In this document: positions 1 to 32,000 of the stretch, piece by piece | Layout of the letters: each line of letters starts with the position of its first letter | How positions within the stretch are numbered: position 1 is the first letter of the stretch | Assembly (NCBI GenBank): GCA_010692425.1 | Contig: JAAHHJ010000019.1 | Location: 101,264 to 133,263 of the forward strand | DNA length: 32,000 nt | From: Symploca sp. SIO3C6 | GTDB taxonomy: Bacteria; Cyanobacteriota; Cyanobacteriia; Cyanobacteriales; Coleofasciculaceae | Reading direction: 5' to 3' | The notes under the pieces: model-generated | Databases searched by the model: none | What the model was told of the DNA's origin: nothing | The model's input: only the letters and a program-made list of their open reading frames with translations | Made by a program: the position numbers and the translations under genes

Positions 1-423
1 GCTATCAGCACCATTCCAAACCCAATGTCCAAATAAAGGATAAATTAGACCAGAGATTAAAGCGGCAATAATTAAGTAAGCTTTAAATCTTAAGCGCTCG
101 GCGACAGCACCAGAGACAATGGTAGTGGCAGTACCGCAAAACATTGCCTGGAATAAAAAGAAGGCAACTAATTTGGGTGGAGAAGACTCAAAGTTTAACA
201 AGAAGCCTGTAGAGCCAATTAATCCCCACTGAGAGGCTCCAAACATGGCAGCATAACCGCAGATCCAAAACAAACATGCTGAGACACCAAGATCCGCTAA
301 GTTTTTGACGGCAACATTAATACTATTTTTAGACCTTGTTAGCCCTGACTCCAAACACATAAATCCTGGTTGCATGAGGAAAACCAAGACAGAACAAATT
401 AGGAGCCAGAGAATATCAATCAT
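1..423 (-). CDS. amt: Ammonium transporter (Amt/MEP family), N-terminal part; the gene runs off the window at position 1
   Basis: Own translation of the minus strand from ATG at 423-421: MIDILWLLICSVLVFLMQPGFMCLESGLTRSKNSINVAVKNLADLGV...TIVSGAVAERLRFKAYLIIAALISGLIYPLFGHWVWNG. These are typical Amt motifs. It is absent from the ORF track because there is no stop inside the window. Confidence 0.85.
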   Translation of the reverse strand, partial: MIDILWLLICSVLVFLMQPGFMCLESGLTRSKNSINVAVKNLADLGVSACLFWICGYAAMFGASQWGLIGSTGFLLNFESSPPKLVAFFLFQAMFCGTATTIVSGAVAERLRFKAYLIIAALISGLIYPLFGHWVWNGADS

Positions 424-595
424 TAGTATCTCCTGATACAGAATATATTGTTCAACCGAAGTGCTTCTCGGTAGAGTGTTCTTTCCTTCGGTGAGTTGAA
501 TGAATACACTATAGGTTTATACTCTCCTTCCTACAGATCTTGACAAAGCTGCTAATTCTGTTTACCTGTGGTTTTGTTGCAAATCAGGAAGCCTT

Positions 596-623
596 GTTCA
601 TGGTTCATAGTTCATGGTTCACG
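596..623. repeat. STRR-like heptamer tandem repeat, GTTCATG x4 (reverse complement of the CATGAAC family)
   Basis: Direct reading gives gttcatg gttcata gttcatg gttcacg. It lies in the intergenic gap between the kinase-cyclase gene and amt. Confidence 0.9.
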
Positions 624-673
624 GTGAAGCCAATCAAAAATTAACTATCAACGAAAATTAGTCTTACCTCGAC

Positions 674-3600
674 TTATTTCCCTAAGCGCTGCGATTGAGC
701 TGTCATAGAGCGTGATTTATAGATTTGAGCAACAGTATCCTTGGGATTACAGTATAGACAATCTGCAAACCGTTCGCTTGCTTCCCTAAAAGCCTTCCTA
801 TGGTAGAGAAATAAACCTTCTTCAAAAATATGCTTAGTGGCTAATTTACCCTGTTTAATTTCTGGCTCGTCTGCGTCAAATAATTCAAAAACAGCCACAG
901 CTTTTGACTTACCCTTAACTTTAACTTTATCGATGAAGCGAATACTATACTCAGTAGGGTCTTGTAAGTAAGCTAAAGTTTGATGAGAGATTAACAGTGA
1001 CACCCCATAGTCTTTGGTGAGTTTTTCCAAACGAGCAGCTAAATTAACATCATCACTAATTACAGTGCTATCCATGCGGCTTTTTCCACCCACTGTACCC
1101 AGCATCAAATAACCTGTATTAATACCAATGCCAATCTTAATTGGGACATAGTTAGAATTAGCACGGTGTTGATTGTATATAGTTAGCCTCTGTAGCATAG
1201 AAATTCCGGCTTTGACAGCATTATCTGCATTGCCGCTAAACAGTGCCATAATTCCATCGCCAACGTATTTATCAATAAAACCTTGATTTTCGATAATTGC
1301 TGGCTCCATACGAGAGAGATAGGCATTAATGAATTTGAAATTATCCTCTGGGGTTAAACTTTCCGAGAGAGTAGTGAAAGAGCGAATATCGGAAAATAGA
1401 ATAGACATCTGACGTTGCACATTATCCCCTAGCTCCACATCAATGATGCTCGACTTATTCAACAACTGGAGAAATTGACGCGGCACAAATCGACTATAAG
1501 AAGTGTTGAGTTTAGACAATTGCAGATGAGTGTGGAGTCTAGCTAGTAGTTCGTTCTTGGAAATTGGCTTAGCCAGATAATCGTTAGCACCAACGCTTAA
1601 TCCTGTTACTATGTCATGAACTTGATTTTTAGCTGTTAGCATTACTATCGGCAGTTCATTAGCCGGAAAGTTTTCGCGGAGCTGGCGACAAACTTCATAG
1701 CCAGTCATTCTCGGCATCATTACATCAAGTAAAATCAGGTCTGGTTGGAAACCCTTATCAATCATTGCCAATGCCTCGATCCCATTTGAGGCTTGAGTAA
1801 TAGCATAGTTTTCTAAAGAAAGATGATTTACCAATACCTGAAGATTAATAGGTTCATCATCTACAATCAGGATCCTAAACTGCTTGTTTTTGTCTTGGTC
1901 AAGTTCAGGTTTTTGCTCAGTTGTCAATGGCACTTGCTCATTAACTTCCGATTTCAAAGGCAGAAGGCAGCTAGCAGGGAACTGACTATTGATAACTGAT
2001 GAGGAACCATTCGCCACTGGCAGTGTGAAGATAAAGCGCGAACCCTTTCCCACTTGCGAGTTTACCCACACCTTTCCCCCATGCAACTCCACCAACTGTT
2101 TAGTGACTGTTAAACCTAAACCAGTGCCACCGTGCTCACGTGCCATAGAACCATCAGCTTGGGCAAAAGATTCAAAGATGTGTTCAAATTGCTCTTCCCT
2201 AATGCCAATGCCAGTATCAGAAACAGCAATTACCAAGTGAGGGGATTGGGGATCGGGGGAATCTTCCCAGTACTCATTCACCAACTCGGCTGTAATTTCT
2301 ACGGTACCGCTATCTGTGAACTTAATCGCATTGCCCACTAGGTTGTGCATAATTTGTTGCAAGCGATTTTCATCAGCCTTGGCTAGAGGCAAATTAGGGG
2401 GAATGGCGTTAATTAACTGTAAATCTTTATTGCCCACTAGCGGTTGGCTCAGGGTAAGAACAATCTCGGCAATTTCCCTTACTCCTACCTGTCTGAGTTT
2501 GAGCTCAAGACTCTTGTGCTTCAATTTGGAGAAATCAAGCAGGTCACTCACCAAACTATTGAGCCGATGCCCGCTATTGGCAATCATTAACAGATTTTTC
2601 TGCTGAAGTGCTGTGATTGCTCCTGCAGCTCCGTCAATGAGAGACTCAGCAATACCAATCATACCATTGAGGGGCGTCCGCAGTTCATGGGAGGTATTGG
2701 CTAAAAATTCATCTTTGAGTTTATCTAGACGCTGCAAGTCGGCATTAGCCTGTTTGAGTTCCTCCTCACGCCTTCGTAACCTGATTGTTGCTCTTTCCAC
2801 TGCTGCTTGCAGTCGTGCCGGAGCACTTACTAGAATGAACATCAAGCCCCCCGCTAAGATTGCTAGCAACCCTCCTCCCATCCACAAGGCTCCAGAAATA
2901 GGGGCAGTTTTGGGCCAGCCTTGGGCAGGGACTGCTGCTAACTGCCAGGAGCCATTGGGCAGACTTACTTCTAAAGTCACTGGCTCTCGCTCGAAAATGT
3001 CGGCATCTCCCAAGAAAACTTCTCCAGCAGCACCCAATCCATCCTTGCCTCGAACAGTGTACTGAAGTTGAGTTGAGATATTGAGCAATCCTGCTTCTGC
3101 AAATAGGGTATCTTGATCAATAATGATGCCCACTAAACCCCAGTAATCTCCACTTTCAGGAATACCATCGGCAGGGGTTAGAAAAATCGGGGTGCGACTG
3201 ATGAAAACTACGCCTTCTGGGACTAATTCGATTGGTCCTGCAAAGACGGTGCTTCTGTTTTTAATTGCTCTCTTAATCGCTTCCCGTTCTGCGGGGATTG
3301 ACATTGGGTTAAAGTTGATTGTACCTTCTTTCCCTGCTAAGGGGTAGATATGAGAGACGATTGTGTCCTTATAGAGGGCCAAACTACGGATGCCTGATTG
3401 CTGCGCCACAATTACTCTAGCTAGGCTTTCAAACTTCTTTTGGTTAATGTAAGGATCAATAGTCGAGATATATGCTTCCAAACCGCGCGTGAGATATATT
3501 CTTTGGTTGACTACCTGTTCAAGACGAGCTCTGACGGCACTCAATTGGTTGATAACATTGACGCGATTTTCTTCAAGAAAACGTTTTCTTTCTGAACGGT

Positions 3601-3736
3601 CTAGTACCCAGACAATAGCCAAAACCATTGCTACTGTTAAGGTAGCGGCGATATATGGGCGCGGGGCTCTAGCTATTGTACTGATAAATTTTCCAGAAAG
3701 TCTGGAAAATATTTGGTTTAAGGATTTAATTGGCAT
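674..3736 (-). CDS. Hybrid sensor: TM-CHASE-TM, HisKA/HATPase histidine kinase, receiver domain, class III adenylate/guanylate cyclase
   Basis: 1020-aa ORF. The N-terminal TM segment and CHASE-like periplasmic region read [32 protein letters not shown]...[10 protein letters not shown]. The H-box is [18 protein letters not shown]. The ATPase G-boxes are DTGIGI and GGTGLGL. The receiver reads [11 protein letters not shown]...[14 protein letters not shown]...MLTAK. The cyclase reads [14 protein letters not shown]...[11 protein letters not shown]...GINTG...[10 protein letters not shown]. Confidence 0.9.
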
Positions 3737-3804
3737 TGGAATCCCAAGAAAGTGCGCTCCTAAGAAGCAATTGCCCTCTGTTAGCCAATTTATCTAACTA
3801 ATTA

Positions 3805-3878
3805 GGGCAACAGTACCTAGCCCTCCAAAGGGGTGAGGATTTCAAGCTCCCTCTTGGTACTCTACACAGTTGTTGCCC
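3805..3878. repeat. Imperfect palindromic element (small MITE/REP-like hairpin)
   Basis: GGGCAACA (3805-3812) pairs with TGTTGCCC (3871-3878), and GTACC (3813-3817) pairs with GGTAC (3856-3860). It lies between two minus-strand genes. Confidence 0.4.
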
Positions 3879-4081
3879 ATAATTCAGTCTATTTCTTAGG
3901 AACGTTCAATTTTGGTAAGCTATTCCACATTTAACTTGTAACTTGCCTATTTTGAACGGGCAGATGACGGTAGATAACGGGCGAGACGCCCATCCCACAG
4001 CCATGTCACAAGAAACTGATAATTTTTTATGTAAATTAAATGGGTTTTAGCTGAGCACGCTCTCCTTCAGGAGAGGGAGTG

Positions 4082-4837
4082 TCAATACCGTTGACATACT
4101 AAGAGTGTTCCTTTTTCCCCACGAGTTATCCGCATTTCTTCATCCAGATAGAGAATTTCTAAACTGCCTTTGGGTGATCTGTTCATGGTAAAAGAAACTT
4201 CTCCAGTATCTGGATTCATTGCTTGCGGTGGCACTAAACCGAACATTAGTCGGAAGAAACCGGAGATGAACCTTTCTTGCCAGCTTTTCTGTGAAGACTG
4301 GCGCTGCTTGCCAAAAACCTCTTGCCAATCTTTGATGTTTGTTCCCTCTTGGGGGGCTAGAGTTCCACCTGTAAATTTTACTTGCAATTTTGTATCACTA
4401 ATAGGATGACAGACTCCTTGATTGTGGACAATTCCAGTTAACTTGGGAAAAGACTCATCAATTGTAGTAAATTCCACAACAATATCGTGACTTCGTTGCT
4501 GTTTATTTTCCAGCAAGCGGACAGGTTGTAGAACTCTGTCAATAACCAATTTTAGTTGTGTGGGTTGAAACATATTAAAAGCCAGACGACCGAGGGTATA
4601 GGTAAATTTGCCATCTGGAAGTTGCTTCCCTCCTGGAAAATTCGGCGCGTTAATCAACAACCATTCACTATCGAGTAGTGTTTCACTACGTGCTGGTGCT
4701 GTGGTTGGATTCAGTTGGGTCAGATTATCAATAGCAGCAATTACGGCTTCGTCCTTGGTATTCCCACCGTTAGCAGCAAGTGCCTGACGCAAAGCTGTTT
4801 TCGCCGTTTCACATTTTCCTGTATCTAGTACTGTCAT
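4082..4837 (-). CDS. PAP/fibrillin (plastid lipid-associated protein) family protein
   Basis: 251-aa ORF. The N-terminal pattern K..L...I.....G......I..AID.L..LNPT..P....LLDSEW.L is typical of cyanobacterial fibrillins. Confidence 0.6.
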   Translation of the reverse strand: MTVLDTGKCETAKTALRQALAANGGNTKDEAVIAAIDNLTQLNPTTAPARSETLLDSEWLLINAPNFPGGKQLPDGKFTYTLGRLAFNMFQPTQLKLVIDRVLQPVRLLENKQQRSHDIVVEFTTIDESFPKLTGIVHNQGVCHPISDTKLQVKFTGGTLAPQEGTNIKDWQEVFGKQRQSSQKSWQERFISGFFRLMFGLVPPQAMNPDTGEVSFTMNRSPKGSLEILYLDEEMRITRGEKGTLLVCQRY

Positions 4838-5000
4838 GTTATTAAAATGCTTTTTTCAACAAATATCTCTATTGAAATTGTAGTGTGATTGCTTCTATCT
4901 GTGAGGTCAATAAGCTGTTGTGCATTTTTAATACTCAACAGCAAGGCAGTCCCAATGAAAAATTTTTTTTCATCAATCAAGCATTAAAGAGGGTTATTTA

Positions 5001-5026
5001 CCCTACACCCCACACCCTACACCCTC
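5001..5026. repeat. Heptamer tandem repeat CCCTACA/CCCCACA (G-rich GGGTGTA on the minus strand)
   Basis: Direct reading gives ccctaca ccccaca ccctaca ccctc. It belongs to the same family as 30541-30573, in the opposite orientation. Confidence 0.9.
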
Positions 5027-5099
5027 TTTCAAGTCAGGAGGCAGGAGAATCCAAGGCAGAAGGAACAAGAGTTTGGACTATTAACTAATATCAAATGAA

Positions 5100-5331
5100 T
5101 ATATAGTTTAAAGTTGATTTTGGCGACTCCAAGCTCTTAACTGATAAGTTAATTCAGCATTGTGATCGCTAGTTTCGCTTCCTGTAGGAGGCATAAAATA
5201 ATTAACTTACCAGTAACTGTACGCTCAAATCTCAAGTCAAGATTATCTTGGTAAAGCTGAAAAAGTGGCTCGTCATTTAGGTCAATATTTAGTTCGAGGG
5301 TAGCAGGTAAACTGACGGTGTTAATAATCAT
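5100..5331 (-). pseudogene. Uma2-family (DUF820) endonuclease remnant, frameshifted and truncated
   Basis: The track ORF reads ...FQLYQDNLDLRFERTVTGKLIIL and then diverges. Shifting one nucleotide at att-att-t-atg restores MPPTGSETSDHNAELTYQLRAWSRQNQL, the canonical Uma2 continuation. The reading frame then stops about 70 aa into a family that is normally about 190 aa. Confidence 0.65.
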
Positions 5332-5420
5332 TATAAACTATAGCAGTCAGTAGTTAACTGCTGCCTTTATGTTATGATAATTATGCGATCTAAGCTTCCC
5401 CAAAGCAGGCAAATAGCGTT

Positions 5421-6854
5421 GTGCAATTAGAAAATTCTCCCCTTTCAGTAACATCCTCAACCAGAGCAACAAAAGAACTTCCTGCTGGTGGGCTAGACCC
5501 AGAACGCTTTGATTGGCAAGAAGTTTGGTATCCTGTCTATTACATTGAAGATTTAGACAAGTCCCAATTAACTCGCTTCACTTTACTAGGACGAGACCTG
5601 GTTCTGTGGTGGGACAAAAATCAACAGCAATGGCGAGCATTTGTAGACCAATGCCCACACCGTTTGGCAACCCTTTCAGAAGGTAGAATTAATGAGCAAG
5701 GATGGCTAGAATGTCCTTATCATGGCTGGTCTTTTTCTGGAGCTGGCAAGTGTGAGCAGATTCCGCAGCAAGTAGAAGGAGCCAAGGCAGAAACTTCTCA
5801 ACGGGCATGCGCAACTTCGTTGCCCACAACAGTGCGTCAAGGACTGTTATTCGTCTATCCTGGTCAAGTAGAGAATGCTTTCGAGACGAAAGTCCCAATT
5901 GTCGAACCCCTTGAACAAGAACCCGAAGGCTGGGTTTATCTCAATACTTTTCGGGATCTACCCTATGATGCCCTAACTCTGATCGAAAATGTCCTCGACT
6001 CCAGCCACATTCCTTACACCCATCACCGCAGCGTCGGCAATCGGGCTAATGTCTCTCCTGTAGAATTAGAGATTGTAGAATCAGGTAAGTGGGGATTTAC
6101 AGGGACTTGGGCTCAAGGACCGAGGAAAGGAACTCTAGGCAGGCAGGATACTACTTTCATTGCTCCTGGGCTAATGTGGCATGATCTTACTTCCAAGCAG
6201 TTTGGTAGGACTCTAACTGTTGTTTACGCAACTCCCATTCGTAAGGGCGAATGTCGGCTCTTTGCTCGCTTTCCCTTCCGCTTCTCTTCAAAATTACCGG
6301 GGCTATTTATCAAACTGACTCCGCGCTGGTACTCACACTTAGGACAAAATAGTGTACTCGAAGACGATCAGATTTTTCTACATTACCAACAACGTTATCT
6401 TGAAGCATTAGGGGGCAGCCCTAACTTTACCAAAGCCTTTTATTTACCAACTAAAGCCGATCTTTACGTCTTCGGGTTGCATTCTTGGATCAACCAATAT
6501 CATGCTGAACCTTTTCCAGGAGAGACTCTGCCAAAACCACTACCTAAGGAAGTCTTACTTGAGAGGTACCACTCCCACACAGAAAAATGCGCTAGTTGTC
6601 GTGGTGCCTTGGCTAATTTGCAAAGGTTGAGGATGGGAGTAGCTTTGGTGACAGCACTAGTTTGGGGACTACTTCCCTTGCTGATGTTAATTCAGGATCA
6701 GGTTTCGATTATAACCGTTACTATCTCGACCTTGTCTGTTTTGGTGGGCGGATTTGTTTGGTTGGGCTTGGGAAATTTGGAGCGACAGTTTTACCAAGGC
6801 AGGGAAACCCCGCCCCGAAATTTGCCGGAGAAAAAGCGCAAGCATCTTTTATAG
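5421..6854 (+). CDS. Rieske [2Fe-2S] oxygenase of the PaO/Tic55/Ptc52-like family
   Basis: 477-aa ORF with a GTG start. The Rieske motif is CPHRLATLSEG...CPYHGWSF. A mononuclear iron region reads NVLDSSHIPYTHH. A C-terminal CxxC (CASCRG) is followed by hydrophobic helices, as in PaO-type proteins. Confidence 0.8.
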   Translation: MQLENSPLSVTSSTRATKELPAGGLDPERFDWQEVWYPVYYIEDLDKSQLTRFTLLGRDLVLWWDKNQQQWRAFVDQCPHRLATLSEGRINEQGWLECPYHGWSFSGAGKCEQIPQQVEGAKAETSQRACATSLPTTVRQGLLFVYPGQVENAFETKVPIVEPLEQEPEGWVYLNTFRDLPYDALTLIENVLDSSHIPYTHHRSVGNRANVSPVELEIVESGKWGFTGTWAQGPRKGTLGRQDTTFIAPGLMWHDLTSKQFGRTLTVVYATPIRKGECRLFARFPFRFSSKLPGLFIKLTPRWYSHLGQNSVLEDDQIFLHYQQRYLEALGGSPNFTKAFYLPTKADLYVFGLHSWINQYHAEPFPGETLPKPLPKEVLLERYHSHTEKCASCRGALANLQRLRMGVALVTALVWGLLPLLMLIQDQVSIITVTISTLSVLVGGFVWLGLGNLERQFYQGRETPPRNLPEKKRKHLL

Positions 6855-6865
6855 TAGTTTTCATA

Positions 6866-6889
6866 CGGAGACACGGAGACGCGGAGAAA
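6866..6889. repeat. Octamer tandem repeat CGGAGACR x3
   Basis: Direct reading gives cggagaca cggagacg cggagaaa, just downstream of the Rieske oxygenase stop codon. Confidence 0.85.
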
Positions 6890-7018
6890 TTATTCTTCTA
6901 GGCTGACTTGTATTCGAGAGCTAAGAGGCGTTGTACTTCGTCAAGCGTGAAAACTACTCTAAGTTAGATGGGTATTTAAATTCCAACCAAATTAAAGCAA
7001 CGTATAGACGATTAGTTA

Positions 7019-7078
7019 ACCTCTCCTCACGTTAAAACGATGAGAATTCAAGCAGTTGTTACGAAGCCCATTAAATTG
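7019..7078 (-). mobile_element. Orphan fragment homologous to the right end (putative omega-RNA 3' region) of the tnpB element at 13187-13245
   Basis: The minus strand of 7019-7053 reads gcttgaattctcatcgttttaacgtgaggagaggt. Positions 13211-13245 read gcttgaatcctcgtcgttttaacgccaggagaggt. That is 31 of 35 identical by my hand alignment. Weaker similarity continues for about 24 nt further upstream. No tnpB coding sequence is attached. Confidence 0.55.
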
Positions 7079-7100
7079 ATAATAGTTATGAGTTTAGATT

Positions 7101-7160
7101 GCTCATAGCCATGAACCATGAGCAATGAACTATGAGCAATGAACCATGAACCATGAACTA
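7101..7160. repeat. STRR-like heptamer tandem repeat (CCATGAA family), about 8.5 units
   Basis: Direct reading gives gctcata gccatga accatga gcaatga actatga gcaatga accatga accatga act. Confidence 0.9.
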
Positions 7161-7229
7161 TTTCAAAATGCCATAATAGCGGTGAAACTCCTCAATCACG
7201 ATTAATCGCCACCGCAGAATTAAACTATC

Positions 7230-7637
7230 ATGACACTGGAATTATTCACCGCAGAAAAAATAGCTGAATTGGCATTTGGCGCAGTTATCGAAACTGGCAC
7301 TAGTGAATTAGTTAAAAAGTTGTGGGGGAAAATTCGCAACAAACTTAGGGGTGAACCTGTCGCCGAAGCAGCTTTAGTGGAAATTGAGCAAAATCATTCT
7401 AAGGAGCAGCTAGCGAAGATTGTGCCTTTTCTACAGGTGGAGATGCTTAAAGATCAGCAGTTTGCCCAGGAAATGCAAGCTTTGGCTAATGAAATTAACA
7501 CGGGATCTCAAGAGAATATTACCCAGCAGGATTTTGAAGCTCGTGATAATGCTGGTGTTGTTGGCAAGCAAGTAGGAACAGTTAACAAGGCAGGTGTCAC
7601 TGAAATTGGCTATCAGATTAACCTGGGAAACCAGTAA
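7230..7637 (+). CDS. Small helical protein with a G/N/Q/V-rich C-terminal tail; candidate N-terminal or effector module of the downstream NLR-like protein
   Basis: 135-aa ORF. Residues 1-95 are predicted helical, with an amphipathic start (IAELAFGAVIETGTS). Residues 106-135 read DNAGVVGKQVGTVNKAGVTEIGYQINLGNQ. It ends 4 nt after a slippery heptamer and lies directly upstream of the NB-ARC ORF. Confidence 0.6.
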   Translation: MTLELFTAEKIAELAFGAVIETGTSELVKKLWGKIRNKLRGEPVAEAALVEIEQNHSKEQLAKIVPFLQVEMLKDQQFAQEMQALANEINTGSQENITQQDFEARDNAGVVGKQVGTVNKAGVTEIGYQINLGNQ

Positions 7638-7706
7638 CGGCAACTGAATATACTCAAATCCTAGAGGTTGTTAAAAAACTTGGGCAAGGGAATCCCTCAG
7701 TTGCCG
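7625..7706 (+). promoter_or_regulatory. Candidate programmed -1 ribosomal frameshift cassette: slippery G_GGA_AAC, a 6-nt spacer carrying the 0-frame TAA, then a 10-bp stem
   Basis: Positions 7625-7631 are G GGA AAC in the 0 frame of the 7230 ORF, matching X_XXY_YYZ. The stop TAA is at 7635-7637. CGGCAACTGA (7638-7647) is the exact reverse complement of TCAGTTGCCG (7697-7706). The -1 frame is the NB-ARC ORF frame and is open from 7622. Confidence 0.45.
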
Positions 7707-7717
7707 CTTCCACTAAC

Positions 7718-10318
7718 TTGATTACCACTCCGCCCAATTTAAATAACTGGCTGGGTAGAAAAGAGGAAATTAGTCAACTGCAAACCTGGCTCTGTGATAC
7801 CACAGTTAACCTGATTGGTATTCAGGGTTTGGGTGGTGTCGGCAAATCGGCTTTGGCGGCTTATGTTTACAAACATATCGAGTTTTCCGATAAATTTTGG
7901 GCAGATATTAGTCAGAAGCCTGATTTTGTCGTCTTTGCTGAGAAGGTAATTACTGCCTTGGGTGGGCAAGTTACTAAGCAAGGAGATATCGACGAATTGA
8001 TTAATGATTTGCTCACCTGCCTTAGTCAGCGTCGGTGTTTGCTGGTGGTGGATAATCTTGAAACCCTGCTCACTCAATCGCGGCAGTGGCAAGATTCAAA
8101 CTATGAGAAATTTTTCAACCGTTGGCTACAGCAGGGAAGTCACAGCACATTGCTACTAACTACCCATGAAAAACCGATTCTGTTTCAAGCACAACCCTGT
8201 TGGTATCTGTTGCCGGGAATGAACATTAGCGATGGTGGGCTACTTTTGCAGCAGTTGGGTATTCAAGAAACTATTGCGCAACTAAAACTATTTTCTCAAG
8301 CAGTGGATGGGCATCCCCTAACCTTGCAGTTAGTGGCTGGTTATTTAAGGGAATACTGTAATAGTCAGTTGAGTGGTGCTTGGGAATTAGGATTAGAGCA
8401 GTTTGAGTTAGTAGCACAAGCCCAAGGACTACACCGGGATAAGCAAGATGTTCGTTTATCGTGGATTTTGCAGCAGCACTTTCAGCGCTTAACCCCTGTG
8501 CAGCACAATTTCCTGGTTAAATTGAGTGTTTATCGGCAAGCATTTAACCACCAAGCGGCTGGTTGGATGTGGGCTTCAGAAACAGAAGCAGTTAAGCCAG
8601 TGGTAGTGCAAAAGGAATTACGGGAACTATTCAACCGCTCCCTATTGCTGGAAACAGAAGATGGAAAGTATCGATTTCAGCCTTTGGTACAACAATATGC
8701 TCAGCAGCAAGGTATTGATATCAATACTGCTCACCAAAAAGCGATCGCATATTATAAATCCAATACTCAACAACCACCCTGGCAGACGCTAGAGGATGCC
8801 AGAGCGTATCTGGAAATTGTCTATCACTACTGTCAATTAGAACAATACCAACAGGCGATTGAATACCTTCAGCAGTCTTTGCAGATTTTTCAAGAAATAG
8901 TCGAGATCTCTGGGATTGTCACTTCTCTGGGTAATCTGAGCAATGTATACAATTCCCTCGGACAATACCAACAGACGATCGAATACTATCAGCAGTCGTT
9001 ACAGATTCAACAAGAAATAGGCGATCACTCTGGGATTGTCACTTCTCTGGGTAATCTGGGCAATGCATATAATTCCCTCGGACAATACCAACAGGCGATA
9101 GAATACTATCAGCAGTCGTTACAGATTGCTCAAGAAATAGGCGAGCGCTCTGGGATTGCCAATTCTCTAGGTAATCTGGGCAATGCATACGATTCCCTAG
9201 GACAATACCAACAGGCGATAGAATACCATCAGCAGTCGTTACAGATTGCTCAAGAAATAGGCGCTCGCTCTGGTATTGCCACTTCTCTCAATAATCTGGG
9301 CAATGCATACAATTCTCTAGGACAATACCAACAGGCGATAGAATACTATCAGCAGTCGTTAGAGATTTTTCAGGAAATAGGCGATCGCTCAGGTATTGCC
9401 AAATCTCTGAATAATCTGGGCAGTGCATACTATTCCCTAGGACAATACCAACAGGCGATAGAATACTATCAGCAGTCGTTACAGATTGATCAAGAAATCG
9501 GCGCTCGCTCTGGGATTGCCAAATCTCTGAATAATCTGGGCAGTGCATACTATTCCCTAGGACAATACCAACAGGCGATAGAATACCTTCAGCAGTCGTT
9601 ACAGATTGATCAAGAAATCGGCGATCGCTCAGGTATTGCCAATTCTCTCAATAATCTGGGCAATGCATACAAATCCCTAGGACAATACCAACAGGCGATA
9701 GAATACTATCAGCAGTCGTTACAGATTTTTCAGGAAATCGGCGATCGCTCTAGAATTGCCTATTCTCTGATTGGTCTGGGCAAAGCATACAATTTCCTCG
9801 GACAATACCAACAGGCGATAGAATACCTTCAGCAATCGTTACAGATTTTTCAGGAAATAGGCGATCGCTCAGGTATTGCCAATTCTCTAGGTAATCTGGG
9901 CAATGCATACAAATCCCTAGGACAATACCAACAGGCGATAGAATACCATCAGCAGTCGTTACAGATTTTTCAAGAAATAGGCGATCGCAAAGGAGAAGCT
10001 AATTCCCTTCAAACTCTAGCAGCTCTGTATCATAAGACTGGCAGAGTGCAGCAAGGATTTGCCACTAGCTATCAAGCTACCCAGATTTTGCAAGAATTTG
10101 AGCTTCCCCTGGATGTTTGGTCTATACCCAAGTGGATGAAATCGATAGCTAAATTTGCTCAACGGGGTAAGTGGCAATTGGTTTTATCCTTTGTTGCAGT
10201 GCTAGTGGCGTTTCCTTTTGCCTTGGTTATATTTGTGCTGTTGATGCTATGGCTACTGTTAAGCGCTCCTCTGAGACGACGCCGAGCTGATAAAGATATT
10301 CACACCCCTACAAATTAA
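7718..10318 (+). CDS. NB-ARC (AP-ATPase/STAND) NTPase with a 10-11 unit TPR array and a C-terminal transmembrane anchor (bacterial NLR-like protein)
   Basis: Walker A is GIQGLGGVGKSALA. Walker B is CLLVVDNLE. The RNBS-B-like motif is LLLTTHEKP and the GLPL-like motif is GHPLTLQLVAG. Tandem 40-aa TPR units follow, then the hydrophobic tail WQLVLSFVAVLVAFPFALVIFVLLMLWLLLSAPL and RRRR. The track start is TTG with no visible SD. The frame is open for 32 codons upstream (from 7622) without ATG or GTG, so translation may enter from the upstream ORF. Confidence 0.85.
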   Translation: MITTPPNLNNWLGRKEEISQLQTWLCDTTVNLIGIQGLGGVGKSALAAYVYKHIEFSDKFWADISQKPDFVVFAEKVITALGGQVTKQGDIDELINDLLTCLSQRRCLLVVDNLETLLTQSRQWQDSNYEKFFNRWLQQGSHSTLLLTTHEKPILFQAQPCWYLLPGMNISDGGLLLQQLGIQETIAQLKLFSQAVDGHPLTLQLVAGYLREYCNSQLSGAWELGLEQFELVAQAQGLHRDKQDVRLSWILQQHFQRLTPVQHNFLVKLSVYRQAFNHQAAGWMWASETEAVKPVVVQKELRELFNRSLLLETEDGKYRFQPLVQQYAQQQGIDINTAHQKAIAYYKSNTQQPPWQTLEDARAYLEIVYHYCQLEQYQQAIEYLQQSLQIFQEIVEISGIVTSLGNLSNVYNSLGQYQQTIEYYQQSLQIQQEIGDHSGIVTSLGNLGNAYNSLGQYQQAIEYYQQSLQIAQEIGERSGIANSLGNLGNAYDSLGQYQQAIEYHQQSLQIAQEIGARSGIATSLNNLGNAYNSLGQYQQAIEYYQQSLEIFQEIGDRSGIAKSLNNLGSAYYSLGQYQQAIEYYQQSLQIDQEIGARSGIAKSLNNLGSAYYSLGQYQQAIEYLQQSLQIDQEIGDRSGIANSLNNLGNAYKSLGQYQQAIEYYQQSLQIFQEIGDRSRIAYSLIGLGKAYNFLGQYQQAIEYLQQSLQIFQEIGDRSGIANSLGNLGNAYKSLGQYQQAIEYHQQSLQIFQEIGDRKGEANSLQTLAALYHKTGRVQQGFATSYQATQILQEFELPLDVWSIPKWMKSIAKFAQRGKWQLVLSFVAVLVAFPFALVIFVLLMLWLLLSAPLRRRRADKDIHTPTN
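8812..9990 (+). repeat. Intragenic tandem repeat with a 120-bp period, about 10 units, encoding 40-aa TPR units
   Basis: The motif ggacaataccaacaggcgatagaatac recurs at 8960, 9080, 9200, 9320, 9440, 9560, 9680, 9800 and 9920, with a diverged copy at 8840. The units are nearly identical at the DNA level. Confidence 0.95.
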
Positions 10319-10378
10319 AATTAAGGGACATTCTTGTCTTTTGTATACCTTAATCGATATAGTTAACGCCAGATTAAT

Positions 10379-10521
10379 CCCTTCACCCGCCTGGGGTTCA
10401 AACCCCAGTCTAATAGCTTAAGTCCTCTAAAAGAGGACTAAACACTAACCCTACATAGATTTCAGTCCATTTTAATGGACTTTTGTTATTAGCCCAGAGT
10501 TTGAACTCTGGGTGGGAAGGG
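10379..10521. mobile_element. MITE-like element of about 143 bp with imperfect terminal inverted repeats of about 29 bp and two internal hairpins
   Basis: The left end is cccttcacccgcctggggttcaaaccccag. The reverse complement of the right end is cccttcccacccagagttcaaactctggg. The internal hairpins are agtcctctaaaagaggact and agtccattttaatggact. Confidence 0.65.
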
Positions 10522-10687
10522 AAGCTGATCAACAACAGTGCAAAATATTAAGTCTAATAGACATCTGGTGAAAAAGAATGTACAGACTCGATACATCGCG
10601 TCTCTACAATGGTTCGGATAACGCATATTTAATTTCTGGAGATGTCTAATGCCATAACCCTTTAGATTATTGAGCCTTTAAATTCAA

Positions 10688-10930
10688 CTATGTAGGTGGG
10701 CCAAAATGATCTGGCAATTCTTCAAAACTAATACCTAATGCCTTGCAAAGAGCTCTCATCTGAGGCACACTCATCATTGCTGGAGACGCTCCCCTTTCCC
10801 AACGACTAATAGTTGCCACAGCTACACCAATCCTAGTCGCCAACTCCTGTTGAGAGAGTCCAGCCGCTTCTCGAAGTCTTTTTAATGGAGACTCACCCTC
10901 CTCCGAGCCTGATTTATCTCTTTTTACCAT
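10688..10930 (-). CDS. XRE-family helix-turn-helix transcriptional regulator
   Basis: 80-aa ORF. LKRLREAAGLSQQELATRIGVAVATISRWERG is a classic HTH_3/XRE signature. Confidence 0.85.
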   Translation of the reverse strand: MVKRDKSGSEEGESPLKRLREAAGLSQQELATRIGVAVATISRWERGASPAMMSVPQMRALCKALGISFEELPDHFGPPT

Positions 10931-10946
10931 AATTTAGGTTTACTAA

Positions 10947-10985
10947 ATATTTTGACTTGATATTTTGACTTGATATTTTGACTAG
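10947..10985. promoter_or_regulatory. Three tandem 13-bp direct repeats (ATATTTTGACTTG), each carrying a TTGACT -35-like hexamer; candidate operator or iteron array
   Basis: Direct reading gives atattttgacttg atattttgacttg atattttgactag. The array starts 17 nt from the XRE start codon, in the divergent intergenic region. Confidence 0.5.
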
Positions 10986-11161
10986 TCTGTTTTATATTTA
11001 GATCGACACCCAAAACAGGCAGATAACCCGAAAGCCATCCTTTCGTCCTTTAGTTACCCTCTTAGAGGTTGGCTTTAATACCTGTCCTTGATTAAGTGTC
11101 ATCTGAAAAGTCGCCACTAAACCAATAATTAGCAAGTGACCCAATAGTCGCCAGATTCACC

Positions 11162-11287
11162 ATGAGAATTTGGTGTACTAACTGGCCAAAACTTCGCCTG
11201 GTAAATTTTCATACTCACCAGCACCACCAGTGCGGCTTATCATCCAATTTTAGTCTTCTCAACATCTACCCCAAGAAATCGCCATGA
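11162..11287 (+). CDS. Hypothetical 41-aa Cys/His-rich peptide, first of three overlapping small ORFs
   Basis: Own translation: [41 protein letters not shown]. Its TGA overlaps the next ATG as ATGA (11284-11287). It is below the track cutoff and there is no homology evidence. Confidence 0.3.
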   Translation: MRIWCTNWPKLRLVNFHTHQHHQCGLSSNFSLLNIYPKKSP

Positions 11288-11550
11288 GGAAATCAAAGGC
11301 GACAGAAGCGCGTCGCGTCATCAAAGATATTGCCGCCATCCGTGCAGCACTCAACCAACACGGCTATCGCCTCCGCAAACATCGCCGACAACTCCTGTGG
11401 AGCATCCTGATCACCCCAGAAAGATCCTATCAGCTAACTTACCAACCTGCGCCCATCAGCGCCTGGGTAATTGAGCCGCAAACCCAGGAAACAAACCACC
11501 AAACCCTCACCACCATTATCAAACTTGCAATTACAGGGAATCAATCATGA
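11284..11550 (+). CDS. Hypothetical basic 88-aa protein
   Basis: Track ORF. It has ATGA overlaps at both ends (11284-11287 and 11547-11550), which suggests translational coupling. Confidence 0.5.
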   Translation: MRKSKATEARRVIKDIAAIRAALNQHGYRLRKHRRQLLWSILITPERSYQLTYQPAPISAWVIEPQTQETNHQTLTTIIKLAITGNQS

Positions 11551-11774
11551 CTTACAAAGACAAACTATTTCCCTGGCGCATCATTCGCCATCTACCCAAC
11601 ATGCAGCGCCTCGTCGTCGCCCGGTTTCGGCGTCGCAATGAAGCAGAAGCCTACCTAAAAACTCTACAAGGACTAATGCCCAACCTGAAACATATCATTA
11701 TTTTCGATATAGAACCAGAAGACACCAACCAAGCTCTTCAAGAAAACAAAAAAATAACCTCGAGCGAGAGTTAG
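11547..11774 (+). CDS. Hypothetical 75-aa protein; W.I.R....Q..VVARF.RR.EAEAYL pattern
   Basis: Track ORF with an ATGA overlap to the upstream ORF. From memory the pattern resembles small proteins seen in cyanobacterial genomes, but this was not verified. Confidence 0.5.
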   Translation: MTYKDKLFPWRIIRHLPNMQRLVVARFRRRNEAEAYLKTLQGLMPNLKHIIIFDIEPEDTNQALQENKKITSSES

Positions 11775-11795
11775 CCATTGGTTTTAACCAATGGC
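11774..11795 (+). terminator. Near-perfect 22-nt palindrome directly after the stop of the third small ORF; either an operon terminator or the IS left-end hairpin
   Basis: The sequence is gccattggtt-tt-aaccaatggc, with 10-bp arms. No strong T-run follows. Confidence 0.3.
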
Positions 11796-11902
11796 AGTGG
11801 AGCGAGATGCGGAATTTATTCCGACGATACTTTGACAAATGTTTTTGTTGTAAAATAATTCTAGGTATCAAAGGAGTTAAGCAATTAAAGGAGGTGATAT
11901 TT

Positions 11903-13151
11903 CTGTACGGATGCCAACAAATACGGATGCCAACAAATAAGGCTTCATCCCGATGAATTATAAAAAGAGATTTTGGTGTTTATCTGTCAGCAAGCTAACA
12001 AGCTAGTTAATTGCGGCATATATTTGTTGAGGCAAGCATTTTTCACCTTTGGTCAAGTAGAACATGATGCCTATTCTCTCCACGCAGAACTTAAAGACAA
12101 TCCTCATTTTAAGATTTTGAGGTCAGCAGTTGCTCAGCAGGTACTCACAGGAGTAGCTGAATCTTTTAAGTCCTATAAAGAGTTGATAAATAAGTTCTTC
12201 AAAGGACAAATATCAGACAAAACCAAGCTGCCCAAATATCGGAAAAAAGACGGCTTGGCTACTATTTCATACCCTGCTAGATGGGTATCATTTTATCTGG
12301 AAACAGGTCAGGTCTTACTTAGTCTGGGCAAGACATTTAAGGAGTGGTTTGGAATTGAACACATTCAAGTGCCACCTCCCTATGGACTTCGTGTCAAAGA
12401 CATTGCCGAGATTCGGATTCTACCTAAAAATGGCTGCTTTTACGCTGAATACACTTACAAAATGCAGCCACAAATTGTGGATTTATCAGACAAGGCTTTA
12501 GGTATAGATCCAGGTTTGAACAACTGGTTAACCTGTGTTTCTACTGACGGAGACAGCTTTATTGTCGATGGCAGGAAAGTTAAAAGTCTTAACCAGTGGT
12601 ACAACAAGCAAGTGGCTAAGGGAAAAAAGAACAAGCCTCAAGATTACTGGGATGAGAAACTAGCTCAACTATCAGAGCGTCGTAATCGCCAGATGAGAGA
12701 TGCGGTTAACAAAGCAGCAAGATTAGTAATTAACTACTGCTTAAGTCATGAGATTGGCACGATTGTCTTTGGCTGGAACCAAGGCAATAAAAACCGTATT
12801 GAAATGGGCAAAAAGAACAACCAAGAGTTTGTAGGAGTGCCTACCGATAAACTCAAAGAACCTGTTACTCAGTTGTACCAACAGTATGGATTAAAATTTA
12901 TTGAAACCGCAGAATCTTACACCTCAAAGAGCAGTTTTTTAGACGGAGATTTCTTGCCAAAATTTGGTGAAAAACCCAAACGGTGGGAGCCATCCGGAAG
13001 ACGAGTATCTAGAGGTATGTATAGGACAAAGGATGGCATTGAAGTTAACGCAGATATTAACGGCGCTGCCAATATTTTGCGCAAAGTAGAGACACAGTTA
13101 AGTGTAAACTTAGCCAAGGTCTGTAGGGTATTTTTGAGGAGTGCCTACTAG
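11903..13151 (+). pseudogene. tnpB: TnpB (RNA-guided RuvC endonuclease family, cyanobacterial zinc-finger-less type) with a damaged 5' end
   Basis: The RuvC triad candidates are GIDPGLNN (D), ETAESYTSK (E) and NADINGAANILRK (D). The N-terminal motif YGCQQ occurs twice because of a 16-bp tandem duplication, tacggatgccaacaaa, at 11906-11921 and 11922-11937. This duplication shifts the frame. An in-frame TAA also lies at 11961-11963. The longest intact ORF is 11973-13151 (TTG start, 392 aa). Confidence 0.7.
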
Positions 13152-13250
13152 ATATAAAATCTGGGAAACTCTCGCGTAGGAGCGTCATTTGAATGCGCTC
13201 TTTTGCAACCGCTTGAATCCTCGTCGTTTTAACGCCAGGAGAGGTCAAAC
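13100..13250 (+). ncRNA. Putative omega-RNA/reRNA scaffold region of the tnpB element
   Basis: This is inferred from position only. TnpB guide RNAs overlap the 3' end of tnpB and run to the transposon right end. The terminal motif here is gcttgaatcctcgtcgttttaacgccaggagaggtcaa. The hairpin looks degenerate compared with the orphan copy. Confidence 0.3.
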
Positions 13251-13349
13251 CACCAATTGACTACTAGTTGTCCCAATGAAAATCACTAAAACCGAATTTC
13301 AGATCAATTGCAATATGTTCAGCTTACTCTATGGGATGTTTTAGGGCTA

Positions 13350-13383
13350 CTGAAAACCCACCCTTCAACTCTCGTAAGGGTGG
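13350..13383 (-). terminator. Rho-independent terminator candidate for the DUF72 gene
   Basis: An 8-bp stem joins ccaccctt (13358-13365) with aagggtgg (13376-13383), around a 10-nt loop. It is followed on the minus strand by gttttc and lies 6 nt after the stop codon. Confidence 0.55.
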
Positions 13384-13388
13384 TTAGT

Positions 13389-14249
13389 TTAAAATAAACT
13401 AAGCTGAGTGGGAAAATTTTCAATTTTATTCCAAGGCAAAGGCGGAACTATTGCACTACGCTCTTCAAGCAACTGCTGAAAGTAACGAGCATTTCCAGGC
13501 GAATACTTCTCGATTGGACAGTGAACAAAAAAGTAAACGCGCTTGCCCAAACGCAACCAGTTGTCAACCAGACTTGCCCATTCTTGCATAAATGACTGAT
13601 TGATCTCCTGTCTAGGATGGCTAATCAAACGCACCAAACTAAAGGAAGCAGTCACTACAGGTTGCAATGGCAGTTTAGGCTTTCGCACTTCCAAAGGCTT
13701 GCCGTCACTACCTGGTTGACTATATGCTGGTCTAGTATCTAAGAGTACTCTTCCTATACCCATTTGTTGCAGTAGGGCATTGAGTTGACTAGCGTGAGGT
13801 TCTTTAAACCAGTCAGGATGGCGGGCTTCTATCGCTAAAGGTACTCCACTCTGAGTCCAAGCACTAAGAAAAATTGCTAAATCTTCTAAGTAGGCTGGTT
13901 GATAACTAGGTGGCAGTTGAGCAAAGATTGGTCCTAAATGCTTACCAAAACCTTGCATTTGCTCTAAAAATTCTAAGGCACCAGTAATCGAGGGTTGCAA
14001 CAAGCCATTGTGAGTTAGTTGTCGCGGTAGTTTTGGGCAAAATTCAAAGCCTGGCTGCATTTTCGATACCCAACGCCTCACAGTTTCCTGGTTAGGTACT
14101 GAGTAAAAAGTTGTATTGCCTTCAACTGTGCTAAATCTCTGGGAGTAAAGGGTTAGAAATTCTGCGGCTTTACTGCCTTGAGGATAAAGTTCACCAACCC
14201 AGTCTTTGTAAGCCCAAACAGCACAGCCGATTAAAAAAGTCATGATCAA
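13389..14249 (-). CDS. DUF72 (UPF0759/YecE-like) family protein
   Basis: 286-aa ORF. The N-terminus FLIGCAVWAYKDWVGELYP...FLTLYSQRFSTVEGNTTFY is typical of DUF72. Confidence 0.75.
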   Translation of the reverse strand: MIMTFLIGCAVWAYKDWVGELYPQGSKAAEFLTLYSQRFSTVEGNTTFYSVPNQETVRRWVSKMQPGFEFCPKLPRQLTHNGLLQPSITGALEFLEQMQGFGKHLGPIFAQLPPSYQPAYLEDLAIFLSAWTQSGVPLAIEARHPDWFKEPHASQLNALLQQMGIGRVLLDTRPAYSQPGSDGKPLEVRKPKLPLQPVVTASFSLVRLISHPRQEINQSFMQEWASLVDNWLRLGKRVYFFVHCPIEKYSPGNARYFQQLLEERSAIVPPLPWNKIENFPTQLSLF

Positions 14250-14405
14250 TGAAGAATAAATAATTAAAGAATTTACTCAAGTGAGAGCATGAGATTGATA
14301 CATTATAAAGAAAATGCAAGATAAACTTTAAGTAGTACTCAAAGATAAATATAGCAGTACGTATTAAGGTTAGGACAAACTGAATCGCTAGAACTTTGTC
14401 AAATT

Positions 14406-14454
14406 CTGCCTTCTGCCTTCTGCCTTCTGCCTTCTGCCTTCTGCCTTCTGCCTT
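14406..14454. repeat. Perfect heptamer tandem repeat CTGCCTT x7
   Basis: Direct reading shows seven uninterrupted copies, in the divergent intergenic region. Confidence 0.95.
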
Positions 14455-14481
14455 GCGCGTAGCGCTATATCAATAAGTTCA

Positions 14482-14658
14482 ATGGATTTTACCAATTCAG
14501 TTAGTTATCAGAAAGAACTGATTATTAAATTACAACAACTTCTAAAAGCCGAAATTGAAGGCAAAGCCGATTCCGAGCATCTTGAAGAATTATCATCAGC
14601 TATTGAAAGTGCAACCGAGGCACTCAATAACCTGACTCAATATTTTAGAGAGAATTGA
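14482..14658 (+). CDS. Hypothetical 58-aa coiled-coil protein
   Basis: Own translation: MDFTNSVSYQKELIIKLQQLLKAEIEGKADSEHLEELSSAIESATEALNNLTQYFREN. It is below the track cutoff and there is no homology evidence. Confidence 0.35.
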   Translation: MDFTNSVSYQKELIIKLQQLLKAEIEGKADSEHLEELSSAIESATEALNNLTQYFREN

Positions 14659-14687
14659 AAACCTATCTTCCAGAGATGATTCTGTGA

Positions 14688-14722
14688 GCTATGAACCATG
14701 AACCATGAACCATGAACAATGG
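14688..14722. repeat. STRR-like heptamer tandem repeat (CCATGAA family) x5
   Basis: Direct reading gives gctatga accatga accatga accatga acaatgg. Confidence 0.9.
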
Positions 14723-14801
14723 GCACTCAAAATATTTCTATCCTGATTTGAGTGAAGGAAGCCGTAATTACTAAGGGTGGCAAACTCTTAGTAACAAAGT
14801 C

Positions 14802-15020
14802 GTGAATCAACAATTATCGGTAATTCCCTGGACAAAAATCGGGTTAGTCTTGATTGGAGGTATGGTAGTTTGGTCAACTTCCTTTAGAGCTTACCACCGT
14901 TGGAGGATAAGAGATGGTTGGTGTGCTAGATATCATCCCGATGGCTCCCAGGAGATTTTTTATGGGGCTCAATGCCAGAAGTTTAACTATAACCCAAAAC
15001 CTAAAGCTTCAAGTAATTAG
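14802..15020 (+). CDS. Hypothetical small membrane protein (one TM helix, Cys/Trp-rich tail)
   Basis: 72-aa track ORF with a GTG start and the TM segment IGLVLIGGMVVWSTSF. Inverted CATGAAC heptamer arrays flank it. Confidence 0.35.
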   Translation: MNQQLSVIPWTKIGLVLIGGMVVWSTSFRAYHRWRIRDGWCARYHPDGSQEIFYGAQCQKFNYNPKPKASSN

Positions 15021-15035
15021 AATTTGGATAGGGAT

Positions 15036-15063
15036 GTTCATAGTTCATAGCTCATTGCTCATG
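15036..15063. repeat. Heptamer tandem repeat GTTCATA/GCTCATG x4, the inverted orientation of the 14688 array
   Basis: Direct reading gives gttcata gttcata gctcatt gctcatg. Confidence 0.9.
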
Positions 15064-15172
15064 GTACGCGCTCCGCGCATGCTGCGCAAACATCGCTCAT
15101 GGATGAACTTTATATCCGGATTTTGGAAGTGCGGCGATCCTATAATAATTAAGACACACAGACTGGCAGAGA

Positions 15173-15775
15173 ATGACAACGGTATATACACGCCCCCTAG
15201 CTCGTCTGATTGAGCAGCTGCAACGTTTACCTGGTGTTGGTCCTAAAACTGCCCAGCGATTGGCGCTGCATATCCTCAAGCGCCCAGATGATGAAGTCAA
15301 AGCTTTAGCTCAAGCTTTGGTTGAGGCAAAACAGCAAGTGGGTTTATGTAAAGTCTGCTTTCACCTCTCGGCTGAGCCTGTCTGCGAAATCTGCCGTAAC
15401 CCCAACCGGGATGAGGGTACTATTTGTGTGGTAGCTGACTCTCGTGATGTAATTGCCCTAGAAAAAACCCGTGAGTATCAAGGCAAATATCATGTCCTTG
15501 GAGGCGTCATTTCCCCTATGGATGGGATTGGACCTGATCAACTACATATCCAGCAGTTAATTAGGCGAGTTAGTCTCAAGGATATCAAAGAAGTGATTAT
15601 GGCAATCAGTCCCAGCGTTGAAGGTGAGACAACCACACTCTACATTGGTCAACTACTCAAACCCTTCACCAAAGTAACTAGGATAGCTTTTGGTTTACCA
15701 ATTGGCGGGGATTTAGAATACGCTGATGAACTTACTCTAGCACGAGCTTTGGAAGGAAGGCGGGAGCTAGATTAG
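15173..15775 (+). CDS. recR: Recombination protein RecR
   Basis: 200 aa. The HhH motif is [17 protein letters not shown]. The C4 zinc finger is [16 protein letters not shown]. Toprim region residues are also present. Confidence 0.95.
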
Positions 15776-15814
15776 TCATTAGTTAAGAAAAGCAACAACG
15801 ACTAATTCCTAAAG

Positions 15815-16375
15815 CTACTTTAATTTCTGTTTAATGAAGTTTACAACCTGACTTAACTGTTTCTTTAAAGCATCAATTTCCGACTGCATTTTGGCGACTT
15901 TAGCGTTGAGTGCTTCAATCTCAGCAGCGGAAGCAGAAGCATAGTCGGTAGCGGCTGCTCCTGCTGCCACTGCCGGTGTTACTGTTACTGGTCGATTCCT
16001 GATTTTTTGCATTGCCTCTTTGATTGCCTCAACCAATTGCTTCTTGTTAAAGGGCTTTTCTACAAAGGCAAAATACTCAAAAGGTTCGGTTATTTTTTCT
16101 GTTACTTCTTCCTTTCGACCTGACATCAATACCAAGGGAATTGTTTGCAGATCAGTTTGGCTTTGAATCTGTTGAAATACTTCCCAACCACTCATTTTGG
16201 GTAAAAGAAAATCCAACATGATTAGATTGGGGTGTTCTTGGCGAATTAAATTAAGCCCTTCCAAACCATCTTTAGCTTCTAAAATTTCAAAGTTGCCCGG
16301 AGGCAACATGTCTTTGACACACTTTTGAATGACTCTCGAGTCATCGATTACCAGGATTTTCTGATTTCTTGCCAC
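15815..16375 (-). CDS. CheY-like response regulator receiver with a C-terminal coiled coil and no DNA-binding output domain
   Basis: 186 aa, reading ILVIDDSRVIQ...LIMLDFLLPKMSGWEV...VLMSGR...KPF. The C-terminal heptad region is AEIEALNAKVAKMQSEIDALKKQL. Confidence 0.85.
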   Translation of the reverse strand: MARNQKILVIDDSRVIQKCVKDMLPPGNFEILEAKDGLEGLNLIRQEHPNLIMLDFLLPKMSGWEVFQQIQSQTDLQTIPLVLMSGRKEEVTEKITEPFEYFAFVEKPFNKKQLVEAIKEAMQKIRNRPVTVTPAVAAGAAATDYASASAAEIEALNAKVAKMQSEIDALKKQLSQVVNFIKQKLK

Positions 16376-16657
16376 GCCTAACTCCTTTCAGGAATGATTT
16401 CAAGAAAAACTACGCTGTTGTGAATTGACTGCTGCTAATTTTATAGATGCAAGGACTAGTTCCAGATCCAGCCATTAGCTACCTTGAAAGCTGCCAACTC
16501 ACTAGCCAGCTATAGTCAGTGCGTCTAGTATTATTATCCACGGACGAAGCCTCCACGGCAATTGAATCTAAAAATAAGCCTTGGGGATCCTGACTTGTGT
16601 CTTTCTACCTTTCCGCTAAAATATGTATCGTCGAGATACTAGATGTATTGACAGTCT

Positions 16658-17578
16658 GTGAACACCTCCTCAACTCGAGACCAGTGGCGAACGGAAATTG
16701 AATCACTGCCTGCTTGGTTGCGACGCCCGATTGGCAAAGCTAGTGATATCTCCACAGTACAGCGCATAATTAAACAGCGGAACATCCACACCATTTGTGA
16801 GGAGGGACGTTGTCCTAATCGGGGCGAGTGCTATTCCCAAAAAACAGCTACCTTTTTACTGATGGGACCAACCTGTACCCGTTCTTGTGCTTTCTGTCAA
16901 GTGGACAAGGGTCACATGCCCATGCCCCTTGATCCTGAGGAACCACAAAAGATAGCGCAAGCAGTACAGTTGCTGGGCTTACGCTATGTTGTGCTAACTT
17001 CAGTAGCAAGAGATGATTTATCTGATCAAGGTGCAGGTTGGTTTGTCGCTACAATGGAGTCAATCCGGAAACTTAACCCAGCAACCGAGATTGAGGTACT
17101 GACAGCTGATTTTTGGGGCGGTAGAAACGATGGCAACCAAACTTCGGCTGATCATCAACGCCAACGGGTAGCAACAGTAGTTAATGCTAGTCCGGCTTGT
17201 TACAACCATAATCTTGAAACTGTGCGCCGCCTACAGGGAAGGGTACGCAGAGGAGCCCAATATGAACGATCGCTCGATGTCCTGCGTATTGTCAAAGCTC
17301 TTGAGCCAACAATACCTACCAAGTCAGGATTGATGCTGGGGCATGGTGAAACCCAGGATGAGATAATAGCAGCGATGGAGGATTTGCGCAATGCCGGGTG
17401 CGATCGCCTTACCCTTGGTCAATATATGCGTCCTTCCCTCAAGCACTTACCAGTACAAAAGTACTGGACACCAGGCGAATTTGAGCAGCTAGGTGCAATC
17501 GCCCGTGAGATGGGTTTTACCCATGTTCGCTCTGGTCCTTTGGTTCGTAGTTCTTACCATGCTGGGGAGGATGTTTAG
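16658..17578 (+). CDS. lipA: Lipoyl synthase
   Basis: The motifs [12 protein letters not shown] and the radical-SAM [10 protein letters not shown] are present. 306 aa. The GTG start is taken from the track and is uncertain. Confidence 0.95.
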
Positions 17579-17601
17579 CCTCAAAACAATTGTAAGGTGC
17601 T

Positions 17602-19398
17602 TTAGTATCCCAAAGTCAAAGCACCAGGTTTTCTAGGGTCAGAAGCACCTTGGAAAGTATTATTTACACGCATGATACTCTGAGTGCTACCCATTGCATC
17701 TCTAACTGAAATCTGATGTCCTTTCTCCTTTAATAGGCGAGTTGTGTCACCATTTAAACCATTTTCGATCATTAGCTGATCTGGTAGCCATTGATGATGT
17801 ATTCTAACGGCATTGGTAGCGGTGGCAATATTCATCTTATGATCAATAACATTCATGACCACTTGTAAGACAGTAGTAATAATTAGACTGCCACCAGGAC
17901 TACCTGTTACTAAATAAGGTTTACCCTCTTTCATGACAATTGTGGGCGTCATGGAACTGAGCATTCTCTTTTCCGGTTCAATGGCGTTAAATTCTCCCCC
18001 AGTTAATCCAAAAGCATTAGGTACTCCCGGTTTGGCGGAAAAATCATCCATTTCATTGTTGAGCAAAATTCCAGTACCAGTTGCTGTTATTCCAGTACCA
18101 TAACTGAAGTTTAAAGTGTAGGTATTGGCGACAACATTACCATATTTATCCATCACCGAGTAATGAGTTGTATCATTACTTTCTGCAAATTGATTGGGAT
18201 TACCTGGTAAAACTTCTTGGCTAGCAGTGGCTTGTTCAATATTGATTTTGCTACGCAGCTCCTGAGCATATTGTTTAGAGACTAAGCCAGTAATTGGTAC
18301 AGGGATAAAATCAGAATCTCCTAAAAATTTGGAACGATCAGCATAAGCTAATTTCATAGTTTCTGTCATAAAATGAATGCTTTTTGCCGTATTATGTCCC
18401 AGTTTATTGATAGGAAATTTCTCTAAAATGTTTAACATCTGTACCAGATGAATACCACCGGAACTAGGAGGTGGCATAGAATAGATTTCATACCCTCGAT
18501 AAGTTCCCCGAATTGGTTCTCGGATCACTGGTTGATAGGCGGCTAAATCTTCTTTGGTAATTAAACCACCGTTGGCTTCCATATCAGCAACAATTGCCTT
18601 GGCGATCGCTCCTTGGTAAAATGCCTTAGAACCTTCTTTGGCAATCAGTTTTAAACTCTTGGCTAAATCCTTTTGTATCAGAATATCCCCTACTTCATAA
18701 GGCATACCACCTGGTTTAAAAAAGATAGCTGTACTAGCTGGATAAGCCTGTATTCGTTTTTGAGCAAAAAGCAGAGACTCGTACAAATCTTCAGAAATAG
18801 GGAAACCGTTTTCTGCTAATTCAATAGCTGGTTTTAAAGCACGTCCTAGGGAAATTGTTCCATATTTTTCTAGAGCCATAGTTAAACCAGCGACAGTACC
18901 AGGAACACCAACTGCTAAATAACTAAATCGAGATTTTTCTGGATCAACTTCACCATTATCATCAAGAAATAAATCACGGGTTGCGGCTTGGGGAGCTTTT
19001 TCTCGGTAATCAATGGCAAGAGTTTGGTTCTCTTTTGCCGAATGCATTAGCATAAAACCTCCGCCGCCAAGATTGCCAGCGCGTGGTAGAGTTACAGCTA
19101 GGGTAAAACCGATGGTAACAGCAGCATCAATGGCATTTCCCCCTTCCTTTAAAACCTCTAAACCTGCCTCAGTCGCGTAGCGTTCTTGAGAGGAAACCAT
19201 ACCGTTACGAGCAATAACCGGATGAAAGATATGCTCACGGTTATAAATTGGTTCAGCCTGAGTAGCAGAGATTCCTGTAATCAAGCTCAGAGATAAACAA
19301 AAACTAAGTATTGCTCTCTTCTTTAGAGTTAGTAGAGAAAATTTTAGAGAGGTTTTCTGGAGAATCAGTTGATGGTTAAGATTTTTGAAATTTAGCAT
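17602..19398 (-). CDS. ggt: Gamma-glutamyltransferase
   Basis: 598 aa with a signal-like N-terminus. The autoprocessing and nucleophile region is DTTHYSVMDKYGNVVANTYTLN, and GSPGGS is present. Confidence 0.9.
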   Translation of the reverse strand: MLNFKNLNHQLILQKTSLKFSLLTLKKRAILSFCLSLSLITGISATQAEPIYNREHIFHPVIARNGMVSSQERYATEAGLEVLKEGGNAIDAAVTIGFTLAVTLPRAGNLGGGGFMLMHSAKENQTLAIDYREKAPQAATRDLFLDDNGEVDPEKSRFSYLAVGVPGTVAGLTMALEKYGTISLGRALKPAIELAENGFPISEDLYESLLFAQKRIQAYPASTAIFFKPGGMPYEVGDILIQKDLAKSLKLIAKEGSKAFYQGAIAKAIVADMEANGGLITKEDLAAYQPVIREPIRGTYRGYEIYSMPPPSSGGIHLVQMLNILEKFPINKLGHNTAKSIHFMTETMKLAYADRSKFLGDSDFIPVPITGLVSKQYAQELRSKINIEQATASQEVLPGNPNQFAESNDTTHYSVMDKYGNVVANTYTLNFSYGTGITATGTGILLNNEMDDFSAKPGVPNAFGLTGGEFNAIEPEKRMLSSMTPTIVMKEGKPYLVTGSPGGSLIITTVLQVVMNVIDHKMNIATATNAVRIHHQWLPDQLMIENGLNGDTTRLLKEKGHQISVRDAMGSTQSIMRVNNTFQGASDPRKPGALTLGY

Positions 19399-19691
19399 TG
19401 ATTACTCTGATTAGTCGTAATTTTATAAAACGCTACAAAAAAACTTTCTAAGATTGTCCTAGTATGGATAAGTCTTTGGCAACTGATGCTAAACTATCTC
19501 CAGAAGCTCTAGACTAAACAGTGAAGTGATAAAGACGATTTAAACTCCCATCATGATTAAAACATCTTCTCATAATAAACCTTTATCGGTTCCCCCCTTA
19601 GAAAAAGGATGATGACAATCGCTCTCTCCCCTCTTTTCTGGGATTATCTGATCAGAGTTGAAGAAGCGACTAGCTCTCAAAAAGATTGAGC

Positions 19692-19720
19692 ATAGTTAGC
19701 GGGTAATTACCGCTAACTAT
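19692..19720 (-). terminator. Perfect 11-bp inverted repeat hairpin overlapping the stop of the small minus-strand ORF
   Basis: The sequence is atagttagcgg-gtaatta-ccgctaactat. On the minus strand a TTTTT run follows about 8 nt later. Confidence 0.4.
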
Positions 19721-19854
19721 ATCTGACTTTTGCTACGAAATCGACATCGACGAATTTGTCCATCCTGCTTAAAGCCTTTTTTCGCTGCTTTTACTGCTAA
19801 ACAAGGGTCTTTAATGGCAACGGATTTGATTGGAAAAGTACAGCTTTTGGCCAT
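19717..19854 (-). CDS. Hypothetical 45-aa basic peptide
   Basis: Own translation: MAKSCTFPIKSVAIKDPCLAVKAAKKGFKQDGQIRRCRFRSKSQI. It is below the track cutoff and is followed by a hairpin. Confidence 0.3.
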   Translation of the reverse strand: MAKSCTFPIKSVAIKDPCLAVKAAKKGFKQDGQIRRCRFRSKSQI

Positions 19855-20068
19855 TCTGGTAGGCTGTTTAATATACTCGATTTGATTGCCATCCAATTAG
19901 CTTTTGTCCCCGGTTTCTGCAAGTATTTTAGGATGCAAGCCCAAAAACTCGACTGCTTTTCTAAGGGGTACATATGCCATACCCAAAAGGTAGCATATGA
20001 AGCGCGTTAGTTAGCAAATACTATACTGTTGATTAACCCCTAATTGAGGAGTGTCAAAGGTATTGACA

Positions 20069-21133
20069 ATGACTAAATTATGTGTTGGTCTACTATTCGG
20101 TGGTCGTTCAGGGGAACACGAAGTTTCAATCATTTCCGCAAGAGCGATCGCCAAAGCCCTAAGTTCAGAGCATAATACTGCTAAGTACGAATTGCTACCA
20201 GTTTATATCCAAAAAAACGGTATCTGGCAAGCTGGAGCAACAGCCCAAAAGATTCTTGAATCTGGAGTTCCCCTGCCATTAGAGACTGATGGTAATCTCT
20301 GGCAATATCCTCCCCAAGTAACCAATGTAGATATCTGGTTTCCCATCCTGCATGGTCCTAATGGTGAAGATGGCACAATTCAGGGATTACTCACCTTAAT
20401 GCAAGTCCCCTTCGTCGGTAGTGGCGTCTTGGGTTCAGCCTTGAGTATGGATAAACTGGCAATGAAAAGAGCCTTTGCCCAGGCACAATTGCCACAGGTA
20501 AAATACATGGAAGTGTTGCGCTCTCAAGTTTGGTCTAATCCCTGTATATTCCCTAAACTCTGTGATCAGATTGAACAAACCCTCGATTATCCCTGTTTTG
20601 TAAAACCAGCGAATTTAGGGTCATCAGTAGGGATTTTCAAAGTAAGAAACCGCTCCGAATTAGAAGCAGCTTTAGATAGTGCCGCTAGTTATGACCGAAG
20701 ATTGATAGTAGAAACAGGTGTAGAGGCACGGGAAGTAGAATGTGCGGTTTTAGGCAACGACTATCCCAGAGCCTCTATAGTTGGTGAAATTACTTATCAA
20801 AGTGATTTCTATGACTACAAAACTAAATACACAGAGGGTTTAGCTGACTTATTAATCCCAGCCCCTTTACCAGGTAAGATTATCACTCAAATTCAGGAAA
20901 TGGCACTTCAGGCGTTTGCTGCAGTTGATGCTGCCGGCTTAGCAAGAATTGATTTCTTCTACCTGGAAGCTACCGGAGAAGTTTTGATTAACGAAATTAA
21001 CACTTTACCCGGTTTCACCGCCACCAGCATGTACCCCCAGTTGTGGGCAGCAAGCGGTATAGCTTTTCCTCAATTGGTTGACCAATTGATTGAGTTAGCC
21101 CTGGAGCGGCACAATAGGTTGGAGGAAATCTAA
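20069..21133 (+). CDS. ddl: D-alanine--D-alanine ligase
   Basis: [24 protein letters not shown]... is a typical Ddl N-terminus, and an ATP-grasp region follows. I prefer the ATG at 20069 over the track GTG at 20051. Confidence 0.92.
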
Positions 21134-21181
21134 CTTTCTTAGTTCTCAGATAAAATATTAGCTCAGAAGAATAATTTCTCC

Positions 21182-21221
21182 CCATTTCCCCATCTCCCCC
21201 TCTCCCCCTCCCCCCATCTGG
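21182..21221. repeat. Octamer tandem repeat CCATCTCC family x5 (G-rich on the minus strand)
   Basis: Direct reading gives ccatttcc ccatctcc ccctctcc ccctcccc ccatctgg. It is the reverse complement of the family at 29858-29889. Confidence 0.85.
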
Positions 21222-21337
21222 CTTCCACAAGGTGTACCTCACTACATATAGAAAAGCGCTATTAATAACTGGGCATATGGCAGTTATCTGGTCTAATCTT
21301 GGTTTGGTAATACCTTGAAAAATTTGAGGAGATCAAC

Positions 21338-21787
21338 TTGGAACGGACGTTTATCATGATCAAGCCCGATGGCGTGCAGCGCAACCTTGTGGGCGAAGTA
21401 GTGCGTCGTTTTGAAGTTAAAGGCTTTACTCTGGTTGGGCTCAAGCTAATGAATGTGAGTAAAGAACTTGCTGAAAAGCACTATGATGTTCACAAGGAGA
21501 GACCCTTTTTTGCTGGATTAATCAAGTTCATCACCTCTGGTCCTGTAGTGGCAATGGTTTGGGAAGGAGAAGGTGTTGTTGCTTCTGCCAGAAAGATTAT
21601 TGGCGCTACCAACCCTCTGAGTGCTGAACCAGGGACTATTCGTGGTGATTATGGCGTAACAGTTGGTCGCAATTTAATTCATGGTTCAGACGCCATAGAA
21701 ACAGCGCAAAATGAGATTAGCCTCTGGTTTCAAGAAGAAGAACTAGTTAGTTGGCAACCAACTTTAGCAACTTGGCTGTATGAGTAA
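21338..21787 (+). CDS. ndk: Nucleoside-diphosphate kinase
   Basis: [26 protein letters not shown]...NLIHGSD. The start codon is TTG. Confidence 0.95.
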
Positions 21788-21943
21788 ATCTTTCTCAGGA
21801 TATGTTTTGGCAGTATGGTGAGACAGCACTAAAATAAATAAAGGCTATAGATTTTGCTGCTAATGCTGCTAGTTTTCTAAACTAGAATCCCCGTGCCTCT
21901 AGGCCGGGGAAAATAAAACTATTGTTGCTAAACTTTTTAGGAC

Positions 21944-22654
21944 TTATTGCTCTTGTGTCTCAGTCTGCATCAAGGGCTCACTCCTGTTACGTTTAGAGAA
22001 CCCCCAAGTGAATACTATGGCAATGGCAGCAATCATCAATAATTCTGGCGGTACCCATTCCGGTTTAATGGCTCTGACCAAGAGCCGCAAACCTACAAAA
22101 CCAACTGTAATATAACCAGCACGCTCAAGATAGACATATTCCCTAAGCCACCGGATAAACAACTCCGCCATAAACCTTAGGGTGATTACGCCAATGGTGC
22201 CACCTGCTAAGATTAGCCAGATCTTATCGGAAATCGCGATCGCAGTGGTGACGCTATCTAAGGAGAATGCTAGATCAGTTACAGCAATTAAGGGAACCGC
22301 TTGCCACAGGGAGGTGAACCTTGGTCCATGATGGTGATGCTGTTCATCCTCATCGGAGGTAAAATACTCAAAGACTAACCACAGCAAGTATGCTGCTCCG
22401 AGTAGCTCAAATTGCCAGAATTGGATAACCCAAGTAGCACTCAAAATCAAACTAATTCTGAGAAAGTAGGCTACTAATAAGCCAAAGTTGAGTGCGCGAC
22501 GCTGGAGTTGGCTATCTTCTAGACAGCGTGCAATTGCTGCTAGAGCAATGGCATTATCTGCAGATAGTACTGCCTCTAATGCCACTAGAACTATAAGTAG
22601 TAAAGGGACTTCAATGCCTATATCTAAAGGGGAATTCAAAACTCGGTCTAGCAT
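21944..22654 (-). CDS. TerC-family integral membrane protein
   Basis: 236 aa with multiple TM helices. The motifs LSADNAIALAAIA and FSLDSVTTAIAIS are TerC hallmarks. Confidence 0.85.
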   Translation of the reverse strand: MLDRVLNSPLDIGIEVPLLLIVLVALEAVLSADNAIALAAIARCLEDSQLQRRALNFGLLVAYFLRISLILSATWVIQFWQFELLGAAYLLWLVFEYFTSDEDEQHHHHGPRFTSLWQAVPLIAVTDLAFSLDSVTTAIAISDKIWLILAGGTIGVITLRFMAELFIRWLREYVYLERAGYITVGFVGLRLLVRAIKPEWVPPELLMIAAIAIVFTWGFSKRNRSEPLMQTETQEQ

Positions 22655-22909
22655 TAAAAAGTAGCTTTCAATATAAATTTGTAAATCTCAAATATAGCGC
22701 AAGCCAAGGGCGTGCGCCAAGAATTTGTTTTCCTTATATAAGCTTAACATTTATTCAGAAACCTTAAGGATTTGCTTCACCCCTTGTTAAAGGGGAAAGG
22801 TCAAGGGGGAAAGGGAATTATGTTGCATCTTGTAACAAAAGATTTTGCTAGGGGTCAAATTAAAGCAAATTAATGAGAGATAAACCCTGCAATCAGGAGA
22901 AGTTAAACA

Positions 22910-23005
22910 ATGTCCATCTCAGATACCCAAGTTTTCGTGGCTTTAGTCATCGCACTGATCCCCGGCATCCTAGCCTTCCGACTAGCGACGGAACTTTATA
23001 AGTAG
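22910..23005 (+). CDS. psaM: Photosystem I subunit XII (PsaM)
   Basis: Own translation: [31 protein letters not shown] (31 aa). An AGGAGA RBS lies 11 nt upstream. It is below the track cutoff. Confidence 0.9.
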
Positions 23006-23820
23006 AGTTCAAGCTCTCAAATATACACAGAGCTGATTGAGATAGTGGCAAGGGAGGCTGTCTTTAAGCACAAAGTTCTCTAATTGAGAACTCAAAACTT
23101 AGAAATCAGCACAACTGAGTACCTCTGCCACTGATAGGCAGTTTCAGATTTTCTGGATGTTTGCGGCAATAGAGTGTAAAGTATCTGGTAATATCAGAGT
23201 GCAGCTGCCTTGATCAGCTCTTTAGACCCCTAGGCTGAGTATTGTTATCGAACACAAAATATAGGAAAATAGTCAGGAACCCTTAGACTAACAGTGCCAG
23301 GGACAGGGGAATCTTAAACCTGACCAAACTTAAATCAGGGAAGTAGAAGCAACATTAAGGTGTGCCTTTACTTAGTCAGCCTACCAAAACAAAAACTTCA
23401 CGCTTGAGCTGAGAGCCAAAGTCTTTCAAAGGGTAGGTTCTACAACAATGCCATTTAAATTAACTATTACTAGTGGTGATTAGCGAGCGTAAATGCTCTA
23501 TACTTAGAAACTGCAAACACCCTTAGTTTTGAAAAATTGGCTCTCGCTAGCAGGTGTACTTTCCACGCTAAGCTTTTTAGGGTGAAGCCGTTTGCACGCT
23601 AAGTAGTTTTTCTTAACTCTGTTCCATGTTCCATCGTGAGCCCTTACTCCAGTTCTGTTCAAGTGTATCCCTCCAGGCTCAACAAACTTGACTCTTATTG
23701 AGCAAAACTTTAGCTTTATCCTCCTAGCTTGAAACAATTGCAAACTAGGCTTTGAGTTCTTCATGTACACCAATTTCGGTGCGAATCAGTGATTAGAGGT
23801 GTAGCGATCTTCAGCAAACT

Positions 23821-24213
23821 ATGAATTCCATCAAATCCTCTAGACCAACTCGGCAACCTTTAAAACCTCACCAAAAGCTTTCTCGGACTCAGAAGCCTCA
23901 AAAACTTCATTATTACCGGGCAATTGTTGGCGAAACTACCCTGAGATTAGTTGTTAACATAGTAATTTCCACAGCTGCGATCGCTGGGCTAGTGCAATTA
24001 TTACCCTATCAGCTATCACAGCAAAGCAAGTTGCAAGAAGTCCGACGAGAAGTCAAGCGCACGCAGGCGCGAGTCAATAATTTACGTAATGATTTCAGTC
24101 GCTCTTTCGACCCTAGACAAGCCCAAAGGGTAATGCAGGAGCAAACCTATAGATTTAACCCCAGCCAGCGTCAGGTAGTCTGGAAAGACCTCGACGATTT
24201 TGGAGATTATTAG
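23821..24213 (+). CDS. Single-pass membrane coiled-coil protein, possibly a FtsB/DivIC-like divisome component
   Basis: 130 aa with a basic N-terminus and the TM segment LRLVVNIVISTAAIAGLVQLL. The coiled coil QQSKLQEVRREVKRTQARVNNLRNDF follows. The function is inferred only from architecture. Confidence 0.55.
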   Translation: MNSIKSSRPTRQPLKPHQKLSRTQKPQKLHYYRAIVGETTLRLVVNIVISTAAIAGLVQLLPYQLSQQSKLQEVRREVKRTQARVNNLRNDFSRSFDPRQAQRVMQEQTYRFNPSQRQVVWKDLDDFGDY

Positions 24214-24222
24214 TTGGCTGCT

Positions 24223-24990
24223 TCAAGCCATTAATGGCTCTAGAAGTTGGAGCATCCAGGTTTCAACTTTCTGACGCAGACGACCAGAAGCACCTGCTCG
24301 GGGCAAGTGAATAAGGGCTTGTTGATAGTCGGAGATGGCACAGTTCCAATCCCCACGCAAATGATAGGCACGACCACGCTCAGCATATATATGACCTTCT
24401 AGACATCCCAGGATTAAAGCCAGATCCAAGTTTTCTATGGCCAAGTTGTATAACCCCAATTCCCTAAAGGTAATTGCCTGGTTGATCCAAGTGCGGGTGT
24501 TAGCTGGATTGACGTCAAGAGCTTGTTCGTAGTCCTCGAGGGCTTTTGCTGTTTGCCCTATTGATACGTAGTAATTGGCGCGATTATTATAAGCACTATC
24601 CAAGTTGGGATTAATTTGCAGTGCCTGGTTGTAATCAGCGAGAGCTTCTTGTTTTTGACCACTTCGGAAATACATTAAGCCCCGGTTGTTGTAGTCAGCT
24701 GCACTGTTGGGGTTAAGTTCAATTAATTGAGTAAACAGGGCAATTGCTCCCTGGTAATCTCCTTGTTTAGCTTTGCTGTTGGCTGAGGTGCGTAGGCTTT
24801 GCTCTGGAAGTTGCTGATGGTTTTTTAAGATATGTTTTACCAGGATCAAATGCCTTTGATGTCTGCGGCGCATCTTTGACCACTGTCTGTTCTGGTCTTG
24901 TCGGTTAACTTTGACAATAGTTCTAGTATTCATCTGTTCCCTCAGAAGTAACTGCGTTCCATCTAAAATCAACGTTAAGGCTGATAGCAC
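24223..24990 (-). CDS. TPR repeat protein
   Basis: Several 34-aa TPR units are present, for example AADYNNRGLMYFRSGQKQEALADYNQALQINPN and AYNNRANYY. An alternative start lies at the ATG at 24933. Confidence 0.8.
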   Translation of the reverse strand: MLSALTLILDGTQLLLREQMNTRTIVKVNRQDQNRQWSKMRRRHQRHLILVKHILKNHQQLPEQSLRTSANSKAKQGDYQGAIALFTQLIELNPNSAADYNNRGLMYFRSGQKQEALADYNQALQINPNLDSAYNNRANYYVSIGQTAKALEDYEQALDVNPANTRTWINQAITFRELGLYNLAIENLDLALILGCLEGHIYAERGRAYHLRGDWNCAISDYQQALIHLPRAGASGRLRQKVETWMLQLLEPLMA

Positions 24991-25548
24991 CCTGCTGGTT
25001 AGTCATGGTGTGTCACTTACTAATGCGTCTTTGGAGTTCCAGCAACAACTAACCAGATCGTTCCTTGAATATGAAAAGTATCTTAAGGAGACTACAGTAG
25101 CGTTTTGCTGATTTCCCGAAACATCACGAAAAATGCAACAAACGCTTTCTGGAAGAGATCTTGTAAAAAGCTTCTATTAATATCTCCAGTCGCTTTGCGA
25201 CAAGGGGTGAAGTTATAGGACAGATGGCAGAATTTATGGAGAAAGACGTCAGTCCTGGAGCCCTGGAACTTTCCTAGACCCAAACCTTAGTCAAAGAGTA
25301 CTCTGTATGCTGAGGCGATAATTGGCACAAGCCTCTGAAGTGAAGTACCCGACGCTCACAAGCTCGGCTTTAGCGCGGGGAAGCCCCGCCACTAGCTAAA
25401 ACTGTTTGAGGATTCATTATCAACTCTTGAAGTTGTCGGTATAACCTTGACAGCTGCTGGTTCTCCCACGAAGCTCCTCTAGCACGGTAGAATGCAATCT
25501 AGGTAATCTAATTTGTGGTGGTTAGTAACCCCTAACTAGAATATTTTT

Positions 25549-26013
25549 ATGGCAACTGCAACTTCCTTAGCTAATGCTCCTGATCTGTGTACTGATGACT
25601 ATTTGGTAGTTGGTGTAGCTACTTGTTTTCTAAAACAGGATGGTGAAGTTCACGAAGTTAAAGTTATTGAGCCTATCCCTTCAGCAGCTTTAGAAACACT
25701 TCTCCAAGGAATTGAGACTTCCTATAGCATGGTTTATGCCATGACTCTAGGCGAGTTACTTGCTAGCGAAACTCCTCAAAAACCTATAGAATTTCCTGAA
25801 GAAGCCGAGTTTTGTGATAATTTTACCGAACGAGCGGTCGCTGCAGCACGCACCTATCAAACTCGTCGGCAGGCGCAGTTCCATATCCCTTTAGGTACAA
25901 AGCGTGATGACTTCAACTACTCCACAGAACGCAAGCGAGTACTCAATCAGGCGCGAGTTGTGCGCAAGGAAGACGATATTAAACAGCACGAGTATACCCA
26001 CAAGGTTCTCTAA
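25549..26013 (+). CDS. Hypothetical protein (154 aa)
   Basis: Track ORF with clean coding appearance and an ATG start. It lies 13 nt upstream of the GST gene on the same strand. I recognise no domain. Confidence 0.55.
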   Translation: MATATSLANAPDLCTDDYLVVGVATCFLKQDGEVHEVKVIEPIPSAALETLLQGIETSYSMVYAMTLGELLASETPQKPIEFPEEAEFCDNFTERAVAAARTYQTRRQAQFHIPLGTKRDDFNYSTERKRVLNQARVVRKEDDIKQHEYTHKVL

Positions 26014-26025
26014 ATTACTATTGCC

Positions 26026-26577
26026 ATGCTAAAACTTTATGGTGGAGCCCGGAGTCGGGCATCAATTGTCCAGTGGTATCTGGAAGAACTGGGGGTTCCC
26101 TACGAATTTGTTTTGCTCAACATGGAAGCTGGGGAACATAGCCAGAGTGAGTTCCTAGCCATAAATCCTATAGGCAAGGTTCCGGCAATTGTGGATGGAG
26201 ATTTCAAGCTTTGGGAGTCAGGCGCTATTTTGTTCTATTTGGCTCACAAGTATGGCAAGATGCCAGAATCTGTTCAAAAGCAAGCTGAAATCAACCAGTG
26301 GATTCTATTCGGGAATGCCACTTTGGGACCGGGCATTTTTGTTGAAAACACTAGGGCAAGGGAAATGCCCAAACTCATGAAACCACTCAACCAAATCCTA
26401 GAGCAACAGCCATTCTTACTTGGAGACGAGTTAAGTGTGGCAGATGTGGCAGTTGGGTCAATATTGGCTTATATTTCGATAATGTTAAAGCTTGACTTCA
26501 GTGAATATCCAGCCATCGTAGACTACATAAAACGCCTTGCAGAGCGACCGGCTTTTCAGAAAACCATTGGAGCTTAA
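26026..26577 (+). CDS. Glutathione S-transferase
   Basis: The N-terminal thioredoxin-like region reads KLYGGARSRASIVQWYLEELGVPYE...INPIGKVPAIVDGDFKLWESGAILFYLA. Confidence 0.85.
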   Translation: MLKLYGGARSRASIVQWYLEELGVPYEFVLLNMEAGEHSQSEFLAINPIGKVPAIVDGDFKLWESGAILFYLAHKYGKMPESVQKQAEINQWILFGNATLGPGIFVENTRAREMPKLMKPLNQILEQQPFLLGDELSVADVAVGSILAYISIMLKLDFSEYPAIVDYIKRLAERPAFQKTIGA

Positions 26578-26749
26578 AAAGACAATTCCAAGTTATACCT
26601 ACTTAGCACCAAAACGGTGCAGCACAAGGCTGGGCAGTATTTTATAGCAATTATTGACTATCAAGACCTAGGCTAAATTAAGCAACCTCGAGGGCTTGAT
26701 AACAGATATACTATAAAATGCTGCCTTGGCAAAGATTGAGATTTGTAAC

Positions 26750-26887
26750 TTACCTGAAACCTACAGCAGCTTGCCAGACAAAAGCTAATAGCAAGAAGAA
26801 AACGGGGATGACTGGCAGGACATCTACAAGGGGATTAAAAATTGAGTAGGCTTCTGGTAATTTCGCTAACAGCAATGCAGCTTCCAT
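26750..26887 (-). CDS. psbK: Photosystem II reaction centre protein K (PsbK)
   Basis: Own translation: [45 protein letters not shown] (45 aa). It is below the track cutoff. Confidence 0.92.
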
Positions 26888-26935
26888 ATTTTAAAATCTT
26901 CCTTGACAACAAAATTTTTAGAATTGAAAGAAATT

Positions 26936-28087
26936 TTAACACGAACCGGTCTCTAGCTGAACAGCGACTGGCTTATTTAGCCACTGTTTAAATTCTGTGG
27001 CAAAGCAATCACTCAAAATTGCTGCCCTCATTTTTTGGGTAAAACGAATCAACTCTGTAACATTATGTAATGAAAGCAACATATAACCGAGAGGTTCCTT
27101 GGAGCGCACCAGATGATTGAGGTAAGCGCGACTAAAGTTCTGACAACAGTAGCAGGGGCAACTTTCGTCTAGGGGGGCAAAATCTTCTCTAAATTGAGCG
27201 TTTTTTAAATTCCAGCGCTCTCCCTTTACCAAGGCAGTACCATGACGCCCCAAGCGGGTGGGAATCACACAATCAAACAAATCTACCCCAGCGGCTACAG
27301 CAAGTACCATTTCTTGATAGGTACCAATACCCATCAGGTATCGCGGTTTATTTTCCGGGAGATAAGGAACTGTGGTTTCAACAATTTGATGAATTAAGTG
27401 AGCCGGTTCACCAACACTGACACCACCAATAGCATAGCCCGGTAAATCCAATGAAACTAAGGATTGAGCAGCAGCGCGACGCAAATCGAGGTGTACACCG
27501 CCTTGAACAATGCCAAATAGAGCTTGCTCATCTCGGCGTGCGTGAGCATCGAGGCAGCGTTTGAGCCATCTATAAGTACGTTCTGTTGCTACTTCTACCT
27601 CTTGCCTGGTAGCTGGGTAAGGAGGGCACTGATCGAAGGCCATAATCACATCTGCCCCCAGTGCATTCTGAATCTCTATCGAACGTTCTGGAGTCAGGTT
27701 GATCATCTTACCATCACGGGGGGAGCGAAAAATGACGCCCTCTTCAGTAATTGTTCGTAATTCAGACAAGCTAAACACTTGGAATCCGCCGGAATCAGTG
27801 AGAATAGGACCATTCCAAGCCATAAACTGGTGTACTCCACCAGCTTGTTCCACAATTGCTTCCCCCGGTTGCAGGTGGAGATGATAAGTATTGGCTAGTA
27901 CCATTTGCGCGCCAGCTTCCTTTAGCTGCGCTGGCGTCAAAGTTTTTACACTGGCTAGGGTTCCCACTGGCATAAACCTAGGTGTCTCTACTAAGCCATG
28001 GGGCGTAAGAAAAACACCAGTGCGAGCTTTAGTTTGGCTGCAATTAGCCTGAATGTTAAAGGAAAATGCAATTTGCTGTTGATCCAA
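26936..28087 (-). CDS. tgt: tRNA-guanine transglycosylase (queuine tRNA-ribosyltransferase)
   Basis: The sequence reads [23 protein letters not shown]...[11 protein letters not shown]...GGVSVGE. The zinc site is CPCYCC...H. The start codon is TTG. Confidence 0.95.
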
Positions 28088-28143
28088 TGCTTTTAATCGA
28101 AAATCTTAGTCAGCTTTAAGGTGTCAGGTTTCAAAATCAACGT

Positions 28144-28164
28144 CAATCCCCAATCCCCAATTGC
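28144..28164. repeat. Heptamer tandem repeat CAATCCC x3
   Basis: Direct reading gives caatccc caatccc caattgc. Confidence 0.8.
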
Positions 28165-28281
28165 TGAACACGTTTTGTGAATTACTCCCTAGGCTAACCA
28201 TCATCGCTTATAGCTAGGGAATTTTTCAAGGCAAAGGATTTCAAGATTAGACAGCTTGCTAGTAGATTTGAATATTTGATC

Positions 28282-28734
28282 CTAGAAAGGACACTCGCCA
28301 TCATCATCAATTTGCACGTCCCATTTAGCATGCAAGACTTGTGTCACCATTGCCTCGAGGGCCTCAACGTTGATTTGTTCTGTACACTGCTCCTGCAAAG
28401 GGTTTGAGAGCGGAATGAGGCGTAATTGACGATTGTCTTGAATTAGGTCAAAGCAAGTCTGTTGTTCTGGTGATTGATTGAGCTGTAGATAATCAAAGCT
28501 CTGGACATTGAGATAGATAGATCTGTTAGCAATTATTGTGGCACGGTGGGGGTCTGCAAAAACTTCGAGCATGCGCCCCTCGCCCTCATTTTTCAGTTTG
28601 CCATCGATGGTGTGGATATAGCGAACGTGACCCAAACTAGTAAGAAGGCGTTCCATATCTTGCTTATTGATGATGGTGCCACTATCAATAATGCAGGGAG
28701 CAGGGAGCTGGGGCGGTAATTGTTGATGACTCAT
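28282..28734 (-). CDS. Hypothetical protein (about 150 aa)
   Basis: Track ORF 28282-28797 with a GTG start. I prefer the internal ATG at 28734 (MSHQQLPPQ...). I recognise no domain. Confidence 0.5.
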   Translation of the reverse strand: MSHQQLPPQLPAPCIIDSGTIINKQDMERLLTSLGHVRYIHTIDGKLKNEGEGRMLEVFADPHRATIIANRSIYLNVQSFDYLQLNQSPEQQTCFDLIQDNRQLRLIPLSNPLQEQCTEQINVEALEAMVTQVLHAKWDVQIDDDGECPF

Positions 28735-29040
28735 GGGTAAAGGTTTATGATGCAAACGGTAATAATGCTGCCTAGTTAGAAGGATTAACCTTGCCACTGC
28801 TCTGGGATCTTATACTTGGCAACCCAATGCTCGGATCGAAGTTACAGCCAAGGTCAAGCAAGCATCAACTCTGCTGCCAAAAAATTCCAGGCCAATCTGG
28901 GACTCAATGCCAGCAATCCATATCTTAAAAGTCTGACTATTGCAAGTAACTTGCTGAATATAAAAGGGATATTACACAATGGTATCCCAAGATTTATCAG
29001 CTGCTCACAGGTCAATCTAAGAAATTCCTTACGGTTTCCA

Positions 29041-29829
29041 ATGCACAAGTTTTTATTGAGGCTAGTGGTGCGGCAGACAGTTCAATTCTGGTCTACTTTG
29101 ATCAGTGCTGTTACTTTTTATACCTGCATACCGATACCAACTGGCTGGAGTTTGGAGTTTCGGGGTATTGCTGGGGTGGCTCCTCTAGTGGGATTGCTGA
29201 TTGGGGGAATCTTGGGAATGATAGATTTTGGTTTGCAGTATTTGGGTATGGCACCACTTACTCGCAGTGCCTTAATTGTAATTCTTTGGCTTGCCCTGAC
29301 AGGAGGACTGCATTTAGATGGTGCTATGGATACAGCGGATGGTTTAGCTACACAAAACCCACGCAGGCGTCTGGAAGTGATGGCGGATAGTGCTACAGGT
29401 GCTTTTGGAGCCATGACTGCTACTGCCATAATGGTTTTAAAAATCTCTGCTCTCACCAATCTTGATACTTATCGATGGTTGGCTCTGATGAGTGCAGCTG
29501 GTTGGGGGCGCTGGGGGCAGGTAATGGCAATTGCTCTCTATCCATATCTCAAGCCTAGAGGTAAGGGCGCATTTCACAAGCAATGGATGCAAATACCCCA
29601 AGATATCTTGCTGGGACTGTTAATACTGTTAGGCTTATGCGGATTGCCTCTATTATCGGAGATTAGTCAGTGGAGGTTATCTTTGGCAATGGTGATTGGA
29701 GGAGGAGCAATAGCACTGTTGACTGGTGCCTGGTTTCATCGCCAGTTGGGAGGACACACTGGAGATACTTATGGAGCAGTGGTGGAGTGGACTGAAGCAT
29801 TATTCCTTTGCCTTCTCACCAGTATCTAG
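29041..29829 (+). CDS. cobS: Adenosylcobinamide-GDP ribazoletransferase (cobalamin synthase)
   Basis: The sequence reads FYTCIPIP...[16 protein letters not shown]...[10 protein letters not shown]. Starting at the ATG at 29041 gives 262 aa, the usual CobS size. The track start at 28816 adds 75 low-complexity residues and overlaps the divergent gene region. Confidence 0.88.
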
Positions 29830-29857
29830 GCGTTTAACTTGCATATTTGGGGAGAGA

Positions 29858-29889
29858 GGGAGATGGGGAGATAGGGAGATGGGGAGAAA
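29858..29889. repeat. Octamer tandem repeat GGGAGATR x4
   Basis: Direct reading gives gggagatg gggagata gggagatg gggagaaa. Confidence 0.9.
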
Positions 29890-30112
29890 AATTATAAATA
29901 AGTACCTAAATAAAATTAATTACATTCAGAGTCTAACTGAAACCGAGACTATATAAGCTTTTGCTGTAGCTTGGATTTGTAAATAATTTTGTGTGACTAC
30001 TTACAAAGGACAGAAGTTGGGGAAGAAACTTATTTTTTCTTCTCCAACTCATGTCTATTCCAATCTCTGAGAAATTACCAAAATCAGTTGCAGTCAATAT
30101 TTACCAATTGAC

Positions 30113-30253
30113 TTAACTAGCTTCGCTATAAGGTTCGCCGCTAAAGGGTTGCATACCAATAGCAGGATATTCATCATCATTGGGACCAAAAATCCTGGCT
30201 ACTGCTTCCAAAAGATACTTTGTGATCATTTCCAACGTTCTGTAAATAGCCAT
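30113..30253 (-). CDS. Hypothetical 46-aa protein
   Basis: Own translation: MAIYRTLEMITKYLLEAVARIFGPNDDEYPAIGMQPFSGEPYSEAS. It is below the track cutoff. From memory it resembles small cyanobacterial ORFs, but this was not verified. Confidence 0.4.
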   Translation of the reverse strand: MAIYRTLEMITKYLLEAVARIFGPNDDEYPAIGMQPFSGEPYSEAS

Positions 30254-30540
30254 ATAACTATCCTCGCAATAAGTTGGGTTATGCTAACGAGTGAAACAAC
30301 GATTAATTAAGTGCCTGTCACACTTCCCTTATATTATGTTGAACCCTTAAATTATTAGGGAATAGTGCAATATTTGTTTGATTATGTTTGCAATACTTTG
30401 TTCATATACGGGTGAAGAGTAAGATCAAGAGATAGTGCCGTAAAGTTTTTTTGAGATTTGTTTATACTCTGCAAAATATTGGGCAGTCTTGGTAGTGGGC
30501 TAAGTACCTGCGACATTGATAAAGTTTACTGGTTGAGGCA

Positions 30541-30573
30541 GGGTGTGGGGTGTAGGGTGTAGGGTGTAGGGTA
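30541..30573. repeat. Heptamer tandem repeat GGGTGTA x5
   Basis: Direct reading gives gggtgtg gggtgta gggtgta gggtgta gggtaac. It lies about 80 nt upstream of pncB. Confidence 0.9.
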
Positions 30574-30654
30574 ACTTTGACGGATTTCATAATTATTTAC
30601 ATAGAGCCATTTATTTATGTACGACTACTTATAGTTAACAAAAGGGGTTCAATA

Positions 30655-32000
30655 ATGAAATCTGTAAACCAAGAATTAACAATTAGCCCTTGCGATTACA
30701 GCCTCTTAACTGACCTTTACCAATTGACAATGGCAGCTTGCTATACAGGTGAAGGATTAGCAGAGAAACCAGCGTCCTTTGAACTATTTGTGCGACGTTT
30801 GCCTAAGGGTTTTGGCTACCTGATTGCGATGGGGTTAGTACAGGTATTGGAATATTTAGAACAGTTTCGCTTTACTCCAAACCAACTTCAGGCTTTGCAG
30901 GCAACAGGAATTTTTGAGGGGGCACCAGCACAGTTTTGGTCAATTTTGGCTGAGGGGAGCTTCAGCGGCGATGTCTGGGCAGTGCCAGAAGGAAGTGCGA
31001 TTTTTCCATCGGAGCCTTTGTTGCGGGTAGAGGCACCACTATGGCAGGCACAGTTAGTGGAAACTTATCTGTTAAATACGATTAACTATCAGACTTTGAT
31101 TGCGACGCGGGCAGCACGGTTGCGAGATGTGGCAGGTTCACAAGCTAAGTTACTGGAATTTGGCACTAGACGGGCTTTTAGTCCTCAAGGTGCTATGTGG
31201 GCAGCAAGGGCGGCTTTGGCAGGAGGGTTGGATGCTACCTCGAATGTGCTGGCAGCAATGAAGTTGGGGCAAAAACCCAGTGGCACTATGGCTCATGCTT
31301 TGGTAATGGCAATCTCTGCTATTTCTGGAGGTGAGCAGGATGCCTTTAGTGCCTTCTATCGCTATTTTCCCCATGCTCCTCTATTAATTGATACCTACGA
31401 TACGGTAGCCGCAGCACAGAAGTTGGCAAACAGGATTCAAGCTGGGGAAATAGAAGTTACTGGCGTGCGTTTGGATTCTGGGGATTTAGTGAGTTTATCC
31501 CAAAAAGTGCGATCGCTACTGCCGAAGGTGACAATATTTGCTAGCGGTGATCTCGATGAGTACGAAATTGCTAGACTTAAAAGTGCTGGATCTTGTATCG
31601 ACGGCTATGGAGTGGGAACACGGCTAGTTACTGGAGAGCCAGTAAATGGAGTTTACAAGCTTGTCGAAATTGATGGTATTGCTACTATGAAGAAGTCTAG
31701 TAGCAAGGTCACTTATCCAGGACGTAAGCAAGTTTTTCGCACTCAGGTTGAGGGTAAAATTCTCAAAGACCGACTAGGATTAGTATCTGAATCTTCCTTT
31801 GAGAATGAACAACCTCTGCTGCAATTGGTGATGCAACAAGGTCAAAGACTACAGTTACCGGAAACTATAGAAGCCATCCAAAAGCGCACGGCGGCTTCTG
31901 TTGCCAGTCTCCCCTTATCAGTGCGCCAACTTCATGAACCATTACCACTGAGTGTGGAAATATCTAAGGCTCTACAGCAGTTAACTCAGGATACTCAGCG
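30655..32000 (+). CDS. pncB: Nicotinate phosphoribosyltransferase, partial (runs off the window end)
   Basis: Own translation from ATG 30655: MKSVNQELTISPCDYSLLTDLYQLTMAACYTGEGLAEKPASFELFVRRLPKGFGY...GTMAHALVMA...IDTYDT. These are NAPRTase hallmarks. It is absent from the track because there is no stop in the window. Confidence 0.9.
   Translation, partial: MKSVNQELTISPCDYSLLTDLYQLTMAACYTGEGLAEKPASFELFVRRLPKGFGYLIAMGLVQVLEYLEQFRFTPNQLQALQATGIFEGAPAQFWSILAEGSFSGDVWAVPEGSAIFPSEPLLRVEAPLWQAQLVETYLLNTINYQTLIATRAARLRDVAGSQAKLLEFGTRRAFSPQGAMWAARAALAGGLDATSNVLAAMKLGQKPSGTMAHALVMAISAISGGEQDAFSAFYRYFPHAPLLIDTYDTVAAAQKLANRIQAGEIEVTGVRLDSGDLVSLSQKVRSLLPKVTIFASGDLDEYEIARLKSAGSCIDGYGVGTRLVTGEPVNGVYKLVEIDGIATMKKSSSKVTYPGRKQVFRTQVEGKILKDRLGLVSESSFENEQPLLQLVMQQGQRLQLPETIEAIQKRTAASVASLPLSVRQLHEPLPLSVEISKALQQLTQDTQ

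What the first reader, a model, noticed from the sequence alone, without database searches (positions are those of the whole stretch)
7620..7720. Canonical -1 frameshift cassette joins the 135-aa ORF to the NB-ARC/TPR ORF
The two ORFs lie in frames that differ by -1 and both frames are open only between 7622 and 7637. Inside that 16-nt overlap, in the correct 0-frame register, sits G_GGA_AAC (7625-7631). This is a textbook X_XXY_YYZ slippery heptamer, the same one used by beet western yellows virus. The 0-frame stop TAA (7635-7637) falls within a 6-nt spacer. A perfect 10-bp stem follows immediately: CGGCAACTGA at 7638-7647 pairs with TCAGTTGCCG at 7697-7706. Under uniform base composition an in-register X_XXY_YYZ is expected about once per 256 codons, so finding one in a 5-codon window next to a correctly spaced stem is unlikely to be chance. 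The downstream ORF also has no ATG or GTG in the 32 open codons upstream of its TTG at 7718, and no visible SD. A -1 slip would give a fusion of about 1029 aa with the junction ...EIGYQINLGN|PVTATEYTQILEVVKK..., alongside the free 135-aa product. Programmed frameshifting that sets the ratio of a free N-terminal module to a full-length NLR-like sensor has, to my knowledge, not been described for bacterial STAND/NLR systems.
Basis: partly seen in the sequence, partly recalled or inferred. Interest (0 to 1): 0.85.

Follow-up and report, generated by a model that had tools for sequence, protein, structure and literature searches.

The report
Frameshift site joining effector to NLR
A small cell-death-type effector gene and the NLR-like immune sensor gene after it appear to be joined by a conserved ribosomal -1 frameshift site, so one mRNA would give much free effector and a little effector-sensor fusion, which has not been reported for bacterial NLRs.

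Summary
ORF1 (7230-7637, 135 aa) is followed by an NB-ARC/TPR ORF that is open in the -1 frame from 7622. The in-register heptamer G_GGA_AAC (7625-7631), the TAA stop (7635-7637) and a perfect 10-bp stem (7638-47 with 7697-7706) are all present.

The decisive evidence comes from 39 related loci. All ten distinct loci with the NLR in the -1 frame carry an in-register slippery heptamer 0-1 codon before the ORF1 stop. The heptamers are G_GGA_AAC, G_GGA_AAG or A_AAA_AAG. None of about ten distinct loci with another arrangement has one.

The proposed TTG start at 7718 is CTG or CTA in 8 of 10 relatives. Residues upstream of it are conserved through synonymous changes. Several relatives have no canonical start codon before the P-loop.

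Other lineages join the same two ORFs through a single in-frame TGA. Others keep two separate genes with a duplicated amyloid-like motif, as in classical Bell/NLR pairs. True single-ORF fusions also exist in distant relatives.

No frameshift protein product has been observed. I rate programmed -1 frameshifting at about 0.8 probability and regard it as a new variant of known systems.

The parts
7056..7083 (+). Promoter-like site upstream of ORF1 (weak consensus match only)
   Evidence: No terminator-like site lies between ORF1 and the NLR ORF. The only one on the + strand is at 10464-10481, after the NLR. A single transcription unit is therefore inferred.
7230..7637 (+). ORF1: a 135-aa Bell-like helical effector protein with a disordered C-terminal tail. 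This is the 0 frame and its product is the predicted major product.
   Evidence: the family has 292 representative clusters, most of them standalone proteins of 120-150 aa. The AF2 model has five helices over residues 8-98 (blocks 31-90 at pLDDT 91-95, lower at the N-terminus) and a disordered tail over 94-135. There is no Pfam, NCBIfam or PADLOC hit.
7527..7631 (+). ORF1 C-terminal tail (about residues 100-134, ...ARDNAGVVGKQVGTVNKAGVTEIGYQINLGN). It resembles, by eye, the amyloid-signalling-type motif of related two-gene loci.
   Evidence: In the Microcystis two-gene loci the ORF1 C-terminus NATAYDNSTVKMVGKIEADTVSF is mirrored at the NLR N-terminus as LSATAQDQSKVNLIGKIETKNLIL. The window NLR has no copy of its own.
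7619..7621 (+). TAA that closes the -1 frame just upstream of the slip site
7625..7631 (+). Slippery heptamer G_GGA_AAC, in register with ORF1
   Evidence: An equivalent in-register heptamer (G_GGA_AAC, G_GGA_AAG or A_AAA_AAG) is present in all 10 distinct -1-frame relatives and in none of about 10 distinct relatives with another arrangement.
7632..7637 (+). 6-nt spacer CAGTAA, which includes the ORF1 stop TAA (7635-7637)
   Evidence: In relatives the 0-frame stop lies 0 or 1 codon after the heptamer.
7638..7647 (+). 5' arm of the 10-bp stem (CGGCAACTGA)
   Evidence: On alignment A3, 83.5% of cells pair, against 12-49% in the slid controls. Three pairs show changes on both sides.
7697..7706 (+). 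3' arm of the 10-bp stem (TCAGTTGCCG)
7631..7717 (+). Linker in the -1 frame (PVTATEYTQILEVVKKLGQGNPSVAASTN). It is coding but has no canonical start codon.
   Evidence: Relatives differ here only by in-frame indels and have no stop codons. V, S and N are invariant with synonymous codon variation. dN/dS is weak at 0.6-0.9.
7718..7720 (+). TTG that ORF finders take as the NLR start. It is probably an internal Leu codon.
   Evidence: this codon is CTG or CTA in 8 of 10 relatives.
7622..10318 (+). NLR-like ORF in the -1 frame, 898 codons. The NB-ARC domain spans about 7760-8350 (P-loop 7826-7849). The TPR array spans about 8760-10120. A C-terminal hydrophobic segment spans 10172-10273.
   Evidence: Pfam NB-ARC E = 9.9e-10 and TPR_12 E = 3e-145.

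Best explanation
This is a programmed -1 ribosomal frameshift (PRF) site on a single ORF1-NLR mRNA.

**Proposed mechanism.** Most ribosomes translating ORF1 stop at TAA 7635 and release the free 135-aa protein, which has a Bell-like helical bundle and a C-terminal tail that resembles the amyloid motif of the two-gene relatives. A minority pause with GGA in the P site and AAC in the A site, probably held by the stem that starts 6 nt downstream. They slip back one base onto GGG_AAA and continue in the -1 frame. This produces a 1029-aa fusion of Bell-like domain, tail, NB-ARC and TPR.

**What is shown.** The sequence anatomy is shown. So is the conservation of the slippery site, the frame relation, the open linker and part of the stem across diverged relatives. 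The lack of a conserved start codon for the NLR is also shown.

**What is inferred.** The slip itself and its frequency are inferred. The frequency is probably low, because AAC is a weak A-site codon for -1 PRF in E. coli. The function is also inferred, as follows. By analogy with Bell/BASS-NLR and HET-S/NWD2 pairs, the fusion would act as the sensor. It would carry the only copy of the C-terminal tail motif at the N-terminal side of the NLR. On activation and oligomerisation it would template the abundant free effector and trigger membrane damage or abortive cell death.
For: 1. **Anatomy.** Confirmed at the stated coordinates.
2. **Heptamer tracks the frame.** 10 of 10 distinct -1-frame loci have an in-register X_XXY_YYZ 0-1 codon before the ORF1 stop, against 0 of about 10 for in-frame or separate-gene loci.
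3. **Heptamer identity.** G_GGA_AAG and A_AAA_AAG are two of the three best -1 motifs in E. coli. G_GGA_AAC is weak there but is used by IS elements (PMC4066793).
4. **Concerted change.** L035 has gtA_AAA_AAG where L002 has ctG_GGA_AAG at the same ...INxxK position. Three substitutions changed together and kept the XXX identity.
5. **No independent start.** TTG 7718 is CTG or CTA in 8 of 10 relatives. In L031, L002, L004, L034 and L038 the first canonical start lies inside the P-loop.
6. **Upstream residues are conserved.** VAAS.N upstream of the TTG is conserved through synonymous codon changes. Indels in the linker are in frame.
7. **Stem.** Folds of the 81 nt after the heptamer give z = -2.56 for the window, -3.97 for L031, -3.50 for L032 and -2.61 for L001. 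Pair counting gives 83.5% paired against 12-49% when slid, with C-G to U-A double changes and covariation reached by 0 of 500 shuffles. The strong stems accompany the weak AAC heptamer and the G_GGA_AAG locus L001. The AAG-type loci L002, L004 and L034 have z near 0.
8. **The fused architecture is viable.** P0073, P0118 and P0131 are single ORFs combining an ORF1-type domain with NB-ARC (and TPR in the two full-length ones).
9. **Not an error.** At least 8 independent assemblies (NCBI MAGs, ENA/TARA, Logan) share the arrangement, including four at 93-99% ORF1 identity.
10. **One transcription unit.** No terminator-like site lies between the ORFs.
Against: - No trans-frame peptide, ribosome profiling or reporter data exist.
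- G_GGA_AAC is a low-efficiency motif in E. coli (PMC4066793), and nothing is known about cyanobacterial tRNA-Asn.
- The stem closes a long 49-nt loop, unlike the compact hairpins and pseudoknots of the best-known cassettes.
- Both stem arms lie in conserved coding sequence (TATE and SVAA). Part of their conservation could therefore be protein-driven. The relatives are phylogenetically related, so the shuffle control overstates significance.
- The stem is weak or absent in L002, L004, L034 and L035.
- Linker dN/dS is only 0.6-0.9.
- The ORF1 C-terminal tail motif conserves L-G-K/N, so some of the heptamer conservation could reflect amino-acid conservation. The chance that L-G is encoded as xxG GGA is about 0.13 per lineage.
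Confidence: 0.8

Rival explanations
1. Two independently translated genes. The NLR starts at TTG 7718, or at a non-canonical codon in the linker, and the heptamer and stem are coincidental.
For: ORF finders and the deposited annotations call the NLR from TTG. ORF1 homologues are nearly all annotated as standalone proteins. Separate-gene arrangements exist in Microcystis relatives.
Against: The TTG is CTG or CTA in 8 of 10 relatives, and residues upstream of it are conserved. No SD-like sequence precedes the TTG on reading the sequence. In L031, L002, L004 and L034 the first canonical start lies in the P-loop, which would truncate the ATPase. This reading does not explain why the heptamer is present in all -1-frame loci and absent from the others.
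Confidence: 0.06
2. Termination-reinitiation. Ribosomes that finish ORF1 restart nearby on a near-cognate codon in the -1 frame without slipping. This would give an unfused NLR.
For: The stop lies tightly next to the open -1 frame. Dyrka et al. report that 42% of Bell/NLR gene pairs overlap, which is typical of translational coupling.
Against: No conserved restart codon exists. Coupling does not need a slippery heptamer, yet the heptamer is invariant. An unfused NLR in this class would have no amyloid-type N-terminal motif, unlike the NLRs of the separate-gene class.
Confidence: 0.06
3. A decaying gene or a sequencing artefact. An ancestral single Bell-NB-ARC-TPR ORF acquired a 1-nt indel near the GGGAAA run, either as a pseudogene or as an assembly error.
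For: Single-ORF fusions exist in distant relatives (P0073, P0118). Homopolymer runs are prone to error.
Against: The same frame relation appears in at least 8 independent assemblies at 47-99% ORF1 identity. Both ORFs are intact and three different heptamers are used. The 0-frame stop and the tight overlap are conserved. The NB-ARC region is under purifying selection, with dN/dS of 0.08-0.2 among close relatives.
Confidence: 0.03
4. Transcriptional slippage rather than ribosomal slippage. RNA polymerase would delete or add a base in the A or G run, and a subset of mRNAs would encode the fusion.
For: The relatives L004, L034 and L035 have 7 consecutive A's (gAAAAAAAg), which could allow a low level of polymerase slippage (general knowledge; reviewed in PMC5009743).
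Against: The window has only GGG and AAA triplets, which is far below the run lengths known to give efficient slippage. The strict codon register of the heptamer and the downstream stem are properties of ribosomal PRF.
Confidence: 0.03

Closest known systems
IS3/IS1-family transposase OrfA/OrfAB -1 PRF (e.g. IS911, IS3)
   Same: A short upstream ORF product is made together with a minor trans-frame fusion, OrfAB. The slip site is a heptamer (A_AAA_AAG, and also G_GGA_AAC or G_GGA_AAG in some IS elements). The 0-frame stop follows just after, and a stem-loop or pseudoknot lies a few nt downstream (PMC4066793).
   Different: The proteins are unrelated and this is not a mobile element. Here the products are an effector and an immune-type STAND ATPase. 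The stem closes a 49-nt loop.
Phage lambda G/GT tail assembly chaperone and E. coli dnaX -1 PRF
   Same: These are cellular or phage -1 PRF sites that set a fixed ratio of two proteins sharing an N-terminus. From my own knowledge, lambda uses G_GGA_AAG and dnaX uses A_AAA_AAG. These are the two heptamers found in the relatives of this locus.
   Different: In dnaX the shift truncates the protein, whereas here it extends the protein by 895 aa. I saw no dnaX-type upstream SD-like stimulator on reading the sequence.
Beet western yellows virus P1-P2 G_GGA_AAC frameshift signal
   Different: BWYV is a eukaryotic virus whose stimulator is a compact H-type pseudoknot. In E. coli this heptamer is weak. 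There is no homology.
Bell-domain/BASS amyloid motif + NLR gene pairs (Dyrka et al. 2020, bioRxiv 10.1101/2020.01.06.895854; Bab/Agp, bioRxiv 10.1101/2024.11.07.622273); fungal HET-S/NWD2
   Same: A helical protein of about 120-140 aa with a hydrophobic N-terminal helix and a C-terminal tail sits directly upstream of a collinear NB-ARC/TPR gene in a cyanobacterium. The Microcystis relatives show the canonical duplicated motif, at the effector C-terminus and the NLR N-terminus. Rare true Bell-NLR fusions exist.
   Different: In the window the NLR has no motif copy and no start codon of its own. The link is made by recoding. Neither paper mentions frameshifting or readthrough. I could not test homology of ORF1 to the published Bell HMM.

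Membership tests
Programmed -1 ribosomal frameshift cassette | Two overlapping ORFs, with the downstream one in the -1 frame | tested here: met
   The overlap is 7622-7637.
Programmed -1 ribosomal frameshift cassette | X_XXY_YYZ heptamer within the overlap, in the 0-frame register | tested here: met
   G_GGA_AAC at 7625-7631. The background rate is 0.7% per codon.
Programmed -1 ribosomal frameshift cassette | Stimulatory RNA structure 5-9 nt downstream | tested here: met
   A perfect 10-bp stem follows a 6-nt spacer. Such a stem is expected at 0.09-0.1% of positions. The restricted fold gives z = -2.56. Whether it actually stimulates frameshifting was not tested.
Programmed -1 ribosomal frameshift cassette | Conservation of the slippery site and frame relation in diverged orthologues | tested here: met
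   10 of 10 distinct -1-frame loci carry one of three slippery heptamers. The stem is only partly conserved.
Programmed -1 ribosomal frameshift cassette | Trans-frame protein product observed | not testable with these tools
   This needs mass spectrometry, a reporter assay or ribosome profiling.
Bell-domain effector with amyloid signalling motif (BASS) paired with an NLR | Helical bundle of about 100 aa with a hydrophobic N-terminal helix and an acidic residue near the N-terminus | tested here: met
   The AF2 model has five helices over residues 8-98. The N-terminus is MTLELFTAEKIAELAFGAVI. Distant family members start MxDP[LIV]T, which resembles the 'MEPIS' motif.
Bell-domain effector with amyloid signalling motif (BASS) paired with an NLR | Sequence or structure homology to described Bell or Babybell domains | tested here: inconclusive
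   ORF1 has no Pfam, NCBIfam or PADLOC hit. Foldseek against the PDB gave no match with E < 0.5. No Bell HMM was available.
Bell-domain effector with amyloid signalling motif (BASS) paired with an NLR | The same short motif at the effector C-terminus and the NLR N-terminus | tested here: not met
   The feature is met in the Microcystis relatives. In the window the NLR frame has no second copy, and the motif would reach the NLR only through the frameshift fusion. Amyloid formation itself was not tested.
STAND/NLR-like NTPase (NB-ARC + TPR) | NB-ARC domain with a Walker A motif, followed by a repeat sensor domain | tested here: met
   Pfam NB-ARC E = 9.9e-10, above the gathering score. The P-loop GLGGVGKS lies at nt 7826-7849. 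TPR_12 scores E = 3e-145.

The most novel reading that the evidence does not exclude
Across one cyanobacterial Bell-like/NLR family, the same effector-sensor junction is bridged in three interchangeable ways. The first is -1 PRF, with three different heptamers. The second is a leaky in-frame UGA, usually UGA-C and in some lineages followed by a conserved hairpin. The third is two separate genes with a duplicated amyloid motif.

In the first two arrangements, recoding lets a single motif copy serve both proteins. It would also fix a sub-stoichiometric ratio of sensor to effector, so that the rare fusion nucleates amyloid templating of the abundant free effector. About 15 of 130 family representatives end in E-K-K(-x)-stop. 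This suggests that A_AAA_AAG sites are widespread in the family.
Probability: 0.45. Interest if true: 0.9.

Novelty: new variant of a known kind. Interest (0 to 1): 0.8.

Why it matters
Bacterial NLR/STAND systems and their amyloid-signalling effectors are currently described as either single fused proteins or two-gene pairs. A conserved recoding site would add a third, translational way of wiring effector to sensor.

It would also be a rare non-mobile, non-phage case of -1 PRF in bacteria. It would explain why many cyanobacterial NLR genes appear to be N-terminally truncated or to lack a start codon in annotations.

It gives a directly testable model for how the ratio of sensor to executioner is set in an abortive-infection or cell-death pathway. 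The parallel in-frame UGA lineages would provide a natural comparison between frameshifting and readthrough solving the same problem.

Tried and rejected
- **Fold with long flanks.** The MFE z-score for 7625-7730 was -1.33, which is not significant. The signal appears only when the fold is restricted to the 81 nt after the heptamer.
- **Linker dN/dS.** Values of 0.6-0.9 with no third-position bias are inconclusive for 29 codons. I relied instead on the open frame, the in-frame indels and the conserved VAAS.N block.
- **ORF1 family searches.** Pfam, NCBIfam and PADLOC gave no hit for ORF1. Foldseek of the AF2 model against the PDB returned only non-significant helical bundles. The 'Bell-like' label therefore rests on architecture and genomic context.
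- **Rfam.** No match over 6900-8000.
- **Literature.** Searches for PRF in bacterial NLR, STAND or Bell systems found nothing relevant. The one 'frameshifting' mention in PMC13581612 concerns phage tail chaperones.
- **Selenocysteine.** I considered it for the in-frame TGA class, because a hairpin follows the TGA. I judged it unlikely, since the position is a variable linker, but I did not test it.


Full report
**1. The observation**

Reading 7100-7900, listing the ORFs and translating the -1 frame confirm every coordinate in the finding.

- ORF1 runs 7230-7637 (135 aa) and ends ...AAC CTG GGA AAC CAG TAA.
- The next ORF is in the -1 frame. That frame is closed by TAA at 7619-7621 and is open from 7622 to the stop at 10316-10318.
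- G_GGA_AAC (7625-7631) is in the ORF1 register.
- The 6-nt spacer CAGTAA contains the stop.
- CGGCAACTGA (7638-7647) pairs perfectly with TCAGTTGCCG (7697-7706) across a 49-nt loop.
- The 32 codons before TTG 7718 contain no ATG, GTG or TTG.
- A -1 slip gives a 1029-aa product with the junction ...YQINLGN|PVTATEY....
- Pfam finds NB-ARC (E = 9.9e-10) and a large TPR array in the downstream ORF, and nothing in ORF1.

On chance, in-register XXXYYYZ heptamers occur at 0.7% of codons in the window's long ORFs. A perfect 10-bp stem starting 5-9 nt downstream occurs at about 0.1% of positions. The 81 nt after the heptamer fold with z = -2.56. A longer segment gave only -1.33.

**2. Relatives of ORF1**

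A search with the hypothetical fusion N-terminus returned only standalone ORF1 homologues of 129-150 aa (44-99% identity) and separate NLR fragments. It returned no fusion. A profile search over 1.84 billion representatives found 292 family clusters, most of them 120-150 aa. A few are true single-ORF fusions:

- P0073 (967 aa) and P0118 (957 aa) combine the ORF1-type domain with NB-ARC and TPR.
- P0131 (386 aa) combines it with NB-ARC.
- P0113 combines it with CHAT and TIR.

The fused architecture is therefore viable, but close relatives do not use it.

**3. Junction anatomy in 39 related loci**

Three arrangements appear.

*Class A: NLR in the -1 frame.*

| Locus | ORF1 identity to window | Heptamer and following codons |
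|---|---|---|
| window | - | G_GGA_AAC cag TAA |
| L031 | 78% | G_GGA_AAC cgg TAA |
| L032 (TARA) | 72% | G_GGA_AAC ggt TAA |
| L001 = L006 | 92% | G_GGA_AAG gag TAA |
| L039 | 98% | G_GGA_AAG gag TAA |
| L033 | 67% | G_GGA_AAG aat TAA |
| L002 | 63% | G_GGA_AAG TAG |
| L004 = L005 | 69% | A_AAA_AAG TAA |
| L034 | 66% | A_AAA_AAG TAA |
| L035 | 47% | A_AAA_AAG TAG |

All ten distinct junctions have an in-register slippery heptamer 0-1 codon before the stop. The -1 frame continues with a homologous linker (..T[AT]TEY..L[EG]...G[QK]G...V[AV][AST]S[TI]NLITTPPN). In L031, L002, L004 and L034 the first canonical start codon in the NLR frame lies inside the P-loop.

*Class B: NLR in the same frame, separated by a single TGA, and open immediately after it.* The loci are L003, L036/37, L038, L007 and the Microcystis loci L012-15, L025-27 and L030. 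The base after the TGA is C in most and A in two. The first canonical start lies 8-61 codons downstream, or there is none.

*Class C: separate genes.* ORF1 ends ...VSF or ...VNF followed by TAA. An intergenic gap of about 40-900 nt follows (40-200 nt in the Microcystis loci), and the NLR has its own ATG. The loci are L008-10, L017-24 and L011.

No class B or class C junction has an in-register heptamer near the stop.

**4. Why this supports PRF rather than coincidence**

- The heptamer tracks the -1 arrangement perfectly (10 of 10 against 0 of about 10 distinct junctions).
- It changes identity while staying slippery. L035 has gtA_AAA_AAG where L002 has ctG_GGA_AAG, at the same ...IN(V/L)(K/G)K position. 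Three concerted changes preserve XXX.
- According to Sharma et al. 2014 (PMC4066793), G_GGA_AAG and A_AAA_AAG are two of the three most efficient -1 motifs in E. coli. G_GGA_AAC is weak there but is used by IS elements.
- The chance that Leu-Gly is encoded as xxG GGA is about 0.13 per lineage.

**5. The TTG at 7718 is not a start codon**

This codon is CTG or CTA in 8 of 10 relatives. The residues just upstream (V, S, N, and mostly A-A) are conserved with synonymous codon variation: GCC/GCT/GCG/GCA, TCC/TCT/TCA and AAC/AAT. Indels in the linker are multiples of three and no stop codons occur. dN/dS over the whole 29-codon linker is only 0.6-0.9. The adjacent NB-ARC region gives 0.08-0.2 among the three closest loci (window, L031, L032) and 0.44-0.72 for more distant pairs. 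The linker therefore looks like a loosely constrained but translated tether.

**6. The stem**

Three pairs show changes on both sides, including C-G to U-A at the base of the helix. The covariation score is reached by 0 of 500 shuffles.

There are caveats. The sequences are related, the arms are coding, and the structure was taken from one of the rows.

A 7-bp core, CAACUG(A) with (U)CRGUUG, persists in most class A loci. L001 and L039 replace half of it with an alternative pairing, GAGGAA with UUCCUC. Restricted folds are significant for the G_GGA_AAC loci (z = -2.6 to -4.0) and not for L002, L004 and L034 (z near 0). This fits the idea that a stronger stimulator compensates for a weaker heptamer, but that reading is an inference. 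Rfam has no match.

**7. What the proteins are**

The AF2 model of ORF1 is a five-helix bundle over residues 8-98 (blocks 31-90 at pLDDT 91-95, lower at the N-terminus) with a disordered tail over 94-135. Foldseek against the PDB gives nothing significant.

The size, the hydrophobic first helix, the cyanobacterial distribution and the position directly upstream of a collinear NB-ARC/TPR gene all match the Bell-domain/NLR pairs of Dyrka et al. and the Bab/Agp work.

The class C relatives show the hallmark duplicated motif. The ORF1 C-terminus NATAYDNSTVKMVGKIEADTVSF is mirrored by the NLR N-terminus LSATAQDQSKVNLIGKIETKNLIL. The class A ORF1 tails keep a similar-looking motif (..A[RH]D[NS][AS].VVGK[QA].G..). 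The class A NLR frame lacks it and begins with the segment that follows the motif in class C (SEELLNRLE resembles TEYTQILEVVKK).

The frameshift site therefore sits exactly where a shared single motif copy would be handed to the NLR.

**8. Proposed mechanism**

One mRNA is inferred, from a promoter-like site at 7056-7083 and the absence of a terminator-like site before 10464. Most ribosomes terminate at 7635 and release free effector. A minority slip on G_GGA_AAC, aided by the stem, and make the effector-motif-NB-ARC-TPR fusion.

By analogy with HET-S/NWD2 and BASS systems, the activated and oligomerised fusion would nucleate the amyloid fold. That fold would convert the free effector into a membrane-attacking form.

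The cis-elements and their conservation are shown. The slip, its rate and the signalling logic are inferred.

**9. Rival explanations**

- Independent initiation and termination-reinitiation fail to explain the heptamer rule and the non-conserved TTG.
- A pseudogene or assembly error is excluded by at least 8 independent assemblies with intact ORFs.
- Transcriptional slippage is conceivable for the A7 relatives but not for GGGAAAC.

**10. Novelty**

Neither Bell/BASS paper mentions frameshifting or readthrough. Full-text searches for PRF combined with NB-ARC, NLR, STAND or antiphage terms found nothing pertinent.

PRF itself and Bell/NLR pairs are both known. Their combination, and its coexistence with in-frame UGA and two-gene versions in one family, appears to be new. 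I classify it as a new variant of a known kind, with interest 0.8.

Noticed in passing
L003:3974-3976; L036:3909-3911; L038:3915-3917; L007:3918-3920; L012-L015, L025-L027, L030:3870-3872: In these relatives the ORF1 homologue and the NLR are in the same frame, separated by a single TGA. The next base is C in most and A in two. No canonical start follows for 8-61 codons, or there is none at all. TGA accounts for only 16% of the stops of long ORFs in these loci. A conserved hairpin, GCGGxUCUGC-N8-GCAGACGC, starts 3-4 nt after the TGA in L007 and in the Microcystis group, with variation only in the loop. This looks like programmed UGA readthrough doing the same job as the frameshift.
   Followed up: partly
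L035:565-571 and L035:861-873: After A_AAA_AAG and TAG, the -1 frame encodes the linker and then a module of about 70 aa (MERLKLIQTLNGIMPELLDTIILALEPPSGVIPPLSAAQGQRVSALLRWAESPGGCGL...) that looks like an effector-associated or death-like adaptor domain. That frame ends at TAG 871. Two codons before it lies a second in-register heptamer, A_AAC_CCT (861-867). Homology to the NLR (KPSVAPSN...) resumes at exactly that point in the next -1 frame. This could be two successive frameshifts, or an assembly error in a Logan contig.
   Followed up: partly
Family representatives P0007, P0009, P0022, P0024, P0027, P0031, P0034, P0039, P0054, P0055, P0056, P0065, P0089 and others: 26 of 130 standalone family representatives (clusters at 50% identity or less) end in G[KN]x, KK or KKx. 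About 15 of them end in E-K-K(-x)-stop, which is the protein footprint expected of GAA_AAA_AAG followed by a stop. This suggests that A_AAA_AAG frameshift sites are widespread in the family. The DNA could not be fetched.
   Followed up: partly
window:7107-7161: A tandem 7-nt repeat (CCATGAA, about 7 copies, with 14- and 28-nt super-periods) lies between the promoter-like site and the ORF1 start. It is typical of the short tandem repeats of filamentous cyanobacteria. Its function is unknown.
   Followed up: no
window:8838-9988: The TPR sensor array is encoded by 9.6 near-identical 120-nt tandem repeats with 89% matches. Such arrays can expand, contract or recombine. That would fit rapid diversification of the NLR sensor domain.
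   Followed up: no
window:10172-10273: The NLR ends in a strongly hydrophobic stretch of about 30 aa (WQLVLSFVAVLVAFPFALVIFVLLMLWLLLSAPL) followed by RRRR. This looks like a C-terminal membrane anchor, which is unusual for an NB-ARC/TPR protein.
   Followed up: no
L002:~4650-4700; L004:~4700-4760; L003, L036, L038 just after the P-loop: Several relatives carry a low-complexity Pro/Ser/Thr-rich insertion right after the Walker A motif (...YLY..SPTSPASP...). The window NLR lacks it. In L002 and L003 the NLR ORF is short (320 and 142 codons), so some copies may be degraded.
   Followed up: no
window:11973-13151 (+) and 10688-10930 (-); L004:1867-3180 and 3704-3916: A TnpB/IS605 OrfB-like ORF and a small HTH (XRE-type) gene lie next to the locus in the window. 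In L004 an OrfB_IS605 gene and a 70-aa HTH_3 gene sit directly upstream of the ORF1 homologue. This may be a recurrent association with a small regulator or a mobile element.
   Followed up: no

Follow-up and report, generated by a model that had tools for sequence, protein, structure and literature searches.

A Bell-domain effector and NB-ARC-TPR sensor cassette in Symploca, probably linked by programmed -1 ribosomal frameshifting

The locus described here lies in a window of 32,000 nucleotides (the whole stretch of DNA analysed) from Symploca sp. SIO3C6 and consists of two reading frames on the forward strand. The first is a small ORF with an ATG start (7230..7637, + strand), whose zero-frame product is a Bell-domain protein of 135 aa, and the second is an NLR ORF of 866 aa, given by the ORF lister with a TTG start (7718-10318, +). 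The features reported in the first-pass annotation, namely the 135-aa helical ORF, the NB-ARC motifs, the TPR array and the hydrophobic tail followed by RRRR, were all recovered. Just upstream of the cassette lies a tandem repeat of the heptanucleotide CCATGAA (7107..7161, +; TRF period 7, 7.1 copies), and blastn homology to the related cassettes L006 and L031 starts in or just past this repeat (7129-7146); a promoter-like site at 7056-7083 is only a weak match to the consensus. Downstream follow a MITE-like inverted repeat (10386-10516), an XRE HTH gene (10688-10930, - strand) and a TnpB/OrfB_IS605 gene (11973-13151). Homology to the closest relatives extends from approximately 7129-7146 to the inside of the TPR array, and the flanking genes differ; the accessory context suggested earlier is upheld by these elements and by the bounded homology.

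The translation of the NLR displays the NB-ARC motifs GLGGVGKS (Walker A), LLVVDN (Walker B), LLLTTH and DGHPL, and the nucleotide-binding domain at 7760..8350 (+) is recognized by Pfam NB-ARC PF00931 over residues 15-211 (E 9.3e-10, 38.6 bits against a cut-off of 23.5). Judged by Pfam score and motifs, the NLR is a STAND / NB-ARC NTPase. It is followed by a hyper-regular TPR sensor array of 40-aa units (8838..9988, +), which at DNA level has a period of 120 nt in 9.6 copies with 89% matches (TRF score 1679) and matches Pfam TPR_12 with an E of 1.5e-145. The NB-ARC dN/dS against relatives is 0.14-0.22, indicating that the NLR is under selection. At the C-terminus, a hydrophobic stretch of 34 residues (819-852, 10172-10273; maximum Kyte-Doolittle 19-residue mean 3.08) and the RRRR at 10274-10285 form a predicted tail anchor (10172..10285, +). 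The NLRs of many relatives (L007, L012, L014, L015, L004, L010, L011, L018, L020-27) carry a comparable hydrophobic helix followed by a basic tail, which was absent from the NLR of L006. This membrane tail had been put forward as a candidate effector; since it is kept in most NLRs of the family, it is more likely to be a localisation device. Neither Pfam, NCBIfam nor PADLOC revealed any enzymatic domain in the NLR and small-ORF locus, in agreement with the initial description of an NLR-like NB-ARC-TPR module lacking an enzymatic effector. A search of PADLOC-DB v2 (Avs/AVAST, bNACHT and others) returned no system-specific match, only generic ones driven by the TPRs (PDLC01169 and similar).

The small ORF is laid out as a helical Bell domain (residues 1 to ~95) and a BASS10-like tail (~96 to 134), and its dN/dS of 0.07-0.40 indicates that it, too, is under purifying selection. 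Its AF2 model consists of five helices (8-20, 26-39, 43-55, 58-74 and 76-102) with pLDDT >90 over residues 30-90 and <50 in the tail, for which disorder is predicted; such an architecture of five bundled helices and a disordered tail is the pattern given for Bell domains. No match to the small ORF was found in Pfam, NCBIfam or PADLOC, and a PDB sequence search yielded chance matches to vimentin and nothing else. An HMM search recovered 291 cluster representatives, most of them 120-150 aa long. All 27 homologues found at locus or protein level are stand-alone proteins of 129-150 aa. The small ORFs of Microcystis share 43-48% identity with it over the Bell domain (best tblastn segment), at E 7e-19 to 6e-15 (tblastn, among the candidate stretches), and the motif of the Microcystis aeruginosa homologue together with its partner NLR (EPF21721.1/EPF21720.1) appears verbatim as a BASS10 Bell/NLR pair in Table S2 of Dyrka et al. 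2020 (bioRxiv 10.1101/2020.01.06.895854). On this homology, the small ORF is a member of the Bell-domain family of Dyrka et al. 2020. The proposal of the small upstream helical ORF as candidate effector is upheld, and the description of the system as uncharacterised does not hold for its kind, a homologous pair being already on record.

The Bell domain is in our view a putative executioner that targets the membrane, and the best reading of the output, as first suggested, is membrane disruption or abortive infection. It could also be argued that the N-module does not form pores but is an adaptor of the death-like or effector-associated kind, with the lethal output coming from the NLR's anchor or from an unlinked recruited effector. 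Some distant relatives do carry the N-module joined ahead of TIR, CHAT-TRADD_N-TIR, CHAT or GUN4, and the homologue P0176 has a weak, sub-threshold match to Pfam HetE-N (PF20701; E 0.008, 16.9 bits against a cut-off of 25), a profile which the small ORF itself does not match. The Foldseek search of the Bell model against the PDB (best E 0.48) gave no relevant entry and no significant match to HeLo, MLKL, Bab or Babybell; the authors of the Bab structure state that topology differs widely among such domains (Ibarlosa et al. 2024, bioRxiv 10.1101/2024.11.07.622273). Against an adaptor, approximately 90% of the family are stand-alone proteins of 120-150 aa holding only the module and the tail, so that in these the module must be the terminal output. 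Moreover, many of the profile relatives open with the N-terminal motif MEP(I/L)(S/T), which Ibarlosa et al. 2024 ascribe to Bell, Hell and Babybell domains, and the same authors report that Bab in E. coli relocalises to the cell periphery and that membrane alterations arise upon phage infection. The adaptor role is therefore considered rather improbable; it would be compatible with frameshifting.

The tail of the small ORF (…ENITQQDFEARDNAGVVGKQVGTVNKAGVTEIGYQINLGN; 7515..7631, +) is related to the BASS10 amyloid-signalling type: its core A-x-D-N-x-x-V-x-x-G-K aligns with …ATAYDNSTVKQVGKIEADTV of BASS10 proteins, with a two-residue deletion in the small ORF's copy. From this alignment it is a predicted amyloid-signalling motif. 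Inspection by eye of the NLR-frame linker translation, from 7622 to the NB-ARC domain, disclosed no second copy of the motif. The tail is thus encoded once, and would be common to the free effector and to the predicted fusion described below.

The 3' end of the small ORF reads CTG GGA AAC CAG TAA and harbors a slippery heptamer of the X XXY YYZ type, G GGA AAC (7625..7631, +), in phase with the small ORF and one codon ahead of the zero-frame stop TAA (7635-7637). The NLR frame is -1 relative to the small ORF and is open from 7622 to 10318 (+), covering the trans-frame linker (7631-7717, +), NB-ARC, TPR array and C-terminal anchor, with an overlap window of only 15 nt. The first-pass annotation had missed the in-phase heptamer, the shift of the NLR frame by -1, the stem downstream and the lack of an NLR-side motif. 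We observed an in-phase heptamer in all 11 loci of this junction type, which come from independent assemblies (NCBI, ENA, Logan and TARA), as GGGAAAC (three), GGGAAAG (three) or AAAAAAG (five), and the zero-frame stop always falls 0-1 codon past it. As background, only 2 of the 33 long ORFs in the window have such a heptamer, one of them being the small ORF itself. The two heptamer types are unrelated and follow differing tails, G GGA AAC/G coming after …INLG and A AAA AAG after …EKK, …PKK or …QKK, and one heptamer locus pairs with another class of NTPase, nSTAND1-WD40. Predicted blind from the protein tails alone, the heptamer was correctly foretold in all five new loci. GGGAAA doubles as the code for the conserved Gly-Lys/Asn of the tail, and in E. 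coli data bacterial ribosomes shift less readily at G GGA AAC than at G GGA AAG or A AAA AAG. At the level of sequence, the locus carries the features by which a -1 frameshift site is recognized, that is, a zero-frame heptamer, an open -1 ORF downstream and conservation of both in diverged homologues.

Two ordinary, separately translated genes had been assumed, with the NLR starting from TTG 7718, and this view is the main alternative to frameshifting: the NLR would initiate at that TTG, or by termination-reinitiation at a near-cognate codon of the linker, and Bell would be activated without a shared motif. It agrees with the ORF lister, which gives the TTG, and with gene callers, which annotate two genes; near-cognate codons such as ATT, ATC and CTG occur in the linker, some in every locus, and initiation without a Shine-Dalgarno sequence is possible in cyanobacteria. 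However, the frame is open from 7622, and the TTG is kept in only 1 of 10 relatives of this junction type (L006), its position being a CTG or CTA Leu codon in five of seven aligned close relatives. No ATG precedes the P-loop in the NLR frame of any of the 11 junction-type loci, and five of them have no ATG, GTG or TTG there at all. Furthermore, the approximately 30 linker codons upstream of 7718 are conserved as a peptide across homologues, with indels in multiples of three, which argues that TTG 7718 is probably not the NLR start. Separate translation also leaves unexplained the in-phase heptamer within a short overlap in 11/11 loci, and the observation that relatives with their own ATG always possess the NLR-side motif, which this NLR lacks. 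No promoter-like or terminator-like site was detected between the small ORF and the NLR ORF. We therefore hold two separate genes to be unlikely, even when counting in their favor the report of Dyrka et al. 2020 (bioRxiv 10.1101/2020.01.06.895854) of an overlap, and thus probably a polycistronic arrangement, in 42% of Bell/NLR pairs.

Folding and alignment indicated a stem-loop at 7638..7706 (+) as a candidate frameshift stimulator, with the arms CGGCAACUGA (7638-7647) and UCAGUUGCCG (7697-7706) forming a stem of 10 bp that begins 6 nt after the heptamer (MFE -23.4 kcal/mol, z -2.56). In a seven-locus alignment, without the A AAA AAG loci L035, L036 and L038, the pairing is retained in 87% of cells as against 12-52% in slid controls. 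Compensatory changes occur in three pairs, with a covariation score that was equalled by 1 of 500 shuffles on only seven sequences. The arms fall in codons for the conserved peptides TTEY and SVA, so the conservation of the stem may be partly protein-driven.

The predicted frameshift product would be 1029 aa long, with 134 residues from the zero frame and 895 from the -1 frame. BLASTP alignments of this fusion to P0069, P0117 and P0132, relatives with one continuous ORF, run colinearly through the junction (for P0069, residues 3-217 against 5-222, E 6e-17). Other relatives have an in-frame TGA in place of the heptamer, and in the class A relatives the NLR has a separate ATG and a duplicated motif, with no heptamer. 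The existence of single-ORF Bell-NB-ARC-TPR proteins such as P0069 and P0117 raises the thought that the locus is a decaying all-in-one gene, a frameshift pseudogene or an assembly error, of which only the small N-terminal fragment is made; damaged NLRs do occur in two relatives, that of L001 being truncated and that of L037 carrying an additional stop. Nevertheless, the frame break lies at one and the same place in 11 independently assembled loci among which small-ORF identity falls to 35% or less, and intact ORFs of 700-1100 codons continue past it. The NB-ARC dN/dS given above likewise signifies continued purifying selection beyond the break. The site has also changed in sequence yet remained a canonical heptamer, and GGGAAAC is no long, sequencing-error-prone homopolymer. 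Decay or misassembly is thus very improbable.

Taken together, the locus is in our judgement probably, at somewhat above even chance, a cassette for regulated cell death of the Bell/BASS-NLR type, whose sensor is joined to its effector by programmed -1 ribosomal frameshifting. Ordinary translation of 7230-7637 would provide an abundant free 135-aa protein with the Bell domain and its prion-like BASS10-type tail. A minority of ribosomes would slip by -1 at G GGA AAC, aided by the stem-loop, into the NB-ARC-TPR frame and so make the 1029-aa protein of Bell, BASS, linker, NB-ARC, TPR and membrane anchor. We propose that the NLR, lacking a conserved start codon, is made only in this way, and the frameshift would give it the NLR-side amyloid motif, for which canonical pairs have a second coding copy. 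Detection of a trigger by the TPR array would then lead to NB-ARC oligomerisation and to clustering of the N-terminal tails, which may nucleate an amyloid fold and template the free Bell-BASS pool. The N-terminal helix of the templated Bell-BASS would attack the membrane and kill the cell, as abortive infection or programmed cell death. Nucleation of the abundant free effector by the minor Bell-BASS-NLR product is the most likely arrangement.

What is known here is the kind of system, a Bell/BASS-NLR pair; what is new is the junction, an NLR without its own motif copy or conserved start. Since the NLR-side motif would be supplied only through the frameshift fusion, we treat the locus as a variant and not as a plain member of the Bell/BASS-NLR pairs. 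More broadly, it appears fairly probable that a family of cyanobacterial cell-death cassettes makes its NLR sensor only as an extension of the effector, with G GGA AAS or A AAA AAG as the sites of -1 frameshifting and with UGA readthrough in sister lineages. One copy of the prion-like motif would therefore play two parts, nucleating on the side of the sensor and being templated on the side of the effector. If so, the ratio of sensor to effector would be fixed by how often recoding takes place. Programmed recoding would then have been described for the first time in a prokaryotic NLR or immune signalosome, and the frameshift genes of cellular origin, neither mobile nor phage, would grow by a large set. 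Our literature searches returned no programmed frameshift in any NLR, immune or cell-death gene pair.

With reference to known systems, the locus resembles the Microcystis aeruginosa pair EPF21721.1/EPF21720.1 and the other BASS pairs of Dyrka et al. 2020 in its homologous Bell domain and BASS10-related tail, in the collinear NB-ARC-TPR gene with highly regular repeats directly downstream (here on the same strand), in the same C-terminal hydrophobic anchor of the NLR and in its filamentous or colonial cyanobacterial host. In a canonical BASS pair, however, the NLR has its own ATG and N-terminal motif copy, whereas the Symploca NLR has neither and lies in frame -1, downstream of a slippery heptamer that is in phase with the small ORF. 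The motif-pair screen of Dyrka et al. 2020 would not list heptamer-type pairs, since these offer no matching motif pair. HET-S/NWD2 of Podospora anserina, a case of fungal NLR amyloid signalling, and Bab/Agp of E. coli (Ibarlosa et al. 2024) follow a comparable logic, in that the short prion-like motif of a sensor templates the same motif on a neighbouring small helical membrane-targeting executioner. In those systems each of two independent proteins has its own coding copy of the motif, whereas in the Symploca locus recoding would let one copy supply both products, and the sensor would also carry the Bell domain. In domain order and spacing, the predicted fusion is like the all-in-one Bell-NB-ARC-TPR proteins P0069 and P0117, whose domain order is also that of plant CC-NB-ARC NLRs such as ZAR1. 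Those proteins are single ORFs with one product, unlike the present locus, where termination at the zero-frame stop would yield mainly free effector, with the fusion as a minor product. The classical bacterial -1 frameshift genes are dnaX (tau/gamma), the OrfAB of IS3/IS911 and the phage tail-assembly chaperones G/GT. With these, the locus shares the X XXY YYZ heptamer, which several relatives have as A AAA AAG, together with a candidate downstream structure and two predicted products with a common N-terminus, presumably in a fixed ratio. As in phage G/GT, a second function would be attached to the shared domain in the long form. It departs from them in that its sister lineages appear to use an in-frame TGA instead.

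The cassette is formed by a small ORF of 135 aa (7230-7637, + strand) and a downstream NLR gene, which the ORF listing begins at a TTG codon (7718-10318, +; 866 aa). The first-pass annotation, which was made from the sequence alone, described an NLR-like module with core NB-ARC motifs, a TPR array and a C-terminal membrane anchor, and this anatomy was borne out. The motifs GLGGVGKS, LLVVDN, LLLTTH and DGHPL were all found in the translation, and Pfam detected NB-ARC at residues 15-211 of the large protein (E 9.3e-10; 38.6 bits against a cut-off of 23.5) and TPR_12 with an E-value of 1.5e-145. The array is also visible in the DNA as a 120-nt tandem repeat (8838-9988, +; 9.6 copies, 89% matches), and the protein ends in a hydrophobic stretch of 34 residues followed by RRRR (10172-10285, +; Kyte-Doolittle mean 3.08). 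The same annotation saw no recognisable effector. It was right that no enzymatic domain is detectable with Pfam, NCBIfam or PADLOC, where the small ORF also gave zero matches, but the small ORF itself proved to be an effector of a known kind, namely of the Bell family.

A word-indexed search returned 16 homologues of the small ORF (44-99% identity), all of them stand-alone proteins of 129-150 aa and mostly from filamentous or colonial cyanobacteria, and among 1.84 billion cluster representatives a profile search gave 291 relatives, nearly all of 120-150 aa. In the alignment a helical part of about 95 residues is conserved, with the motif VPFLQVEM.KD invariant, and the tail that follows is variable and rich in Gly/Asn/Gln/Val. 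The AlphaFold2 model of the small ORF shows five helices, with pLDDT above 90 at residues 30-90 and below 50 in the tail. An NLR-type gene was found downstream on the same strand in every fetched locus. The Microcystis members end in …IAMNATAYDNSTVKMVGKIEADTV.F and their partner NLRs begin with MTSETN.NEINLSATAQDQSKVNLIGKIE…; both strings appear in Dyrka et al. 2020 (bioRxiv 10.1101/2020.01.06.895854; Table S2), where the Bell protein EPF21721.1 and the NLR EPF21720.1, both from Microcystis aeruginosa, are listed as a BASS10 pair, and the family of the small ORF is therefore the Bell-domain family. The Bell genes in the set of that study number about 2,800. The window tail (…FEARDNAGVVGKQVGTV…) aligns with the BASS10 core.

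Bab of E. coli, which is Bell-related, is reported to have a role in abortive infection, and its structure displays a hydrophobic helix 1 cupped by four helices; a section heading of the same work has Bab moving to the cell periphery upon phage infection, with membrane alterations (Ibarlosa et al. 2024, bioRxiv 10.1101/2024.11.07.622273). Family membership and this published work point to the Bell module as a putative pore-former. Neither Foldseek, run with the Bell model against the PDB, nor a profile search over PDB sequences turned up a meaningful match, so that a relationship to the HeLo/MLKL/Bab fold could not be shown. It has to be weighed whether the module is instead an adaptor, as suggested by a HetE-N match below threshold and by rare, distant relatives in which the N-module is fused to TIR, CHAT-TRADD_N-TIR, CHAT or GUN4, but about 90% of the family members have nothing besides the Bell module to act with. 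Four such proteins from the profile search (P0109, P0074, P0133 and P0046) carry a Bell-type N-module and a BASS9-like motif in a single ORF with CHAT-TRADD_N-TIR, TIR, CHAT or GUN4, and these single-ORF fusions raise the question whether the Bell module is always the executioner.

The NLR of a canonical Bell/NLR pair is equipped with a start codon and, at its N-terminus, with a second copy of the motif; the window NLR lacks both. Direct reading of the DNA showed that the small ORF ends in …AAC CTG GGA AAC CAG TAA, which contains G GGA AAC, a -1 slippery heptamer of the X XXY YYZ type, at 7625-7631 (+) and in phase with this ORF. It is the -1 frame that encodes the NLR; this frame is open only from 7622, and the resulting 15-nt overlap with the small ORF includes the heptamer; the -1-frame linker upstream of the supposed TTG start reads PVTATEYTQILEVVKKLGQGNPSVAASTN. 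A perfect 10-bp stem, formed by CGGCAACUGA (7638-7647) and UCAGUUGCCG (7697-7706), begins 6 nt past the heptamer (MFE -23.4 kcal/mol, z -2.56). Nothing came up when the entire window was scanned for Rfam families and tRNAs, and a promoter/terminator scan gave no site between the small ORF and the NLR. The predicted tryptic peptide across the -1 junction is AGVTEIGYQINLGNPVTATEYTQILEVVK, and its equivalent for tails ending in EKK is …HEKKVIVITESVLER.

Among the 39 loci fetched (L001-L039), the junctions with an intact small ORF sort into three classes; L016, where this ORF is partial, and L028 and L029, where it is disrupted, fall outside them, and L003 and L005 are duplicates. In class A, found in Microcystis, Pannus and others, the small ORF stops at TAA and is followed by a spacer with no heptamer, and the NLR starts at an ATG of its own, 88-110 codons ahead of the P-loop, and carries the matching motif. 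In class B (L002, L039, L007 and the eight Microcystis loci L012-L015, L025-L027 and L030) the stop is always TGA, never TAA or TAG, and the NLR continues directly in the same frame (TGA CTG… or TGA ATA…), having neither an NLR-side motif nor a usable start codon: the sole ATG lies five codons before the P-loop, and L025 is without any ATG. This looks like UGA readthrough taking the place of the frameshift predicted for the window. Selenocysteine at this in-frame TGA is unlikely, for the hairpins downstream are weak (z -0.7 to -2.1), and Sec machinery is rare in cyanobacteria.

Class C comprises the window, L031, L032, L006, L001, L037, L033, L034, L035, L036 and L038, all with the NLR in the -1 frame and an in-phase heptamer 0-1 codon before the zero-frame stop. 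The heptamers are A AAA AAG in five of these 11 loci and G GGA AAC and G GGA AAG in three each, and the type varies with the tail peptide (…INLGN/K as against …EKK, …PKKN or …QKKS). As background, in-phase XXXYYYZ occurred in the last four codons of only 2 of 33 long window ORFs, the small ORF itself included; given this low rate, finding it again in four or more independent kinds of tail is far beyond chance. The class was predicted correctly from the C-terminal residues alone for all five divergent Bell proteins tried. Slip-type endings are present in at least 100 fetched Bell proteins, a biased sample, and the DNA was positive in all 11 that were checked. At L038 the downstream -1 gene encodes another NTPase class, nSTAND1-WD40 rather than NB-ARC-TPR; there (3501-7435) the Bell protein ends in …HVQKKS (CAA AAA AAG TCG TAG), and the trans-frame linker holds a second amyloid-like stretch, DASGNAILAGDGNIVIIQTS. 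Two further loci keep an intact Bell gene and heptamer beside an interrupted NLR: at L001 (6405-7367) the NLR frame ends after 320 codons, and at L037 (about 4000-4100) an in-frame stop lies between the W.GR motif and the P-loop, which may be an error, the contig coming from a long-read assembly.

It is possible that the NLR initiates independently, or by reinitiation, at non-canonical codons, and near-cognate codons are present. Between the heptamer and the P-loop, however, the NLR frame has an ATG in 0 of 11 class C loci, and in five of them it has no ATG, GTG or TTG. The window TTG is common only to L006, a 92% identical relative, and the codon is CTG or CTA in 5/7 aligned close relatives. 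Nor would independent initiation explain the heptamer, the frame rule or the absence of the motif. Annotation pipelines assign wrong starts or truncated products to class C NLRs. Two other explanations of the junction were considered: transcriptional slippage is implausible for GGGAAAC, though possible at A-run sites, and against sequencing error stand the same junction in independent assemblies and a GGGAAAC that is no long homopolymer.

The selection data and the recurrence of the same break contradict the view that the NLR frame arose by pseudogenisation. The dN/dS ratio was 0.07-0.40 for the Bell domain and 0.14-0.22 for the NB-ARC part, and the NLR past the frame break is thus under purifying selection and no pseudogene; linker indels among aligned relatives are multiples of three, and the protein sequences of tail and linker evolve rapidly. 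In comparisons of the linker (7631-7717) with L006, L031 and L032, dS was 0.03-0.20 as against 0.19-0.46 in Bell/NB-ARC, from small counts, the reduction being clear in two of these three closest pairs and marginal in the third; low dS would be expected of an RNA element overlapping the coding sequence. In the seven-locus alignment the stem pairs in 87% of cells, compared with 12-52% when the partner is slid, and three pairs show compensatory changes (in three loci C-G became U-A, and G-C became A-U). Of 500 shuffles, 1 reached the covariation score. This evidence for the stem is supportive but thin, since its arms overlap conserved codons. When the hypothetical -1 product of 1029 aa was compared by BLASTP with proteins of the profile search that have Bell-NB-ARC-TPR in a single ORF, one colinear segment spanned the junction (residues 3-217 against 5-222 of P0069, E 6e-17; residues 6-375 against 13-367 of P0132; P0117 aligned as well), so the architecture of the predicted fusion is found elsewhere in ordinary genes.

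The neighbours of the cassette are ordinary chromosomal genes (CHASE-histidine kinase-cyclase, fibrillin, PaO-type Rieske oxygenase, DUF72 and RecR), the first being a hybrid signalling protein of 1020 aa (674-3736, - strand) that combines a CHASE sensor with HisKA/HATPase, a receiver and an adenylate/guanylate cyclase in one ORF. Repeats and remnants of mobile elements border the cassette. The stretch shared with the closest relatives runs from 7129-7146 into the TPR array, between unrelated flanks; the cassette thus behaves as an accessory module, in agreement with the first-pass annotation. The homology starts inside or just after a CCATGAA tandem repeat (7107-7161, about seven copies), 70 nt upstream of the Bell gene. 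Just past the NLR stop lies a MITE-like inverted repeat (10386-10516; 47-nt arms, 72% complementary), and a hairpin-rich insertion between Bell gene and NLR at L004 (548-760) and L005 looks related to it. A perfect 13-nt direct repeat, ATATTTTGACTTG (10947-10983, 2.8 copies), immediately upstream of a divergent XRE-family HTH gene (10688-10930, -), looks like an operator; at L033 an XRE gene is directly upstream of the Bell gene. Two small ORFs of 88 and 75 aa (11284-11774), situated between the XRE gene and TnpB/OrfB_IS605 (11973-13151), overlap by 4 nt (ATGA) and have no Pfam match.

A hydrophobic C-terminal helix with a basic patch is kept in most NLRs of all three junction classes (L004, L007, L010-L012, L014, L015, L018, L020-L027 and the window at 10172-10285), and is lacking in the close relative L006; it probably anchors the sensor at the membrane. 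The word "transmembrane" occurs zero times in Dyrka et al. 2020, where we found no discussion of a C-terminal NLR anchor, nor did we find a tail-anchored bacterial NLR discussed in the literature examined.

Around the anatomy, family membership, conservation, selection and colinearity observed, we infer a model with frameshift, sensing, amyloid and membrane-attack steps. Zero-frame translation would supply abundant free Bell-BASS, and a few ribosomes would shift at 7625-7631 to make Bell-BASS-linker-NB-ARC-TPR-anchor. On sensing a trigger through the TPR array, the NB-ARC would oligomerise, and the clustered tails could nucleate an amyloid fold that converts the free Bell-BASS pool, helix 1 of the converted protein then attacking the membrane. 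One coding copy of the motif would also serve the sensor side, with no co-evolution of two copies needed, and the low sensor-to-effector ratio would be fixed; if true, such hard-wired stoichiometry would plausibly act as a safeguard where a switch is lethal and propagates itself. The model would explain signalling by an NLR without effector domain, motif or start codon, and would join recoding to NLR/amyloid immune signalling, fields not known to have been connected. To our knowledge, very few cases of programmed -1 frameshifting in cellular bacterial genes are known, and full-text literature searches combining frameshifting or readthrough with Bell, BASS, NLR or NB-ARC gave nothing relevant. 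The motif-pair screens that catalogue amyloid signalling are blind to class C. In comparison with known systems, the Bell/BASS-NLR is of a known kind, whereas the predicted recoding junction is new and conserved; the fusion might also function in the manner of a plant CC-NLR resistosome, and the window cassette is a bacterial counterpart of HET-S/NWD2 in fungal amyloid signalling.
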